A stretch of DNA of 64,000 nucleotides from Paludibacteraceae bacterium (GCA_017443145.1 JAFSPA010000010.1:2878-66877), one strand, 5' to 3'; shown: positions 1 through 64,000, counted from the stretch's first letter. Numbers and translations: made by a program. The notes: generated by a model from the sequence alone, not told the origin.

Positions 1-1
1 T

Positions 2-94
2 ACCAAATACTATGACCACACCTCATACTATCGGCTGATAGACCTCCCCGAAGCGGGATGGAACCTGTCGGCGATGCTGAGCGTGGATTTCTAA
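2..94 (+). CDS. C-terminal end of a TonB-dependent outer-membrane receptor (partial, enters from window edge)
   Basis: Open frame from the window edge translating ...YYRLIDLPEAGWNLSAMLSVDF*. The terminal Phe is typical of OM beta-barrels. It is followed by a DUF4625-type lipoprotein that normally accompanies TBDTs. Confidence 0.5.
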   Translation, partial: TKYYDHTSYYRLIDLPEAGWNLSAMLSVDF

Positions 95-109
95 AACCAA
101 TACATAATA

Positions 110-643
110 ATGAAAAATAATATATTCAAGTGCCTTAATATGGCGCTAATAACGGTAGCAGCTACTTTTATTTTTACTTGCTGCGAAAATAAAAGCAAAG
201 ACACAGTGCCGCCGCAAATCACGGAAGCTACTTTCCTGCCGGCAGATTGTGACATCTATTACTTAGGGGATACTTTGTTGGTACATTTCGACTGCTCCGA
301 CGATACGGAGTTAGGGAATTATAATATCGAGATACACAATAATTTTGATCACCACACGCACGGCACTTCCGACGTTGATTGCGATGAAGTGGAAGGCGAA
401 GAACATCACCATGAAGAAGGTGAGGAGCATGAACATGAGCATGAACATGTAGAGGGTGCGTGGGTGTATAACCAAGATTTTGCTATAGAGCGCGGAAAGA
501 AAGCGGCAACCATCGACCTCGCTATTCCCGTGTCGGAAGATGTGAAGGAAGGAGATTACCATTTCATGCTCCGACTCACTGACCGCGCCGGTTGGCAGGC
601 TATCAAAGCTGTTCCGATTCACCTTAAGACACCATCAATATGA
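110..643 (+). CDS. DUF4625-like lipoprotein with a His/Glu-rich insert
   Basis: Signal peptide plus Cys (FIFTCCENK). Motifs DDTELGNYNIEIHNNFDHHTH and GDYHFMLRLTDRAG fit DUF4625. The insert is HHTHG..EEHHHEEGEEHEHEHEH. Confidence 0.65.
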   Translation: MKNNIFKCLNMALITVAATFIFTCCENKSKDTVPPQITEATFLPADCDIYYLGDTLLVHFDCSDDTELGNYNIEIHNNFDHHTHGTSDVDCDEVEGEEHHHEEGEEHEHEHEHVEGAWVYNQDFAIERGKKAATIDLAIPVSEDVKEGDYHFMLRLTDRAGWQAIKAVPIHLKTPSI

Positions 644-660
644 GAATAAGTTGTTAGTCT

Positions 661-2262
661 ATGATAAAGAGAAAAATCGTACTGTTCATATTACTATTCA
701 CTTGGGTAAGTGTTGGTTTCGCCAAGATGCACATCCACACGGATGCGTCCGACTACCGTGCGGGTGAACGTATTTGGTATCGAATACATGTGTTAGACGC
801 GCAGACTTTGTTGCCCGATACGGCGACATCGTTGCTCATTGTCGAATTGATTAATCCGCAAGGAACGGTAACCAAGCGCGCGAAACTGCTTCGTGACAAC
901 GGCGTGTTCAGCGGATACATCGATATCCCCAACACAGCCGAAGCAGGACAATATCTCATCCGTTCCTATCCGCGCGGAATGGACGATATGAATAGTGCCG
1001 GCAAGCAGATGGTGTATATACATGGCAAGTCGCAAGAGGAGCAGCCTTCAGGCGACACATACCGCTCGTCGGAGGACAGCATCGAAGTGCGGCAAGTGGC
1101 TATGCCGCTGGTAGTTAGTTCAGAGAATGGGACGTATCGTATTAGCATTAGTACGGACTCGTTACACCCCGGCGAACGGGTGATGGTCTCTGCCTCTATT
1201 ACGGACCGATACGCTATCGCAAAGCACCCTCAGTGGAGCATTCTGTACACGTTCAGACACCCGCCATTCGTCGATCCTACGCTTCGTGAGTTGACCGAAA
1301 ACGGAAGTGTCAAAGGGGCAGCGCTTATGCCTATTCGTCAAAGAGGTATAAACAGCGCGATAGTTAATATGATTATCCCAGGAACACATGGTTATGCGGT
1401 GGATACGACGGATAATGAGGGTCGATTTGCTTTTGCTGATGAATTGGTGCCGGAAGGGATGTCGGTCCTACTGACTGCGTATAGACCGGACGGAGGACAG
1501 AATGTGTATATCCGAATCGAAGAGGAGACCTTTCCTCCCTATGAGGGAGTCGCTCCCGCATTTATACCATTGAATAGCTGCGCGCCGGTAGCAAAGGCAG
1601 AGCTGAGTGACTTTACAGATAGCGTGCTATTAGACGAGATAGAAGTCAATGCCAAACGTCTTGTTCGTGAATCGCGCAAAGAACTATATTCGATGCATCA
1701 AGCAGATGTATCGTTCGGCATGAATAAGATAGAGGAATATAGTGCGACTTGCTTGCATGACTTATTGCGTCGCGTGCCGGGAGTCTCGGTAGTGAACGAG
1801 CAGTGTTTCATTCGCGGCGCGCACTCTATCTATGCCAAAAATCCCGCTGCTATAGCTATCAACGGAGTGATCCAAGAAGACAACTATGACTTAGATATCA
1901 TACCGATGCAAGATATAGCGCGGCTGGATATCTTCAAGTCGGGAACTACTGTTATTTGGGGCGCACGAGGCGGTGCGGGAGTTATTTCTATCATCCTCAA
2001 AGACGGCAGCGAGATACCCAAACAGACCGACCAGGGTAACCTGAAAAAGTTCACTCCGCTTGGTTGGCAGTTACCGCAGGACTTCTATGTGCAACCTTAT
2101 ATGGAGAGCAGCCGGCGCCCCACAACATTGTTATGGATACCCGATGTGCAATCGCAAGTGTTGACTTTTACTACTGATGGACACCCCACAGTCTATGACG
2201 TGGTTATAGAGGGCGTCACCTCGAACGGCAGATTGGTTCATGAAGAGAAGGAAATATATTAG
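661..2262 (+). CDS. MG2-like / carboxypeptidase-regulatory-like / TonB Plug domain protein without a beta-barrel
   Basis: N-terminus DYRAGERIWYRIHVLD...AEAGQYLI resembles an alpha-2-macroglobulin MG2 domain. The C-terminal part IEVNAKR..VPGVSVV..IRG...AINGV...DIARLDIFKSG..IWGARGGAGVISIILKDG is a Plug domain. The ORF ends about 90 aa later, with no barrel. Confidence 0.6.
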   Translation: MIKRKIVLFILLFTWVSVGFAKMHIHTDASDYRAGERIWYRIHVLDAQTLLPDTATSLLIVELINPQGTVTKRAKLLRDNGVFSGYIDIPNTAEAGQYLIRSYPRGMDDMNSAGKQMVYIHGKSQEEQPSGDTYRSSEDSIEVRQVAMPLVVSSENGTYRISISTDSLHPGERVMVSASITDRYAIAKHPQWSILYTFRHPPFVDPTLRELTENGSVKGAALMPIRQRGINSAIVNMIIPGTHGYAVDTTDNEGRFAFADELVPEGMSVLLTAYRPDGGQNVYIRIEEETFPPYEGVAPAFIPLNSCAPVAKAELSDFTDSVLLDEIEVNAKRLVRESRKELYSMHQADVSFGMNKIEEYSATCLHDLLRRVPGVSVVNEQCFIRGAHSIYAKNPAAIAINGVIQEDNYDLDIIPMQDIARLDIFKSGTTVIWGARGGAGVISIILKDGSEIPKQTDQGNLKKFTPLGWQLPQDFYVQPYMESSRRPTTLLWIPDVQSQVLTFTTDGHPTVYDVVIEGVTSNGRLVHEEKEIY

Positions 2263-2282
2263 TATCTTCTGGTCGAATTAAT

Positions 2283-2326
2283 GTTTAACGTTTAACGAGT
2301 TAACGAGTTAACGTTTAGCGTTTAGC
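2283..2326. repeat. Short tandem repeat (GTTTAAC)2(GAGTTAAC)2(GTTTAGC)2
   Basis: Read directly from the sequence. Three unit variants, each present exactly twice in a row, 20 nt after the upstream stop codon. Confidence 0.95.
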
Positions 2327-2365
2327 GGGAAAAGTGCAGGTTTTTGACGAAATCTGCACTTTTTA

Positions 2366-2397
2366 TTTGCATATATGCAAAAAAAGCAGTACCTTTG
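2366..2397 (+). promoter_or_regulatory. Bacteroidota sigma-A type promoter (-33 TTTG, -7 TACCTTTG) embedded in the palindrome TTTGCATATATGCAAA
   Basis: TTTG at 2366-2369, then a 20-nt spacer, then TAccTTTG at 2390-2397. This lies 52 nt upstream of the ATG at 2449. The same cassette occurs at 14165 and 50454. Confidence 0.65.
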
Positions 2398-2448
2398 CGC
2401 GCTGAATAGAATATTGAATAAAATATAACCAACTAAAATATCACGATT

Positions 2449-3615
2449 ATGAGAAAAATGTTTACTATTCTGGCAGCTGTATGCTGCGCAATGAGTATGA
2501 TGGCGGGCGACGAAGAGGCACGCCTCGACAGTATTTATTTCTACAACAACGCGGAGGATAACCTGACAGGTCGCGAGCTTCACAAGTACGACGGCAAGGG
2601 TAACCTGGTAGAGGTTTTAGTGGATGAATGGAACGGTAGCGCGTGGGTGGCATACGTCAAACAAGAGACTACCTACAACGAAAACGGTGACCAACTGTCT
2701 GTTACGACCAGCGAATATGACGGAACGAAATGGACCTATACAGATAAGTATGAGTCTAAGTACAACGACGCTTTCAAGCAGACGGAGTTCACACACTATC
2801 AATGGGGAACAACTGACTGGACGCCGTTTTCCAGAAACCTGTACACCTATACGACGAATAACCAGATGGCCACAGAAACTTTCCAGCAATATGTTTCGGG
2901 CGCATGGAAGGATCAGAGTAGAACATCCTATGCGTACTACAGCAACGGCACGTTGAAAAGTAAGATAGTTGAGAACTATAAAGATGGTGCGTTTGTTAAC
3001 TACAGCAAGGTCTATTATGAGTACAACAGCGCTTTGCAGCAGACTCTGGCGGAGGCCTCCCTGTGGGATGCGACCAAGACCGACTGGGTACCATACTACA
3101 AGTATATGAGATCCTACACCGATGGTCTGCTGACGTTAGTGCATAGGCAGGACTACAATAAGAGTAAGAGCGCGTGGGTAGATGATACCAAGGTTTCTAT
3201 CTCCTACACGGACGACGGTCTGGTGAAAGAAGAGCTGACAACATCGTACCTGTCAAGCACTTGGAGAAACACCACCCGCATACAGAACACCTACGATGCG
3301 CAAGGTAACAAGACTAAGAAAGCGCAACAGTATTGGGATGCAGATAACGGTGTGTGGTATGACTACTCCGAATATATCTGGCTCTTTGAACTCAACGGCG
3401 CTAAGGTGACAGAGACCTACCGCTACTATTCCACAGGAGATAAAAAATGGCATTTCTCCTACGCTAATGTGAACTACTACACCCTGCCGGGAACAGGCAT
3501 TGAAGCCGTCAGCAGTCAACCCTCAACCATCAGCCGCAAGATTTTCCGTGGCGGACAGGTGTTGATTGAGCGCGGCGGAGTGATTTACGATTTGAAAGGA
3601 CAAGTCATTGAGTAA
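2449..3615 (+). CDS. Secreted protein with YD/RHS-like beta-hairpin repeats (hypothetical)
   Basis: Signal peptide. Recurring Y[DN]xxG[ND]x motifs (YDGKGNL, YNENGDQ, YDAQGNK) and W-rich periodicity. The C-terminal tail RKIFRGGQVLIERGGVIYDLKGQVIE is shared with the ORF at 14284. Confidence 0.6.
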   Translation: MRKMFTILAAVCCAMSMMAGDEEARLDSIYFYNNAEDNLTGRELHKYDGKGNLVEVLVDEWNGSAWVAYVKQETTYNENGDQLSVTTSEYDGTKWTYTDKYESKYNDAFKQTEFTHYQWGTTDWTPFSRNLYTYTTNNQMATETFQQYVSGAWKDQSRTSYAYYSNGTLKSKIVENYKDGAFVNYSKVYYEYNSALQQTLAEASLWDATKTDWVPYYKYMRSYTDGLLTLVHRQDYNKSKSAWVDDTKVSISYTDDGLVKEELTTSYLSSTWRNTTRIQNTYDAQGNKTKKAQQYWDADNGVWYDYSEYIWLFELNGAKVTETYRYYSTGDKKWHFSYANVNYYTLPGTGIEAVSSQPSTISRKIFRGGQVLIERGGVIYDLKGQVIE

Positions 3616-3618
3616 TTA

Positions 3619-4332
3619 ATGCGAGAGAATATGAAAAAAAGTGTATTACTATTGAGCCTTTTGGCCGTGATGGTAGCAAGTGTAAGTGCCAAGAAACCAG
3701 TGTATGTGCATATTGTTGGCGACGAGACTGCAGCCGAGATGACGGCGATGGAGGATATGAATGACTCGGCCGCTATAGGCTGGGGGCAAGTGCTCCGCGA
3801 CTATGTGTCGGATATAGAGGTTATCAACCGCGCCGTGCCGGCTACCACGAGTCGGGCGCTGCTCACACAGGGCGACTGGAACGACATCATCGCCAATGCC
3901 TCACGGGGTAGTATCCTGCTTATTCAGTTGGGTCATCACGAGTACGACGAAGCCAACGGCCAGACTTATTCGACGCTTGTAGAGTTCGAGAATAACCTGC
4001 TGACGATGGTCGAGACGGCGCAGAAAAAGAAACTGCGTGTCGTTCTCCTTACTCCGACCACCAAGCGTTTCTTCTACGACAATGAGTACTATCCTCGTCA
4101 CGGCGCATATGCGGAGGGTGTACGCCGCGTGGCGCAACAGCAACATCTGCCGCTTATTGACGTGGAGGCAATGTCCCGCGAAAACGTGGCTGATGCCGGT
4201 GAGGACGCTTCCGCCGTATATTTCGCAGCCGGAAAGGATGTGGAACTCAGCGAGGAAGGTGCTCGAATGGTGGCACGCTATATCGCGGAGCAGGCCAAAG
4301 AGCTGAAGATAAAAGGCCTCTATACAAAATAG
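3619..4332 (+). CDS. SGNH/GDSL-fold protein related to rhamnogalacturonan acetylesterase, catalytic residues apparently substituted
   Basis: Signal peptide; the start may instead be the Met at 3631. Block I is VGDETA (expected GDST), block III is GHHEYD (expected GHND), and block V is DVELSEEGA (expected DxxH). Confidence 0.6.
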   Translation: MRENMKKSVLLLSLLAVMVASVSAKKPVYVHIVGDETAAEMTAMEDMNDSAAIGWGQVLRDYVSDIEVINRAVPATTSRALLTQGDWNDIIANASRGSILLIQLGHHEYDEANGQTYSTLVEFENNLLTMVETAQKKKLRVVLLTPTTKRFFYDNEYYPRHGAYAEGVRRVAQQQHLPLIDVEAMSRENVADAGEDASAVYFAAGKDVELSEEGARMVARYIAEQAKELKIKGLYTK

Positions 4333-4353
4333 CAGCAAGTCGCAAGTCTCAAG

Positions 4354-5514
4354 GTGACCATAGGCGTATTTGACATAGAGATTTGGGAGTTGTGCGTGCT
4401 GGGCGTGTTCACGCTCGCGTTTGTGTACCAGGTGTACTTCTACGGAAGGTATATATGGGTACGCCGTGGGGGAAATAGTGAGAATGGTGAGAATGGTGAC
4501 GCGGCGCTTAATGGTGAGAATGGTGAGAAGCCGGGTGTGAGTGTTATTGTCTGTGCTCGGAACGAAGGCGCTAACCTCAAGGCGTATATGCAGAGTCTGC
4601 TTACGCAGGACTATCCGCGTTTTGAGGTGATAGTGGTCAACGACGGCTCCGAGGATGACACGCAGGCGGTGATAGACGAGTACGTGGCACTCGATAAGCG
4701 CGTGCATACGACCTTTGTGCCGAAAGGTGCGAGAATGCGGAGTACGAAGAAACTGGGTCTGACGCTGGCCGCCAAAGCGGCACAATACGACTACCTTTTG
4801 CTCACGGATGCCGATTGCCGACCCGAGTCCACCAAGTGGATCAGCTCGATGATGTCGGGCTTTGGCGAAGGGAAAGAGGTGGTGTTAGGCTACGGGGCAT
4901 ACTTCCGCGAGAACAGCCTGCTCAATAGCGTCATACAGTACGAGACGCTGTTCAACGGCCTGCATTATATGGGCGCAGCCGCATCGGGCAAACCGTATAT
5001 GGGTGTCGGACGCAATCTCGCCTACCGCAAGGATACGTTCTTTGCGCACGGTGGTTTTTCGGACCTGATGAACGAGAGTGCAGGGGATGATGACCTGTTC
5101 GTCAATAAAGTGGCGACGAAGCAAAACACGTCCGTCATCTACAGGTGCGACAGCGTGACATGGTCTGTGCCGAAGACGACGTGGAAAGGTTGGTGGCAGC
5201 AGAAGCGGCGACATCTGTCCGTGTCCAACGGATATAAAGAGTCGTCGAAGCAGCACCTGTTGCGGGAACCGCTGACGCGGGGACTGTTCTACGTGCTGTT
5301 CATCGTGATGATGGCGTGCTGCAACCCGCTGGTGATGAGCGTGGCATACTGCCTGTTCGTGTTGCGACTGCTCCTGCAAGTGAGTATGCTGAACGCGGCG
5401 GCGAACCACTTCCACCAGCCGAATATAGGAATCGAGCTGCTGTGGTACGATATGTTGCTGCCGGTGGTGACGGGAGTGATGTTGATGATGCCGAAAAGGA
5501 AAGATATTTGGTAA
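4354..5514 (+). CDS. Family 2 glycosyltransferase, membrane-anchored
   Basis: VSVIVCARNE...VVNDGSEDDT...LLTDADC (DxD) followed by C-terminal TM helices. GTG start. There is an (E-N-G)n low-complexity insert after the first TM helix. Confidence 0.75.
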   Translation: MTIGVFDIEIWELCVLGVFTLAFVYQVYFYGRYIWVRRGGNSENGENGDAALNGENGEKPGVSVIVCARNEGANLKAYMQSLLTQDYPRFEVIVVNDGSEDDTQAVIDEYVALDKRVHTTFVPKGARMRSTKKLGLTLAAKAAQYDYLLLTDADCRPESTKWISSMMSGFGEGKEVVLGYGAYFRENSLLNSVIQYETLFNGLHYMGAAASGKPYMGVGRNLAYRKDTFFAHGGFSDLMNESAGDDDLFVNKVATKQNTSVIYRCDSVTWSVPKTTWKGWWQQKRRHLSVSNGYKESSKQHLLREPLTRGLFYVLFIVMMACCNPLVMSVAYCLFVLRLLLQVSMLNAAANHFHQPNIGIELLWYDMLLPVVTGVMLMMPKRKDIW

Positions 5515-5524
5515 ATAAAGAGAT

Positions 5525-5830
5525 ATGGAAGAACAAAAATTGAACATTAACCTCACGCCGGAAGTGGCGGAGGGTGTATATGCCAACTTGGCGATAATAG
5601 CGCATTCGTCGTCGGAGTTCGTGGTGGACTTCGTACGTATGATGCCGGGTATTAAACAAGCGAATGTGAAGTCGCGTATTATCCTGACTCCCGAGCACGC
5701 GAAGAAACTGCTGTTTGCGTTGCAGGAGAATGTGAGCAAGTACGAGAATCAGTTCGGCAAGATAAAGATTAACGGCCAACCGAATCCGGGATCGACGATT
5801 CCGATGTCGTTTGGAGGTGGCGAAGCATAA
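5525..5830 (+). CDS. DUF3467 domain protein
   Basis: LTPEVAEGVYANLAIIAHSSSEFVVDFV...ANVKSRIILTPEHAKKLL matches my recollection of DUF3467. Confidence 0.65.
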   Translation: MEEQKLNINLTPEVAEGVYANLAIIAHSSSEFVVDFVRMMPGIKQANVKSRIILTPEHAKKLLFALQENVSKYENQFGKIKINGQPNPGSTIPMSFGGGEA

Positions 5831-5859
5831 AAATAACAAACCATAAAAACACAAAGATT

Positions 5860-6735
5860 ATGAAAACATTTCCAGCAAGTCAATTGATTATTAATGGCGA
5901 TGGTAGTGCATTCCATCTGCATCTGAAACCTGAGTTCTTGGCAGACAAGATCATCCTTGTGGGTGACCAAGACCGTGTGAACATCGTAGCATCGTTCTTC
6001 GACGAAGGCAGTATTGAGTGCGACGTGCAAAGTCGTGAGTTCCACACGATTACGGGTAAATACAAAGGCAAACGTATCTCTTGTATCTCGACGGGTATCG
6101 GTACCGACAACTGCGATATCGTGATGAACGAGATAGACTCTCTTGCTAACATCGACTACAACACACGCGAGGAGAAAGCTGTTAAGCGTCAGCTTGAGAT
6201 TATTCGTATCGGCACCTGTGGTGGTATGCAGGAAGATATACCTCTGGGCACGTTCCTGGTAAGTCAGAAATCCATCGGCTTCGATGGCGTATTGGCATTC
6301 TACCACGACCGCGATAAGATTGCGGACCTGGGCTTCGAGAAAGCGCTGGTGGACTTCATCGGCTACCCGAAGAAAGCGGCTGTGCCTTATGTGGTAGCAG
6401 CTAACCCCGAACTGGTTGACCGTATCGCGAAAGACGATATGATGCGCGGTTGCACGATTGCTGCCAACGGATTCTACGGCCCGCAAGGACGTAATCTGCG
6501 CGTGGATATTGCTGTGCCGGATATCAACGAGAAGATTAGTGCTTTCCGTTACGAGGGACAACGTATCACGAACTATGAGATGGAAGGTAGCTGTATCGCA
6601 GGTCTGGCACTGCATATGGGCCACAAGGCGATGACCGTTTGCTGCGTGATTGCACAACGTAAGGTTGAGGCTGCTAACACCGACTATAAACCAAGAGTAA
6701 AAGAACTGATTAGAACCGTTCTTGAGAGATTCTAA
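5860..6735 (+). CDS. Nucleoside phosphorylase (PNP/UDP family)
   Basis: Length of 291 aa. Motifs ISTGIGTDN, RIGTCGG and NYEMEG are typical of uridine/purine nucleoside phosphorylases. Confidence 0.7.
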   Translation: MKTFPASQLIINGDGSAFHLHLKPEFLADKIILVGDQDRVNIVASFFDEGSIECDVQSREFHTITGKYKGKRISCISTGIGTDNCDIVMNEIDSLANIDYNTREEKAVKRQLEIIRIGTCGGMQEDIPLGTFLVSQKSIGFDGVLAFYHDRDKIADLGFEKALVDFIGYPKKAAVPYVVAANPELVDRIAKDDMMRGCTIAANGFYGPQGRNLRVDIAVPDINEKISAFRYEGQRITNYEMEGSCIAGLALHMGHKAMTVCCVIAQRKVEAANTDYKPRVKELIRTVLERF

Positions 6736-6739
6736 ACGA

Positions 6740-8737
6740 ATGAAGAAATATGGCATTATCTTGTGCACAGCGCTCCTTGCGCTGTGTGCTTGTGAGAAAA
6801 AAGCAACTAAATTCCAATACACGGTGGATAAGTTTTACGACTTAGAGATACTGCGTTACGACGTGCCGGGCTTTGACGAATTGAGCCTTCAGCAGAAGCA
6901 ACTCGTTTACTACCTGAGCGAAGCGGCATTGCAGGGACGCGATATCTTGTTTGACCAGAATGGCAGATACAATCTGCGTATCCGTCGGGCATTGGAGAGT
7001 CTGTACACGAACTATCCATACAGCCGCGAGGCAGAGGAATTCAAGGCGTTTGAGCGTTACCTGAAACGGGTGTGGTTCTCCAACGGTATTCATCACCACT
7101 ACAGCGAGGATAAGTTCCTGCCGGAATTCAGTCAGGAGTGGTTTGTGGCAGCGTGTGAGCAAGCAGGAGTGGAGTATGATGCGGCAATTTTGCCGGTGAT
7201 GTTCGACCCGAATGTGATGCCGAAACGCACCAATCAGGCAGCAGGACAGGACTTAGTTGCTACGTCTGCCGGTAACTACTACGGCGAGGGTGTGACCCAG
7301 GCCGAAGCGGAAGCGTGGTACGACGCGCATAAGGATAACTCGCCCGAGCCGAAATGGATTGGCCTCAACTCGCAACTTGTGAAGAACGAGAAAGGCGAGA
7401 TCGAGGAGCGCGTGTATAAGGTTGGCGGTTTGTACGGACCGGCATTGGAGAAAGTGGTTTACTGGCTGAAGAAAGCGTACGAAGTGGCAGAGGACGACGA
7501 GCAGAAACTGGCGATTGAGAAGATGATTGCCTTCAACGAGACCGGTGACCTCCGTCTCTTCAACGAGTACTGCATTGCGTGGGTGCGCGATTTGAATAGC
7601 CGTGTGGACTATGTCAATGGTTTTACGGAGACTTATTCCGACCCGCTGGGTATAACCGGTACGTGGGAGAGTATGGTGAACTTCAAAGACCTGGAGGCTA
7701 CCAAGCGTACGCAACTGATTTCTAATAACGCGCAGTGGTTCGAGGATAACTCGCCTACCGCCAAAGCGTATAAGAAAGAGGAAGTGAAAGGTGTGACGGC
7801 GAAAGTGATTACTGCCGCTATGCTCGCCGGCGATTGCTATCCCGCAACGCCTATCGGTATCAACCTGCCTAACGCCAGCTGGATTCGCAAAGAGTACGGG
7901 TCTAAGTCCGTGACGATAGATAACCTGATGCATGCCTATAATGAGGCGGCCAAAGGTAACGGCTTCAACGAGGAGTTTATGATTGACGACGAGATTCGTG
8001 AGCTGTATAACCAATACGGTGCTATGTGTGGCGACCTGCATACGGATTTACATGAGTGTGTGGGTCACGGAAGCGGTAAGCTGATGCCGGGAGTAGGTAA
8101 GGATGCGCTCAAAGAACATGCTTCTACTATTGAGGAAGCACGTGCCGACCTGTTCGGATTGTATTATCTGGGAGACCCGAAACTGGTGGAACTGGGCCTG
8201 CTGCCTAATATGGATGCGTACAAAGCCGGCTACTACCAGCAGATGATGAACGGCGCAATGACGCAACTTGTTCGCATCGAAGAAGGCAAGGATATTGAGG
8301 AAGCGCATATGCGTAATCGTCAGCTGATTGCTAACTGGGTACTGGCGAATGTGGACCCGAAACAGCCGGAAGTGGAGATAATCGAGCGTGACGGCAAACA
8401 CTACCTGCGCGTGAATGACTACGAAGGACTGCGTACGTTGTACGGACAGCTGCTGGCTATCATTCAAGGTATCACGTCGGAAGGCGACTACGAGACCGCC
8501 AAAGATTTTGTGGAAGCGTATGCCGTACGCGTTAATCCGGACCTGCATCGCGAAATACTGGAGCGCTACAAAGGTCTGAACCTCGCGCCATACAAAGGAT
8601 TCGTCAATCCGGTGTATAAAGTGAAGACGAATAAGGACGGCCAGATAACCGACGTGAAGCTCGACTTCACCGAAGGATATATCGAGCAGCATTTGCGCTA
8701 CAGTCGCGACTACTCGAACCTGCCGGATGTGAATTGA
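6740..8737 (+). CDS. M49 (dipeptidyl-peptidase III-like) zinc peptidase, lipoprotein
   Basis: Lipobox LLALCAC. M49 zinc motifs HECVGHGSG and EEARAD. The start was moved to MKKYG (6740). Confidence 0.75.
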   Translation: MKKYGIILCTALLALCACEKKATKFQYTVDKFYDLEILRYDVPGFDELSLQQKQLVYYLSEAALQGRDILFDQNGRYNLRIRRALESLYTNYPYSREAEEFKAFERYLKRVWFSNGIHHHYSEDKFLPEFSQEWFVAACEQAGVEYDAAILPVMFDPNVMPKRTNQAAGQDLVATSAGNYYGEGVTQAEAEAWYDAHKDNSPEPKWIGLNSQLVKNEKGEIEERVYKVGGLYGPALEKVVYWLKKAYEVAEDDEQKLAIEKMIAFNETGDLRLFNEYCIAWVRDLNSRVDYVNGFTETYSDPLGITGTWESMVNFKDLEATKRTQLISNNAQWFEDNSPTAKAYKKEEVKGVTAKVITAAMLAGDCYPATPIGINLPNASWIRKEYGSKSVTIDNLMHAYNEAAKGNGFNEEFMIDDEIRELYNQYGAMCGDLHTDLHECVGHGSGKLMPGVGKDALKEHASTIEEARADLFGLYYLGDPKLVELGLLPNMDAYKAGYYQQMMNGAMTQLVRIEEGKDIEEAHMRNRQLIANWVLANVDPKQPEVEIIERDGKHYLRVNDYEGLRTLYGQLLAIIQGITSEGDYETAKDFVEAYAVRVNPDLHREILERYKGLNLAPYKGFVNPVYKVKTNKDGQITDVKLDFTEGYIEQHLRYSRDYSNLPDVN

Positions 8738-8747
8738 TGAATGAAAA

Positions 8748-11600
8748 GTGAAAGGTAAGCGAGTCGGATATACTATTGGGTGCTTGTTAGTGGCCATGCT
8801 GAGTCAGGCCGCTGTGACACGCGTGACGGGTGTGACGATGGATCACTCGACGGGTGAACCGTTACCTTTCGTACAGATCATGTTCGACGGCTCGACTATC
8901 GGTACGACCAGTGACCTGGACGGTAACTTCGTTATCAGCAACGAGCGCGGATTGGTGTCACTATCCTTCCGCAGTGTGGGCTATAAGACAAAGATAATGA
9001 CCGTCAAACCCGGTAAGTCGCAGGAACTGTTCGTAGTCCTCGAACCCGAAGTGTATGCGTTATCGGATGTGGTGGTCAAACCCGATAAGACCCGCGAGCG
9101 GTATCGCCGCAAAGGTAATCCCGCGGTTGAACTGATTAAGAATGTTATTGCCAACAAAGACAAGAACCGCGTCGAGTCGCAGGAGTCGTATAAGATGGAG
9201 ACGTACGAGAAGCTGTCGATGGCGATAGAGCCGTTTGACTACGACCTCGATAAGAACCGCTTCTGGCGCGACTTCAAGTTCCTGGAAGAGTATGTGGATA
9301 CGATGTACCTGGAGCGCGGAGTGCTGGTGGTGGATAGCGGCAAAGTGAATGTGGACAGCGTGTCGATTGGCAAAGACTCGGTACAAGTGAATGTGGACAG
9401 CGTCGTGCTGATTCGTAACGCCGAGGAAGCAGCCAAGCAGCAGACAACGATACTGACGCTTTCTCTGCGCGAGACGTTGTCCGACGACTATGTGTCGGGC
9501 TTCCCGCGTAAAGAACGACATGTCATCACCGCCAAACGATGGGAAGGACTGGACGAGCTGTTCGATAACGGAGGTATGTCGCACAATATCAAGGCGATGT
9601 TCCAGCCGGTGAATATTCTGCAGAACGACGTCAACGTGATGCTGAACCGCTTTGTGAGTCCGCTATCCTCGTCGCTCGCTGTGAGCTTCTACCACTACTA
9701 TATCATGGACACGGTGGTGATTGAAGACACGCAATGTATCGACCTGGCGTTTGTGCCGGTGAACAGTCAGAGCTTCGGCTTTACGGGACACCTGTATATA
9801 GTCAACGACTCGTCCTACGCGCTCAAACGCTTCAGCATCAATATCCCGCCGTCGATTAACCTCAACTGGGTGAGCCACTTGAGTATATCGCAGACGTTCT
9901 ACCAGTTAGATAACGGCTTGTGGGCACCGGAAGATATCAACACGCATGCGCGGTTTGCTATCACCAAAAAGTCCAAGCATAATATCTATGCCCGTCAGAC
10001 GCGCCACTTCGAGAAGTACGAGTTCGGCGCAACCATACCGGACAGCCTGTTCTACATGTCGGGAAATACGATTACGCTGCCGGGTGCGGAGAAACGTCAG
10101 CCAGCGGAGTGGGATACACTGCGACCGATACGGCTGACAGGCAAAGAGACGCTGGTGGATAGTCTGGAGACGGAGCTGATGCGCGTACCTAAGTTCCGTA
10201 TATTGGTGAACACGGTGGAAGACCTGATTCAGGAGTTTATTCCGACGAGTAAGATACGTAATGCGTCCAAATGGGACTTCGGACCGATCTTCAACACCTT
10301 CTCCTACAACGAGCAAGAAGGTTGCCGTATTCGCGTAGGCGGTATGACGACGGCTAATGCCCATCCGCGGTGGTTCTTCAGCGGCTATGTGGCATATGGC
10401 TTCAAGGATAAGATGCCTAAAGGCGGCTTCACGCTGCTGCACTCGTTCCACGACAAGCCGTATCACCCGTACGAGAGCTTGCGACATAATCTGTCGCTGT
10501 CCTTCAGTTACGACCTCGAGGAAATGGGTCAGACCTATCGCGTGTTGGATCGTGACCATATATTCATGTCCATCAAGTTCAACTACGACCCGAAGCCGAT
10601 GCAGTATATCGCGAAGATACGGTTTAAGTACGAGAAAGAGTACGCTAATCAGTTCTCTATCATCACGTGGTTTGACTTTATGTACAACCAGCCCAACGGT
10701 TCGTCAGGTATCGGTAATCCGCAATGGGCGGCACCTCGCTACGGTGAACTGAACCGTAAGAACGATGCGCTACTGTTGCGCTATATCAAGCATAACGCGG
10801 ACGGTACCGTGACGGAGACACCGTTCTACCACGACTTTATGTGGACTTTCCAGCTGCGCTACTCGCCCGGAGGCTTCATCTACAACGACCGCCAAGGTAT
10901 CGAGTCGCCGTTTAACCTGTGGAAAGATGCGCCTGTGTTCCGCTTTACCAACGAGATGGGATATATCCTGGAGGATAAGTTCTTCTACAACCGTATTCAG
11001 TTCTCGGCGGAGAAGCGCTTCTGGCTGTCGGCGTTCGGACACTTGGACGTTATTGGTGACGTAGGCTACCTGGCAACGGCAAAAGCACCCTATACCAAAC
11101 TGTTTGTGCCGGTGAGCAACCAGTCTATTCTGATGGACCCGAAAGCGTTCTCGCTTATGCAACCGATGGAGTTCCTGATGGACCGCTATGCTTCGCTGCA
11201 TATGACCTACTACCTGAAGGGATGGATATTCAACCGTATTCCGGGTATCAAGCACCTGAAGCTGCGCGAAGTGGTATCGTTCCATATGCTTGCCGGATAC
11301 CTCGGAGACCGGAACAACCCGAACAAGACTCCGGGACTATACGAGTTCCCGGTATCGCATATCGAAAACGGCGAGAACGTGTATGCCCGTACCGACTTTG
11401 CTATGCATAACAGTTCTGGCGAAATCAAGTACTCCTATATGCCGTATATGGAGATTACCGCCGGTATAGAAAATATCTTCAAGCTCTTCCGTATCGAGTA
11501 TGTGCGGCGTCTGACACACCTGTACGCGCCCGGAACAGGAGCTAAACTCGGACCGTGGCAACGAAACGGTATTCGTATCACCGTCCGCGTAGCTATGTAA
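8748..11600 (+). CDS. Carboxypeptidase-regulatory-like domain + DUF5686 outer-membrane protein
   Basis: N-terminus VTGVTMDHSTGEPLPFVQIMFDGSTIGTTSDLDGNFVIS (CarbopepD_reg-like). About 950 aa, aromatic-rich and beta-rich in the C-terminal part. GTG start. Confidence 0.6.
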   Translation: MKGKRVGYTIGCLLVAMLSQAAVTRVTGVTMDHSTGEPLPFVQIMFDGSTIGTTSDLDGNFVISNERGLVSLSFRSVGYKTKIMTVKPGKSQELFVVLEPEVYALSDVVVKPDKTRERYRRKGNPAVELIKNVIANKDKNRVESQESYKMETYEKLSMAIEPFDYDLDKNRFWRDFKFLEEYVDTMYLERGVLVVDSGKVNVDSVSIGKDSVQVNVDSVVLIRNAEEAAKQQTTILTLSLRETLSDDYVSGFPRKERHVITAKRWEGLDELFDNGGMSHNIKAMFQPVNILQNDVNVMLNRFVSPLSSSLAVSFYHYYIMDTVVIEDTQCIDLAFVPVNSQSFGFTGHLYIVNDSSYALKRFSINIPPSINLNWVSHLSISQTFYQLDNGLWAPEDINTHARFAITKKSKHNIYARQTRHFEKYEFGATIPDSLFYMSGNTITLPGAEKRQPAEWDTLRPIRLTGKETLVDSLETELMRVPKFRILVNTVEDLIQEFIPTSKIRNASKWDFGPIFNTFSYNEQEGCRIRVGGMTTANAHPRWFFSGYVAYGFKDKMPKGGFTLLHSFHDKPYHPYESLRHNLSLSFSYDLEEMGQTYRVLDRDHIFMSIKFNYDPKPMQYIAKIRFKYEKEYANQFSIITWFDFMYNQPNGSSGIGNPQWAAPRYGELNRKNDALLLRYIKHNADGTVTETPFYHDFMWTFQLRYSPGGFIYNDRQGIESPFNLWKDAPVFRFTNEMGYILEDKFFYNRIQFSAEKRFWLSAFGHLDVIGDVGYLATAKAPYTKLFVPVSNQSILMDPKAFSLMQPMEFLMDRYASLHMTYYLKGWIFNRIPGIKHLKLREVVSFHMLAGYLGDRNNPNKTPGLYEFPVSHIENGENVYARTDFAMHNSSGEIKYSYMPYMEITAGIENIFKLFRIEYVRRLTHLYAPGTGAKLGPWQRNGIRITVRVAM

Positions 11601-11625
11601 CTATTGCTGATAAATGATAGCTGAT

Positions 11626-12174
11626 ATGAACATCATTAAGACACCGATTGATGGATTGCTCATTATTGAGCCTCGCGTGTTTACGGACCAACGCGGTTAT
11701 TTTATTGAGACCTATAACGAGAAGCGTTATCGCGACGCCGGCATCACGGCGCAGTTTGTGCAAGATAACCAATCGTGCTCTACCTTTGGTGTGGTGCGCG
11801 GTCTGCATTTCCAACGTCCGCCCTACGCGCAGGCTAAACTGGTGTGCTGCACCCGAGGTCGCGTGCTCGATGTGGCAGTGGACCTGCGCAAAGACAGTCC
11901 GACGTACGGACAGTGGTTCTCCGTTGAATTGAACGAAGAGAACCATCGCCAGTTCTTTATTCCCAAGGGCTTTGCACACGGTTTCTCCGTACTCAGCGAA
12001 ACAGCTATCTTTACCTATAAATGCGACGACTTCTACCATCCCGAAGCCGATGGAGGTATTCTACTGTCCGACCCTGCGCTCGGTATCGATTGGCAGATAC
12101 CCGAAGAAATGCGCATCATAAGCGATAAGGATACAAAACATCCACTTTTGGCAGACTTGGATAACCCCTTCTGA
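11626..12174 (+). CDS. rfbC: dTDP-4-dehydrorhamnose 3,5-epimerase
   Basis: DQRGYFIE, RGLHFQ and FIPKGFAHGF motifs. The start is placed at MNIIKT. Confidence 0.9.
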   Translation: MNIIKTPIDGLLIIEPRVFTDQRGYFIETYNEKRYRDAGITAQFVQDNQSCSTFGVVRGLHFQRPPYAQAKLVCCTRGRVLDVAVDLRKDSPTYGQWFSVELNEENHRQFFIPKGFAHGFSVLSETAIFTYKCDDFYHPEADGGILLSDPALGIDWQIPEEMRIISDKDTKHPLLADLDNPF

Positions 12175-12175
12175 T

Positions 12176-13012
12176 ATGAATATACTCATCACAGGTTGCA
12201 ACGGACAATTAGGCACAGAGATGCGCAATCTCAGCGCACAACATGCAGGCCATCGCTATTTCTTTACGGACGTAGCGGAACTCGATATCACCGACCGCGA
12301 AGCTGTTCAACGCTTTGTGGCAGAGAATGCGATTGAGGTGATTGTTAACTGTGCAGCCTATACGAATGTGGATAAAGCGGAAGAGGACGAAGCGACAGCT
12401 CGGCTGATTAATGCGGCAGCGACGGAGAATCTGGCACTGTCGGGAGCAAAGATAATCCATATCTCGACCGACTACGTGTTCTCGGGTGATGAGACATCGC
12501 CTTGTCGCGAGAGTGATGCAGTGGCGCCGCGAACAGCTTACGGACGGACGAAGTTGGAGGGAGAAGAATTGCTGTTACGTGCTTGCCCTCAAGCAGTTAT
12601 TATTCGTACGGCCTGGCTCTATTCGCCGTATGGCAATAACTTCGTGAAGACGATGCTGCGGCTGGGTAAGGAAAGAGATGAGCTGCGCGTAGTCAACGAC
12701 CAGATCGGTACGCCGACGTATGCCGAAGACTTGGCAAAAGCTATCTATACGGTTATTGAAGCGCCCGAGTGGCACGCTGGTATCTATCACTTCACGGATG
12801 AGGGTGTGTGCTCCTGGTACGACTTTACGGTGGAGATACTACGGCAAGCGGGAATAACGTGCAAGGTGACGCCGATTAAGTCGTCCGAGTATGCCTACAA
12901 GACACCGAGACCACATTACTCCGTGCTCGACAAAACAAAGATTAAAGCCACTTTCGGCATCGCTATTCCCGAGTGGCAGGAGAGTCTAACCCATTGTTTA
13001 CAACGCCTATGA
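12176..13012 (+). CDS. rfbD: dTDP-4-dehydrorhamnose reductase
   Basis: ILITGCNGQLG Rossmann motif, AAYTNVDKAE, STDYVF, and a length of 278 aa. Confidence 0.9.
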   Translation: MNILITGCNGQLGTEMRNLSAQHAGHRYFFTDVAELDITDREAVQRFVAENAIEVIVNCAAYTNVDKAEEDEATARLINAAATENLALSGAKIIHISTDYVFSGDETSPCRESDAVAPRTAYGRTKLEGEELLLRACPQAVIIRTAWLYSPYGNNFVKTMLRLGKERDELRVVNDQIGTPTYAEDLAKAIYTVIEAPEWHAGIYHFTDEGVCSWYDFTVEILRQAGITCKVTPIKSSEYAYKTPRPHYSVLDKTKIKATFGIAIPEWQESLTHCLQRL

Positions 13013-13695
13013 AACAGATATTGGAGTTCTTAGCGGACTTGACCTATAATAATAACCGCGAGTGGTTTGTCGCCAATAAAGCGCGTTACGACGAAGCGCA
13101 TAAGCTCTTCCTCGATTTCTCTGCGCGGTATATCGAACGTCTTGCGGCAGAAGTGGATCCCGAGCTGGCAGGGCTGCAACCGAAAGACTGCGTGTGGCGT
13201 ATCTATCGCGACGTGCGTTTCTCGGCAGACAAGCGGCCCTACAAAGAGTGGTTCGGCGTCTTTCCGGCTATCAAAGGTGGTAAGAAATCGCTCCGCGGCG
13301 GATACTATGTGCATTTCCAACCCGGTAATTGTATGTTCGCCGGAGGTATATGGAATCCGCCTGCCGACTTACTCAAAGCGTTGCGCGTAGAGATTGAGGC
13401 AAACTACGAGGAAGTGGAAGCTATCATGGCGCAGCCGGGTTGGCAGAAGTACTTCGGTGACTTCGATACCGACTGGATGCTCAAGAAAGTGCCTGCAGGA
13501 TTTGACCCGAATTTTGTGCATGCCGATTGGCTCAAACGCAAGATGTACACGTTCTCTACGCCGCTGACGGATAAGCAGATGTGCGCACCCGACTTGCTCG
13601 ATAGCGTAGTGGACATCGCTAAAGCTGCCAAACCAATGAACGACTTCTTGAATTATACGTTTGAAGAATACGGCGAATTTACGCCACGATGCTAA
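13009..13695 (+). CDS. DUF2461 (TIGR02453) family protein
   Basis: FLADLTYNNNREWF...RIYRDVRFSADKRPYK. ATGA overlap with the rfbD stop. Confidence 0.7.
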   Translation: MKQILEFLADLTYNNNREWFVANKARYDEAHKLFLDFSARYIERLAAEVDPELAGLQPKDCVWRIYRDVRFSADKRPYKEWFGVFPAIKGGKKSLRGGYYVHFQPGNCMFAGGIWNPPADLLKALRVEIEANYEEVEAIMAQPGWQKYFGDFDTDWMLKKVPAGFDPNFVHADWLKRKMYTFSTPLTDKQMCAPDLLDSVVDIAKAAKPMNDFLNYTFEEYGEFTPRC

Positions 13696-13699
13696 CCTT

Positions 13700-13771
13700 G
13701 GTCCCATAGTTCAATGGATAGAATACGGGTTTCCTAAACCTTAGATCCGGGTTCGATTCCCGGTGGGACTA
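13700..13771 (+). tRNA. tRNA-Arg (anticodon CCT)
   Basis: Hand-folded cloverleaf. Acceptor GGTCCCA/TGGGACT, D-arm GTTC-AATGGATA-GAAT, anticodon loop TTCCTAA, T-arm CCGGG-TTCGATT-CCCGG. CCA is not encoded. The anticodon stem has one mismatch and one G-U pair, and the variable loop is only 4 nt. Confidence 0.8.
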
Positions 13772-13785
13772 CAGAAAATGCTCAA

Positions 13786-13812
13786 ATCCGGGTTCGATTC
13801 CCGGTCGAGTCA
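13786..13812 (+). pseudogene. Orphan tRNA 3' fragment (T-arm plus a different acceptor strand)
   Basis: The 20 nt ATCCGGGTTCGATTCCCGGT is identical to 13745-13764 of the tRNA. It is followed by CGAGTCA instead of GGGACTA, and no matching 5' half is present. Confidence 0.8.
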
Positions 13813-13973
13813 CATGATCCGAGTTCTTAGCCCTAAAGGGCACGATTATTGCTAAAGCAATTTTCGATTCCAGAGCAAATCACAATATCTGTGTTATTAA
13901 TCATTTCCAATTTAAACTGGTCCCACGTTGTTTGGAATTGGGTGTGTGACTCCTTAGTTCGTATCCTTCTGTT

Positions 13974-14070
13974 CCCGAAGGTCGCCCGAAGGTCACCCGA
14001 AGGTCGCCCGAAGGTCGACCGAAAATGAGCCGTAAGTGAGCCGTTTGTGAATCGAAGGTCAAGCGAGACC
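13974..14070. repeat. 11-bp-period tandem array (CCCGAAGGTCG x4, then decaying units)
   Basis: CCCGAAGGTCG, CCCGAAGGTCA and CCCGAAGGTCG x2, then ACCGAAAATGA / GCCGTAAGTGA / GCCGTTTGTGA / ATCGAAGGTCA. It is homologous to the array at 56516. Confidence 0.9.
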
Positions 14071-14164
14071 ATTACGTGACCATAAAATACTACAAGAATT
14101 CGCAACAAATAACAACAACCTAATTTACAAAAAATGCAGATTTTACAGCAAACTGCACTTTTTA

Positions 14165-14196
14165 TTTGCATATATGCAAAAAAAGCACTACCTTTG
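14165..14196 (+). promoter_or_regulatory. Promoter cassette with palindrome TTTGCATATATGCAAA and -7 TACCTTTG
   Basis: About 85% identical over about 68 nt to 2329-2399. The -7 box is at 14189-14196. Confidence 0.6.
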
Positions 14197-14283
14197 CAGC
14201 GGATATAGAAAAAAACTATTAACGATATTATATAACTACTTAGAAACCGACGGGGCGATGGAATATAACAGCCGGAAAATAAC

Positions 14284-15519
14284 ATGAAAATAAAGAATTT
14301 ACTTCTTCTTGGTTTCTTATTGACAGGAGCAGTAATGTTTGGTGCAGAACTTATGGATACCGATGGCATCCCTTCTAATTGTTATTACCCTGCTGATTTG
14401 GAACTGTTCCCTTCGGAAATATACGGAAATCAACAGCTCAACAGCATAGTTACTATTAATCAAACGAATAAACTTGAGTTGACTTTTGACACAAAAGGAA
14501 ATGTTAAGAAAGGATTGTTGTACGTTTTAGATGAGCTCTCAAAAACATGGAGCGAATATGCGCAATTTGGGTACACTTTCGATGCTAACGGCAATCTCTC
14601 GAATACAATATGTAAAATTAAACTGCTCGACAATGATTGGATGAATTATCGTAAAGTTGAGTTTATGTACAATGCACAAGGGCAGAAAACACAGGAAATT
14701 ACCTATGATTGGAACGAAAAATGGGAATACTTAAATAAGACAACTTACGAATACGATAATACCTATAATTATCTAACGCTTGTAACCTTCTATGAATACC
14801 AAAGCGCAATGGAGGTGTGGCAGAAGTTGTGGATTGACAAATACGAACGTACTTACAACGCAGCAGGATTAGTAATCTCCTATGTATATACAACATCGTC
14901 GACATCATCTGTATGGTATAATGGCTTTATGGAACAAGTTGAATATGACGAGAAAGGACGGGAAACTTGTTATACAGAATTATACTGGGAATCTAACAAA
15001 TGGGAAAATAGATATCGAACAACCACTGTTTATGTCGATACCGACGAAGGAACGACTACTCTATCAAAAGTTGAAAAATGGGACGAAAACCAAGAGAAGT
15101 GGGTAGAGTATAAATATTATGCGTATAACTTGGACAAAAATGGCAATGAAATATATTACTCAGAGGGCGGTTTCCGAAATGGTCAATATGAAAATGGACT
15201 CTATACACGTACTAGCACGTATGACAGTAACGGACATCTGCTGAAGGTCGAAAGGGTTTATAAGTATGATACCGGTGATAGCCTGACTGAATATACCTAC
15301 GACGAGTACGGCAACCGAATATCTGAAATACATTCGGTAGATGGTATCATTCAGGAAAATACACGATGGAACTTCAGTTCGCCTTCAGGATTAATAAATA
15401 TGTTCTCGGATAAGGAAAACACCGCGACACGTAAAGTGTTGAACAATGGACAAATCCTCATCCTTCGTGGAGACAAAATCTACAACATAAACGGCGCGGT
15501 ATTGCATTCAGATCTGTAG
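14284..15519 (+). CDS. Secreted YD/RHS-like repeat protein, low-GC paralog of 2449..3615
   Basis: Signal peptide. Motifs FDTKGNV, FDANGNL, YNAQGQK, YDEKGRE, LDKNGNE, YDSNGHL, YDEYGNR. The tail is RKVLNNGQILILRGDKIYNINGAV. It is markedly AT-richer than its neighbours. Confidence 0.6.
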   Translation: MKIKNLLLLGFLLTGAVMFGAELMDTDGIPSNCYYPADLELFPSEIYGNQQLNSIVTINQTNKLELTFDTKGNVKKGLLYVLDELSKTWSEYAQFGYTFDANGNLSNTICKIKLLDNDWMNYRKVEFMYNAQGQKTQEITYDWNEKWEYLNKTTYEYDNTYNYLTLVTFYEYQSAMEVWQKLWIDKYERTYNAAGLVISYVYTTSSTSSVWYNGFMEQVEYDEKGRETCYTELYWESNKWENRYRTTTVYVDTDEGTTTLSKVEKWDENQEKWVEYKYYAYNLDKNGNEIYYSEGGFRNGQYENGLYTRTSTYDSNGHLLKVERVYKYDTGDSLTEYTYDEYGNRISEIHSVDGIIQENTRWNFSSPSGLINMFSDKENTATRKVLNNGQILILRGDKIYNINGAVLHSDL

Positions 15520-15526
15520 AAGTGCG

Positions 15527-15952
15527 ATGAGTATGACTGACAAAACCCCCGAGTTTCCGGCCTTAGCCGTCGATGCAGCGTGCTCCGGAAACCCTGGAAT
15601 AATGGAGTTCCGAGGAGTTGTCGCTGACACCGGAACCGAAGTGTTCCGACGTGGACCATTCCCTCATGCAACGAATAATATCGGCGAGTTTCTCGCACTC
15701 GTACTCGGCTTGGCGTACCTAAAGAAATATAATCTTCCTTGGGTGCTCTACACCGACAGCGTTACTGCGCTCGCGTGGGTAAGAGAAAAACGCTGCAAAT
15801 CGAAGTTAGATTGGAACGAGGAGAATACGGATTTGCTACTGATGGTTCGGAAGGCAGAAGAGTGGCTGCGTGCTAACACCTGGACGACAGAGATACGCAA
15901 GTGGGAAACGACCCTCTGGGGCGAGATCCCTGCGGACTTCGGAAGAAAGTAA
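15527..15952 (+). CDS. RNase H family protein
   Basis: LAVDAACSGNPG (Asp), NNIGEFLALV (Glu) and LYTDS (Asp) are arranged as in RNase HI-type folds. Length 141 aa. Confidence 0.6.
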   Translation: MSMTDKTPEFPALAVDAACSGNPGIMEFRGVVADTGTEVFRRGPFPHATNNIGEFLALVLGLAYLKKYNLPWVLYTDSVTALAWVREKRCKSKLDWNEENTDLLLMVRKAEEWLRANTWTTEIRKWETTLWGEIPADFGRK

Positions 15953-15986
15953 CTTTCGACTTTCGACTTTTTACTTTCGACTATTG
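15952..15986. repeat. 7-bp tandem repeat (ACTTTCG)2 ACTTTTT ACTTTCG ACTATTG
   Basis: It fills the 28-nt gap between two convergent stop codons and overlaps both. Confidence 0.9.
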
Positions 15987-17702
15987 TTTCTTACATCCTT
16001 TGAAGGCATTCTTGCCGATGATAGCTTCTTGTGGCAGCATAGGCTGTCGCAGGCTTTCGCAGTCGCGGAAGGCGTTGGAGCCGATAGACCGGATGTCGGC
16101 AGGCCAACGGACGTTACGCAGGTTCTTACACTCCATAAATGCATCCTCGCCGATAGTCTTGACGCTGTCGGGCAGGATGATCTCTTTGAGCTGACGGCAT
16201 TGGAAGAAAGCGCCGTCGCTAATAGTAGTGAGTTCTTCGTTGAGTGTCACTTTGGTGAGATTGAAGCAGGTGGCAAAAGTGCCTTGATCCAGCACGCGCA
16301 GATGCGGCGGTAGAACTATCTCGTAGAGCTTGCGGCAGTCCATAAACGCCTCCGCCTCGATGCGGTGGATATTATCCGTAAGGCGGATAGTAAACAGCTC
16401 CTGGCAGTTGGAGAAAGCGTTCTTGCCGATGCGGAAAAGGGTATTGGGCAAAGTGACGCGCTCGAGGGAGATGCAGTTACGGAACGTCTCGTCCTCAATG
16501 GCATAGAGCCCTTCCGGCAATGCTATCTTCTGCAAGTGCGAGCAGCCCTTGAACGCAGCCTGTTTGATGGTGGTGACGGACGCAGGGATAGTTATCTCAC
16601 GAATGGCACTACATCCTGCGAAAGCACCGTCACCGATGACTTCCAAGTCTTTGGGTAGCTGAATAGTCGTAAGCCCTGTGCAGAGGAAGAAACAGGCGGT
16701 AGGCAGCCCTTTGATACGGTTGGATAGAGTCTGCTGCTTGAGACTACGACAGCGGGAGAAAACTCCTGTGCCGAGGAAAGAGACATTGGTCGATAGGGTA
16801 GCCGCCTTGAGCAGTTCGCACTCGGCAAAAGCCAAACGCTCGACGCGCTCCACCGAGGTAGGGATAATCACTTCCGTCAAAGCAGCACACTGGTAAAAGC
16901 ACGCAACGGGAATAGTTCGGATGCCTTCCGGCAAGGCGAGTGACTTGACTTGTTTGGCCTGCCGAAACGCTCCTGCAGCCAACAGACGAGTCGGCACTTT
17001 GTCCTTAAACACGAACTTAGCGGGCGCGTTCTTATTGACCGCAATCAAGCAACCGTCGATATAGAGCGCTCCTTTCTTCCACTTCTTGTCGTTGAGCCAG
17101 ATACCGGTATTGAGGAAAGCATCTTGTCCAATCCAATTCACAGAGGTAGGGATGATGACCTTGGTGAGATTCTTACAGTCGCGGAAGACGTCGTTGTCGA
17201 TGCGAGTGAGGGTAGAAGGCAGTTCGACGCGCGTAACGGTCTTGTTGCCCTGAAACGCTCCTGCAGCAATCAGGCGGGTAGAGGCCGGTACGACATAGCG
17301 CGGGTGGATAGTCTTATCCGTTGCGATAAGGCAGCTGTCGATAAAGAGTACACCATCTTTCCAGTTCTCTTTATTGAGCCACAGACCTGTTCCCTCAAAG
17401 GCGTTACGACTCATATATTCCATCGTCTCGGGCAGCACCACTTCGGTCAGATTCTTACAACCCTTAAAGGCGTTCTCCGCCACACCGATGACGCGGTAGG
17501 TCTTCTGTCCGACAACTATCTCGGCGGGAATAGCGAGCGTGAAACCGTCTTTGGCGTTAGTGCCGACCCGCGGATTCTGCGCTACCTCTGCTGTGCGAGC
17601 GATGAGGTCGATGGAGTAATAGAGGTCGTTGTAGATAGCCTCGTCGGCAAAGGTTGGTGTGAGGCATAGGATGGTGATGAGAAGAGAGAGGTACTTTTTC
17701 AT
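15981..17702 (-). CDS. BspA-type leucine-rich repeat surface protein
   Basis: Signal peptide, then more than 15 repeats of about 23 aa of the form xAFxxCxxLxxVxLPxxLxxIGxxAF. Confidence 0.8.
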   Translation of the reverse strand: MKKYLSLLITILCLTPTFADEAIYNDLYYSIDLIARTAEVAQNPRVGTNAKDGFTLAIPAEIVVGQKTYRVIGVAENAFKGCKNLTEVVLPETMEYMSRNAFEGTGLWLNKENWKDGVLFIDSCLIATDKTIHPRYVVPASTRLIAAGAFQGNKTVTRVELPSTLTRIDNDVFRDCKNLTKVIIPTSVNWIGQDAFLNTGIWLNDKKWKKGALYIDGCLIAVNKNAPAKFVFKDKVPTRLLAAGAFRQAKQVKSLALPEGIRTIPVACFYQCAALTEVIIPTSVERVERLAFAECELLKAATLSTNVSFLGTGVFSRCRSLKQQTLSNRIKGLPTACFFLCTGLTTIQLPKDLEVIGDGAFAGCSAIREITIPASVTTIKQAAFKGCSHLQKIALPEGLYAIEDETFRNCISLERVTLPNTLFRIGKNAFSNCQELFTIRLTDNIHRIEAEAFMDCRKLYEIVLPPHLRVLDQGTFATCFNLTKVTLNEELTTISDGAFFQCRQLKEIILPDSVKTIGEDAFMECKNLRNVRWPADIRSIGSNAFRDCESLRQPMLPQEAIIGKNAFKGCKKQ

Positions 17703-18835
17703 GACTGGAAGATATGGTGTATGAGTTGTTGTCCTTTAGTATGGTTATCGTAATGCGCAGAGAGGGTAGCAACACGCAGTTGCTTGTCCTCGGTGCTGAC
17801 AGGGTGTGTGAAGTATTGCTGACAGAGGGTCACTATCTCGTCGGCGTTGTTACCGATATGGCAGAGTGGTGCAACGTCTGTGCCGGTGACCATCTTGTCG
17901 TTGACGATGACATGACGACCCTGGTAGAGCACATTGAGCAGTTTGAGTTTGAGGCCCGTAGCTTGTTCGGTGAGCAGTAAGTGTATCTGCGCGTCGGTAA
18001 CTAAACGGTTCATCTCGGCGCTGTTGGGATTAGCTACCAGCGTCGCGTTCGGCGTGCGGGAGATGATATCGTCCAAGAGATGATGGTGGTACCTGCCGGC
18101 AAGGATAAACGGTATCTGCGGCAAGCGAGACGCGATATCGCGCAGGATAATCTCTGCCGCGTTGTAGTTCTCCGCCACATCCAAGTTGCCGTGGTAGAGG
18201 ATGTATCTGCCTTTTCCGTCGGGGATGGAAACCTCGTTATTCGGATGGAAGGACGGTAGGTAGTAGGTTGGCACGTTGGGATAATGCTTACGGAAATGTG
18301 CCTCGTCCTGATGGGCTACCGCCAAGATGGCCTGCGCATGACTTACGCAAGACTCGAAACGACGCAAACGGATTGCATCTGCCCATAAATAGAGTTTCTT
18401 GCCCAACTGTCTGGCAGCCTTGGATAACGCCATATAGTAGTCGTGCTCAATATTGCTCTCGCGGAAGATTTTTGTCCGTTTTTGTAAAGCCGGGTGGCTG
18501 AGTAAAGCGCAGGAGACGAGACCCTCAAAGAGTATCGGCGCATCGTCCTGCAGCAAGTTAGTCAGTAGCTCGTTCGACTCGCGGGAACATACCGCAAAAG
18601 GCTTGCAGCGCAGCATCTGCATAAACGACATGTCGCGCTTGTAGTAATAGACCCTGCGGCAGAGGTTTTCTAATTGGGGATGATGCTGTAGTTCGCCCTT
18701 GTAGAAACAATGCAGGTCGATAGCCACTCCGGCCTGAGACAGCGCTTGGATAGAGTAGAACACATCAATCACACCGCCGTAAGTAGCAGGATAGGGGATA
18801 TCGAACGAGATAATATGTACGTGGTTAGCAGACAT
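17699..18835 (-). CDS. Glycosyltransferase (GT-B, family 1/4-like)
   Basis: N-terminus HIISFDIPYPATYGGVIDVF. About 380 aa with a GT-B-like C-terminal half. The start (MSANH) overlaps the upstream stop. Confidence 0.6.
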   Translation of the reverse strand: MSANHVHIISFDIPYPATYGGVIDVFYSIQALSQAGVAIDLHCFYKGELQHHPQLENLCRRVYYYKRDMSFMQMLRCKPFAVCSRESNELLTNLLQDDAPILFEGLVSCALLSHPALQKRTKIFRESNIEHDYYMALSKAARQLGKKLYLWADAIRLRRFESCVSHAQAILAVAHQDEAHFRKHYPNVPTYYLPSFHPNNEVSIPDGKGRYILYHGNLDVAENYNAAEIILRDIASRLPQIPFILAGRYHHHLLDDIISRTPNATLVANPNSAEMNRLVTDAQIHLLLTEQATGLKLKLLNVLYQGRHVIVNDKMVTGTDVAPLCHIGNNADEIVTLCQQYFTHPVSTEDKQLRVATLSAHYDNHTKGQQLIHHIFQS

Positions 18836-20048
18836 CGTCAAAGATGGATTCAAATTGTCGGGCTTGGTATTGGCGCGTGAAGATATGTTTATCGGAAACC
18901 GTCTGACGGGTAAAGCCGTTGGCTTGCCAGATGGCGTATTGTTCGGTGAGGAAAGACTTTATCTCTTCGACGTTCTGTGCCGCGATACCGATACCTGTTT
19001 GTGCGATGAGCTTAGCGAGTTCGTCGTTGTCGGACGGTATCAGCATAAACGGTTTCTCAACGCCGATGGCCTCAAACACTTTGGTACCTAAGATGCCGTG
19101 TTGTTTTTCGGATGCCGGTGCTCCCAGTGCCAGGAGGATAGATGCCTGCGTAAGAACTTGGTAGGTCTTCTTGCGTGAAACGAAGTCGTGTATATGCAGG
19201 AACGCTTCTGCTCCGTATTGTTTGGCTTGTCGGGTAAGTGACTTGGCGAAATGCGGTTCGCAGTAGAAGTCCAGCGAGAGGTGATCGGCAATCGGTGAGT
19301 GGTAACGCGCCAGTTCGCCAACGGCTTGGAAGAGCAGTTGCGGTTGCCGCAGTTTGAGGTTGATGAGGCGTCCTGTAAAAGCAATGCTGAACGAGGAGGA
19401 CGGTGTGTCTTTGGGTGCCATCTCGCGCTCGTCGTAGCCGTTATAGATAAGGGACATAGGCACAGGGACTTGTGCTTGCAGACATTGGCAGTGCCAGTTA
19501 GATACGGTCGTTACGTGTGCTGCGTGACTAAGGCACTTATTGCGGTGACGGATACAACGTCTCTCGTAGGCTTTGGCCAGTAGTCGCTCGAGGCCAAAGA
19601 GTTTAGGCAGCTGTGTGGTGAAATAAGGTGTCTTACCAAACTGCTCTGCTATATCGCGCACATCTGCTACGAAAGGTATATGCCACGCCTTACTGAGAGA
19701 GTAAGCTGTCTTGAGCGGGAAATAATAGAATGTCGAGCAGAAGATGAGGTCAAAGTCTGCCGCGCTGAATTGGGAGAGCAGGAGTTTGGTGAACTGCCGC
19801 TCTCGCGCGAAGAAGAGCTTGTCCGCTATCCGTTTGTTCAGATGCGTGAGGAAAGACAGGTCTTCGGGCAGATAGGTCATGTTGACTTGTCGGCACATGG
19901 TGGTCCAATACTCCTGTCCTGCGAGATTGTCGGAAGCTAAAGTGCATGTCCAACCGTCCTGCTGGAGGTAGTGAATCATCGACGTGAGCCGCGGTGCGAA
20001 CGACGGCGCAAGGATAGCATCGGATAATATGAGTATGCGTTTAGGCAT
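18825..20048 (-). CDS. Glycosyltransferase (GT-B, family 4-like)
   Basis: The start is set at MPKRILILSD (20048), an 8-nt overlap with the upstream gene. C-terminal motif GILGTKVFEAIGVEKPFMLIP. Confidence 0.55.
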   Translation of the reverse strand: MPKRILILSDAILAPSFAPRLTSMIHYLQQDGWTCTLASDNLAGQEYWTTMCRQVNMTYLPEDLSFLTHLNKRIADKLFFARERQFTKLLLSQFSAADFDLIFCSTFYYFPLKTAYSLSKAWHIPFVADVRDIAEQFGKTPYFTTQLPKLFGLERLLAKAYERRCIRHRNKCLSHAAHVTTVSNWHCQCLQAQVPVPMSLIYNGYDEREMAPKDTPSSSFSIAFTGRLINLKLRQPQLLFQAVGELARYHSPIADHLSLDFYCEPHFAKSLTRQAKQYGAEAFLHIHDFVSRKKTYQVLTQASILLALGAPASEKQHGILGTKVFEAIGVEKPFMLIPSDNDELAKLIAQTGIGIAAQNVEEIKSFLTEQYAIWQANGFTRQTVSDKHIFTRQYQARQFESIFDDVC

Positions 20049-21186
20049 TGATGATCTTGAGCATTTTGGGGTATAACGCCTTGTGGTAGGTGTTGTGGAA
20101 TATATGATTGTGCCAAAGCAGACATAAATCACCGTGGTGCATCTTCACTTTCGCGAACAGTTGCTCGCAGAGGAAGTAGGCTTCGTCCTCGGTGAGATTC
20201 ATGTAGTTGTCGTTACTGAGCGTGCAATCCATAACGGTTAACGGATGAAGAGTTAACGATGTAAGAGTAAAGGTGAGCGGATTGATCCATCTCACGGCAC
20301 GAGTAGTTTGCAAGCGGAAACCGGCTTGGTCGGCAAAGCCCATCGTGAAATCGTCGGTGATGCCGCTGTCGGCGAGTCGCTGCATCTGGTTGATGTCGCA
20401 ACGCAGATAGTGACTACGATGGAGGGTGTAGTGCTCGGGATTGATGATGTCGCCATAGTAGGAAGAGTGCAAACCGAGTTGGGCTTTGTTGCGCTTGAGG
20501 TAAGTTTTGAGGCGCTTCCAGTCTTTTCCGCGCAGCTTATACTGCGGATAGTCGTATCCTTTTCCGTGCGTGTGCTTGACGAAATAAATACTCTCTGCTG
20601 TAGGAATAGTCTTGTCCTGCTTGACTATCCATGGAAACGTATAGGCGGGATCTAAGTGTATGTCCTCGAGCGCGTCTAAGACCGGATCCATACCGGCTAT
20701 CAGCCAACCGCCAATGAATCCGCGCAGGTGGCGGTAATGGGCAATGGTGTCGATATCGTGCGTGAGATAGATGCGGTTGAAACCAGCTTGCGGTAAGGGC
20801 AGCTCGAGCATCTTTAGGATACCGCGCGCATATTCGTCGAGCAAAGGAATCTGCAGGTTGTTATGCTGGCCTAAGATAGAGTGCTTTGCGAGAAAACGTC
20901 CGTGCTCGTCGCGCTCGGAAACCAGCAGCTCCTCGGCGCGGGAGATAAAGAAGAACGCGGCATAGATGATGTCGTTGTGAATGATGTAGGTCTTGTCCTG
21001 TTTGGTCGATTGAATCGGGTCCATCGTAGGATAGACAATGTCCTTACCGAGGTGACCATTGGGGATGATCACTACGCGGTAGTTGGACCACAGTGTTTGG
21101 TCCGCGGTGTAACCGATCTGCTTGGCTGCTTTCTCGTCGCCGTAAGTCAGAAAGGATTTGAGGTAGTTTAGTATTCCTTCGTTCAT
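20041..21186 (-). CDS. Hypothetical protein, possibly polysaccharide-deacetylase-like
   Basis: The true start is taken as MNEGILNYLK (21186). The ORF-track N-terminal extension runs through an 11-bp tandem repeat. Motifs IYAAFFFISRAEE and THDIDT resemble CE4-associated families; this comes from a weak recollection. Confidence 0.4.
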   Translation of the reverse strand: MNEGILNYLKSFLTYGDEKAAKQIGYTADQTLWSNYRVVIIPNGHLGKDIVYPTMDPIQSTKQDKTYIIHNDIIYAAFFFISRAEELLVSERDEHGRFLAKHSILGQHNNLQIPLLDEYARGILKMLELPLPQAGFNRIYLTHDIDTIAHYRHLRGFIGGWLIAGMDPVLDALEDIHLDPAYTFPWIVKQDKTIPTAESIYFVKHTHGKGYDYPQYKLRGKDWKRLKTYLKRNKAQLGLHSSYYGDIINPEHYTLHRSHYLRCDINQMQRLADSGITDDFTMGFADQAGFRLQTTRAVRWINPLTFTLTSLTLHPLTVMDCTLSNDNYMNLTEDEAYFLCEQLFAKVKMHHGDLCLLWHNHIFHNTYHKALYPKMLKIINA

Positions 21187-21218
21187 CTTATTGTTATCTT
21201 TGTCTTCAGTTATCTTAA

Positions 21219-21273
21219 TCGTCCGTGTATCGTCCGTGTATCGACCGTGTATCGACCGTGTATCGTCCGTGGG
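21219..21273. repeat. 11-bp tandem repeat (TCGTCCGTGTA)2(TCGACCGTGTA)2 TCGTCCGTGGG
   Basis: Five units, 10 nt downstream of the ABC-F stop on the minus strand and upstream of the next gene start. Confidence 0.95.
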
Positions 21274-21283
21274 GAACTGGTGG

Positions 21284-23062
21284 CTACTCGGATAGTATCT
21301 CCCATTCGTAGAGTTTTTGTTTGATGGAGTGTTTGATATGTTCGTATTTGGCAAAGTTGTCCGGTGTTTGGTTGGCGGGATTGTTGAGGAGTGCTTCCAT
21401 GTCGGCCTGTTGTTGCTCAAGGCGTGCTATCTCGGCTTCGGTGTCTGCAATCTGGCGCTCTTTCTTGCGTTTGGCGGCAGCTTCTGCCTTCTGGGCTTCG
21501 TAGTCGGCTTTAGAGGAACCAGTCGACTTAGGAGTATTAGGTTGACTGGACGGCCGAGAGATCTCGAGTTCCTGGAGGGAGGAAATCTTCTTTGTGCGCA
21601 GGAAGTCGTAGATACCGCCTATATGTTCGCGGACGTGTCCACCGCCGAACTCGTAGACTTTTTGCACGAGCCCATCAAGGAAATCGCGGTCGTGGCTGAC
21701 GCAGATGACGGTGCCGTTGAAGTCCTTAAGTGCATCCTTGAGGATGTCTTTGGATTGCATATCGAGGTGGTTGGTCGGCTCGTCGAGGATAAGCAGGTTA
21801 CACGGCTCAAGCAGTAAGCGAATCATTGCCAGACGACTCCGTTCGCCACCAGAGAGGACTTTGACTTTCTTGTCGCTGGCTTCGCCACCAAACATAAACG
21901 CGCCGAGGATATCGCGAATCTTTGTGCGTATATCTCCTACGGCAACATAGTCAATCGTCTCGAAGACAGTGAGGTTCCCGTCGAGTAGGGAGGCTTGATT
22001 CTGCGCGAAGTAGCCTATCTTGACGTTGTGACCTATCTTGAGCGTGCCGAAGTAGTCGAGTTGTCCCATTATGCAGCGTACGAGCGTGGTCTTACCTTCT
22101 CCGTTCTTACCGACAAACGCTACTTTCTCTCCGCGACGGATAGTGAGATTGACGTCTTGAATGACGGTGTGCGTGCCGTAATCTTTGCGCAGGTCTTGGA
22201 TGATAAGCGGGAAGTCTCCGCTGCGGGGCGCAGGAGGGAAACGCAGGTTGAGACGTGACGTGTCTTCGATATCCACTTCGAGTCGCTCGAGCTTATTGAG
22301 TTGCTTGATGCGCGATTGTACCTGCACGGCTTTGGTTGCCTTGTAGCGGAAGCGTTCAATAAAGTCCTCTGTCTCCTGAATCATCTTCTGCTGGTTCATG
22401 TAAGCGCGCACTTGTTGGTCGTGACGCTCCTGACGCAAGACGACGAACTTGGAGTAGTTGACGTCGTAGTCGTATATGCGGCCGAGGGTTATTTCGATGG
22501 TGCGGTTGGTGACATTGTCGATAAACGCGCGGTCGTGGCTGACGACGATGACCGCATTCGGACTTGTTTTGAGGAATGTCTCGAGCCACTGGATAGACTC
22601 TATGTCGAGATGGTTCGTCGGCTCGTCGAGTAAGAGTAAGTCGGGATGACGAAGTAGGATCTTGGCCAGTTCGATACGCATTCTCCATCCGCCTGAGAAC
22701 TCGCTGCAGGGTCGGTCAAAGTCCTTACGCTCAAAGCCGAGACCGATGATTGTTCGGTCCATCTCGGCAATGAATCGCGCCTCGTCTTCGCCGTGGAAGA
22801 TAGTCATCACCTCTTCGCGTAGTGTGCGGTCGTCCTGAAAGAGCATGACCTGCGGCAGATAGCCGATAGTGAGGTCAGCGTCCTTAGAAATCGTACCTGC
22901 AGTAGGCTGATACTCGCCCGCAATGAGACGAAGCAGAGTTGTTTTACCGGCTCCGTTCTTACCCACCAAGGCGATACGGTCTTTCTTATTGACCAAGAAA
23001 GAGATGTCGTCCAGAATGGGTCGCGACGAGAATTCTATACTGAGGTGATCGATACTAAGCAT
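21284..23062 (-). CDS. ABC-F family ATPase (translation-factor type, no TM domain)
   Basis: Two Walker A motifs (GKNGAGKTT, GKNGEGKTT), two signature motifs (LSGGWRMR, LSGGERSR), an inter-domain linker and a C-terminal coiled coil. Confidence 0.9.
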   Translation of the reverse strand: MLSIDHLSIEFSSRPILDDISFLVNKKDRIALVGKNGAGKTTLLRLIAGEYQPTAGTISKDADLTIGYLPQVMLFQDDRTLREEVMTIFHGEDEARFIAEMDRTIIGLGFERKDFDRPCSEFSGGWRMRIELAKILLRHPDLLLLDEPTNHLDIESIQWLETFLKTSPNAVIVVSHDRAFIDNVTNRTIEITLGRIYDYDVNYSKFVVLRQERHDQQVRAYMNQQKMIQETEDFIERFRYKATKAVQVQSRIKQLNKLERLEVDIEDTSRLNLRFPPAPRSGDFPLIIQDLRKDYGTHTVIQDVNLTIRRGEKVAFVGKNGEGKTTLVRCIMGQLDYFGTLKIGHNVKIGYFAQNQASLLDGNLTVFETIDYVAVGDIRTKIRDILGAFMFGGEASDKKVKVLSGGERSRLAMIRLLLEPCNLLILDEPTNHLDMQSKDILKDALKDFNGTVICVSHDRDFLDGLVQKVYEFGGGHVREHIGGIYDFLRTKKISSLQELEISRPSSQPNTPKSTGSSKADYEAQKAEAAAKRKKERQIADTEAEIARLEQQQADMEALLNNPANQTPDNFAKYEHIKHSIKQKLYEWEILSE

Positions 23063-23076
23063 GTGGCGGATGAAGG

Positions 23077-25032
23077 CTACTTGTCGAGCTGTTCGTAAAC
23101 GGAGTTCTTACTGATGTACTCGGGCACTATCTCCTTCATCTTCTGTACGGTCATGAAGGGTTTATTGTGCGCAGTGAGCTCGATGAGTTGGTCGATGTTC
23201 TTACTTACTTCGTCGAACGGGAACTCGCGCACTCGAGCGACCATGATCTTCTCGTTATCGGTCGGGATAGTGGTCTCTTTCTGGTTGAGTAACTCCTCGT
23301 AGAGTTTCTCGCCGGGACGCAGGCCGGTAAAGGTGATAGGTATCTCTTTTCCGGGCACATATCCAGCCAAACGTATCATGTTCTTTGCCAAATCGAGGAT
23401 TTTGACCGGTCTGCCCATATCGAAGACGAATATCTCGCCACCGTTGCCGAGCGTAGAAGCTTCCATAACGAGACAGCAAGCTTCGGGGATGGTCATGAAG
23501 TAACGAATGATATCGGGGTGCGTGACGGTGACAGGTCCACCAGCCGCAATCTGTTTCTTGAAGTACGGAATGACGCTGCCGTTAGAGCCGAGGACGTTAC
23601 CAAAACGGGTGGTAATGAACTTGGTGCAGTTGGGGTTCTCTTTCTGCAGTTTCTTGAAGAGCGATTGTACGTATATCTCCGCAATACGCTTGCTGGTACC
23701 CATTATATTGGTTGGGTTGACGGCCTTGTCGGTAGATATCATAACGAAGCGTTCAACTCCATATTTGACCGCCATGTCTGCCATATTTTTTGTGCCTAAT
23801 ACGTTGGCACGAACCGCCTCGTTCGGGTGGCTCTCCATTAGCGGTACGTGCTTATATGCGGCAGCGTGATAGACCACATCCGGACGGAAGTCCATGAAGA
23901 CTTCCTCAATGCGCTCACGATTGCGCACATCGGCTATGATAGGGATAAAGCGCGTGTTTGGGAACTTATTGCTCAAGTCCAGTTTGAGGTCGTGCAACGG
24001 CGACTCGGCTTGCTCGAGAAGGATGATAGCCTTCGGGTTGTATTTCTGCACTTGTCGTACGAGTTCGCTACCGATACTACCAGCTGCGCCGGTAACCATC
24101 ACCACTTTCTTGCTGATGATATTGCGCACATTCTCGGTGTTGATCTTGATGGTCGGGCGCTCCAAAAGATCCTCAATCTGGATAGAGTCGATACGCACCA
24201 TTCGTTTGATATCTGAATCCGAGTTGCCGTCGAACGCTGTGAAATAGGGCGTTGTGAGGATGTGGATATTGTTCTCGATAAGTAGTTGCAGGTCCTTGGC
24301 AGGATTAATCTCCTGCATCTTTATCGGTGAGACAATCACATGTCGGATGTTGCGGCTCTCCATATAGTCGATGAGCTTCTGGTTGAGCGGGAAGACGTGC
24401 ATACCGACCAGTTCGAAGTGCTGTTTATCGTTCGGGTCGCAGATGAAACCGACCGGACGATACGGGGTGTTTCCGGCACTGCGGAGCATTTTCGCGATTG
24501 CTATACCTGCGGCTTTAGTGCCATAAATGAGCACTTTGGGATTGCCGGCAGAGTGCTGCAGTGTTTCGTAAAGTGTCTTGACGCCTACACGTAGGCAGAA
24601 GAGTAACACAAAAGCGACTAAAATATAGATGATAATCACCGTGTCGAGGAAATACTTTTGTCCAATTATAGGGCGAAGGATAAAGTTGTTGGTTAATAGC
24701 AACACCGCTCCGTTCAGGAGGACAGAGAACAAGATTTTGAGTGTATCCACAAAGGTGGAGTAGCGCAAGATACCGGAGTAGGTGTGGAAAATCCAGAAGC
24801 AGATTATTTGCACGCCAACGGTACTAAGGCACTGTACCCACAGGGTCATGTCTTTGCCGAGTTCTTGGTACTCAAACACTCCTTTACCGATGAGCACACT
24901 CACCCAGAAGGCTATCAAGCAGATGAGTACGTCCAGAAGGAGAACACTCCAGCGTGGCAGATAACCTAAGCCTGAAACATGGGAAAGCATGTCCGAATGA
25001 CGGAGTTCTTTCATTTTATTTGTCAGCATCAT
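23077..25032 (-). CDS. Membrane-bound polysaccharide biosynthesis protein, CapD/WbpM-type nucleotide-sugar 4,6-dehydratase
   Basis: Four N-terminal TM helices, VMVTGAAGSIGSEL, YHAAAYKHVP and STDKAVNP. The start may instead be the Met at 25014. Confidence 0.85.
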   Translation of the reverse strand: MMLTNKMKELRHSDMLSHVSGLGYLPRWSVLLLDVLICLIAFWVSVLIGKGVFEYQELGKDMTLWVQCLSTVGVQIICFWIFHTYSGILRYSTFVDTLKILFSVLLNGAVLLLTNNFILRPIIGQKYFLDTVIIIYILVAFVLLFCLRVGVKTLYETLQHSAGNPKVLIYGTKAAGIAIAKMLRSAGNTPYRPVGFICDPNDKQHFELVGMHVFPLNQKLIDYMESRNIRHVIVSPIKMQEINPAKDLQLLIENNIHILTTPYFTAFDGNSDSDIKRMVRIDSIQIEDLLERPTIKINTENVRNIISKKVVMVTGAAGSIGSELVRQVQKYNPKAIILLEQAESPLHDLKLDLSNKFPNTRFIPIIADVRNRERIEEVFMDFRPDVVYHAAAYKHVPLMESHPNEAVRANVLGTKNMADMAVKYGVERFVMISTDKAVNPTNIMGTSKRIAEIYVQSLFKKLQKENPNCTKFITTRFGNVLGSNGSVIPYFKKQIAAGGPVTVTHPDIIRYFMTIPEACCLVMEASTLGNGGEIFVFDMGRPVKILDLAKNMIRLAGYVPGKEIPITFTGLRPGEKLYEELLNQKETTIPTDNEKIMVARVREFPFDEVSKNIDQLIELTAHNKPFMTVQKMKEIVPEYISKNSVYEQLDK

Positions 25033-27763
25033 AATAAATGTGTTTAAAATATTGTCCTGTATAACTTTTTTCGCATTTGGTTAGTCCTTCGGGTGTACCT
25101 TCGAAGACGATACGTCCGCCTTCTTCTCCGCCTTCCGGCCCTAAGTCAATTATATGGTCAGCTGCTGCGATAACAGCGGCGTTATGTTCGATAACGATGA
25201 CGGTGTGCCCTTTGGATATTAGCGCATTGAGAGCATTAAGCAGTACGTCTATATCCGAATGGTGCAAGCCAGTTGTGGGTTCGTCGAAGACAAAGATCGT
25301 CGGATGGATATTGTCCTGCGCGAGGAAGGAAGCGAGTTTGACACGTTGGCTCTCACCACCAGAGAGCGTGGACGACGATTGTCCGAGCTGGACGTAGCCG
25401 ATACCTACGTCTTGTAGCGGTTTGAGGCGTTGCACTATTTTCTTGCAGTTCGGGTCCTCACTGAAGAACTCTACGGCTTGATTGACGGTCATAGTCAGGA
25501 TGTCGTAGATGGACTTACCGCGGTAGTGAACGTCTAACACGTCTTGTTTAAAGCGTTTGCCGTGACAGTGTTCGCACTCGATGGTTATATTCGCCATGAA
25601 CTGCATCTCGATGGTTATTGTTCCTTCTCCCTGGCACTCTTCGCATCGTCCGCCGGGAGTATTGAAGGAGAAATGTGCCGGCGTGAAGCCCATTTGTTGC
25701 GCGAGTTGCTGTTCGGCAAAGAGTTTGCGTATCTCGTCGTAGGCTTTGAGGTAGGTGACGGGATTGGAGCGTGAGGAACGACTCAGCGGCTGTTGGTCCA
25801 CAAACTCGATGTTCGACACTAAGTGTGTGCTGCCGCTTATACTGCCGTAGTCGCCTGTGCGTTCTGCCACTCCGCCGTAGAACTTCTTAAGCGCAGGGTA
25901 GAGCACTTTGCTCACGAGCGACGACTTACCGCTTCCGCTGACGCCTGTGATGGCTGTCATAACATTAAGCGGGAACTTGACGTTGATGTTCTTGAGGTTA
26001 TTCTCACAAGCTCCGTGCAACTCGATGTAGTTATGCCACGGACGACGGAACTGCGGAATATGGTATACGAAAGGCTTGTTTTGCGGTTCGCCTTGATAGC
26101 ATATCTCTCCGCCGTTTCTTCCGGCACCCTGTCCTATTTCGATGATGTAGTCAGCAGCGCGGATGATGTCCTCATCGTGCTCAACCACTACGATGGTATT
26201 GCCTAAATCACGCAGTTCTTGCAGCACGTGAATCAGTTTGGCTGTATCGCGCGGATGGAGACCTATACTGGGTTCGTCAAGCACGTAGAGTGAACCCACA
26301 AGGCTGCTGCCTAATGATTTGGCGAGGTTGATACGTTGTCCCTCGCCGCCGGAAAGGGTGTTACTCATTCGGCTGAGAGTGAGGTAACTGAGTCCTACAT
26401 CCTCCATAAAACGGAGTCTGGAGCGTATCTCGATGAGCAGTTGTTTGGCTGCTTGTGTTTCGTGTTCCGTGAGCTCGAGTGCATCGAACCATTGGCGTAA
26501 CTCGTCCAACGGCATAGCACAAATCTGACTGATAGACTTACCGTTGATTTGGACGTATTCGGCTTCCGGACGCAAACGGTTCCCTGCGCACTCGGGGCAA
26601 ATAGCCTTTCCGCGGAAACGAGCTAAGATGACCTTATTCTGTATGCTGTTTTGCTTATGCTCTAACTCGCTGAAAAACGTGTTGAGTCCTTTGAAGTAGT
26701 CGTTACCGGTCCACAGCAGTTTCTTTTGTTCCGGAGTAAGGGCATAGTAGGGTGTGTGAATAGGGAAATCAAACTCGGCAGCAGTCATGATAAGCTGTTT
26801 GTTCCATTCGCCTAACTTATCGCCTTTCCAGCAAGTGATAGCTCCGTCGTACACGCTGAGAGACTTATCGGGCACTACTAAGTCCGGGTCGATACCCATT
26901 GTCTGTCCTGTTCCGTTGCAGGAAGGACACGCTCCGATAGGATTATTGAAGTCGAAGAGGTGCTCGCTTGGTTCCTGGAAGAGGATTCCGTCTGCTTCAA
27001 AATGCTCGGAGAAGAGCAGCTCTTTCTCGTTATCGCCGGTTTGTATATGCAGTTTGCAGGTACCGTGCCCCTCGAAGAAAGCTGTCTGTACGGAGTCTGC
27101 AAAGCGGTTTGCGGTGGCTTGTTCGCCATCGGTGATGATACGGTCCACCAGTAGGTAAGTCTTGTGGTCGAACTCCTCTAATCGGTCTTGTGTGTTCTCG
27201 GTGATACGCACTATGTCGCCATCGTGCCACAAGCGGGAGAAGCCTTCCGCCATCCAGATACGCAGTTGTTCTTCGATGCTGCGTCCACCTAACTGAATAG
27301 GCGCTAACAGATAAACCCGGCTGCCGATTGGCTGCTCCATCATCGATTCTACGACATCGCGTACCGTGTGTTTGCGCACCTCGTCTCCACTAATAGGCGA
27401 GTACGTGTGACCTACGCGCGCGAACAAAAGCTTCAGGTAGTCGTATATCTCAGTGACCGTACCCACTGTGGAGCGCGGATTACGATTGGTCACTTTCTGC
27501 TGAATGGCGATCGCCGGCGGGATACCTTCTATGAAGTCCACATCCGGTTTCTGCATTCTGCCAAGGAACTGTCTGGCGTAAGCGCTCAGGCTCTCCACAT
27601 AGCGTCGTTGTCCTTCGGCATAGAGTGTGTCGAACGCCAGCGACGATTTGCCGCTGCCGCTCACACCCGTTATTACAACCAGTTTGTTCTGCGGTATATC
27701 AACCGAGATATTCTTGAGGTTGTGTGTACGAGCACCCCTGATATGTATAAAGTGCTCTGCTAT
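25016..27763 (-). CDS. uvrA: Excinuclease ABC subunit A
   Basis: [28 protein letters not shown], zinc fingers CPSCNGTG and [20 protein letters not shown], and a second ABC module. The 5' end is uncertain: the homologous N-terminus [14 protein letters not shown] is in frame, but no ATG, GTG or TTG lies upstream of 27664. Confidence 0.85.
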
Positions 27764-28815
27764 AAGGCTTTATATTTGACTATGAGTTCATCCACTAACT
27801 TACGCGTTTCGGGATTGCTCAGGTCGCGCAGTTCGCGTGGAATCTTCGGCAGACGAATCTTCGTGCCGACAGGAATATCCGACGGATGTTGGACGGTGTT
27901 TCTATTGGCTTCGTATATGAAGACCCACATATCCGTTTCGTTGTAGTACTTGCGTGCCAAGAGAGCCAAGCGGCTTCCTTCGCTCAGACGCTCGGAACCG
28001 ATAAACTCTTTCCACTCGTATGGATAGGGCAGGTTGCTCTTTGTTTGTGTCGGCTGTGCAGGTTCCACCACTTCGGGTGTATTGTTTTGATCCGTAGCCT
28101 CTGTAGGCTCTGCCACTTGATTCGAATCAACCTGCTCCACTTGTTCGGTTTGGGTGGCTTTGTTGTGCAAGTTCTCTACCCAACTGATGAAACGATTACC
28201 TACGAACAGGAACGCTGCGGCTAATAGGAGTGCGAAGATAAGGACGGTTATACCGACAACGAGCCAGGTACGACCTTTCTTCTCTTTTTTCTCCTCTTTG
28301 GTAGAAGTCATGATAATAGGCTCAGCTACTATGGGTTTGGGTTCTTCCACAACGGGCTGCGGCTCTTCGGCTTTGGGCTCTTCTACTACAGGCTGCGGCT
28401 CTTCGACAACGGGTTCAGCAGGTGTAGCTTTTGGTCCTTGACCTAAGTCGCCGAGGATATCGACTATCTCGTCAGCCTGTGCACCCAGTTTCTGCAGTGG
28501 TGTGTTGTCGTCCTCTATCGGTGACGCTTTGGGATTACCTAACAGTTCTTTGATAGACGACTCGGGAGCGAAGACAAGTTTCTCGTATCCGGGCAAGGTG
28601 AAGGCTTCACCCGTTGCGACGTTAACACTGCGACGCGGTGCTACACTCTGCAGTTTGAATGTGCCCAAGTTGGTTATTCGTACTTGTCGATCTTCGCGCA
28701 GTGCTTTGGTGATAGCAGGAATCAGAGCACTCATGAAAGCTGCTACTTCTTTTTCGTCGGCGTTGATGCGCTCAGCAATCGATTTACGCAATTCGGTCCA
28801 AGATAATTTTTCCAT
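27760..28815 (-). CDS. HU/IHF-like domain - Pro/Glu-rich linker - TM helix - LysM-like domain fusion protein
   Basis: N-terminus ...[26 protein letters not shown] (HU fold). [13 protein letters not shown] repeats. TM helix [24 protein letters not shown]-terminus [39 protein letters not shown] (LysM-like). Confidence 0.7.
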
Positions 28816-28826
28816 AACAGCCTCCT

Positions 28827-29108
28827 TTAATTAATGCCATTTAATAATTCTTTTATTCCTGCAGTAGGTCGCAAAATTAGTTGCTGTTTAGCAGGTACTC
28901 TGGTGCGTTCGCCGGTACGAGGATGTACAATAGTGCGCGCACTTTTTTCTTTCACTTCCAACGAGCCGAGGTTCTGTAATTGTACAGATTTACCTTTCAG
29001 CAAGTTCTCCACCACTACTGTTGTGGTAGCGCTCAACAACTCTTCGGCGCGACGCTTGGTCATACCTGTTTGAGTTGCGATTTCGGCAATTAGATCTTTT
29101 GTTAACAT
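28827..29108 (-). CDS. hup: HU family DNA-binding protein
   Basis: 93 aa. MLTKDLIAEIA...NLGSLEVKEKSARTIVHPRTGERTRVPAK. Confidence 0.9.
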   Translation of the reverse strand: MLTKDLIAEIATQTGMTKRRAEELLSATTTVVVENLLKGKSVQLQNLGSLEVKEKSARTIVHPRTGERTRVPAKQQLILRPTAGIKELLNGIN

Positions 29109-30451
29109 ACTTTTCCGTAGAGGTCAAATTCCTCCGCTTTAGTTATTAATATTGTATAGAATTTTCCAATTTGTAGTTCGTTGTCATTCTCAATCAGCAC
29201 TTCGCAATCCACTTCGGGTGAGTCAAACTCTGTTCGGCCGATATAGATATTGCCTTCTTTTCGGTCGATAACCACTTGCATTTTCTGTCCCACTTTCTGT
29301 GCCATGAGTTCGGCAGATATATCTTGCTGGATAGCCATTAACTCGCTGAGGCGACGTTGCTTGACTTCATCCGGTATGTCATCGGCGTAGTGTCTACTCG
29401 CATAAGTGCCTTCCTCATCGGAGTAAGCGAATGCTCCCAATCGGTCAAACCGCATCTCGCGTACCCATTGTTTGAGTTCTTCAAAGTCCTGCTCCGTTTC
29501 GCCGGGATGTCCCACCATGAGAGTTGTGCGAAGACAAATACCCGGTACTCGCTCGCGAATACGGCGGATGAGTGCATCCTGCTCTTCGCGATTGATATGA
29601 CGACGCATTTTTTGCAGCATATGCGTTGTGCAGTGCTGGAGTGCGATATCCAGGTACTTACACACATTGTCGTGCTTGGCCATCACATCGAGTAACTCGT
29701 CCGGGAAATCGGTCGGGTAGGCGTAGTGGAGTCGTATCCAGCGTATACCGTCGATGTTGGCTAACCGTTCTACCAATTCCGGCAGCTTATGTTCCTTATA
29801 TAGGTCGAGTCCGTAGCTGGACAGGTCTTGGGCAATAACGTTTAGTTCCTGTACGCCTTGGTCACGCAGCCATTCGGCTTCCCGTATCAGTTCTTCCATC
29901 GGGCGGGAGGTATGCCGACCAGTGATGAGTGGAATCGCGCAGTAGGAGCACATACGGTTACAGCCTTCGGAAATCTTGAAGTAAGCATAGTGGCCGGGGG
30001 TCGTTAGCGTCCGCTCAGGACCAGTTGTATTGTCTAGGTATTGTCTAGCATTAACCGGACTTTTCGGGGTCGTGATTTTGGAGGTGAGTTCTTCTAGTTG
30101 GTCAATTATTTTGATGTAGTCAAATTTGCCGAACCAAGCATCGACTTCGGGAATCTCTTCTATTAAATCTTTCCTGTACCGTTCGCTGAGGCAGCCCATG
30201 ACATAGAGTTTGTCTAAACGGTCCTTTTTGGCTTTTTTGCGGAGGGCGTTGACGAGGATGGTGTTGATGCTCTCTTCTTTCGCATCGCCGATAAATCCGC
30301 AGGTGTTAATCACCAAGACGGGCGATGTGGGCACTTCGGGATCGAAATGACACGTCCAGCCGACTGTTTCCAGCCGTTTCATGAGCCGCTCGGTATCCAC
30401 CAGGTTCTTAGAGCAACCCAAACTGATAATATCAATATCGCGTTGTATCAA
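29102..30451 (-). CDS. rimO: Ribosomal protein S12 methylthiotransferase
   Basis: MTTase N-domain LGCSKNLVDTE, radical SAM motif CNRMCSYCAIP, and a C-terminal TRAM domain. Length 449 aa. Confidence 0.8.
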   Translation of the reverse strand: MIQRDIDIISLGCSKNLVDTERLMKRLETVGWTCHFDPEVPTSPVLVINTCGFIGDAKEESINTILVNALRKKAKKDRLDKLYVMGCLSERYRKDLIEEIPEVDAWFGKFDYIKIIDQLEELTSKITTPKSPVNARQYLDNTTGPERTLTTPGHYAYFKISEGCNRMCSYCAIPLITGRHTSRPMEELIREAEWLRDQGVQELNVIAQDLSSYGLDLYKEHKLPELVERLANIDGIRWIRLHYAYPTDFPDELLDVMAKHDNVCKYLDIALQHCTTHMLQKMRRHINREEQDALIRRIRERVPGICLRTTLMVGHPGETEQDFEELKQWVREMRFDRLGAFAYSDEEGTYASRHYADDIPDEVKQRRLSELMAIQQDISAELMAQKVGQKMQVVIDRKEGNIYIGRTEFDSPEVDCEVLIENDNELQIGKFYTILITKAEEFDLYGKVC

Positions 30452-32628
30452 TTGCCTAAATCACTATGGAACTTAATACGCACCAAGCGGACGTGCAATT
30501 CGTCGTAGTCGTCCTCGCCTAAGTTCTGCATAGCTAATTTGATGTTATCGTTCTCGGCGTTGCGGAAGTAGTCGTAGATTTCTTCTTTCTCGTCGGGATC
30601 GACCACTTCGTCGATGAAATAGCCGATGTTAAGTTTCGTTCCGCTATAAACGATTGCTTCGATTTCCTCCAACATCTCTTCCATGGACATGCCGATACTC
30701 TCGGCCAAGTCGTCTAGAGCGACGCGTCTGTCGATGGCTTGGATGATGCTGATTTTACGAGCGGAGTTCTTAGCCACTGTTCTCACGCGCAGGTCTTCGG
30801 GACGGATAATCTCGTTTTCGTCCACATACTCTTTGATAACGCGCAGAAACTCGTCTCCGTAACGTTTGGCTTTACCGGCACCAACACCCGGGATATTCTG
30901 CAGTTCCTCAATGGTGATAGGATAGGAAGTTGCCATAGCTTCCAGACTCGGGTCTTGGAAGATGACGAACGGCGGCACATCCATTTTCTTACTGAGTTTG
31001 CGGCGCACATCTTTGAGGATAGAGAACAGCACGTCGTCCGCAGCGCATCCACCGGCACCGGCTTCAATCATAGTATCTTCGTCTTCGTCCTCGACTTCGA
31101 TAGGCACCTCGAACTTAGTTGGATGTTTGAGGTACTTGCGTCCTTCCGCCGTGAGTTTCAGGTCTCCGTAGGACTCGATATCCTTGGTCAGATAGCCGCT
31201 GAGCATCGCTTGACGGATGATAGCGTGGAGGGTGGATTCCTCTTCGTCCTCTGCAGCGCCGAAATTCTCCAACTCGTTGTGCTTGTAGCTCTGTACGGCA
31301 GCTGTATGCGAACCTTTGAGGATGTCCACAATATGTTCTGCTTTGAACTTCTCGTTGAGTAATTGCACCGTTTCGAGGATGATACCGAGCAGTTCGGCAG
31401 CATCTACCATCTTATAGGTCTTGCGGCAGTTGTCACACATGCCGCAGTTGTCTTGCGTATAGTCTTCGCCGAAGTAGTGGAGTAACAATTTGCGTCGGCA
31501 GATGGTGCTCTCGGCGTAACTCTGAGTCTCGAACAGCAGCTGATTTCCGATCTCCACTTCGGCAACAGGTTTACCTTGCTGGAACTTACGCAGGCGTTCG
31601 ATATCTTTCTGGCTGTAGAAGCAGACACAGTGTCCTTCGCCTCCGTCACGGCCGGCACGTCCGGTCTCTTGGTAGTAGCCTTCCAGGGATTTAGGTATGT
31701 CGTAGTGTACGACGAATCGCACGTCGGGTTTGTCGATACCCATACCGAAGGCAATAGTGGCGACGATGACTTGACATTTCTCCATTAGGAAATCGTCCTG
31801 GTTTTTAGTGCGAGACGGAGCATCCATTCCTGCGTGGTAGGGTAGTGCGTTGATGTTATTGACTTGCAGCGTCTTGGCCAGATCTTCCACTTCCTTGCGC
31901 GCAAGACAATAGACGATACCCGATTTGCCTTCCATCTGGCGGATGAACTTAATGAGTTCGCGGTCCACATCGTCGGTTTTCGGGCGTACTTCGTAGAAAA
32001 GGTTGGGTCGGTTAAAACTGGACTTGAAGATTGTAGCATCCAACATATCCAAGTTCTTTTGGATATCGTGCTGCACTTTGGGAGTTGCGGTAGCAGTAAG
32101 GGCAATAATAGGTGCTTTACCGATACGCTGCACCATCGAGCGTATTTGCCGATACTCCGGACGGAAATCGTGTCCCCATTCGGAGATACAGTGTGCTTCG
32201 TCCACGGCGTAGAAGGATATTTTGACGCCTTGCAGGAAATCTATGTTCTCGTCCTTGTTCAGCGATTCGGGAGCCAGATACAGGAGTTTGGTTTTACCTG
32301 CCAGCACATCTTCTTTCACAGCCGCTATATCCGGTCGGCTAAGGGAAGAGTTGATGAAATGTGCCACTCCGTCTTCTTCCGAGAAGTTACGCATAGCGTC
32401 CACCTGATTCTTCATGAGCGCAATAAGCGGAGAGATGACGATAGCGACTCCTTCCATCAAAAGTGACGGTAACTGGTAGCATAAGCTCTTACCACCGCCG
32501 GTTGGCATCAACACAAACGTGTCTTTACCTTCCATCACGTTGTTGATGATAGCTTCCTGGTTCCCCTTGAAGGAGTCAAACCCAAAATGGTGCTGCAATG
32601 CAGCGATTAAATCTTCATGTCTTGTCAT
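30448..32628 (-). CDS. recQ: ATP-dependent DNA helicase RecQ
   Basis: MPTGGGKSLCYQ, DEAHCISEWGHDFRPEY, a zinc-binding Cys cluster, and a C-terminal HRDC-like region. Confidence 0.92.
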   Translation of the reverse strand: MTRHEDLIAALQHHFGFDSFKGNQEAIINNVMEGKDTFVLMPTGGGKSLCYQLPSLLMEGVAIVISPLIALMKNQVDAMRNFSEEDGVAHFINSSLSRPDIAAVKEDVLAGKTKLLYLAPESLNKDENIDFLQGVKISFYAVDEAHCISEWGHDFRPEYRQIRSMVQRIGKAPIIALTATATPKVQHDIQKNLDMLDATIFKSSFNRPNLFYEVRPKTDDVDRELIKFIRQMEGKSGIVYCLARKEVEDLAKTLQVNNINALPYHAGMDAPSRTKNQDDFLMEKCQVIVATIAFGMGIDKPDVRFVVHYDIPKSLEGYYQETGRAGRDGGEGHCVCFYSQKDIERLRKFQQGKPVAEVEIGNQLLFETQSYAESTICRRKLLLHYFGEDYTQDNCGMCDNCRKTYKMVDAAELLGIILETVQLLNEKFKAEHIVDILKGSHTAAVQSYKHNELENFGAAEDEEESTLHAIIRQAMLSGYLTKDIESYGDLKLTAEGRKYLKHPTKFEVPIEVEDEDEDTMIEAGAGGCAADDVLFSILKDVRRKLSKKMDVPPFVIFQDPSLEAMATSYPITIEELQNIPGVGAGKAKRYGDEFLRVIKEYVDENEIIRPEDLRVRTVAKNSARKISIIQAIDRRVALDDLAESIGMSMEEMLEEIEAIVYSGTKLNIGYFIDEVVDPDEKEEIYDYFRNAENDNIKLAMQNLGEDDYDELHVRLVRIKFHSDLGN

Positions 32629-32678
32629 AATGTCTGAGGCTGAAGCCCACTTTTAACATATTTTCCCAAAAATTAATG

Positions 32679-32709
32679 CAAAGGTAAGAAAAAAAAATGT
32701 AACTGCAAA
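32679..32709 (-). promoter_or_regulatory. Promoter for recQ (TTTG-N19-TACCTTTG on the minus strand)
   Basis: The plus strand reads CAAAGGTA at 32679-32686 and CAAA at 32706-32709. Confidence 0.5.
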
Positions 32710-32747
32710 TTTTTTTACAAAAAAAATGAAAAAAAATCACTTTTCTC

Positions 32748-32778
32748 TTGCATATATTATTTTTTTGTAGTAATTTTG
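32748..32778 (+). promoter_or_regulatory. Promoter for the MFS/Sus-like operon (TTG-N20-TAATTTTG)
   Basis: TTG at 32748-32750. TAatTTTG at 32771-32778, 27 nt before the ATG at 32805. Confidence 0.55.
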
Positions 32779-32804
32779 CGCCGTCAAACTTAAATTTAGT
32801 ATCA

Positions 32805-34145
32805 ATGGATAAGAGGGATTTGTCGTTAGGGCAACTATTTAACCTTAGTTTTGGTTTCTTTGGGGTGCAGATTGCGTATGCACTTCAGTCGGCGAATATT
32901 TCGCGTATTTTTGCGACTCTTGGTGCCGATCCTCACCAACTTTCTTTCTTTTGGATTCTTCCTCCGCTAATGGGTATGATTGTTCAGCCTGTTATCGGTA
33001 TCTTGTCTGACAAGACTTGGTTTGGTAAGTTTTTTGGACGTCGTAAATTCTATCTGTTGATAGGCGCGCTTATCGCTGTAGCGGTGATGATTCTGTTGCC
33101 TAACGCGGGCGATTTCTCATTTGAGCAGCGCGTATGGCTGGGTTTGAACTCGGCGATGTGGTTCGGTTTGATGTCTCTTATGTTCCTGGATACGTCGATT
33201 AATATTGCGATGCAGCCGTTTAAGATGATGGTTGGCGATATGGTCAATGAGAAACAGAAAGGTACGGCCTATGCTATTCAGTCGGCGCTGTGTAACGCCG
33301 GATCGGTGGTAGGTTATCTTTTCCCGATATTCTTCACGTGGATAGGCATCGCTAATACGGCTGATGCGGGCGTAGTGCCTGATTCGGTTAAGTGGTCCTT
33401 CTATGTGGGAGCGGCTATTCTGATTCTCTGTTCGCTCTATACTTTCCTCGTTGTAGAGGAGATGGACCCGAAAGAGTATGCGGAGTTCCACGGACTCAAT
33501 AAAAAGAAAGAAGAAGCCGCCGAAGATGGCGAGGAGAATACCGGTAAGATCGTACGCGCGTTTATCACCGTCGGCCTTGTTCAGTTCTTCTGCTGGGCAG
33601 CGTTTATGTATATGTGGACGTACTCTAACGGCGGTATCGCTGCTAACTGTTTCGGCTGGGACGGTGAGAGTGCTGCGCACGAGGCTTTCCAAGCTGCCGG
33701 AAACTGGGTAGGTGTAGTCTTCTGCGTACAAGCGGTAGGTTCGCTGCTGTGGGCTGCTTTCCTTCCGAAGTTGGAGCATTGGTTTGGCAATAAGGGAGCT
33801 TATGCTATTTCCCTGATTGTAGGTGCGATAGGATTTGCATCTGTGATGTTCGTACACAATCAGTACGTACTGTGGATTAGTTATCTGCTTATCGGTGCTG
33901 CTTGGGCTGCAATGCTCGCTCTGCCGTTTACGATTATCACGAACGCTATCTCGGGCAGCAAGCACATGGGAGCTCTGCTGGGATTGTTCAACTGCACTAT
34001 CTGCATCCCGCAAATCGTTGCAGCACTCTGCGGAGGTCTGCTCCTTAAATACATATGCGCAGGCGCGCAGGTAGGAATGCTGACTGTAGCCGGTGGATTG
34101 CTTGTGTTGGGTGCGTTGTGTGTGGCGCTTATTAAAGAAAAATAA
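32805..34145 (+). CDS. MFS sugar transporter (SLC45/GPH-like, oligosaccharide:H+ symporter type)
   Basis: 12 predicted TM helices. LGQLFNLSFGFFGVQIAYALQSANISRIF...PPLMGMIVQPVIGILSDKT. The start was moved to MDKRD. Confidence 0.75.
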   Translation: MDKRDLSLGQLFNLSFGFFGVQIAYALQSANISRIFATLGADPHQLSFFWILPPLMGMIVQPVIGILSDKTWFGKFFGRRKFYLLIGALIAVAVMILLPNAGDFSFEQRVWLGLNSAMWFGLMSLMFLDTSINIAMQPFKMMVGDMVNEKQKGTAYAIQSALCNAGSVVGYLFPIFFTWIGIANTADAGVVPDSVKWSFYVGAAILILCSLYTFLVVEEMDPKEYAEFHGLNKKKEEAAEDGEENTGKIVRAFITVGLVQFFCWAAFMYMWTYSNGGIAANCFGWDGESAAHEAFQAAGNWVGVVFCVQAVGSLLWAAFLPKLEHWFGNKGAYAISLIVGAIGFASVMFVHNQYVLWISYLLIGAAWAAMLALPFTIITNAISGSKHMGALLGLFNCTICIPQIVAALCGGLLLKYICAGAQVGMLTVAGGLLVLGALCVALIKEK

Positions 34146-34172
34146 CTTAATAATTAACCAAATATTTAACAA

Positions 34173-37151
34173 ATGATGAAACACAAACTTTTATCGCTCG
34201 TTTTGATGACTGTTGCCGTGCTGTTTGCAACTACGGCTCAGGCTCAAATCTCTGGTACGGTTGTTGAGGCATCGACTGGCGAACCGATTATCGGTGCCAG
34301 TATTATCCAAGTAGGTACCACCAATGGTGTGATTACCGACTTTGATGGTAATTTTACCCTCAACGTCCAGGAAGGTGCTGAACTGCAATTCAGCTACATG
34401 GGTTTCCAAGCGCAGACTCTTCCTGCTAAGAATGGCATGAGAGTGCAACTCAAGGAAGACACTTACGAAATCCAGGAGGTGGTAGCTATCGGTTACGGTT
34501 CGCAGAAGAAAAAAGAAGTGACCGGTTCTGTAGCTTCAGTGAAAGCAGAGGACTTCAACGCCGGTGTTAAATCGAGTCCAGTCGGCTTATTGCAAGGTAA
34601 GGTTGCGGGTTTGAACATCGCGAAGACCAGTAGCGACCCGACGCAAGGCGGTTACTCTATCCAGATTCGTGGTTTCTCGACTTTGGATAAAGGTGCCGGA
34701 ACCTCTCCTCTTTACATTGTGGATGGTATTCCTACCGACAACATCGCGAACATTGCTCCTGAAGACATTGCTTCAATGGACGTTTTGAAGGACGGTTCTG
34801 CTGCGGCTATCTACGGTACTCGTGGTACCAACGGTGTCATTCTTATTACCACCAAGCGTGCACAACAAGGTGAAGGTATGGAATGTGGTAAGACAACTGT
34901 AGATTACTCCGGTTATGTTTCCGTATCTGTTCCGCGTAAGAACTTGGGCTTCGCAACTCCGGAAGAGTTCCGTAACCTCGAAGAAATCTCCGGTGGCATG
35001 GTCGCTCCCTCCATCTACGACGACGGTTCCGGTCAAGAGTTCAATACCAATTGGCTTGACCTTACTCTCAGACAGGCTGCTGTGACAACTAACCACAATA
35101 TCGCTATTTCCGGTACGACGAAGAACTTCGGTTATCGTGCTTCGGTTAACTATAAGTATGCGGAAGGTATTGCTAAGAACAACGACCGCCAAGAGGTTAT
35201 CGCTAAGTTCGCTGCTGACCAGAAGGCGCTGCAAGGCTGGCTCAAGTTCCAATACGACTTGTCGTATATTCACTACAAGAACAACTATTTCTGCGGTGAT
35301 ATGAAGCAGGCTGTTATCTTGAATCCGACTTATCCTCTATATAGTGGTAGTTCGACGTCCGGTTATTTCCTGCCCAGCGGTTCGGGCCAATACAACCCGA
35401 TTGCTTCGATGGACCAGAAAGAGAGCTATCAAAGTGGTAACAGCTTCCGTGGATCGATTAAGGCTACGGTGGATATCAAGCCTGTTCCGGGTTTGAAGAT
35501 CAACGCTTTCGCCGCATTGGAAGAGGCTGATAACTACAACTACTACTATTGCTCACAGCTTTACGATACCGACCTCCAGGAGGCAGGTAAAGCAACTCGT
35601 AGTAACAGTCTTAATTTCAACCAGTTATATGAGGCTACGGTGGACTACGCAGGACAATGGGGTGGTCACACGTTGACAGCCGTGCTTGGTTTCTCGTACC
35701 AGCATTTCTACTCTGATGGCACCAGCATGGAAAACAGCGGTTTCCCAACCAATAGCTATAAGTATTTTTCGTTGGGCGATGGTAAGACCGACAAGAGTTT
35801 GATGAACATCAGCTCGGGTAGCGGCTCAAATACCTTGGCATCCGGATTCCTCCGTGTTAACTATAACTACAACGAGAAATACCTTCTCTCGGCTTCTATC
35901 CGTGCTGAGGGTTCGTCTCGTTTCGGTGACAACCACAAGTGGGGATGGTTCCCTGCAGCCAGTGTAGGTTGGCGTATCAAAGGTGAGGATTTCATGCGTG
36001 ACCAAGACTGGTGTAACGATTTGAAGGTCCGCTTCGGTTTCGGTATTACCGGTAACGACCTGAGCAACAACCTGATGTCGAAACAGTTGTTGACCAACGG
36101 TGGTTCGTTCTGGTACAACAACGAGTGGATTACCACCTATACGGTTGACCGTAACGCGAACCCTGAGTTGCGCTGGGAGCGTAAGTTCGAGTACAATCTC
36201 GGTATTGACTTCGCAACATTGGAAAACCGTTTGAACGGTAACTTGGACCTCTACTATCGTGACACCAAAGACCTGCTTTGGGACTACGATGTTCCGACTC
36301 CTCCGTTCCCATATAACAAACTCCTTGCTAACTGCGGTGAGATTACGTCTATGGGTCTTGAGCTTGCTTTGACGGGTGTTCCTGTTAAGACGAAGAACTG
36401 GGAGTGGTCCTCGACTTGGACAATGGCCTTCAACGACAATAAACTGAAGAAACTCACAGGTGACGTGACACTTAATGGTGAGACCTATCCGCTCAACTAC
36501 TCGGAGATGTTGACCGGTGGCGTTGGTGAAAACGGTCTGCAAGGTGTGAACACCCAGAAGATTGTGGAAGGTGAGTCCGTAGGTACATTCTACGGTTATA
36601 AGGTTACCAAGATTGAGAACGGTAAACTCTACTACGAGTGCGATGAGGCCGGTAACCCGATTAAACAGAAAATCGGACGCGCACAGCCTATCATGACTTA
36701 CGGTTGGAACAACACTGTTCGCTGGAAAGACCTGGATATCACGCTCTTCTTCCGCGGTGTTGTAGGTAACGATGTGCTGAACGTTAAACGTTGGGCTTAC
36801 GGTCCTCAATCGTCTCAAGGTTTGAACGTCTTTATGAAAGATGTCTATGGCCTTGCTAACGGTACAGGCGCTTATCGTCACGGTGACTTCTCTGACTACT
36901 ACCTGGAGGATGGTTCGTACCTCAAGTTGGATAACATCACTGTAGGTTACACGTTCCGTTTCCCGGAATCGAAATATGTTCAATCGCTCCGCTTGCATGC
37001 AACAGCTGAAAACGTATTCACCATTAGTGGTTACTCTGGACAAGACCCTGAGGTTAATACCTCTGACGTTTGGAGTCCCGGTATTGATGGCGCTGGTTTC
37101 TATCCCACTGTTTGCAACGTAATGTTCGGTGTTAACTTGACACTCTTCTAA
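34173..37151 (+). CDS. SusC/RagA family TonB-linked outer-membrane transporter
   Basis: Signal peptide, CarbopepD_reg-like ISGTVVEASTGEPIIGASI, EVVAIGYGSQKKKEVTGSV, Plug domain, and a barrel ending in Phe. Confidence 0.92.
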   Translation: MMKHKLLSLVLMTVAVLFATTAQAQISGTVVEASTGEPIIGASIIQVGTTNGVITDFDGNFTLNVQEGAELQFSYMGFQAQTLPAKNGMRVQLKEDTYEIQEVVAIGYGSQKKKEVTGSVASVKAEDFNAGVKSSPVGLLQGKVAGLNIAKTSSDPTQGGYSIQIRGFSTLDKGAGTSPLYIVDGIPTDNIANIAPEDIASMDVLKDGSAAAIYGTRGTNGVILITTKRAQQGEGMECGKTTVDYSGYVSVSVPRKNLGFATPEEFRNLEEISGGMVAPSIYDDGSGQEFNTNWLDLTLRQAAVTTNHNIAISGTTKNFGYRASVNYKYAEGIAKNNDRQEVIAKFAADQKALQGWLKFQYDLSYIHYKNNYFCGDMKQAVILNPTYPLYSGSSTSGYFLPSGSGQYNPIASMDQKESYQSGNSFRGSIKATVDIKPVPGLKINAFAALEEADNYNYYYCSQLYDTDLQEAGKATRSNSLNFNQLYEATVDYAGQWGGHTLTAVLGFSYQHFYSDGTSMENSGFPTNSYKYFSLGDGKTDKSLMNISSGSGSNTLASGFLRVNYNYNEKYLLSASIRAEGSSRFGDNHKWGWFPAASVGWRIKGEDFMRDQDWCNDLKVRFGFGITGNDLSNNLMSKQLLTNGGSFWYNNEWITTYTVDRNANPELRWERKFEYNLGIDFATLENRLNGNLDLYYRDTKDLLWDYDVPTPPFPYNKLLANCGEITSMGLELALTGVPVKTKNWEWSSTWTMAFNDNKLKKLTGDVTLNGETYPLNYSEMLTGGVGENGLQGVNTQKIVEGESVGTFYGYKVTKIENGKLYYECDEAGNPIKQKIGRAQPIMTYGWNNTVRWKDLDITLFFRGVVGNDVLNVKRWAYGPQSSQGLNVFMKDVYGLANGTGAYRHGDFSDYYLEDGSYLKLDNITVGYTFRFPESKYVQSLRLHATAENVFTISGYSGQDPEVNTSDVWSPGIDGAGFYPTVCNVMFGVNLTLF

Positions 37152-37172
37152 TTGTATAACCTTAAAAATAGG

Positions 37173-38852
37173 ATGGATATGAAAAAGATATTTATTATTA
37201 GCGTCATTGCTCTTGCAGCTCTTTCGTTGAACAGCTGTAAGGACATGTTAGAGGAGGAAGTCTATGGACAACCTACCGCGGACGAAATGCTCACTGACCC
37301 CAACAACGTTGCCAAGGTTGTAGGTCAAGCTTACGCTGAAGTGAAGTGGTTGCATGACCACTGGGGCTATTGGGGCATCACTACTATCTCATCGGACGAG
37401 TGCGTTAACCCGGTACGTGACCCGGGTCAAGACTGGAATGATGATGGTTACTGGAAAGGCTTTAACGACCATTCTTGGACAGCTAATGACCTTAGTTTTG
37501 AGTTCGTATGGCAATACTCCAACGCCGGTGCAGTGCTCTGTAACAAGATTCTGAGCCAGCTTGACGGTATTAAGGAAACGCTTGACCCTGCGGTATATAC
37601 ACAGTTCACCGCTGAGTTGAAGGTGCTTCGTACGTACTATTACTACACGCTGTTTGATGCGTTTGGACGTATCCCGTATCTGGATAACTACTCGTCTGCT
37701 TCTGTTCCGCAGAGTGAGACTTGGGAGATTTGGAACAAACTCGTGACCTGCTTGGAAGAAGAGGCTCCGAACCTGCCTGTTATCACGGAGAAGAACCGCG
37801 CAGAGAACTACGGTCGTTGCTCACAGGGTATGGCTTATACGTTGCTTGCTCGTCTGTATCTGAATGCGCCTTCTTTCGGTGTGACACCTGCTAACTGTGG
37901 TATCAAAGGCATCGAATCGGATCAAGACTTCTACAAGAAAGCTGTAGATGCTTGCGAACAAGTAAGACAATCGAAAGCTTATCGTATTGAGGATGATTTC
38001 TTCACCAACTTCAAGATTCATAACGAGAACAGTTTGGAGAATATCTTCGTTATCGTAGAGGATGGTAATGCCAACTTCGACTATCGTGACGCAGCCGGTA
38101 AGATGGCTAATAAGTTGCGTATCACGATGTTGACGCTCAACTACTGCCACAAGACCTGCTGGGATATGTTGGAGAAGCCGTGGAACGGATTCTGTGCTCC
38201 TACGGACTTCATTCAGACCTACGAGTACGGTGTAGATAAACGTGGTCCTTGTGACTCCGTACGTGGTACCCTTGCTTGCGACGGTTGGGGATGGTTCCTC
38301 GGCCCGGTTTATGACAAGAACGGTGTCGATATCCTGAAGATGACGGATAAGGGTAACCTGCCGGCAGTGATGACCTCTCTGGTTACGTCGCTGACCAAAG
38401 CTACCCACAACGATGGTGCTCGTCTGCTCAAGTATGAGGTGGACAAACAAGGTACCTGCAAATACTGCGAGAACGACTTTGTGCTGATGCGTTATGCGGA
38501 AGTACTCTATACGGAGTATGAGGCAGCTCTGCGTGCAGGCGGTGACTACTCGAAGTATTGCACAGAGCTGTTGGCTGATGCTGAGTTCCAGAAGATTCGT
38601 ACTCGTGCAGGAGTGGCTCCTTACGCTTCGCTTGACCTCAACGAACTGCTTGTTGAGCGTGGACGTGAGTTCGCTTGGGAGATGCTTCGTCGTCGTGACT
38701 TGATTCGTTACAATAAATTCTCGAAGGGCGAGTGGCAATTCAAAGAGGCAGCAGAGGATAACCACCGTGACTGGTTCCCAATCCCACGTAAGATGATTGA
38801 GACCTCAGGCGGACTCTGGACGCAGAACCCTGGTTATACAACCGATAAATAA
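37173..38852 (+). CDS. SusD/RagB family nutrient-binding lipoprotein
   Basis: Lipobox LSLNSCKD. It immediately follows SusC. About 560 aa, TPR-like with aromatic-rich loops. Confidence 0.88.
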   Translation: MDMKKIFIISVIALAALSLNSCKDMLEEEVYGQPTADEMLTDPNNVAKVVGQAYAEVKWLHDHWGYWGITTISSDECVNPVRDPGQDWNDDGYWKGFNDHSWTANDLSFEFVWQYSNAGAVLCNKILSQLDGIKETLDPAVYTQFTAELKVLRTYYYYTLFDAFGRIPYLDNYSSASVPQSETWEIWNKLVTCLEEEAPNLPVITEKNRAENYGRCSQGMAYTLLARLYLNAPSFGVTPANCGIKGIESDQDFYKKAVDACEQVRQSKAYRIEDDFFTNFKIHNENSLENIFVIVEDGNANFDYRDAAGKMANKLRITMLTLNYCHKTCWDMLEKPWNGFCAPTDFIQTYEYGVDKRGPCDSVRGTLACDGWGWFLGPVYDKNGVDILKMTDKGNLPAVMTSLVTSLTKATHNDGARLLKYEVDKQGTCKYCENDFVLMRYAEVLYTEYEAALRAGGDYSKYCTELLADAEFQKIRTRAGVAPYASLDLNELLVERGREFAWEMLRRRDLIRYNKFSKGEWQFKEAAEDNHRDWFPIPRKMIETSGGLWTQNPGYTTDK

Positions 38853-38918
38853 ACATATATAAGTTCCGCTTATATATCAAAATAAACCAATTTATTAACT
38901 TAATTAAAAATCTTTTGT

Positions 38919-40181
38919 ATGAAAAAGTTATTTTTAGCCTTTATGGCAGTTGCAACAATCGCAATGATTGGTTGTAAAAAAGATGAACCTACAAACTCTG
39001 GAGAAGGTGGAAATGACAATCCGACGCCGACTCCAACGCCAACCGACGTCATTCCTGACGGTTATGTTCAGATCTTGATCCAAGTTCCGGACGGCGAAGA
39101 GTGCCACGGTATCTACCTGAAAGGTTCCTTGAATGGTTCTGAATGGTCCGGTGAAAACACCTACATTGGTCTCGAAACAGCTGCAGCTGATGCTGACAAT
39201 GCTATCAAGTTCGAGCGTATTGCTGAAAAGAGCGATTTCTTCAAGGCTAACTTCAAACTCGGTACCTATGGTTTGGAAGCAGCTGTTTGCCAAAAGTATC
39301 CTAATGATGGTTCATGGCAAGGTAAGAGCCTCAAGGTAAAACTCATTGCTGACCAAACCACTTTGGAAGGTGCTGATCAACTGGAACTCCCGCAATTCCA
39401 TATTCCTGCAGGCACCAAACCTGGTGTTCTCGCTCTTAAGATTGGTGGCTGGGAGCATAGTGAATGCGTTAAGGCTAACGAGCCTGGTCAAGCTATCTTC
39501 ACGATGAAGTCGAAAGTGGCTCTGCCTGAGGGTACGAAAGTTGGTATTACCGGTGTGAACCTCGAAGGTAAAGGTGACTGGGATCACGCTAATCCTATCA
39601 TCATGACCAAGCAATCTGATGGTTCCTACATGGCAATCAACAACGTAGGCGCAAACTGCGTTTATAAGTATGTTCTTTGCTTTGCTGATGAAGCTGGCTT
39701 CCAAGACAAACACGGTCACGTTATCGACGGTGACGCTGGTAACCTCGTAATGCCTGTTAGCTTGGCACCTGTTGACGAAGTTGACGAGTGGCTCGAGTTC
39801 GACAAGCACTATCTGCCCGAAGATTTCGACAAAGAGAAACACGTTTGGGGTATCATTGGCGCTGCTGTAGGTGGCTGGGACGTTACTAACGATGTAGTTA
39901 TGGCATATGCTGCTGACGAAGGTGGCTACTACGTAGCTGAGGCTGCTAATGTTGACATGGCTGCTGGTAATTTCAAGCTCCGTGAGAATAAAGCTTGGGA
40001 TGTGAACTTAGGTTGGTCGGCTCTCAATGGCAAGATTGCCGGTGATGTTGAGAACTTCGAGGATGCAGGTGCTGATGACAACATCAACTGTAAAGTTGCT
40101 ACCAAGTACGCGAAGGTTACCTTCAAGTTCAAATGGACCGGCTCCGCAGTTACGGATTACACTCTCACTTTCACGAAGTAA
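38919..40181 (+). CDS. SusE/SusF-like surface glycan-binding lipoprotein
   Basis: Lipobox MIGCKKDE and a Thr/Pro linker. The C-terminal module WGIIGAAVGGWDVTNDVVM...GNFKLRENKAWDVNLGW resembles SusE/F CBM-like domains. Its position after SusD also fits. Confidence 0.55.
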   Translation: MKKLFLAFMAVATIAMIGCKKDEPTNSGEGGNDNPTPTPTPTDVIPDGYVQILIQVPDGEECHGIYLKGSLNGSEWSGENTYIGLETAAADADNAIKFERIAEKSDFFKANFKLGTYGLEAAVCQKYPNDGSWQGKSLKVKLIADQTTLEGADQLELPQFHIPAGTKPGVLALKIGGWEHSECVKANEPGQAIFTMKSKVALPEGTKVGITGVNLEGKGDWDHANPIIMTKQSDGSYMAINNVGANCVYKYVLCFADEAGFQDKHGHVIDGDAGNLVMPVSLAPVDEVDEWLEFDKHYLPEDFDKEKHVWGIIGAAVGGWDVTNDVVMAYAADEGGYYVAEAANVDMAAGNFKLRENKAWDVNLGWSALNGKIAGDVENFEDAGADDNINCKVATKYAKVTFKFKWTGSAVTDYTLTFTK

Positions 40182-40190
40182 TTTATTAAC

Positions 40191-40227
40191 TATCGTAGGG
40201 GCATGCAACCCGTGTGCCTCTACGATA
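40191..40227 (+). terminator. 12-bp stem hairpin after the SusE/F-like gene (no U-tract)
   Basis: TATCGTAGGGGC - 13-nt loop - GCCTCTACGATA. It may be a weak terminator or an RNA processing site. Confidence 0.35.
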
Positions 40228-40258
40228 ACTTAAAAACGAATTGGACAGATTGTAAATT

Positions 40259-41641
40259 ATGAACAAAAAGTTTTCATTATTAGTATTAATATCGGCACTT
40301 TGCCTTGTCGGCTGTAAAACCGACACGGTGAACAGCTTCTCCTTTGAGAAGGACGAGGTGACAGTTGAAGCTACCAAATATGCCCAACTCGTTCTTAATG
40401 TTAAACCTTCAAATTCTGAAGCATGGATTGAATGGTCATCTTCTAACGAGAATGTAGTGGTACTGGCAGGAGGTAGTTCTTCCACTTTCGTACGCTCGGT
40501 TATGGGTGTGAACGCCGGTACAGCTGTCATTACTGCTAAAGTGAGAGGTGACGTTTCCAAATCAGCTCAATGTACCATTAAGGTGTACAACGTAGCAGCA
40601 ACGGATATTAAGTTCTCGTGCAGTAAGTCCGACTCTACCTATATTTCCGGCGATGCCATTAAGATGACGGCTGGTAAGACGATGGAACTCAAGGCTACTG
40701 TGCTGCCTGACAACGCAAGCTTCAAGACCGTTACATGGTCGTCCTCCAACGACTCGGTGGCTTCTATTAACGAGAGAGGTATCATCAATGCCAACAAAGT
40801 GGGTACTGCTGTTATCACCGCCACCGATTATCTCGGCCAAGTGAAGAAGAGCATCAACCTTACCGTAGAGGCTATTCCTGTGCAGAGCGTTTTCATTATG
40901 GAAAATCCTGATTTCCAGAAACTCGAGGGCGAGACGAAGTATTCCATTACCAATACCTACGCTGTTCTTCCTACGATAGCTACTAACAGAAAAGTAACCG
41001 TTACCAGTTCCGACCTCAAAGTGGTGAAAGTGCTTAGTCCCGACACTATTTTGACCGTTGCTCCCGGTGAGGCTACTATCACTATCACGACCGAGGATGG
41101 CGGTAAGACCGGCTCCTTCAATCTCAAGGTGATTGAGACCGCTTTGCGTGGTTTCAAGATTGCGGTAGATACTATCCGGATGAACGTAGGTGAGAAATAC
41201 GATATCCCGTGCGTCTTCACTCCTGCTAACGCTACCAATAAGGACGTAACCGGAACATCCGACGCACCTGCTGTCGTAGAGGTGATTGATGCGAACACTA
41301 TCAAGGCTGTAGCTGCCGGAAAAGCGACTGTAGAACTCACATGTGGTACCTACAAAGCTTCCGTAGTAGTTGTGGTTAAGACTGCCGTAGAGAGCATCGC
41401 TTGCACCGAGGATACGAAGACTATCAAGGTGGGCGAGGAATACGAAATCGCATACACCATCTTACCTGCTGACGCTACCAACAAGAACGTTATGGTAACA
41501 ATAGCTGACGATTCCATACTTCAATTAGTAAGCGGAACAAAGGTTAAAGCATTATCAGAAGGAAAAACTACCGTTACTCTGACCACAGAGGACGGTAATA
41601 AATCCGATAAGATCATTATCAAAGTTGAACCGGCTGAGTAA
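40259..41641 (+). CDS. Lipoprotein made of tandem bacterial Ig-like (Big_2) domains
   Basis: Lipobox LVGCKTD. Five to six repeats of about 85 aa with the V..V.A...G.A.ITA pattern. Confidence 0.7.
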   Translation: MNKKFSLLVLISALCLVGCKTDTVNSFSFEKDEVTVEATKYAQLVLNVKPSNSEAWIEWSSSNENVVVLAGGSSSTFVRSVMGVNAGTAVITAKVRGDVSKSAQCTIKVYNVAATDIKFSCSKSDSTYISGDAIKMTAGKTMELKATVLPDNASFKTVTWSSSNDSVASINERGIINANKVGTAVITATDYLGQVKKSINLTVEAIPVQSVFIMENPDFQKLEGETKYSITNTYAVLPTIATNRKVTVTSSDLKVVKVLSPDTILTVAPGEATITITTEDGGKTGSFNLKVIETALRGFKIAVDTIRMNVGEKYDIPCVFTPANATNKDVTGTSDAPAVVEVIDANTIKAVAAGKATVELTCGTYKASVVVVVKTAVESIACTEDTKTIKVGEEYEIAYTILPADATNKNVMVTIADDSILQLVSGTKVKALSEGKTTVTLTTEDGNKSDKIIIKVEPAE

Positions 41642-41674
41642 TATCTCATAGTTCAGTTCGACTGCGAACATAAA

Positions 41675-41700
41675 AGAGAGTCCTTCGGGGCTCTCTTTTT
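41675..41700 (+). terminator. Rho-independent terminator
   Basis: AGAGAGTCC-TTCG-GGGCTCTCT followed by TTTT. Confidence 0.8.
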
Positions 41701-41740
41701 GTGTGAATGTACATTATTTTAGTAAAAATAATGGTTTTTC

Positions 41741-41771
41741 TTGCAGATATCATTTTTTTTTTGTACTTTTG
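41741..41771 (+). promoter_or_regulatory. Promoter for fumarate hydratase (TTG-N20-TACTTTTG)
   Basis: TActTTTG at 41764-41771, 26 nt before the ATG at 41797. Confidence 0.55.
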
Positions 41772-41796
41772 CGGCCAAATTGTAAAATGCATTACT

Positions 41797-43434
41797 ATGG
41801 ACTATAAGTATGAGCCTATGTTTCAACTCGGTAAAGACGAGACCGAGTACTATCTGCTGACCAAGGACTATGTGTCGGTTGGCGAGTTTGAAGGTCACGA
41901 GATGCTGAAGGTTGCTCCTGAAGGTCTGACGTTGATGGCGCAACAAGCGTTTCACGACGTGAGCTTTATGCTGCGCCGCTCTCACAACGAGCAGGTGGCT
42001 AAGATCCTGCGTGACCCGGAGGCCAGTGATAACGATAAGTACGTGGCACTCACTTTCCTGCGCAATGCGGAAGTGGCTGCGAAAGGTCAGTTGCCGCTCT
42101 GCCAGGACACCGGTACCGCTATTATCCACGGCGAAAAGGGACAATGTGTTTGGACAGGCTTCGATGACGAAGAGGCTTTGAGCGAAGGTGTGTATAACAC
42201 CTATACACAGTGCAACCTGCGTTATAGCCAGAATGCTCCGCTCGATATGTACAACGAGGTGAATACGAAGTGCAACCTGCCGGCACAGATTGACTTAGAG
42301 GCTACTCACGGCATGGAATATCGATTCCTGTGCGTGACTAAAGGTGGTGGTAGTGCCAACAAGACCTACCTCTATCAGGAGACAAAGGCGCGTATCCAGA
42401 ACCCGGGCACGTTGATTCCTTTCCTTGTAGAGAAGATGAAGAGCCTTGGTACAGCTGCTTGTCCGCCGTATCATATCGCTATCGTTATCGGTGGTACAAG
42501 CGCCGAGAAGAACCTGCTGACGGTCAAACTTGCGTCCACGCACTATTACGACAGCCTGCCGACAACGGGTAATGCTTCCGGCCGTGCTTTCCGCGATGTA
42601 GAACTGGAGAAACAACTGCTGCAAGAGGCGTATAAGATCGGTCTCGGCGCACAGTTCGGCGGTAAGTATATGGCGCATGACGTGCGCGTTATTCGTCTGC
42701 CGCGTCACGGCGCATCTTGCCCGATTGGTCTCGGCGTAAGCTGCTCGGCGGACCGCAATATCAAATGCAAAATCAATAAGGACGGTATATGGATTGAGAA
42801 AATGGATAACAATCCCGGCAGTCTGATCCCAGCTGAGTTGCGCAACGCAGGCGAGGGTGATGCTGTTCGTATCGACCTCAACCAACCGATGAAGGATGTC
42901 TGCGCTATTCTCACCAAGTACCCCATCGGTACGCGTCTTAGCTTGAACGGCACCATCATCGTAGGCCGTGATATCGCGCATGCGAAAATCAAAGCCCGTC
43001 TCGATGCTGGCGAAGCCATGCCGCAATATCTCAAGGACCATCCTATCTACTACGCCGGTCCGGCTAAGACGCCTAAAGGCATGGCTTGCGGTTCGATGGG
43101 CCCGACTACGGCAGGACGTATGGATCCGTATGTGGACGAGTTCCAAGATCACGGAGGCAGTCTCATCATGCTGGCGAAGGGTAATCGCTCAATCGACGTG
43201 ACCAACGCTTGCCAGAAACATGGCGGTTTCTACCTCGGTTCGATTGGCGGTCCGGCTGCTATCTTAGCACAAGAGAACATCAAGTCCATCGAGTGCGTCG
43301 AATATCCCGAACTCGGAATGGAAGCTATCTGGAAGATAGAAGTGGAGAACTTCCCTGCTTTCATCCTTGTGGACGATAAAGGTAATGATTTCTTTAAGCA
43401 ACTCAAACCCTGTGCAGGCTGCACAATTCTATAA
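41797..43434 (+). CDS. fumB: Class I (Fe-S) fumarate hydratase
   Basis: CQDTGTAII and GGGSANK motifs. About 545 aa. The start was moved to MDYKYEPMF. Confidence 0.88.
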
Positions 43435-43437
43435 CCT

Positions 43438-44274
43438 ATGCCGGAGAAGAGAGATAGTTTTTGGAAGCGGCTGCTGTATAAGTATCGCTTGAGTATTCTC
43501 AACGAGGACACATTTAATGAGATTTGGCATACAAGGCTGAGTCGTATGAGTGTGTTCGTGCTTCTCACGTTTTCTTTCTTCCTCACGTTAGGTATCTACT
43601 CGTTGCTTATTTTCTACACGCCGATACGTAATATCCTGCCCGGTTACTCGGAGAGTATTCGTCAGCGCTTGGTGGAAGAGACGGTGCGTGTCGATTCGTT
43701 GAGCACGACGCTCAGTGTGCAGACGCAGTATCTGTCCGTCATCCGCGATATCATGGCGGGTGAGGTGAAGTCCGATACGGTGCAGAGTCTCGACTCCTTG
43801 CAGATTGTGCAACGCGAACAGTTGTTGCAAAAAGCCAAGAGTGAGGCTACCGAGGAGTTTATGGCGCAGTATGAGGCGAAGGAGAAGGACAACTTGCAAC
43901 TCTTTGATGTGCAGCAGGTTACGCCTGTCGTGGCTTTCTTCCGCCCTGCTCACGGTGTCATAGAGGAACATTATCTGCCGGAGAATAAGCAGTTCGGTGT
44001 TGCCATCAAGACACCGGCAAACGAGAACGCGACTGCGGTGCTGCCAGGAACGGTTCTGTTGGTCGAGTATCAGATCAACAACACCTATATGATGGTCATC
44101 CAACACAGCGATTATCTGTCCGTTTACCGCAATTTAGACAAGCCGCTCAAACGGGTAGGGGATGTCGTGAAAGAGGGCGAGAGTATCGCTATCACCTCCA
44201 ACGCTGAGTTGATGTACTTTGAGTTATGGCGTCGTGGTGAGACGGTGAATCCGGAAGAAGTAATCGTCTTTTAA
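43438..44274 (+). CDS. Degenerate LytM/M23-domain membrane protein (EnvC/NlpD-like, probably non-catalytic)
   Basis: N-terminal TM helix, a coiled region, and a C-terminal M23 fold. The zinc ligands are replaced: QFGVAI for HxGxD, YRNL for YxHL, YFEL for HFE. Confidence 0.65.
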   Translation: MPEKRDSFWKRLLYKYRLSILNEDTFNEIWHTRLSRMSVFVLLTFSFFLTLGIYSLLIFYTPIRNILPGYSESIRQRLVEETVRVDSLSTTLSVQTQYLSVIRDIMAGEVKSDTVQSLDSLQIVQREQLLQKAKSEATEEFMAQYEAKEKDNLQLFDVQQVTPVVAFFRPAHGVIEEHYLPENKQFGVAIKTPANENATAVLPGTVLLVEYQINNTYMMVIQHSDYLSVYRNLDKPLKRVGDVVKEGESIAITSNAELMYFELWRRGETVNPEEVIVF

Positions 44275-44296
44275 AGACTAAAGTCGAATAGAAAAA

Positions 44297-45454
44297 GTGA
44301 AAGTTAAGCAGTTAGCGATATTAGGTTCTACAGGTTCTATCGGAACGCAGACATTGGATGTGGTGCGCTCTAATCCTGACCGTTTTGCGGTGTACGCTAT
44401 CTGTGCGCATCGAAGTGTGGACTTGCTCGTTAAACAGGCCCAAGAGTTCAAGCCCGAAGTGGTGTGCATCGCCGACGAGAGTCAGTATGATGCCCTTCGC
44501 TCTCAGCTCTCTGCTCTTGGCTATCAAGGTAAGGTCTGGGCAGGAATGAACTCGATTGTCGATATGGTCACTTTCCCCAGTATCGATATCGTCGTCGCTT
44601 CGATGGTCGGATACGCCGGCTTACGCCCTACTATTGCTGCTATTGAGGCTGGTAAGACTATTGCGCTCGCGAACAAAGAGACGCTGGTTGTGGCGGGAGA
44701 ACTCATCTGCGAATTGGCGCAGAAACATCACGCACCGATACTTCCGGTGGATAGCGAACATTCGGCTATTTTTCAGTCGCTTGTCGGCGAGAATACCAAC
44801 GAGATAGAGAAAATCCTTCTCACGGCATCAGGCGGACCGTTTCGCACCTACACTGTAGACCAGATGGCGTACGTCACCGCTGCCGATGCGCTCAAGCACC
44901 CGAACTGGGATATGGGCCAGAAGATAACGATTGACTCCGCATCGATGATGAACAAGGGCTTCGAGGTCATTGAGGCCAAGTGGCTCTTTGGCGTGCCGGC
45001 AGAGAAGATAGAGGTGCTAATCCATCCGCAGTCAATAGTGCATTCGGCGGTGCAGTTCCGTGACGGGGCTGTGAAGGCGCAACTGGGTGCACCGGATATG
45101 CGTCTGCCCATACAGTATGCCTTAGCGTATCCTGAGCGTATCGTAAGCGACTTTCCGCGGGTCGATCTGTTCGCTATTCGTGACCTCACTTTTGAGCAAC
45201 CCGACCTCAGCCGTTTCCCGAATTTGCGTCTTGCGTACGAGGCAACGAACAAGGGCGGAAACATGCCCTGTGTGCTCAATGCCGCTAACGAAGTGGTCAA
45301 TCTCGCTTTCCGCGAAGGTCGATGCGGCTTCCTGCAGATGTCGGACATCATTGCCCAGACCATGCAAAAGGCAACTTTTATCGCCAAACCAACCTACGAC
45401 GACTATGTGGCTTCAGACTCTGAAGCGCGTAACATTGCAACCACATTATTATGA
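44297..45454 (+). CDS. dxr: 1-deoxy-D-xylulose-5-phosphate reductoisomerase
   Basis: LAILGSTGSIGTQTLDV, LANKETLV, DSEHSAIFQ. GTG start. Confidence 0.92.
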   Translation: MKVKQLAILGSTGSIGTQTLDVVRSNPDRFAVYAICAHRSVDLLVKQAQEFKPEVVCIADESQYDALRSQLSALGYQGKVWAGMNSIVDMVTFPSIDIVVASMVGYAGLRPTIAAIEAGKTIALANKETLVVAGELICELAQKHHAPILPVDSEHSAIFQSLVGENTNEIEKILLTASGGPFRTYTVDQMAYVTAADALKHPNWDMGQKITIDSASMMNKGFEVIEAKWLFGVPAEKIEVLIHPQSIVHSAVQFRDGAVKAQLGAPDMRLPIQYALAYPERIVSDFPRVDLFAIRDLTFEQPDLSRFPNLRLAYEATNKGGNMPCVLNAANEVVNLAFREGRCGFLQMSDIIAQTMQKATFIAKPTYDDYVASDSEARNIATTLL

Positions 45455-46893
45455 TTCAATTCTTACAGTTAATACTCGCCCTTTCGTTTCTCGTGGTTAT
45501 CCATGAGTTCGGGCATTTCCTCTTCGCTCGCCTCTTCAAAGTACGTGTCGAGAAGTTCTATATGTTCTTCAACCCCAAATTCTCGCTCTTCCGTGCCAAG
45601 AAGTTCGACGGCAAGTGGCATTTTGCTTTCTGCGCCAAGAACGTAGAGGAGGACGACGAGTGGGCAAAGCATCCCGAGAACACCGAGTGGGGTATCGGTT
45701 GGATTCCGTTTGGCGGTTATTGCGCCATCTCAGGAATGGTGGACGAGACCCACAGCAGCGAAGATATAGCTAAGACACCGGCACAACCGTGGGAGTTCCG
45801 CTCGAAGAATGTCTTCCAGCGCATGCTTATCATCCTCGGTGGTATATTGGTCAATTTCGTAGCCGCCTTGGTTATCTTCAGCGCCCTGCTCTTTACGCAC
45901 GGTACAGACCGTCTGCCGCTACGCAATGTGGATTCGGGACTCTATTTCTCGCAAATCTTACTGGACGAGGGCTTCCAACAGCACGATAAAATCATCGCCA
46001 TCGACGGCCAAGAGCCGGAGGACGTGACGGATGTCATGCAGTGGATCATCCTCGAAGGCCGCAAGAATATCACCGTACTGCGCGGACAGGACACTATCGG
46101 ACTCGTTATGTCCGATGACTTGGGCACTCGTTTCCTCGCTGAACAGAACGATTTTGCCCGTGCCGAGCGCGATAAGAAACGTGCCGACAAGTCGTATATG
46201 AAGCGCAACTACATCCTCGCTACCGAGTTCGTACCGTTCGTTATCGACTCGGTGATGCCTCAACACGCTGCCGACTTGGCGGGAATGCAGAAAGGTGACA
46301 GTGTCGTAGCCGTTAACGGTATTCCGACGCCGTGTCACGTACAAGTGACCAACGAGCTGCAGAAGCATCCGTGCGACAGTATAACCCTCGATTATTACCG
46401 TCAGGGCGAACTGCACCAAGCGCACCTCTTCATTGGCGACCAGGCGCTCATTGGTGTGATTATTAAGAATAAGTACCAGTATTTCCCGCTCGAACATAAG
46501 TCCTACACCTTCTTCGAGTCTATTCCGGCGGGTATTCAGTACGGCTGGCAGACGCTCGTGACCTACGTCAAGCAGTTCCGTCTCGTCTTCACCAAAGAGG
46601 GTGCACAGTCGGTTGGCGGTTTTGGCGCGATAGGTTCGATGTTCCCGGGCTTCTGGAACTGGTTCGCTTTCTGGCATATGACGGCGTTCCTAAGCCTCAT
46701 TCTGGCCTTCATGAATTTCCTGCCTATTCCCGCGCTGGACGGCGGATACGTGCTCTTCTTGCTCTTTGAGATGATAACCCGCAAGCAACCGAGCGATAAG
46801 TTCCTTGAAGTGGCGAATAACATCGGCTTCTGGCTGCTTATTGCGCTGCTTATTTTTGCGAATGGTAACGATATACTGAAACTCTTCTTCTAA
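45451..46893 (+). CDS. rseP: RIP (site-2) zinc metalloprotease
   Basis: HEFGHF motif, PDZ region, and C-terminal [11 protein letters not shown]. Confidence 0.9.
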
Positions 46894-47408
46894 TGGATTA
46901 TTTTGTTCATGAGTCGTCTTACGTGGACGAAGGTTGTAAAATCGGCAAGGGCACGAAAATTTGGCATTTCAGTCATATCATGTCGGGCTGTGTCATCGGT
47001 GAGGACTGCAATATCGGTCAGAATGTAGTCATTTCGCCGGACGTGGTTTTGGGACGCAATTGCAAGATACAAAATAATGTATCTGTCTATACAGGAGTGC
47101 GTTGCGAGGATGATGTCTTCCTTGGGCCGTCAATGGTTTTCACCAATGTCATCAATCCTCGCGCAGCCGTTAGTCGCAAGCACGAGTACCGCGAAACAAT
47201 CATTAAGAAAGGTGCTTCTGTTGGTGCCAATGCTACGATCGTCTGCGGACACACGCTGGGCGAATACTGCCTCATAGGTGCGGGTAGTGTAGTCACCAAA
47301 GATGTGCCTGCCTACGCACTCATGGTCGGCAATCCTGCTCGACAAATAGGGTGGGTAAATAAAATAGGTGAAAAAGTGGCTTCTTTGCAGGAAGCAGTTA
47401 AGAGTTAA
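46893..47408 (+). CDS. Left-handed beta-helix (hexapeptide) sugar N-acetyltransferase, WbpD/WlbB-like
   Basis: Hexapeptide repeats, [28 protein letters not shown]. Confidence 0.7.
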
Positions 47409-47420
47409 AAGTTAAGAGAG

Positions 47421-47861
47421 ATGATACAGAGAATACAAACCTTATATTTATTAGCTATCGTAGCATTAGGCATCGCCCTGATCTTCCTGCCTGTCGCAGA
47501 ATTAGTCACGAACGAGTTCCAAGTCTATGAACTCGGTGCATTTCGTCACGTGCCGTTAGAAGGTCTCTGGGGATTAGCCGTTACCACAATACTGATTCCG
47601 GCACTCGCTTTCGTCGATATCTTCCTCTTTAAGAAACGGGTACTGCAAGCACGCCTTAATATCTTTCTGGCCATTCTGTGCCTCGGATATTACGGTATTC
47701 TGTTTATGTATATCTGGTTTGCGAAGATGAATTTCGCCGTTGAATGGAATATCACTTTCTGGGCTTGTATCCCATTGATATGCTTTATTTTAACCCTTAT
47801 GGCTACCCGCCGAATCCTCAAAGACGAAGCGCTCGTTCGCGCTGCTGACCGAATTCGCTAA
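47421..47861 (+). CDS. DUF4293 family membrane protein
   Basis: MIQRIQTLYLL start and 4 TM helices. Length 146 aa. Confidence 0.6.
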   Translation: MIQRIQTLYLLAIVALGIALIFLPVAELVTNEFQVYELGAFRHVPLEGLWGLAVTTILIPALAFVDIFLFKKRVLQARLNIFLAILCLGYYGILFMYIWFAKMNFAVEWNITFWACIPLICFILTLMATRRILKDEALVRAADRIR

Positions 47862-47884
47862 ACCCTAAACGCTAAACCCTCAAC
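47855..47884. repeat. 7/14-bp tandem repeat CGCTAAACCCTAAA CGCTAAACCCTCAA flanked by GAATTCG/CGAATTC
   Basis: It overlaps the stop codons of two convergent genes. Confidence 0.85.
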
Positions 47885-48912
47885 GAATTCACTAACATTC
47901 CGCAGGCAGCTAATATATCTTCCCCGCGAGATTTGCGTATCGTCGTCGTCACACCGTGCTCCGACAGATAATCGCGAAGCCACTCCATTTGCCGCTCATC
48001 AGACGTGGCAAATTCTTTATCTACTCCCGCGTGGAAACGTATCAGGTTCACCCGGCAATCGAGTCCGTGCAGTAAGCGCAACAGCTCTTTCGCGTGACGT
48101 ATGGTATCATTCGCGCCGTGCCAGCAGATATATTCGAACGATACACGCCGCTGGTGAGACCAGTCGTATTCGCGCAACAGACTCATCACTTCTTTCATCG
48201 GCCAGACTTTCTCCGCCGGCATAATAGCCGCACGCTCAGCCGCAAAAGGATTATGTAGCGATATCGCTAAGTGACACTCGCTCTCGTTGAGGAACCGCCG
48301 CAGGCCGTCTATCACGCCCACTGTCGATACCGTGATACGTTTCGGACTCCATCCGCAGCCGTAATCGCTCGTCATCACCTCCAGCGCACGCAGCACCTCG
48401 TCGATATTGTCCATCGGCTCACCTTCACCCATTAGCACGACATTAGTAATCGCTAAACGCTTATCGCTAAGCGCCAAACAATCAGCCTCGAAGAGCTGAT
48501 TCAGTATCTCTCCTGCACTCAGCTGACCGTGAAAACCCAGTGTGCCCGTCATACAGAAGCGGCAACCCATCTTACAACCCGCCTGCGTTGATACGCACAA
48601 CGTCGCGCGGTCTTCTTCCGGCAAATAGACGGTCTCTATATACTGCTTATTCCCGCCTATCTCTACCTCAAACAAGTACTTCCTTGTTCCGTCCACCGAT
48701 TCGGCCTGAGCAATCGGTTCGTGACGACCTATTTCATAACGCGCACGCAGCGCTTCGCGACCTTTTAGCGAGATATTTGTCATCTCGTCGAACGTCTTCA
48801 CACGGCGTACGTATAGCCACTCCGCCAGTTGCTTGCCCGCAAACTTAGGCAAACCCACAGACGCTGCTACCGACTGTAACTCACTCAAACTTTTTCCTAA
48901 TAGACGCTCCAT
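47872..48912 (-). CDS. rlmN: 23S rRNA/tRNA (adenine-C2)-methyltransferase
   Basis: Radical SAM motif CKMGCRFCMTG, GEGEPMDN, and a length of 346 aa. Confidence 0.9.
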   Translation of the reverse strand: MERLLGKSLSELQSVAASVGLPKFAGKQLAEWLYVRRVKTFDEMTNISLKGREALRARYEIGRHEPIAQAESVDGTRKYLFEVEIGGNKQYIETVYLPEEDRATLCVSTQAGCKMGCRFCMTGTLGFHGQLSAGEILNQLFEADCLALSDKRLAITNVVLMGEGEPMDNIDEVLRALEVMTSDYGCGWSPKRITVSTVGVIDGLRRFLNESECHLAISLHNPFAAERAAIMPAEKVWPMKEVMSLLREYDWSHQRRVSFEYICWHGANDTIRHAKELLRLLHGLDCRVNLIRFHAGVDKEFATSDERQMEWLRDYLSEHGVTTTIRKSRGEDILAACGMLVNSLRV

Positions 48913-48928
48913 ATCACTAAATCCGGTG

Positions 48929-48936
48929 CAAAGGTA
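48929..48936 (-). promoter_or_regulatory. -7 box TACCTTTG for rlmN
   Basis: The plus strand reads CAAAGGTA, 17 nt from the start codon. It is part of a 13-bp inverted repeat with the pspC promoter. Confidence 0.5.
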
Positions 48937-49040
48937 GTACTTTTTTCCTAAAAATCACGTATAAGGGTGCATTTTTGCAACTTCCATGTAGCAAAATCAA
49001 TAAATTTACCCCATTTTGAGTAAAAATATAGTACTCTGTA

Positions 49041-49071
49041 TTGCAAGGTTCTATATAAAACAGTACCTTTG
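49041..49071 (+). promoter_or_regulatory. Promoter for the PspC/PadR module (TTG-N20-TACCTTTG)
   Basis: TACCTTTG at 49064-49071. Confidence 0.55.
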
Positions 49072-49107
49072 CACCGTGAAATAGTAAACAACTAAAAATT
49101 ATATCGT

Positions 49108-49302
49108 ATGGAAAAGAAACAATTGCGCCGTAGTAACAACAAGATGTTGGCTGGCGTCTGTGCCGGAGTGGCAGAGTATTTTGATGTAGATGTAACAATG
49201 GTCCGTGTCGTTTATGCGGCTTTGACTATCTTCTCGGCTGCGTTCCCGGGATTGTTGCTCTATTTAGTAATGATGCTTCTAATGCCGCGGGCGGAGGAGT
49301 AA
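49108..49302 (+). CDS. PspC-domain small membrane protein
   Basis: KMLAGVCAGVAEYFDVDVTMVRVVYAALTIF. Confidence 0.8.
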   Translation: MEKKQLRRSNNKMLAGVCAGVAEYFDVDVTMVRVVYAALTIFSAAFPGLLLYLVMMLLMPRAEE

Positions 49303-49305
49303 TCT

Positions 49306-49638
49306 ATGGTGGACGCAACAAACATCAAGTCTCAGATGCGCAAGGGGATACTGGAGTATTGCATCCTGTCTATCATCAACCAGAAGGAGGTCTATACATC
49401 CGATATCTTAGAGTCCCTCAAAGCCGCCGACTTATTGGTGGTTGAGGGCACCCTATACCCTTTGCTCACAAGACTGAAAAACAACGGTATATTGACCTAC
49501 CGTTGGGAAGAGAGTCCGTCCGGACCGCCACGTAAGTACTTTGGTCTAACGCCCACCGGCAAGGACTTGCTCCAACAACTGCAAGATGAGTGGAAAGCCA
49601 TTTCCGACAGTATCGGACGAGTAACAACGGACGAATAA
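49306..49638 (+). CDS. PadR family transcriptional regulator
   Basis: GILEYCILSII....YTSDILESL......VVEGTLYPLLTRLKNNGIL. Confidence 0.85.
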   Translation: MVDATNIKSQMRKGILEYCILSIINQKEVYTSDILESLKAADLLVVEGTLYPLLTRLKNNGILTYRWEESPSGPPRKYFGLTPTGKDLLQQLQDEWKAISDSIGRVTTDE

Positions 49639-49656
49639 CAACTAATTATCACTACA

Positions 49657-50436
49657 ATGAAAGTAACAAGAACCGTTAATTTAAGTGGGGTAGTGTTCCA
49701 CATCGATAACGATGCCTACCAAGCCCTAAATGATTATCTGAATGATATCGAACTGCGCCTTCCCACGGACGAACGCGCGGAAATAATGGAAGATATAGAA
49801 ACGCGCGTGTGCGAACTGATGCAGGCCGACCTCTTTGCCCGCAACGTACAGGTCGTGGACATGAAAATGGTCGATTCCGTCAAGGAACACTTAGGTGCGC
49901 CTTCCGAGTTTGGTAACAGCAAACGTCCTCGCGTCAAACACTCGCCGCGTTCCGGTAACAGCGGTTGTAGCCGCGTGATAGGTATCTCGTTGCTGGTACT
50001 GCTGCTCTTTAGTACGCTACCTGTTCTCGTACCGCTCTTCGCCGGTCTGTTCGCTATCCTTATCGGTCTGTTCGGTGTCAGTCTCGGTACGCTCACTGTG
50101 TTGCCGTTTGCCGGAGTGCCTTTCCTTGTCGGTATGGCTTGGTGGGAGGTGCTGCTTGCCATAGTGGCTATTCTCGTAGCAATCATCCTGCCTATCGTGG
50201 TTATCGTTCGCTGTATCGTCAGCTTCATGCGAACACGCCATCTGCCTAAAGCTTGCTTCTGGATCATCTCCCTGCTGTGCTGGATTGCCAGCTTGGCTTG
50301 TGTCACAGGCTTTGCGGTCAAACAAGTGCATAACGCCGGAGGCATAGATGTCATCATTCAGCAGATTGACCACGATGAGGATATCTGCGAGCCCGATTCT
50401 ACCACCTACGAACTGCCCGAGGAAGACGAAAATTAA
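49657..50436 (+). CDS. Polytopic membrane protein carrying the N-terminal domain normally fused to long Bacteroidota PspC proteins
   Basis: NLSGVVFHIDNDAYQALNDYLNDIELRL...RAEIMEDIETRVCEL, then about 5 TM helices and an acidic tail. Confidence 0.5.
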   Translation: MKVTRTVNLSGVVFHIDNDAYQALNDYLNDIELRLPTDERAEIMEDIETRVCELMQADLFARNVQVVDMKMVDSVKEHLGAPSEFGNSKRPRVKHSPRSGNSGCSRVIGISLLVLLLFSTLPVLVPLFAGLFAILIGLFGVSLGTLTVLPFAGVPFLVGMAWWEVLLAIVAILVAIILPIVVIVRCIVSFMRTRHLPKACFWIISLLCWIASLACVTGFAVKQVHNAGGIDVIIQQIDHDEDICEPDSTTYELPEEDEN

Positions 50437-50453
50437 ATATTTCTCACTTTTTG

Positions 50454-50485
50454 TTTGCATATATGCAAAAAAAGCTGTACTTTTG
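50454..50485 (+). promoter_or_regulatory. Promoter cassette with palindrome TTTGCATATATGCAAA and -7 TACTTTTG
   Basis: Third copy of the cassette. The -7 box is at 50478-50485, 20 nt before the ATG at 50506. Confidence 0.6.
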
Positions 50486-50505
50486 CACGGCTAAATGTGG
50501 GACAT

Positions 50506-52332
50506 ATGACCGTATCTGAAATTTCTCGAGTACTGGAAGGCATCACAACGCTGGATAATCGTGCCGAAAAGGATATCGATATCCGCTATCTGTTGACCGA
50601 TTCGCGGCAGTTAGGTGCCCATCCTGAGCAGACGTTGTTTTTCGCTATCAAGACGGCGAAGAACGACGGCGCTCGTTATATAGACGAACTCTATGCCAAG
50701 GGCGTCCGGGTCTTTATTCGTGATAACGCCTTGGAGGCGCTGCAGGCGTTAGCCGCCTATGTGCGCTCACAGTTCCGCGGTGTCGTCATCGGTATCACGG
50801 GCTCCAACGGCAAGACCGTCGTCAAGGAGTGGCTCTACCAGCTCCTCAAGGACGACTACGCTATCGTTCGTTCCCCCAAGTCCTTCAATTCGCAGATCGG
50901 TGTGCCTCTCTCCGTCTGGCAGTTGGCTAATCAGCCGGCCTCATTGGCTATCTTCGAGGCGGGAATCAGTCAGCCCGGCGAGATGGAGCGATTGGAACCG
51001 ATCATCCGCCCGAATATAGGCGTCATAACGTATATCGGTCATGAGCACGACGAGAACTTCGAGTCCTTGGAGCAGAAACGCGAGGAGAAGATGAAGCTCT
51101 TCAGTCGTTGTCCCGTCGTCATCGAGGACCCATCGCATCAGAACGTGCGCACTTGTGCTGCCGTGATGAGGGCGCTTGGCTATGACGAGGAAACCATATC
51201 TGACCGTATTCTGCATCAGACTCACGAGACCGTACTCAAGGTCAATCTATCCGCTTTAGTGGATAATGTGCGCTATTTCCGCAGTCTCATCAAGCCCGAG
51301 ACCAAGCTTACTTGTATGGTCAAAGCCTTCGCTTACGGTGCCGGCAGTGTCGAAGTGAGCAAGGCCCTGCAGGAGAGTGGGTTAGTCGATTACCTCGCTG
51401 TCGCTGTCGCCGACGAAGGTGTTGAACTGCGCCAGAAAGGTATCACGCTGCCTATCATCATTATGGACCCCGAAGTGGCGGCAATGGACCTCATACTCGA
51501 GAATAACCTCGAGCCGAACGTCTATTCGCATCAGTCCCTCAAGACCGTAATTGCAGCAGCGGAGGCGAAAGGCCTCGAGAACGTGCCTATCCATGTCAAG
51601 ATTGACTCCGGTATGCACCGTCTCGGCTTCTACAAGGAGGATATACCCTGGCTCATTGAACGTCTCGGTACGACGAAAGCCGTCCGAGTGGCCTCTGTCT
51701 TCTCGCATCTGGCAGGTAGCGACGAACCCCAGTTCGACAACTTCACGCTCGACCAGATACATTATTTCGACGCCTGTGCCAATTCGCTGATTGCCGGAAT
51801 CCCGGAATCTCGGAATAACGGCACCCCGATAATGAAACACATCCTTAACTCCGCCGGTATAGAGCGTTTTGCCGACTACCAGTTCGACATGTGTCGTCTC
51901 GGTATAGGCCTATACGGTTTCTCCTTCGTCGGAGCTAAACTGCGTAATGTCTGCACGCTGGAGACCACTATCCTCAGCGTCAAGACCGTCAAGGCAGGTG
52001 AGACGATTGGGTACGGACGGCATACAACACTTGAGTCGGACCGCGTCATAGCTGTTATTCCTATCGGGTATGCCGATGGATTTGACCGTCGTTTCTCTAA
52101 TTACGGAGGCGAAGTCTGGGTGCGTGGCAAGCGCTGTCCGGTGGTTGGTAATGTTTGTATGGACCAGGCGATGATCGATGTCACCGGTGCCGACGCGCGT
52201 CCCGGAGATATAGCGGAGGTCTTTGGCGAGCATATGCCGTTGGACGAACTCGCTACTAAACTCAACACCATCACCTACGAGATACTCACTTCCGTCTCGC
52301 GCCGCGTGCAACGAATATACACCTATGAGTAA
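50506..52332 (+). CDS. alr: Truncated MurF-like domain fused to alanine racemase
   Basis: N-terminal part with Mur-ligase P-loop GITGSNGKT and EAGISQPGEM. C-terminal part with the PLP lysine motif VKAFAYGAG and a full racemase barrel. The start was moved to MTVSEI. Confidence 0.75.
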   Translation: MTVSEISRVLEGITTLDNRAEKDIDIRYLLTDSRQLGAHPEQTLFFAIKTAKNDGARYIDELYAKGVRVFIRDNALEALQALAAYVRSQFRGVVIGITGSNGKTVVKEWLYQLLKDDYAIVRSPKSFNSQIGVPLSVWQLANQPASLAIFEAGISQPGEMERLEPIIRPNIGVITYIGHEHDENFESLEQKREEKMKLFSRCPVVIEDPSHQNVRTCAAVMRALGYDEETISDRILHQTHETVLKVNLSALVDNVRYFRSLIKPETKLTCMVKAFAYGAGSVEVSKALQESGLVDYLAVAVADEGVELRQKGITLPIIIMDPEVAAMDLILENNLEPNVYSHQSLKTVIAAAEAKGLENVPIHVKIDSGMHRLGFYKEDIPWLIERLGTTKAVRVASVFSHLAGSDEPQFDNFTLDQIHYFDACANSLIAGIPESRNNGTPIMKHILNSAGIERFADYQFDMCRLGIGLYGFSFVGAKLRNVCTLETTILSVKTVKAGETIGYGRHTTLESDRVIAVIPIGYADGFDRRFSNYGGEVWVRGKRCPVVGNVCMDQAMIDVTGADARPGDIAEVFGEHMPLDELATKLNTITYEILTSVSRRVQRIYTYE

Positions 52333-53047
52333 GCCTATCGACATAATTGACCTCACCATCGGGTACGGCACCAAAGTGGTCCGTTCGCACCTCACCCTCT
52401 CGCTCAACCGTGGTGAGATGGTGTGTATGCTGGGGCGTAACGGATGTGGCAAATCGACGCTGCTACGCACGTTGGCAAGCCTACAACCTGCTCTTGGCGG
52501 CACATATCATATAGACGATGTGGCGGTGGTACTCACCGACCGGCTTATCTTGGATAACACCACCGTGCGCGATGTCGTCGCTATGGGTCGATATCCTTAC
52601 ACCTCCTTCCTCGGTAAGCTCACGGCAGAGGATGAGAAGGTTATTGACGCTTCGCTAAACGACGTCTTCGGCGCAGACCTTTCGCGCTCGACTCTTGACT
52701 CTCGACTCTTCAACTCGCTCTCGGACGGCGAGAAACAGCGCGTGTTAATCGCGAAGGCCTTAGCGCAACAAACGCCCGTTATTCTACTCGACGAACCCAC
52801 GGCGCACCTCGACCTGCCGAACCGCATCCTTGTGCTGCAACTACTCCGTCGCTTGGCACATGAGCAGGGCAAGACCATTCTCATCTCAACACACGAACTC
52901 GAACTCGCGCTTCACCTCAGTGACCGCATCCTCCTCCTCTCCGACCAAGGAGCACAACTCGATACCGCCGACAATCTCAAGAAAAGCGATGCCTTCACCA
53001 AGGCCTTCGGTATGAATATATTCGACATCTTCCATACACCATCATGA
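52325..53047 (+). CDS. ABC transporter ATP-binding protein (FecE/BtuD-like), no cognate permease nearby
   Basis: GRNGCGKSTLL, LSDGEKQRV, LLDEPTAHLD. Overlaps the alr stop and the holA start. Confidence 0.8.
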   Translation: MSKPIDIIDLTIGYGTKVVRSHLTLSLNRGEMVCMLGRNGCGKSTLLRTLASLQPALGGTYHIDDVAVVLTDRLILDNTTVRDVVAMGRYPYTSFLGKLTAEDEKVIDASLNDVFGADLSRSTLDSRLFNSLSDGEKQRVLIAKALAQQTPVILLDEPTAHLDLPNRILVLQLLRRLAHEQGKTILISTHELELALHLSDRILLLSDQGAQLDTADNLKKSDAFTKAFGMNIFDIFHTPS

Positions 53048-54072
53048 GCACCTACGAGCAAATAATGAAGTCCCTGCAGGCGGGCAAGTTCGCGCCGCTC
53101 TATCTCCTCTGCGGAGAAGAGTCGTTTTATATCGACCGCGTGTCCGATTATATCGAGAATAACATCCTCGACGAGACGGCAAAAGCCTTTGACTTGACCG
53201 TCGTTTATGGTCGCGACCTGCCCGGACTCGATATAGCGCAAGCTGTAGGCGCAGCGCGCGGATTCGCGATGTTCGGTGGACAGAAAGTGGTGATTGTTAA
53301 GGAGGCACAGGCCGTTAAAAAATGGGACTCACTCGCTCTCTATCTCGACAACCCGCAGCCGTCAACGATTCTCGTCATCTGCTATAAGTACGGCACCCCC
53401 GATAAGCGCACCGTCTGGTGGAAGAAAGCCGATAAAATCGGAGCTGTCATGGTCAGCGAGCGACTCCGAGACTATAAGGTCGAAGAATGGATTCGCACTT
53501 ATCTCAACGACCGTATCAAACAGTCCGGCGAACAGCTCACCTTCGATCCTGTCGTGCCCAAACTGCTGTCAGACGCGCTCGGCTCGGACCTCAATGCCAT
53601 CGTCTGCGCCATCGATAAACTCATGCTTGGACGACAGCCCGGACAGAACAAAATCGATGCCGCACTCATTGAACGTAATATAGGTATATCCAAGGACTAC
53701 AATGTCTTCGAACTGCAGGACGCTCTCATCAAAGGCGACGTGGTCAAGGCGAACCGCATCACCCAGTATTTTGCGTCATCCAAAGACCATCCGATGCAGA
53801 AGGAGTTGGGCATTCTCTATAATTTCTTCGCCAACCTCATGATCTACCATTACCTCGACGATAAGACCGAGCGCGTGGCCGCGCAAGCGTTAGGTGTCAA
53901 TCCCTTCTTCGTCAAGGACTATGCGGCGGCTGCCAGACGGTACTCCGCCGGTAAGACATTCAAGATTATAGGCTATTTCCGCGAGATAGATGCGCGCAGT
54001 AAGGGCATCGATAATCCCTCCGCCAGGGACGACGACCTCTGGAAAGAGCTTATTTACAAGATTTTGCATTGA
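53044..54072 (+). CDS. holA: DNA polymerase III subunit delta
   Basis: 342 aa. N-terminus ...FAPLYLLCGEESFYID and overall delta-subunit layout. Confidence 0.75.
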   Translation: MSTYEQIMKSLQAGKFAPLYLLCGEESFYIDRVSDYIENNILDETAKAFDLTVVYGRDLPGLDIAQAVGAARGFAMFGGQKVVIVKEAQAVKKWDSLALYLDNPQPSTILVICYKYGTPDKRTVWWKKADKIGAVMVSERLRDYKVEEWIRTYLNDRIKQSGEQLTFDPVVPKLLSDALGSDLNAIVCAIDKLMLGRQPGQNKIDAALIERNIGISKDYNVFELQDALIKGDVVKANRITQYFASSKDHPMQKELGILYNFFANLMIYHYLDDKTERVAAQALGVNPFFVKDYAAAARRYSAGKTFKIIGYFREIDARSKGIDNPSARDDDLWKELIYKILH

Positions 54073-55124
54073 GTGCCCGGATAGTAATGGGCCAAGATAT
54101 CGCGGTAGGAGAACCCTTCGACCGCCATCGTCGCTGCGCCTATCTGGCACAGACCTACGCCGTGACCCCAGCCGTGACCGGTTAAAATGAATTGCCCGCT
54201 GACTGCTGACCGCTCCACATCAAACCAGCTCGAGTAAAGGCAACTCTTCGACAGCCAGCGACGAATAGTCAGCTCCTTGCCTATCACTTGACGATGCCGC
54301 GTACCCACCACCTCAAGCTCGTAGATGCGGCCCGACTTGCCGCGTTGGAGAGGAATAAGGTCCTCTATCTCACCGAAGTCTATTCCCGACTTCTCGCGTA
54401 TGATATTACCTAACTCCACACCGCTGTATTGCACTTGCCAGTCATGATAATTGTTCGTCTCGAGGTCGTAGTCGTTCAGACTCTTACGCAGCTCTGTCTT
54501 ATCCTGCAAGTAGTCCGGCGCGCAGTACGGACAATCAACCGACTCCAGATACGGCACATGCTTATCTTCCCAGCACGTCTCAAACTCCTCCGTCTTGCCT
54601 CCGCAGCATTTATGAAAACGGCAGTCGCAAATCTCATCGCCGTAGGCGAGCACTTCACCTCTCGTCGCTTGCACAGCCTCCACAGCGCGCTTATTCATGC
54701 GACCAAGACCCTCGTACCGCTGACAATGGTCATCCGCGCACACATCAAATCCTACGTGACCGTTCTGCTCATATCGCGCTGATGACTGACCGCTGGTGGC
54801 TGACTGCTGGCTATTCGCTTCGATGGCGCGAAGAGCCCATGACCGGGATATCACTGCGTGAGCTTTCAGCAGTTCCATTTTCGCGTTAGCACTCATCTCC
54901 GACGATATAACGCTGCTCAGATAATCCTCTATATCAATGATATTCACCGCCGTCTCGCTGCCGTCCGCGTTATGCAGAATCTCCAATTGACCGGCAAACT
55001 CTTGGTCCTCGCGGCGGTCCCAGTGAAAACCGATACCGATACGTACGTTATGCAGAACAAACGTCTTCTCGCGTTGCTCAAACTCAATCTTCGGTGCCGT
55101 TAATATGCCTACGCGTATCTTCAT
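54054..55124 (-). CDS. SpoIID/LytB domain protein
   Basis: AQAVISRSWAL-type motif (AHAVISRSWALRA), CADDHCQRYEG, GHGWGHGVGLCQIGA. Confidence 0.8.
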   Translation of the reverse strand: MKIRVGILTAPKIEFEQREKTFVLHNVRIGIGFHWDRREDQEFAGQLEILHNADGSETAVNIIDIEDYLSSVISSEMSANAKMELLKAHAVISRSWALRAIEANSQQSATSGQSSARYEQNGHVGFDVCADDHCQRYEGLGRMNKRAVEAVQATRGEVLAYGDEICDCRFHKCCGGKTEEFETCWEDKHVPYLESVDCPYCAPDYLQDKTELRKSLNDYDLETNNYHDWQVQYSGVELGNIIREKSGIDFGEIEDLIPLQRGKSGRIYELEVVGTRHRQVIGKELTIRRWLSKSCLYSSWFDVERSAVSGQFILTGHGWGHGVGLCQIGAATMAVEGFSYRDILAHYYPGTQCKIL

Positions 55125-56017
55125 GTAGTGGGATTAACATCTTTCTGGTGATACGTAATCAGCCCTTCTATCGGCTCTTGTAGCACACCCGCAATGGGGT
55201 AGTTATGTGCCGCCATCACGTTCCGCAGCACGTCGAAGTAGTAATGCGCCACACTGCCCACAAAGCCTACACGCATCTTCGATGTCGTCGTCCAATCGCC
55301 CGTCACACCTAAGTAATCATAGTACTGCGTCAGATTGCGCGTCACAAAACTGTCAAAGTGCTCATACACCATACGATAGATGCGGTCGTCCTCTAAATGC
55401 TCGTGGCAGAATCGCGCCAAATTTGCCAGCCAACGGTTCGGGAAGGGCTGCTTATAGACGTGGTCCAATATATCGGCCTGCGTCAGATTATATTCGGTCA
55501 AAAACGCCGTTTTCAGGTCTTCGCCTAACAGGTTCTTCAGCACATCACCCACTAACCGTTTGCCTAAGGTCGCCGCACTGCCTTCGTCGCCAAGCACATA
55601 CCCCAAAGACGGTACGCTCCATTCGATCTTCTCCCCGTCGTAGAAACACGAACCGCTTCCTGTGCCGAGAATACATGCTATACCTTTCTGACGACCGAAT
55701 AGCGCACGAGCTGCACCTAACATATCGCTGGCTACCACTGCCTCCCCATGCTTGAAAATACCTTGAAGCGCATTTGCCACTAACTCCTTCTTCTCCGGCG
55801 TACAACCTGCCCCGTAGAAATAGATATGCGTCATCTCACCTGCCCATAACTGCGGACCCACTTGCGGCAAAAGCTGATCCGATATCGTGCGGTAGATATC
55901 ATCCTCGCTCTGCAGCATCGGATTGATGCCGTCTGTCTTATACTCCTGATGGTGACCGTTGGCCGTCATCAGACTCCAATGGGTCTTCGTCGACCCGCTA
56001 TCTGCTATCAGTATCAT
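55121..56017 (-). CDS. BadF/BadG/BcrA/BcrD-type ATPase (N-acetylglucosamine kinase-like)
   Basis: ILIADSGSTKTHW, ILGTGSGSC, GYVLGDEGSA. Confidence 0.75.
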   Translation of the reverse strand: MILIADSGSTKTHWSLMTANGHHQEYKTDGINPMLQSEDDIYRTISDQLLPQVGPQLWAGEMTHIYFYGAGCTPEKKELVANALQGIFKHGEAVVASDMLGAARALFGRQKGIACILGTGSGSCFYDGEKIEWSVPSLGYVLGDEGSAATLGKRLVGDVLKNLLGEDLKTAFLTEYNLTQADILDHVYKQPFPNRWLANLARFCHEHLEDDRIYRMVYEHFDSFVTRNLTQYYDYLGVTGDWTTTSKMRVGFVGSVAHYYFDVLRNVMAAHNYPIAGVLQEPIEGLITYHQKDVNPTT

Positions 56018-56036
56018 ACGTTTTCCTTTCCGCCTG

Positions 56037-56068
56037 CAAAGGTACTACAAATATTTGAAATGTACAAG
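56037..56068 (-). promoter_or_regulatory. Promoter for the kinase/SpoIID operon (TTG-N20-TACCTTTG on the minus strand)
   Basis: The plus strand reads CAAAGGTA at 56037-56044. Confidence 0.5.
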
Positions 56069-56167
56069 ATTTTTAGCAAAAAAAATAGTCTAAGCTTGCT
56101 TAAGCGTTTTTTTCTTTGCTAAAAAGATTGTCGTTTGCACAACAGTGCGAACGTACTTTCGGTGGGC

Positions 56168-56443
56168 GGAGCGTCCTTCCGCTTTCGGAAGGAGCGGCAT
56201 CCGCCGAGGATGGTTTTCACTACCTTTTCACCCGGAACGTCCTTCCGCTTTCGGAAGGAGTGGCTTCCGCCGAGGATGGTTATTATATTGCAATCCGCCG
56301 TCCGAAGTTACAACAAATATTTGTCACCCCCGGAACGTCCTTCCGCTTTCGGAAGGAGTGGCTTCCGCCGAGGATGGTTTTCACTACCTTTTCACCCGGA
56401 ACGTCCTTCCGCTTTCGGAAGGAGTGGCTTCCGCCGAGGATGG
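56168..56443 (+). repeat. Four direct copies of a 46-bp hairpin-forming unit (two dyads with identical 20-nt linkers)
   Basis: Copies at 56168-56213, 56234-56279, 56332-56377 and 56398-56443. The last three are identical. The consensus is GGAACGTCCTTCCGCTTTCGGAAGGAGTGGCTTCCGCCGAGGATGG. Confidence 0.95.
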
Positions 56444-56464
56444 TGTCCAACCGCCCCACAACAC

Positions 56465-56512
56465 CTCTTCGTGTCCCTCTCTCTTCGTGTCCCTCTCTCT
56501 CCGTGTCCCTCT
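56465..56512. repeat. 16-bp tandem repeat x3 (CTCTTCGTGTCCCTCT)
   Basis: Units at 56465-80 and 56481-96 are identical. The unit at 56497-512 has one change. Confidence 0.95.
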
Positions 56513-56515
56513 CTC

Positions 56516-56581
56516 TCCGACGGTCCCCCGACGGTCGCCCGACAGTCGCCCGACGGTCGCCCGACGGCAGAATGACAGTCG
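56516..56581. repeat. 11-bp tandem array (CCCGACGGTCG-type, 5-6 units, decaying)
   Basis: TCCGACGGTCC, CCCGACGGTCG, CCCGACAGTCG, CCCGACGGTCG, CCCGACGGCAG, AATGACAGTCG. This is a near-match to the unit at 13974. Confidence 0.95.
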
Positions 56582-56692
56582 ACCGTCCGTGAACAGCCTG
56601 TGAATCGACAACTGAGCCTGCTCTACACGATGTCCACAAAAATTCGACAAAATTGCCGAAAATCAGCTTTTTTCAACAAAGTCGCATTTTTA

Positions 56693-56724
56693 TTTGCATT
56701 TTGGCCGGTTTCGTCGTATCTTTG
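56693..56724 (+). promoter_or_regulatory. Promoter for the serine recombinase (TTTG-N20-TATCTTTG)
   Basis: TTTG at 56693-96 inside TTTTTATTTGCAT. TAtcTTTG at 56717-24, 13 nt before the ATG. Confidence 0.55.
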
Positions 56725-56737
56725 TGCAAAAAATGCT

Positions 56738-57343
56738 ATGGTTTATGGGTATATTCGTGTCTCGACCGATACGCAGACGGTGGAGAATCAGCGCTTTGAG
56801 ATTAATAAGTTCTGCGCGAAGAACGAAATCAAGGTTGACTGCTGGATTGAGGAAACAATATCCGGGACGAAGAACTACAAGACGCGGCAGTTGGGGCGGC
56901 TCTTGAAAAGGACGCAGAAAGGAGATATCATCGTCTGCTCAGAGTTGAGTCGTCTCGGGCGTAACTTGTTTATGATTATGGAGATACTCAATATCTGCAT
57001 GTCTCGTGGCTGCCGGCTTTGGACCATTAAAGATGGCTATCGTCTGGGTGACGATATCAACGCCAAAGTGCTGGCTTTTGCCTTTGGCTTGTCGGCTGAG
57101 ATAGAGCGCAATCTCATTAGTCAGCGCACCAAGGAGGCGTTGGCCCGTAAGCGCGCGGAAGGAGTGCGTCTCGGTCGTCCGGCTGGCGTAAAAACGCGAG
57201 TGGAGATGCTCAAACCGTATAAGTATCATCAACGGATTCTGCACTTGCGCGCTCAGGGATACTCGCTCTATTATATCGCGAACCGTCTGCACATGTCGCG
57301 CAACACATTGGGGAGATATATGCGCAGATTTGCGTCAAAATAA
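56738..57343 (+). CDS. Small serine recombinase (resolvase/invertase family, possibly Mpi-like)
   Basis: MVYGYIRVSTDTQTVENQ with the catalytic Ser, SELSRLGRN, ERNLISQRTKEALARKRAEGVRLGRP, and a C-terminal HTH. The ORF-track N-terminal extension was rejected. Confidence 0.85.
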   Translation: MVYGYIRVSTDTQTVENQRFEINKFCAKNEIKVDCWIEETISGTKNYKTRQLGRLLKRTQKGDIIVCSELSRLGRNLFMIMEILNICMSRGCRLWTIKDGYRLGDDINAKVLAFAFGLSAEIERNLISQRTKEALARKRAEGVRLGRPAGVKTRVEMLKPYKYHQRILHLRAQGYSLYYIANRLHMSRNTLGRYMRRFASK

Positions 57344-57362
57344 AAAAAAATAAAAAAAGTTT

Positions 57363-57402
57363 CACAATATATTGTGCATGTCAAAAAAAAGTTGTACTTT
57401 TG
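57363..57402 (+). promoter_or_regulatory. Promoter for the EF-G paralog, with 14-bp palindrome CACAATATATTGTG and -7 TACTTTTG
   Basis: Palindrome at 57363-76, an A8 tract, and TActTTTG at 57395-402. Confidence 0.55.
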
Positions 57403-57470
57403 CAGCGAATTTGGAGGATGTGGGTTAATTCGATTAAAAAGCACATAAAATTACACAAAAATACAAATAA

Positions 57471-59633
57471 ATGGCAAAAGTTTATCAAGCTAATGAAATT
57501 AAGAACATTGCCTTAATGGGTGGCAGTGGTTCAGGTAAGACTACCTTGATGGAGTCTATGCTCTTTGAGAGCGGAGTGATTAAACGTCGCGGTACGGTGG
57601 AAGCACAATCGACCGTCTGCGACTATTTCCCAGTAGAGAAAGAGTACGGATATTCTGTATTCTCGACAGTTTGTAACATCGAGTTTGGCGGTAAGAAGCT
57701 GAACATCATCGACTGCCCGGGTTCGGACGACTTCAGCGGTGGTGCAGTAACAGCATTGCACGTTGTGGACACAGCAGCTATCGTGCTGACAGCAAATGGC
57801 GGCGTGGAAGTTGGTACACAGAACAGCTATCGTTTGGCAGAGAACGCCAAGAAACCGGTTGCTTTCATCGTTAACAAATGCGATCACGAGAACGCCAACT
57901 TCGAGCGTACGTTCGAGGCTCTGAAAGAGAACTTCGGCAACAAGGTTTGCTTGGTGCAATATCCTGTTAACGCAGGTGGCGGTTTCAACTCCGTTATCGA
58001 CGTGCTGAAAGGTAAAATGCTCGTATGGAAAGCCGAAGGTGGCGCTCCTGAGCTAAAAGATATTCCTGCATCTGAGGCAGGTAAAGTAGAAGAGCTGCTT
58101 GGCGCATTGCATGAGATGGCAGCCGAAGCTGACGAAGCTCTGATGGAGAAATTCTTCGAAGAAGGCACTCTGAGCGAAGAGGAGACTATCCGTGGTCTGA
58201 AAGTCGTATTTGCTGAAGCAGGCGTTTATCCTGTACTCTGCGCTTGCGGCGTGAAAGATATGGGTTGCCGTCGTCTGATGGAGTTCCTCGGCGATATGGC
58301 TCCAAGCGTAGCTGAAGCTCCAAAACCAAAGACCAAAGACGGTAAAGAAGTTGCTCCTGACGCAAAAGCTCCGACATCGATGTTCATCTTCAAGACCAGC
58401 GTTGAGCCGCATATCGGTGAGGTGAACTACTTCAAGGTAATGCAAGGAACAGTTCACGGCGCAGACGACCTGCAGAATATGGACCGTGGCAGCAAAGAGC
58501 GTATTTCTCAGCTCTACAGCGTTGCAGGTTCGATCCGCGTCCCTGTTGACGAAGTAGCTGCCGGCGATATCGCTGCAACCGTTAAACTCAAAGATACCCG
58601 CACAGGTAATACCCTCAACGCCAAAGAGTGCGACAACCAATATCCGGCAATCCAATATCCGGAACCGAAATATCGTCGCGCTATCCGTCCTGTTAACGAG
58701 GCTGACGCAGAGAAACTGAGTGCATTGCTGACCCGTATGCACGAGGAAGATCCGACTTGGATTATCGAGCAAAGTAAAGAGTTGAAACAGACTATCGTTA
58801 GCGGTCAAGGTGAGTTCCACCTCCGCACACTCAAATGGCGTCTGGAGAACAACGATAAGATGATGGTTGAATACGACGAGCCGAAGATCCCATATCGTGA
58901 GACTATCACTAAGTCCGCTCGCGCAGACTATCGTCACAAGAAACAGTCCGGTGGTTCGGGTCAGTTCGGTGAAGTGCACCTCATCGTTGAACCGTACGAG
59001 GAAGGCGTGCCTGTTAAGGAAGTCTATAAGTTCGGTAACCAAGAATATCGTATCTCCGTTAAGGATACCCAAGAGATTCCATTGGAGTGGGGTGGTAAGC
59101 TCGTACTCATCAACTCTATCGTCGGTGGTGCTATTGATGCACGCTTTATCCCGGCTATCCTGAAGGGTATCATGGACCGTATCGAGCAAGGCCCGCTGAC
59201 CGGTTCTTACGCTCGTGACGTGCGCGTCATCATCTACGATGGTAAGATGCACCCGGTTGACAGTAACGAAATATCCTTCCGTCTGGCAGGTCGTAACGCG
59301 TTTGCTGAGGCCTTCCGTAACGCAAACCCGAAAGTGCTTGAGCCTATTTATGAGGTAGAGGTACTCGTTCCGGGTGAGATGATGGGTGACGTAATGTCTG
59401 ATATCAACGGCCGTCGTGGTATGGTGCTTGGTATGGAAGCCGAGAAGAACTTCCAACGCCTGAAAGCCCTCGTTCCGCTGAAAGAGATGTCTTCGTACAG
59501 CACCACGCTGTCCAGCTTGACCGGTGGCCGCGCTACGTTCACGATGAAGTTCAAGAGCTACGAACTCGTACCGGGTGACGTACAAGACAAACTCATCAAA
59601 GAGTACGCTGCACAACAAGCAGAAGAGGATTAA
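57471..59633 (+). CDS. Elongation factor G paralog (EF-G2-like GTPase)
   Basis: G1 GGSGSGKTT, G3 DCPG, G4 NKCD, then EF-G domains II-V (e.g. SGGSGQFGEV, GRRGMVLGME). Confidence 0.8.
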   Translation: MAKVYQANEIKNIALMGGSGSGKTTLMESMLFESGVIKRRGTVEAQSTVCDYFPVEKEYGYSVFSTVCNIEFGGKKLNIIDCPGSDDFSGGAVTALHVVDTAAIVLTANGGVEVGTQNSYRLAENAKKPVAFIVNKCDHENANFERTFEALKENFGNKVCLVQYPVNAGGGFNSVIDVLKGKMLVWKAEGGAPELKDIPASEAGKVEELLGALHEMAAEADEALMEKFFEEGTLSEEETIRGLKVVFAEAGVYPVLCACGVKDMGCRRLMEFLGDMAPSVAEAPKPKTKDGKEVAPDAKAPTSMFIFKTSVEPHIGEVNYFKVMQGTVHGADDLQNMDRGSKERISQLYSVAGSIRVPVDEVAAGDIAATVKLKDTRTGNTLNAKECDNQYPAIQYPEPKYRRAIRPVNEADAEKLSALLTRMHEEDPTWIIEQSKELKQTIVSGQGEFHLRTLKWRLENNDKMMVEYDEPKIPYRETITKSARADYRHKKQSGGSGQFGEVHLIVEPYEEGVPVKEVYKFGNQEYRISVKDTQEIPLEWGGKLVLINSIVGGAIDARFIPAILKGIMDRIEQGPLTGSYARDVRVIIYDGKMHPVDSNEISFRLAGRNAFAEAFRNANPKVLEPIYEVEVLVPGEMMGDVMSDINGRRGMVLGMEAEKNFQRLKALVPLKEMSSYSTTLSSLTGGRATFTMKFKSYELVPGDVQDKLIKEYAAQQAEED

Positions 59634-60280
59634 TGTATATCGCGATTGCAGGCAATATTGGTGCAGGCAAAACAACGCTAACCAAGATGTTAGCCAAGTA
59701 TTACGGTTGGGAGCCACGCTTCGAGAGCGTGAGCTTCAACCCTTACTTGGAAGACTATTACTCCAACATCAAGCGTTGGTCTTTCTGCCTGGAGACGTAC
59801 TTCCTCAAGGAGCGTTTCAAGGACCTGTTGGCCGTTCTACAATCGCAACATACAATCGTTCAAGACCGCAGTATCTTCGAGGGTGTGTACGTGTTCGTTA
59901 CGAATAACTACGCCCGCGGAGACTTGTCGGAACGCGATTACGAGACGTATATGGAGCTGTTCGGCCACATGAAACGTCTGATGCGGCTGCCGGACTTGAT
60001 GATTTACCTTCGTAAGTCCGTCCCGACACTAATTGCGCAGATACAGAAACGCGGTCGTGACTACGAACAGACTATGCAGCTCGATTATCTCAAGGACCTC
60101 AACGAACGCTACGAGGACTTTATCTTCAATAAGTACGAAGGACGCGTGCTCGTCATCGATTCGGATAATATGGACTTTGAGAATAACCCTGCCGACTTCC
60201 GCACTATCATCAATAAAATTGATGCGGAGCTCTTCGGCCTCTTCTCAGAAGAGAACTGGCAGACTGAGACGAAAAAATAA
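59633..60280 (+). CDS. Deoxynucleoside kinase
   Basis: IAIAGNIGAGKTTL P-loop, FESV..NPYL, DRSIFE. TAATG overlap with the EF-G stop. Confidence 0.85.
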   Translation: MYIAIAGNIGAGKTTLTKMLAKYYGWEPRFESVSFNPYLEDYYSNIKRWSFCLETYFLKERFKDLLAVLQSQHTIVQDRSIFEGVYVFVTNNYARGDLSERDYETYMELFGHMKRLMRLPDLMIYLRKSVPTLIAQIQKRGRDYEQTMQLDYLKDLNERYEDFIFNKYEGRVLVIDSDNMDFENNPADFRTIINKIDAELFGLFSEENWQTETKK

Positions 60281-60430
60281 ACATTGTTAAATAATTAAAA
60301 CCCTCCCGGAACTAGGAGGAGTTCTCTCCCCTCGGGATGTAAAACGTAGTTTTGCAGACCGAAGAGCGAGAACACGGCGGAGCGCTTAACAAGGGTTTAC
60401 CCGTAGTCGCGCAAGCCGTAGTTCGCGCGA

Positions 60431-61081
60431 ATGCATATAGCGATAGCTGGAAATATCGGCTGCGGAAAGACGACGCTGACGAATATGTTAGCCAAACATT
60501 ATGGTTGGACACCGCGCTTTGAGAGTGTGGACTTCAACCCCTATCTGGCTGATTTCTACGAGGATATGGCTCGGTGGTCGTTTAACCTGCAGATTTACTT
60601 CCTTAACAAACGTTTCAAGGACGTCGTGGATATATCCAAGTCGGACGAGTACATCATTCAGGATCGTACTATCTACGAGGACGCACGTATCTTTGCTCCC
60701 AACTTGCACGAGCAGGGATTTATGTCGGACCGCGACTTCGATAACTACTGCGACCTGTTTGACTTGATGATGTCGCTTGTTAAGATGCCGGATTTGATGA
60801 TTTACGTGCGTTGCTCGATTCCGACGCTGGTGGCACAGATTCAGAAACGCGGCCGCTCGTACGAGGCTTCGATGCGTATCGACTACCTGCAAGGCCTGAA
60901 CGACAAGTATGAGAAGTGGATCAGCGACTATAAGGGCAAACTGCTCATCATCGACGGCGACCATATTAAGTTCGGCGATAACCCCGAGGACTTCCAATGG
61001 GTAACCGACCGTATCGACGCCGAGCTGTTCGGCCTCTTCCCGTTCGAAGCGGCTGAAGGAGTGGGGAAAGAGATTAAGTAG
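60431..61081 (+). CDS. Deoxynucleoside kinase (tandem paralog)
   Basis: IAIAGNIGCGKTTL, DRTIYED. Same length and layout as the upstream copy. Confidence 0.85.
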   Translation: MHIAIAGNIGCGKTTLTNMLAKHYGWTPRFESVDFNPYLADFYEDMARWSFNLQIYFLNKRFKDVVDISKSDEYIIQDRTIYEDARIFAPNLHEQGFMSDRDFDNYCDLFDLMMSLVKMPDLMIYVRCSIPTLVAQIQKRGRSYEASMRIDYLQGLNDKYEKWISDYKGKLLIIDGDHIKFGDNPEDFQWVTDRIDAELFGLFPFEAAEGVGKEIK

Positions 61082-61111
61082 TCAAAAATCAATAGTCGAA
61101 AGCGTTGCGTG

Positions 61112-62020
61112 ATGGTAATACAAAAGTTCTTGGATTATATTGCCATTGAGCGGAAATACTCGAACCGTACGGTGGAGGCTTACCGCGATGACTTGAATGC
61201 CTTCTGCGCGTACCTCAATCTCGATCCGAACGCTTATGACCCGAAAATAGTGGACGAATCGGATATACGTGGCTGGCTGATTGAGTTATTGGACGAAGGT
61301 CACTCGCCACGAAGTATCAAGCGCTACCTGAGTAGCCTGAGGTCTTTTTACAAGTTTATGCTGCGAGTGGGTGCCATTGATAAGGACATCACCCGTAAGA
61401 TTATCGCTCCTAAAGAGGACAAACCCTTACCGGTCTTCTTCCGCGAATCGGAGATGCAACAAGCTACGGCCTACGAGTCGCAAGCCGACGACTTCGAGAG
61501 TAAGCGTAATTGCCTGATAATAGAGATGCTCTACCAGACAGGAATGCGTCAAGCTGAGATGCTGGGTTTGACGGATAACGACATCGACCTTACGCAAGGG
61601 CAGATTCGTATCTTCGGTAAACGCCGCAAAGAGCGTATCGTACCGATTGGCGAAGCGCTGATTAACCAGATAAAGGACTACCTTGCCGCCCGGCAGGAAC
61701 TCGGCAGCGTCTCGAACTTCTTCGTCCGCGTCAAACGTAACGGCGAAGTGGTATCGATGGATAAAGGCACCTTGTATAAGATAGTGCGCACGCGTATGCG
61801 CGAGGTGTCCACACTCAAGAAAGTGAGTCCACACGTCCTGCGGCACACGTTCGCAACTACAATGCTCAATAACGGCGCGGATATACGTACAATACAGACC
61901 TTAATGGGACACGCTTCCCTTGCAGCTACACAAGTCTATACCCACACCACTTTCGAGCAAGTGCGCAAAGCCTATAATCAGGCACACCCAAGAGCAAAAA
62001 AACAGAAAACTGAATACTGA
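61112..62020 (+). CDS. xerD: Tyrosine recombinase, XerC/XerD-like
   Basis: N-terminal SAM-like domain, ...YQTGMRQAEM (Arg), HVLRHTFAT, LMGHASLAATQVYTH (catalytic Tyr). Confidence 0.8.
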   Translation: MVIQKFLDYIAIERKYSNRTVEAYRDDLNAFCAYLNLDPNAYDPKIVDESDIRGWLIELLDEGHSPRSIKRYLSSLRSFYKFMLRVGAIDKDITRKIIAPKEDKPLPVFFRESEMQQATAYESQADDFESKRNCLIIEMLYQTGMRQAEMLGLTDNDIDLTQGQIRIFGKRRKERIVPIGEALINQIKDYLAARQELGSVSNFFVRVKRNGEVVSMDKGTLYKIVRTRMREVSTLKKVSPHVLRHTFATTMLNNGADIRTIQTLMGHASLAATQVYTHTTFEQVRKAYNQAHPRAKKQKTEY

Positions 62021-62039
62021 TAACTAAAATATTAAAACC

Positions 62040-62330
62040 ATGAAACTGACAGTTAAAGCCATTAACTTCGAGATGGCGGAGCGCCTCGAGAAGTACATCG
62101 AGAAAAAAACAAAGCGTTACGAGAAGATTTTGAATAACGCTGGTGCAGAAATGGAGATTCGTATGTCGGTGGTTAAACCCGAAACGAACCTCAATAAAGA
62201 GACGAAGGTGCGCGTGATGGGCAACGGCCCGGAGATGTTCGCAGAAAAGATTTGCGACACGTTCGAAGAGGGCATCGATCTCTGCTTGGAGATCATCGAC
62301 CGCCAAGTGGAGAAACTCAAAAACAAATAA
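62040..62330 (+). CDS. hpf: Ribosome hibernation factor (short HPF/RaiA)
   Basis: 96 aa. MKLTVKAINFEM..RLEKYIEKK is S30AE/sigma-54 modulation protein-like. Confidence 0.75.
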   Translation: MKLTVKAINFEMAERLEKYIEKKTKRYEKILNNAGAEMEIRMSVVKPETNLNKETKVRVMGNGPEMFAEKICDTFEEGIDLCLEIIDRQVEKLKNK

Positions 62331-62336
62331 AAAAAA

Positions 62337-62360
62337 TAAGCCTCGAGACATCTCGGGGCT
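62337..62360. terminator. Bidirectional terminator hairpin
   Basis: A 10-bp stem, AAGCCTCGAG-ACAT-CTCGGGGCTT, preceded by A8 (a U-tract for the minus-strand gene) and followed by ATTCTTTGTT. Confidence 0.75.
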
Positions 62361-62387
62361 TATTCTTTGTTGCATTTGCAAGACGAA

Positions 62388-62705
62388 TTACTCGTTGTTC
62401 TTTTCTGTGCAAGCTTTTTCGTCAGAAGCACTTACAGCTTTCCAAGAATAGGTGGCAGAGAAACCGATTAATTTTGCAGCCTCAAGCTCAGCTTTAGCTT
62501 CAGCGGCAATAGTGTACTCGTTTGCCCACTCGTAAACAGTACCGGAGAAATTCTTGGTTTTAGAGGTTACTTCCCAGCAAGAAGGAGCATCTTGAGGATT
62601 GTACTTGGTCAAATCAATAGAATCAGGGTCGTTTGCACTCTTGGAGCAAGAAATGCTGGCAAATGCCATTGCGATGCAAGTTAATGCGATAGCAATCTTT
62701 TTCAT
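62388..62705 (-). CDS. Small lipoprotein, hypothetical
   Basis: Lipobox FASISCSKS. 105 aa, with its own strong promoter and terminator. Confidence 0.6.
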   Translation of the reverse strand: MKKIAIALTCIAMAFASISCSKSANDPDSIDLTKYNPQDAPSCWEVTSKTKNFSGTVYEWANEYTIAAEAKAELEAAKLIGFSATYSWKAVSASDEKACTEKNNE

Positions 62706-62764
62706 ACTAATACTTTTTAAACGTTTAAATTATTAATTTTAGGCTTTCGTACCGAAAAACCGCG

Positions 62765-62797
62765 CAAAAGTACTGCTTTTTTTTGATGTGGGCAACT
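62765..62797 (-). promoter_or_regulatory. Promoter of the small lipoprotein gene (TTG-N20-TACTTTTG on the minus strand)
   Basis: The plus strand reads CAAAAGTA at 62765-72. It is part of a perfect 22-bp inverted repeat with the rplS promoter. Confidence 0.55.
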
Positions 62798-62842
62798 ATT
62801 TTGGCATAAAAATAGAAAAAAATGCGTTTTTTTGCAATTAAA

Positions 62843-62874
62843 TTTGTGTAGTTGAAAAAAAAGCAGTACTTTTG
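62843..62874 (+). promoter_or_regulatory. Promoter of rplS (TTTG-N20-TACTTTTG)
   Basis: TTTG at 62843-46, an A8 tract, and TACTTTTG at 62867-74. This leaves a leader of about 100 nt. Confidence 0.6.
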
Positions 62875-62977
62875 CGGCCGATTTGCGTCTAGAGTCTCTG
62901 GCGATTAAGGTAGCCGTAGCAAAAAGGCGAATAGTAGTGTATACTGTAGAACGCGTAACTAATAAAGATCTATCGAA

Positions 62978-63331
62978 ATGGATTTGATGAAGATTGCCGA
63001 AGAGGCATTTGCAGGAGAGAAGAAAGAGTTCCCTGCTTTCGCAGCTGGTGACCAGATCACCGTTGCTTATCGTATTAAAGAAGGTAACAAAGAGCGTATT
63101 CAGGAGTTCCGTGGCGACGTTATCGCTATTCACGGAAGCCAAGACAAGAAACGTTTCACCGTTCGTAAAATGTCCGGTAACGTTGGTGTAGAGCGTATCT
63201 TCCCGATGGACAGCCCGTTTATTGAGAAAATTACCATCAATAAGTATGGTAAAGTACGCCGCGCTAAATTGTACTACCTGCGTGACCTCACCGGTAAGAA
63301 AGCTCGCATTCAAGAACGTCGAGTTAAGTAA
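62978..63331 (+). CDS. rplS: 50S ribosomal protein L19
   Basis: [33 protein letters not shown]...[17 protein letters not shown]. Confidence 0.95.
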
Positions 63332-63338
63332 GAAAGAA

Positions 63339-63359
63339 GCGGCAAAATGCCGCTTTTTT
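63339..63359 (+). terminator. Rho-independent terminator after rplS
   Basis: GCGGC-AAAAT-GCCGC followed by TTTTTT. Confidence 0.8.
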
Positions 63360-63367
63360 GTTTAGTA

Positions 63368-64000
63368 ATGTATCAATTAGTAAGTCCATATCAACCGACA
63401 GGTGACCAACCCGAAGCCATCAAAGCTTTGGTGGAAGGCGTGCGCACAGGTGCTCATGCACAAACCTTGTTGGGCGTGACAGGTAGCGGTAAGACGTTTA
63501 CTGTGGCAAACGTGATTGCCCAACTCAACCGACCGACACTGATACTTTCCCACAACAAGACCCTCGCGGCACAGTTGTACTCCGAGATGAAGGCTTTCTT
63601 CCCGAAGAACGCCGTAGAGTATTTCGTATCCTATTACGACTACTACCAGCCGGAAGCGTATATCCCTTCAACGGACACGTATATTGAGAAGGACTTATCT
63701 ATCAACGAAGAGATAGACCGACTTCGTCTAAGCGCAACTGCAGCCTTGCTCTCAGGCCGGAAGGACGTAATAGTCGTCTCGTCGGTTAGCTGCCTTTACG
63801 GTATCGGTTCGCCGCAGGACTTCTCGCAGAACTGCATATCCATACGCAAAGGCGATACACTTCCTTTGGACGAATTTCTCAAACAGTTAGTTAGTGCACA
63901 ATATATCCGTAACGACTTGGACTTAGCTCGTGGACGTTTTCGCGTCAAGGGCGACACCGTGGATATCGCGCTTGCGTACGCGGACTATGTGGTGCGTGTG
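63368..64000 (+). CDS. uvrB: Excinuclease ABC subunit B (N-terminal part, runs off window end)
   Basis: My own translation gives [24 protein letters not shown]...[15 protein letters not shown]...[16 protein letters not shown]. There is no stop before 64000. Confidence 0.9.

Follow-up and report, generated by a model that had tools for sequence, protein, structure and literature searches.

A dispersed 46-nucleotide hairpin repeat, probably a selfish module, forms a four-copy array beside an Mpi-family recombinase gene in rumen Paludibacteraceae

Four near-identical 46-bp units stand upstream of a small serine recombinase gene in the 64-kb window (i.e., the whole stretch of DNA that was analysed), and they raise the question of whether such an array serves the recombinase, encodes a structured RNA, organizes the neighbouring promoters, or belongs to a repeat that is dispersed irrespective of its neighbours. 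As argued below, the unit (the 46-mer) is probably a selfish hairpin module of a REP/RPE/BrickBuilt-like kind, lineage-specific in uncultured rumen Paludibacteraceae and tandemly amplified at this locus.

The array and its intergenic setting

A search of the window with up to three mismatches allowed returned exactly four matches to the 46-mer, all on the + strand and all at this one locus, compared with none in 100 shuffles of the window. The coordinates given in the preliminary description were thereby confirmed: copy 1 (56168-56213), which has a predicted hairpin fold, carries three mismatches and the variant combination G4/C28/A32, and copies 2 (56234-56279; A4/T28/T32), 3 (56332-56377), and 4 (56398-56443) are free of mismatches. 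The same 20-nt linker, TTTTCACTACCTTTTCACCC, was found at both of the places where it had been described, joining copies 1 and 2 (56214-56233, + strand) and copies 3 and 4 (56378-56397, + strand); the two resulting dyads lie 164 bp apart as a 114-nt repeat of 97% identity, separated by a 52-nt spacer (56280-56331, + strand). An independent assembly (L051/L121) carries the identical array, which is therefore not an assembly artefact.

Two elements of the preliminary description had to be revised at this point. The supposed truncated fifth copy at 56149-56163 is instead a separate conserved module, GCGAACGTAnnTTCGG, which is found beside single 46-mers at about 24 other loci and which forms part of a larger composite or host element, whose 5' arm GCGAACGTACTTTCGG occupies 56147-56162 on the + strand as a single site in the window. 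Likewise, the 52-nt spacer had been regarded as unique; it holds the partner 3' arm of the host element, CCGAAGTTAC (56302-56311), and a promoter-like sequence on the - strand, TTGTTGTAACTTCG (56303-56316, by sequence likeness), and its positions 56305-56323 near-copy the promoter region at 56039-56057 of the divergent gene on the left.

The intergenic gap holding the array measures 720 bp (56018-56737), and this length was borne out by the gene ends at 56017 and 56738. At least four repeat families make up this gap, since a host and promoter cassette, the 46-mers, a 16-bp repeat, and an 11-bp minisatellite are all found within it. An A-run/palindrome/T-run inverted repeat with 22-nt arms (56064-56131, strandless) belongs to a dispersed promoter cassette of about 130 nt, and is followed by a small hairpin, GCAC-AACA-GTGC (56137-56148, + strand; read from the sequence), on the 5' side of the host-element 5' arm. 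Equivalent small hairpins of other sequence were seen at other loci, by eye and unscored. Downstream of the array, a 16-bp tandem repeat, CTCTTCGTGTCCCTCT x3.2 (56465-56516, + strand), constitutes a variable spacer module that differs between strain alleles, and an 11-bp minisatellite, CCGACGGTCGC x4.6 (56517-56567, + strand), lies within a region (56497-56612) of conserved leader and tail. This region is homologous to 13958-14066, with leader and tail common to both, and a different minisatellite version takes its place in L128-L130. ARAGORN reported only a tRNA-Arg at 13.7 kb in the window and nothing at the array.

The gap is flanked by two divergent genes. On the left, a 298-aa open reading frame (55121-56017, - strand), with the mosaic repeat region upstream of it, had been called sugar-kinase-like; this assignment could not be confirmed, as the protein has no Pfam or NCBIfam match. 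A 62%-identical homologue is encoded at L011/L104, where a composite element with one 46-mer is likewise found upstream. On the right, the 201-aa serine recombinase (56738-57343, + strand; Pfam Resolvase and HTH) is a member of the Mpi (master DNA invertase) family, with 308.1 bits against the NCBIfam equivalog NF009949, for which the cutoff is 272. In Bacteroidetes, the -7 consensus is TAnnTTTG, and promoters are of the type TTTG, about 20 nt, TAnnTTTG (PMC4747536). A predicted proximal promoter of the 298-aa gene, TTGTAGTACCTTTG, is found accordingly at 56037-56050 (- strand), with a -7 box, TACCTTTG, of the TAnnTTTG type and a motif that has three matches in the window versus 0.03 expected, and a predicted recombinase promoter (TTTG, 20 nt, TATCTTTG; 56693-56724, + strand) ends 13 nt before the ATG, its TTTG-N20-TAnnTTTG layout recurring at 14160-14196; these positions are consensus predictions from sequence and not mapped transcription starts. 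The array is located between the two divergent predicted promoters and therefore in the leader of neither gene.

Dispersal of the 46-mer and its relation to the recombinase

Beyond the window, an exact 22-nt core of the unit was found at 42 loci in 26 metagenome-assembled genomes (MAGs) when one genome per species was scanned, all of them rumen Paludibacteraceae or 'Bacteroidales' from cattle, sheep, goat, yak, and deer. Each MAG carries one to five core loci, many of which lie at contig ends; the MAGs are fragmented, so that this census and the orientation statistics are incomplete. At all 42 loci the whole 46-mer is recognisable with two to eight mismatches, nearly always as a single copy, and across loci the unit is approximately 90-96% identical. 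A metagenome scan in which the outer parts were fixed and the central 20 nt left free contributed 66 further copies at 65 loci, for a total of at least 107 loci besides that of the window. Diverged extra copies, searched for at all loci by blastn-short, amounted only to a second copy at L024 and a partial copy at L016, and the multi-copy loci (the window, L024, L053, and L105) are all arranged head-to-tail. Two scans of viral contigs, one with the core and the other with the stem left free, gave no match, and no phage carrier was found in them.

The 46-mers are mostly intergenic and occur in either orientation relative to genes. The 111 nearest open reading frames match 122 Pfam families, for example L11, L1, NusG, PheS, DapB, SHMT, and DNA polymerase III alpha (DnaE); no transposase or recombinase family, Resolvase included, is found within the 25 listed of these 122. 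In three MAGs (L006, L020, and L042) the unit lies between nusG and rplK, antisense to both, at three other loci (L016, L024, and L039) it lies just downstream of co-directional genes, and at L068 and L064 open reading frames are overlapped or interrupted by it. Such wide dispersal among unrelated housekeeping neighbours, together with one intragenic copy, supports the REP/MITE-like element that the preliminary description had included among its possible roles.

Strain variation at the window locus was examined in contigs that encode an identical recombinase protein, which fall into four kinds of allele. The four-copy allele is that of the window and of L051/L121; a two-copy allele, present in three assemblies including GCA_017448155.1, is exactly 164 bp shorter and devoid of the 52-nt spacer; a three-copy allele has a 104-bp period and a 58-nt spacer, lacks the 20-nt linker, and comes with another promoter cassette; and further alleles carry a different 11-bp minisatellite module upstream. 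The three-copy allele contains the chimeric units G4/T28/T32 and A4/C28/A32, as set against G4/C28/A32 and A4/T28/T32 in the window, and such chimeras would be expected from exchange inside the unit. Repeats of such length and identity would, we infer, be adequate substrates for homologous recombination or slippage. The preliminary description had stated that its proposal would be refuted by a generic dispersed repeat, unrelated to recombinases, with no stable transcript and without structural polymorphism between strains; a generic dispersed repeat of this kind is what was observed, whereas the polymorphism between strains is clear.

That description had also asked how many copies exist and whether a recombinase always adjoins them; the copies are numerous, and the adjacency is almost confined to the window. 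Using tblastn with the recombinase of the window, a homologue was detected near one of the 42 genome loci (L025), and the 65 metagenome loci have none nearby; the exception is a Mpi-family recombinase (NCBIfam, 299.9 bits) about 550 bp from the 46-mer. Conversely, at L043-L046, where the gene order is the same (SpoIID, the 298-aa gene, recombinase) and the recombinase is 91% identical, the gap measures 188 bp and contains an unrelated 11-bp tandem repeat in four copies and no 46-mer. At L047-L050 the recombinase is 83% identical, the same EF-G paralogue and two dNK genes come after it, and the gap is 78 bp, also free of the 46-mer. One genome, MAG250, has three 46-mers elsewhere (L030, L032, and L040), and the recombinase locus of that genome (L048) has none. 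In the 91%-identical relative the spacer is replaced as a whole, and consequently no clean empty site can be defined at the window locus.

Recognition or accessory sites of the adjacent recombinase, which might be used for binding, for deletion or duplication between direct copies, or for autoregulation, are accordingly the least likely of the rival explanations and are considered highly improbable. Such sites would account for the adjacency in the window and for the second Mpi-family recombinase at L025, and the strain alleles do differ by whole periods, with some chimeric copies whose breakpoints lie inside the unit. In addition, ACGTAC/ACGTTCG in the flanking arm of the host element may resemble the inverted-repeat core of Mpi sites in B. 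fragilis. However, a recombinase is near only one of the 107 other loci, the orthologous recombinase loci at 91% and 83% identity are entirely without the repeat, and in MAG250 the two occur apart, so that neither co-occurrence nor co-conservation is observed; moreover, 114-nt repeats at 97% identity suffice for RecA-dependent or slippage events. The likeness to Mpi/Hin-type invertase sites consists in the adjoining Mpi-family gene, whereas those known substrates are inverted repeats that flank an invertible promoter (PMC4747536), and the 46-mers are direct repeats with no promoter between them and no conserved association with a recombinase. A search of the window for invertible segments (inverted repeats within 600 bp) gave no more than pairs of divergent promoters and palindromes, none of which flanks the array, and the four direct copies have no inverted partner within that distance. 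The proposal that the array consists of recombinase sites is therefore not supported, and, as judged from these comparisons, the Mpi-family recombinase is best regarded as a bystander to the array.

Hairpin, host element, and promoter cassette

Folding predicts in each unit the 8-bp stem that the preliminary description had proposed, TCCTTCCG-CTTT-CGGAAGGA, and extends it by two pairs, C5-G27 and position 4-28, across a bulged G6. All 35 distinct copies pair in the 8-bp stem, in a set where the stem pairs other than 4-28 were fixed by the search pattern; the pair 4-28 is GC in 23 copies, AU in nine, GU in two, and A.C in one, the last being the chimeric copy. In the metagenome set, which is unbiased with respect to the stem, 63 of the 66 copies keep all 16 stem bases, and two stem variants are single transitions that give G.U on the + strand. 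The loop occurs in six variant types, among which AAAA is the reverse complement of TTTT, a pair such as hairpin-mediated template switching would produce. Apart from pair 4-28, no compensatory changes were found in the stem, and an outer helix, GGCGGAG/CTCCGCC, has no covariation and is broken in many copies.

A second, mutually exclusive 6-bp hairpin had been proposed as the other state of an attenuator-like switch. It can indeed form in copies 2-4; however, it is not the predicted minimum-energy fold, and it is not conserved in the family, given that the pair A23-U32 of its helix (19-24/31-36) is present in 17 of the 35 distinct copies and broken in 18, including copy 1, and that no covariation is seen in this helix among them. 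The array, moreover, lies upstream of both predicted promoters rather than in a 5' leader, and the switch did not survive these findings. In sum, the family keeps the hairpin down to its exact sequence and does not keep the switch. A search of Rfam on both strands gave no match at gathering thresholds and, at E<=10, nothing but noise, in agreement with the earlier failure to place the unit in any RNA family.

At about 24 loci the 46-mer is nested in the host element, which reads, on the strand of the 46-mer, small hairpin, GCGAACGTAnnTTCGG, nGGGC, 46-mer, variable stretch, and GGGCGTG-CCGAAnnTAC-TACAAA. At about 19 of these 24 composite loci, the neighbour on the 5' side is a divergent gene at a distance of 150-370 bp, and the element keeps a fixed order and orientation with respect to the promoter cassette of that gene; in gene sense, the order is promoter-like TTTGTAG-TAnnTTCGG, reverse complement of the 46-mer, CCGAAnnTAC-GTTCGC, small hairpin, A-run/palindrome/T-run, true promoter, and ATG. 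In other MAGs, cassettes that share 80-92% identity with that of the window (56018-56162, about 130 nt) stand before unrelated genes, such as the DNA polymerase III alpha gene at L032, and the outer arm TTGTTGTAACTTCG near-copies the real -7 region TTGTAGTACCTTTG. The host element also exists, single and in tandem, without a 46-mer (L013, L018, and L040). An explanation of the host element as a gene for a small RNA, equipped with a promoter and a terminator, was tried and set aside, with a -33 box at the right spacing in about five of the 24 loci and -7-like boxes that read TTCG, and it is retained here among the rivals.

A 46-mer also lies inside the gene for chorismate synthase (Pfam E=3.7e-89) at L005 and on a metagenome contig (L118), where the 46-mer is antisense and in frame and encodes the peptide PFSAEAAPSESGRTLR in a loop at which solved AroC structures show alignment gaps. 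A 96%-identical AroC (P0125, 321 aa versus 328 aa) is without this peptide. At the level of DNA, 47 nt (one base plus the 46-mer) replace 26 unrelated nt in L005 between nearly identical flanks; the junctions fall at the unit's own ends, the reading frame is kept, and no target-site duplication is seen at the site. The case is one of replacement (47 nt for 26 nt) and not of clean insertion. The sharp boundaries in aroC and the existence of host elements without a 46-mer together define the unit as a discrete module.

With these findings at hand, a functional structured RNA can be weighed, be it a multicopy sRNA or a cis-acting hairpin for stability, processing, or attenuator-like control, transcribed from the TAnnTTCG boxes in the host-element arms. 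The strongly conserved hairpin with a loop free to vary, the covariation of pair 4-28, and five one-sided helix changes that are all G.U-compatible on the + strand would agree with such an RNA, as would the likeness of both arms to the -7 box of the lineage and the A-run/hairpin/T-run that follows in gene sense. On the other hand, the G.U bias is not significant (about five of six events), the stem is invariant in sequence rather than covarying, the single-unit folding z-score on the + strand is weak (-0.63), and even at E<=10 there is no Rfam match. Copies stand in both orientations to transcription, with one antisense inside a coding sequence; the alternative hairpin that a switch would need is broken in 18 of 35 copies; the array in the window is upstream of both predicted promoters; and the boxes carry TTCG instead of TTTG, most of them without a properly spaced -33 element. 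Taken together, a structured RNA is an unlikely explanation.

A decidedly unlikely alternative is a role at the level of DNA for the array and its host element, as an insulator or spacer between divergent promoters, as a decoy promoter palindrome, or as a platform for nucleoid proteins, with conservation by selection and not by mobility. It would explain the fixed order and orientation at about 19 of the 24 composite loci, 150-370 bp upstream of a divergent gene, and the mimicry of the -7 region of real promoters by the arms. It could also draw on the conservation of the unit, in which 44 of 46 nt are identical between the window and UBA3742, compared with 62% amino-acid identity in the neighbouring protein. 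Nevertheless, close relatives lack the element at the same genes, the copy number varies freely among strains with an identical recombinase, and 46-mers are found as well downstream of genes, between nusG and rplK, and inside aroC, where a role of this kind would be senseless.

Interpretation and comparison with known systems

A selfish, REP/RPE/BrickBuilt-like module remains the preferred reading. The 46-mer would spread as selfish DNA, either through a trans-acting enzyme that recognises the hairpin or through recombination and gene conversion between mosaic repeats. Once two copies stood side by side, unequal crossing-over or replication slippage could change their number, which would give rise to the four-copy array of the window and to the two- and three-copy alleles of sister strains. 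Any effect on neighbouring genes, for example through DNA structure, the spacing of divergent promoters, or RNA hairpins if the unit is transcribed, would be secondary. Several observations weigh against this reading: no mobilising enzyme was found among the neighbours examined, apart from a 5' C, neither a consistent target nor a target-site duplication can be seen, the copy number appears low compared with classical REPs (one to five exact cores per MAG), and head-to-tail dimers are rare for REPs. The conservation of the 46-mer, which is far above neutral expectation in view of the 62% identity of the neighbouring protein, fits either recent spread or sequence-specific recognition, and it could equally reflect a sequence-specific cellular function with a protein or RNA ligand. 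It is conceivable, though rather unlikely, that the unit is the substrate of an undescribed mobilisation or recognition system of Bacteroidales, in which an enzyme or protein reads nearly all 46 nt, with the stem fixed in sequence and the loop free to vary, and places the module precisely and without target duplication into promoter-like palindromes and coding loops in several genera within the rumen Paludibacteraceae, or that module, host palindrome, and cassette form a portable regulatory unit that rewires expression.

The 46-mer constitutes a previously undescribed small-repeat family in an uncultured and abundant rumen lineage. It breaks MAG assemblies, as is evident from the many copies at contig ends, and the length differences that it creates between strains might be used for typing. 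Housekeeping enzymes can acquire peptides from it, and reusable promoter cassettes accompany it. A false lead is also removed, in that the array is very probably not part of an Mpi-type invertase system. Hairpin repeats of the REP/RPE/MITE-like type have been known for decades, and wider interest in the present family hinges on a dedicated mobilising enzyme or a cellular ligand.

Among known repeats, REPs and BIMEs, including the CGTC-tagged REPs, offer the most detailed comparison. REPs are nested in palindromes, reside in mosaic intergenic regions and sometimes within genes, and in the CGTC class are without an associated transposase (PMC3733652). The 46-mer shares with them a short GC-rich stem-loop, a dispersed and mostly intergenic distribution with occasional intragenic copies, nesting in longer palindromes, and mixing with other repeat modules; its stem-loop falls within the 8-9 bp stem and 4-5 nt loop of the CGTC families, of which CGTC-1 has an 8-bp stem and a 4-nt loop, and RPE-4 and RPE-6 have also been classed as CGTC REPs (PMC3733652). 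A CGTC is found at unit positions 5-8, at the start of the stem, and no GTAG; however, the tag of CGTC REPs is unpaired (PMC3733652), whereas T7 and C8 of the 46-mer form the first two stem pairs. These pairs are T-A and C-G, and the stem is followed by GCG/GTG, instead of the A-T first and second pairs and the 3-nt tail of REPs with its consensus CCA, and all multi-copy loci of the 46-mer are head-to-tail, whereas head-to-head dimers dominate among REPs and head-to-tail dimers are negligible (PMC3733652). REPs, moreover, are 20-40 nt long, number tens to thousands per genome, and are species-specific (PMC3733652), whereas the present unit is 46 nt long, has one to five exact cores per fragmented MAG, and is conserved across many species.

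With regard to MITEs, the 46-mer has no terminal inverted repeats (GGAGCG versus CCATCC), and the arms of the host element, GTAnnTTCGG / CCGAAnnTAC, are 10 nt long and mismatched internally. No fixed-length target-site duplication was found, with none at the aroC site, and such direct repeats as flank the unit at some loci differ in length and belong to local tandem repeats. In P. gingivalis, each genome has about 19 copies of the BrickBuilt MITE, which invariably lies between genes, at 49-591 nt from coding sequences and by housekeeping genes, contains promoter elements, and varies in copy number between strains (PMC4596501). Likened by its description, it is similarly a Bacteroidales element with a modular leader and tail and small inverted repeats around a tandem-variable unit; its repeat, however, is 23 nt long, without spacers and not a strong hairpin (PMC4596501), whereas a 46-nt hairpin with 20-58-nt spacers is found here, and no target-site duplications are seen for the 46-mer. 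Reused and putatively mobile promoters have been described as well (PMC3575422), and the cassette of about 130 nt of the 298-aa gene, which precedes unrelated genes elsewhere, is reminiscent of them; this likeness concerns the host cassette, a predicted promoter, and not the 46-mer. A CRISPR array is not indicated, as the two 20-nt 'spacers' have one and the same sequence, the remaining interval measures 52 nt, and the unit is elsewhere usually a singleton.

Rickettsia palindromic elements, reportedly described by Ogata et al. in 2000, are palindromic repeats that lie in frame in conserved housekeeping proteins. They are approximately 100-150 bp long and occur in obligate intracellular bacteria. 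The likeness lies in an in-frame palindromic repeat that adds a short surface-loop peptide, here to chorismate synthase; the differences are that a single in-frame case is confirmed for the 46-mer and that the Rickettsia elements are longer. In its behaviour, the 46-mer is closest to REP, RPE, and MITE-module elements; formal membership in the CGTC REPs is precluded by the paired tag, the lack of a CCA tail, and the head-to-tail dimers, and the 46-mer is therefore filed as a separate new family of the REP/RPE/MITE-like type.

Flanking repeats and loop variants of the 46-bp unit

Many copies of the 46-bp hairpin unit that carry a ...CCC 5' flank are embedded in local direct or tandem repeats of 7–14 bp, in which the pattern reads X, 46-mer, short AT-rich tail, X, and the identity of X varies between loci; such flanking repeats are found at L058, L069, L073, L082, L100, L109, L113, L116, and L024. 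The X repeats may be target duplications of variable length or may reflect a preference for insertion into microsatellite-like DNA. At four metagenome loci (L068, L072, L087, and L092), the unit occurs as a variant whose loop, AAAA, reverse-complements the TTTT loop of another variant, which suggests that the hairpin tip has been inverted via template switching. At the same four loci, the unit overlaps the final ~17 codons of a 461-aa open reading frame, for which no match is obtained in Pfam.

Repeat insertions in coding sequences

The unit is also located within a 236-codon stop-to-stop frame on two further contigs (L064, 2620–2665; L096, 530–575), where a Fic-like C-terminal domain follows downstream of it; this frame may represent a gene that the 46-mer has interrupted or remodelled. 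Repeat insertions are tolerated by housekeeping genes in this lineage. The chorismate synthase of this lineage (L005, 3709–4695; proteins P0121–P0240) possesses two hypervariable loops, in which tandem repeats that keep the reading frame occur, among them (VPSDQVTKDQ)n and (GMRGLEDE)n; proteins of 73–98% identity vary in length between 301 and 376 aa.

Promoter cassettes and the 11-bp minisatellite module

The ~130-nt cassette at window 56018–56162, the promoter region of the divergent 298-aa gene, is composed of the 5' arm of the host element, a small hairpin, an A-run/palindrome/T-run, and a promoter. Because it recurs with 80–92% identity ahead of unrelated genes across several MAGs (L003, L004, L008, L015, L017, L028, L032, and L036), it is a candidate for a reusable or mobile promoter cassette on the basis of sequence comparison. 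Two long inverted repeats in the window, at 48924–49076 and 62763–62876 with arms of 20 nt and 50 nt, each consist of two divergent promoters that are near-identical and face outward (..GTACCTTTGCACCG and ..GCAGTACTTTTGCG).

A second dispersed module is an 11-bp minisatellite in which the leader, TYCGTRTCCYTCT, and the tail, ..GTGAATCGA, are both conserved. It is present at window 13958–14066 and 56497–56612, with units CCCGAAGGTCG (4.5 copies) and CCGACGGTCGC (4.6 copies), and a promoter lies ~100–130 bp downstream of each; it is likewise found upstream of the recombinase in L128–L130, and one version is exchanged for the other between strain alleles of this recombinase locus. A related recombinase locus (L043) bears a different 11-bp repeat, TAATCCTGTGT (four copies), in the equivalent position, and a further 11-bp repeat of 4.9 copies is located at window 21218–21271.

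A possible integration remnant and recombinase neighbourhoods

The 3' part of tRNA-Arg(CCT) (window 13700–13772) is duplicated 41 nt later as a 25-nt segment of 92% identity (13781–13805), followed by a gene for an RHS-repeat protein (14284–15519); judged from its sequence, the duplicate appears to be what is left of an att site from an integrated element. A XerC/D-like tyrosine recombinase (61109–62020), with a Phage_integrase and a SAM-like N-terminal domain, is encoded downstream of the Mpi-family recombinase at a distance of four genes, and the block of recombinase, EF-G paralogue, dNK, dNK, and tyrosine recombinase retains its synteny in relatives (L047–L051). At the sole other locus with a 46-mer near an Mpi-family recombinase (L025, 6445–7624), the unit is situated ~550 bp past the 3' end of the recombinase gene, an arrangement unlike that of the window.
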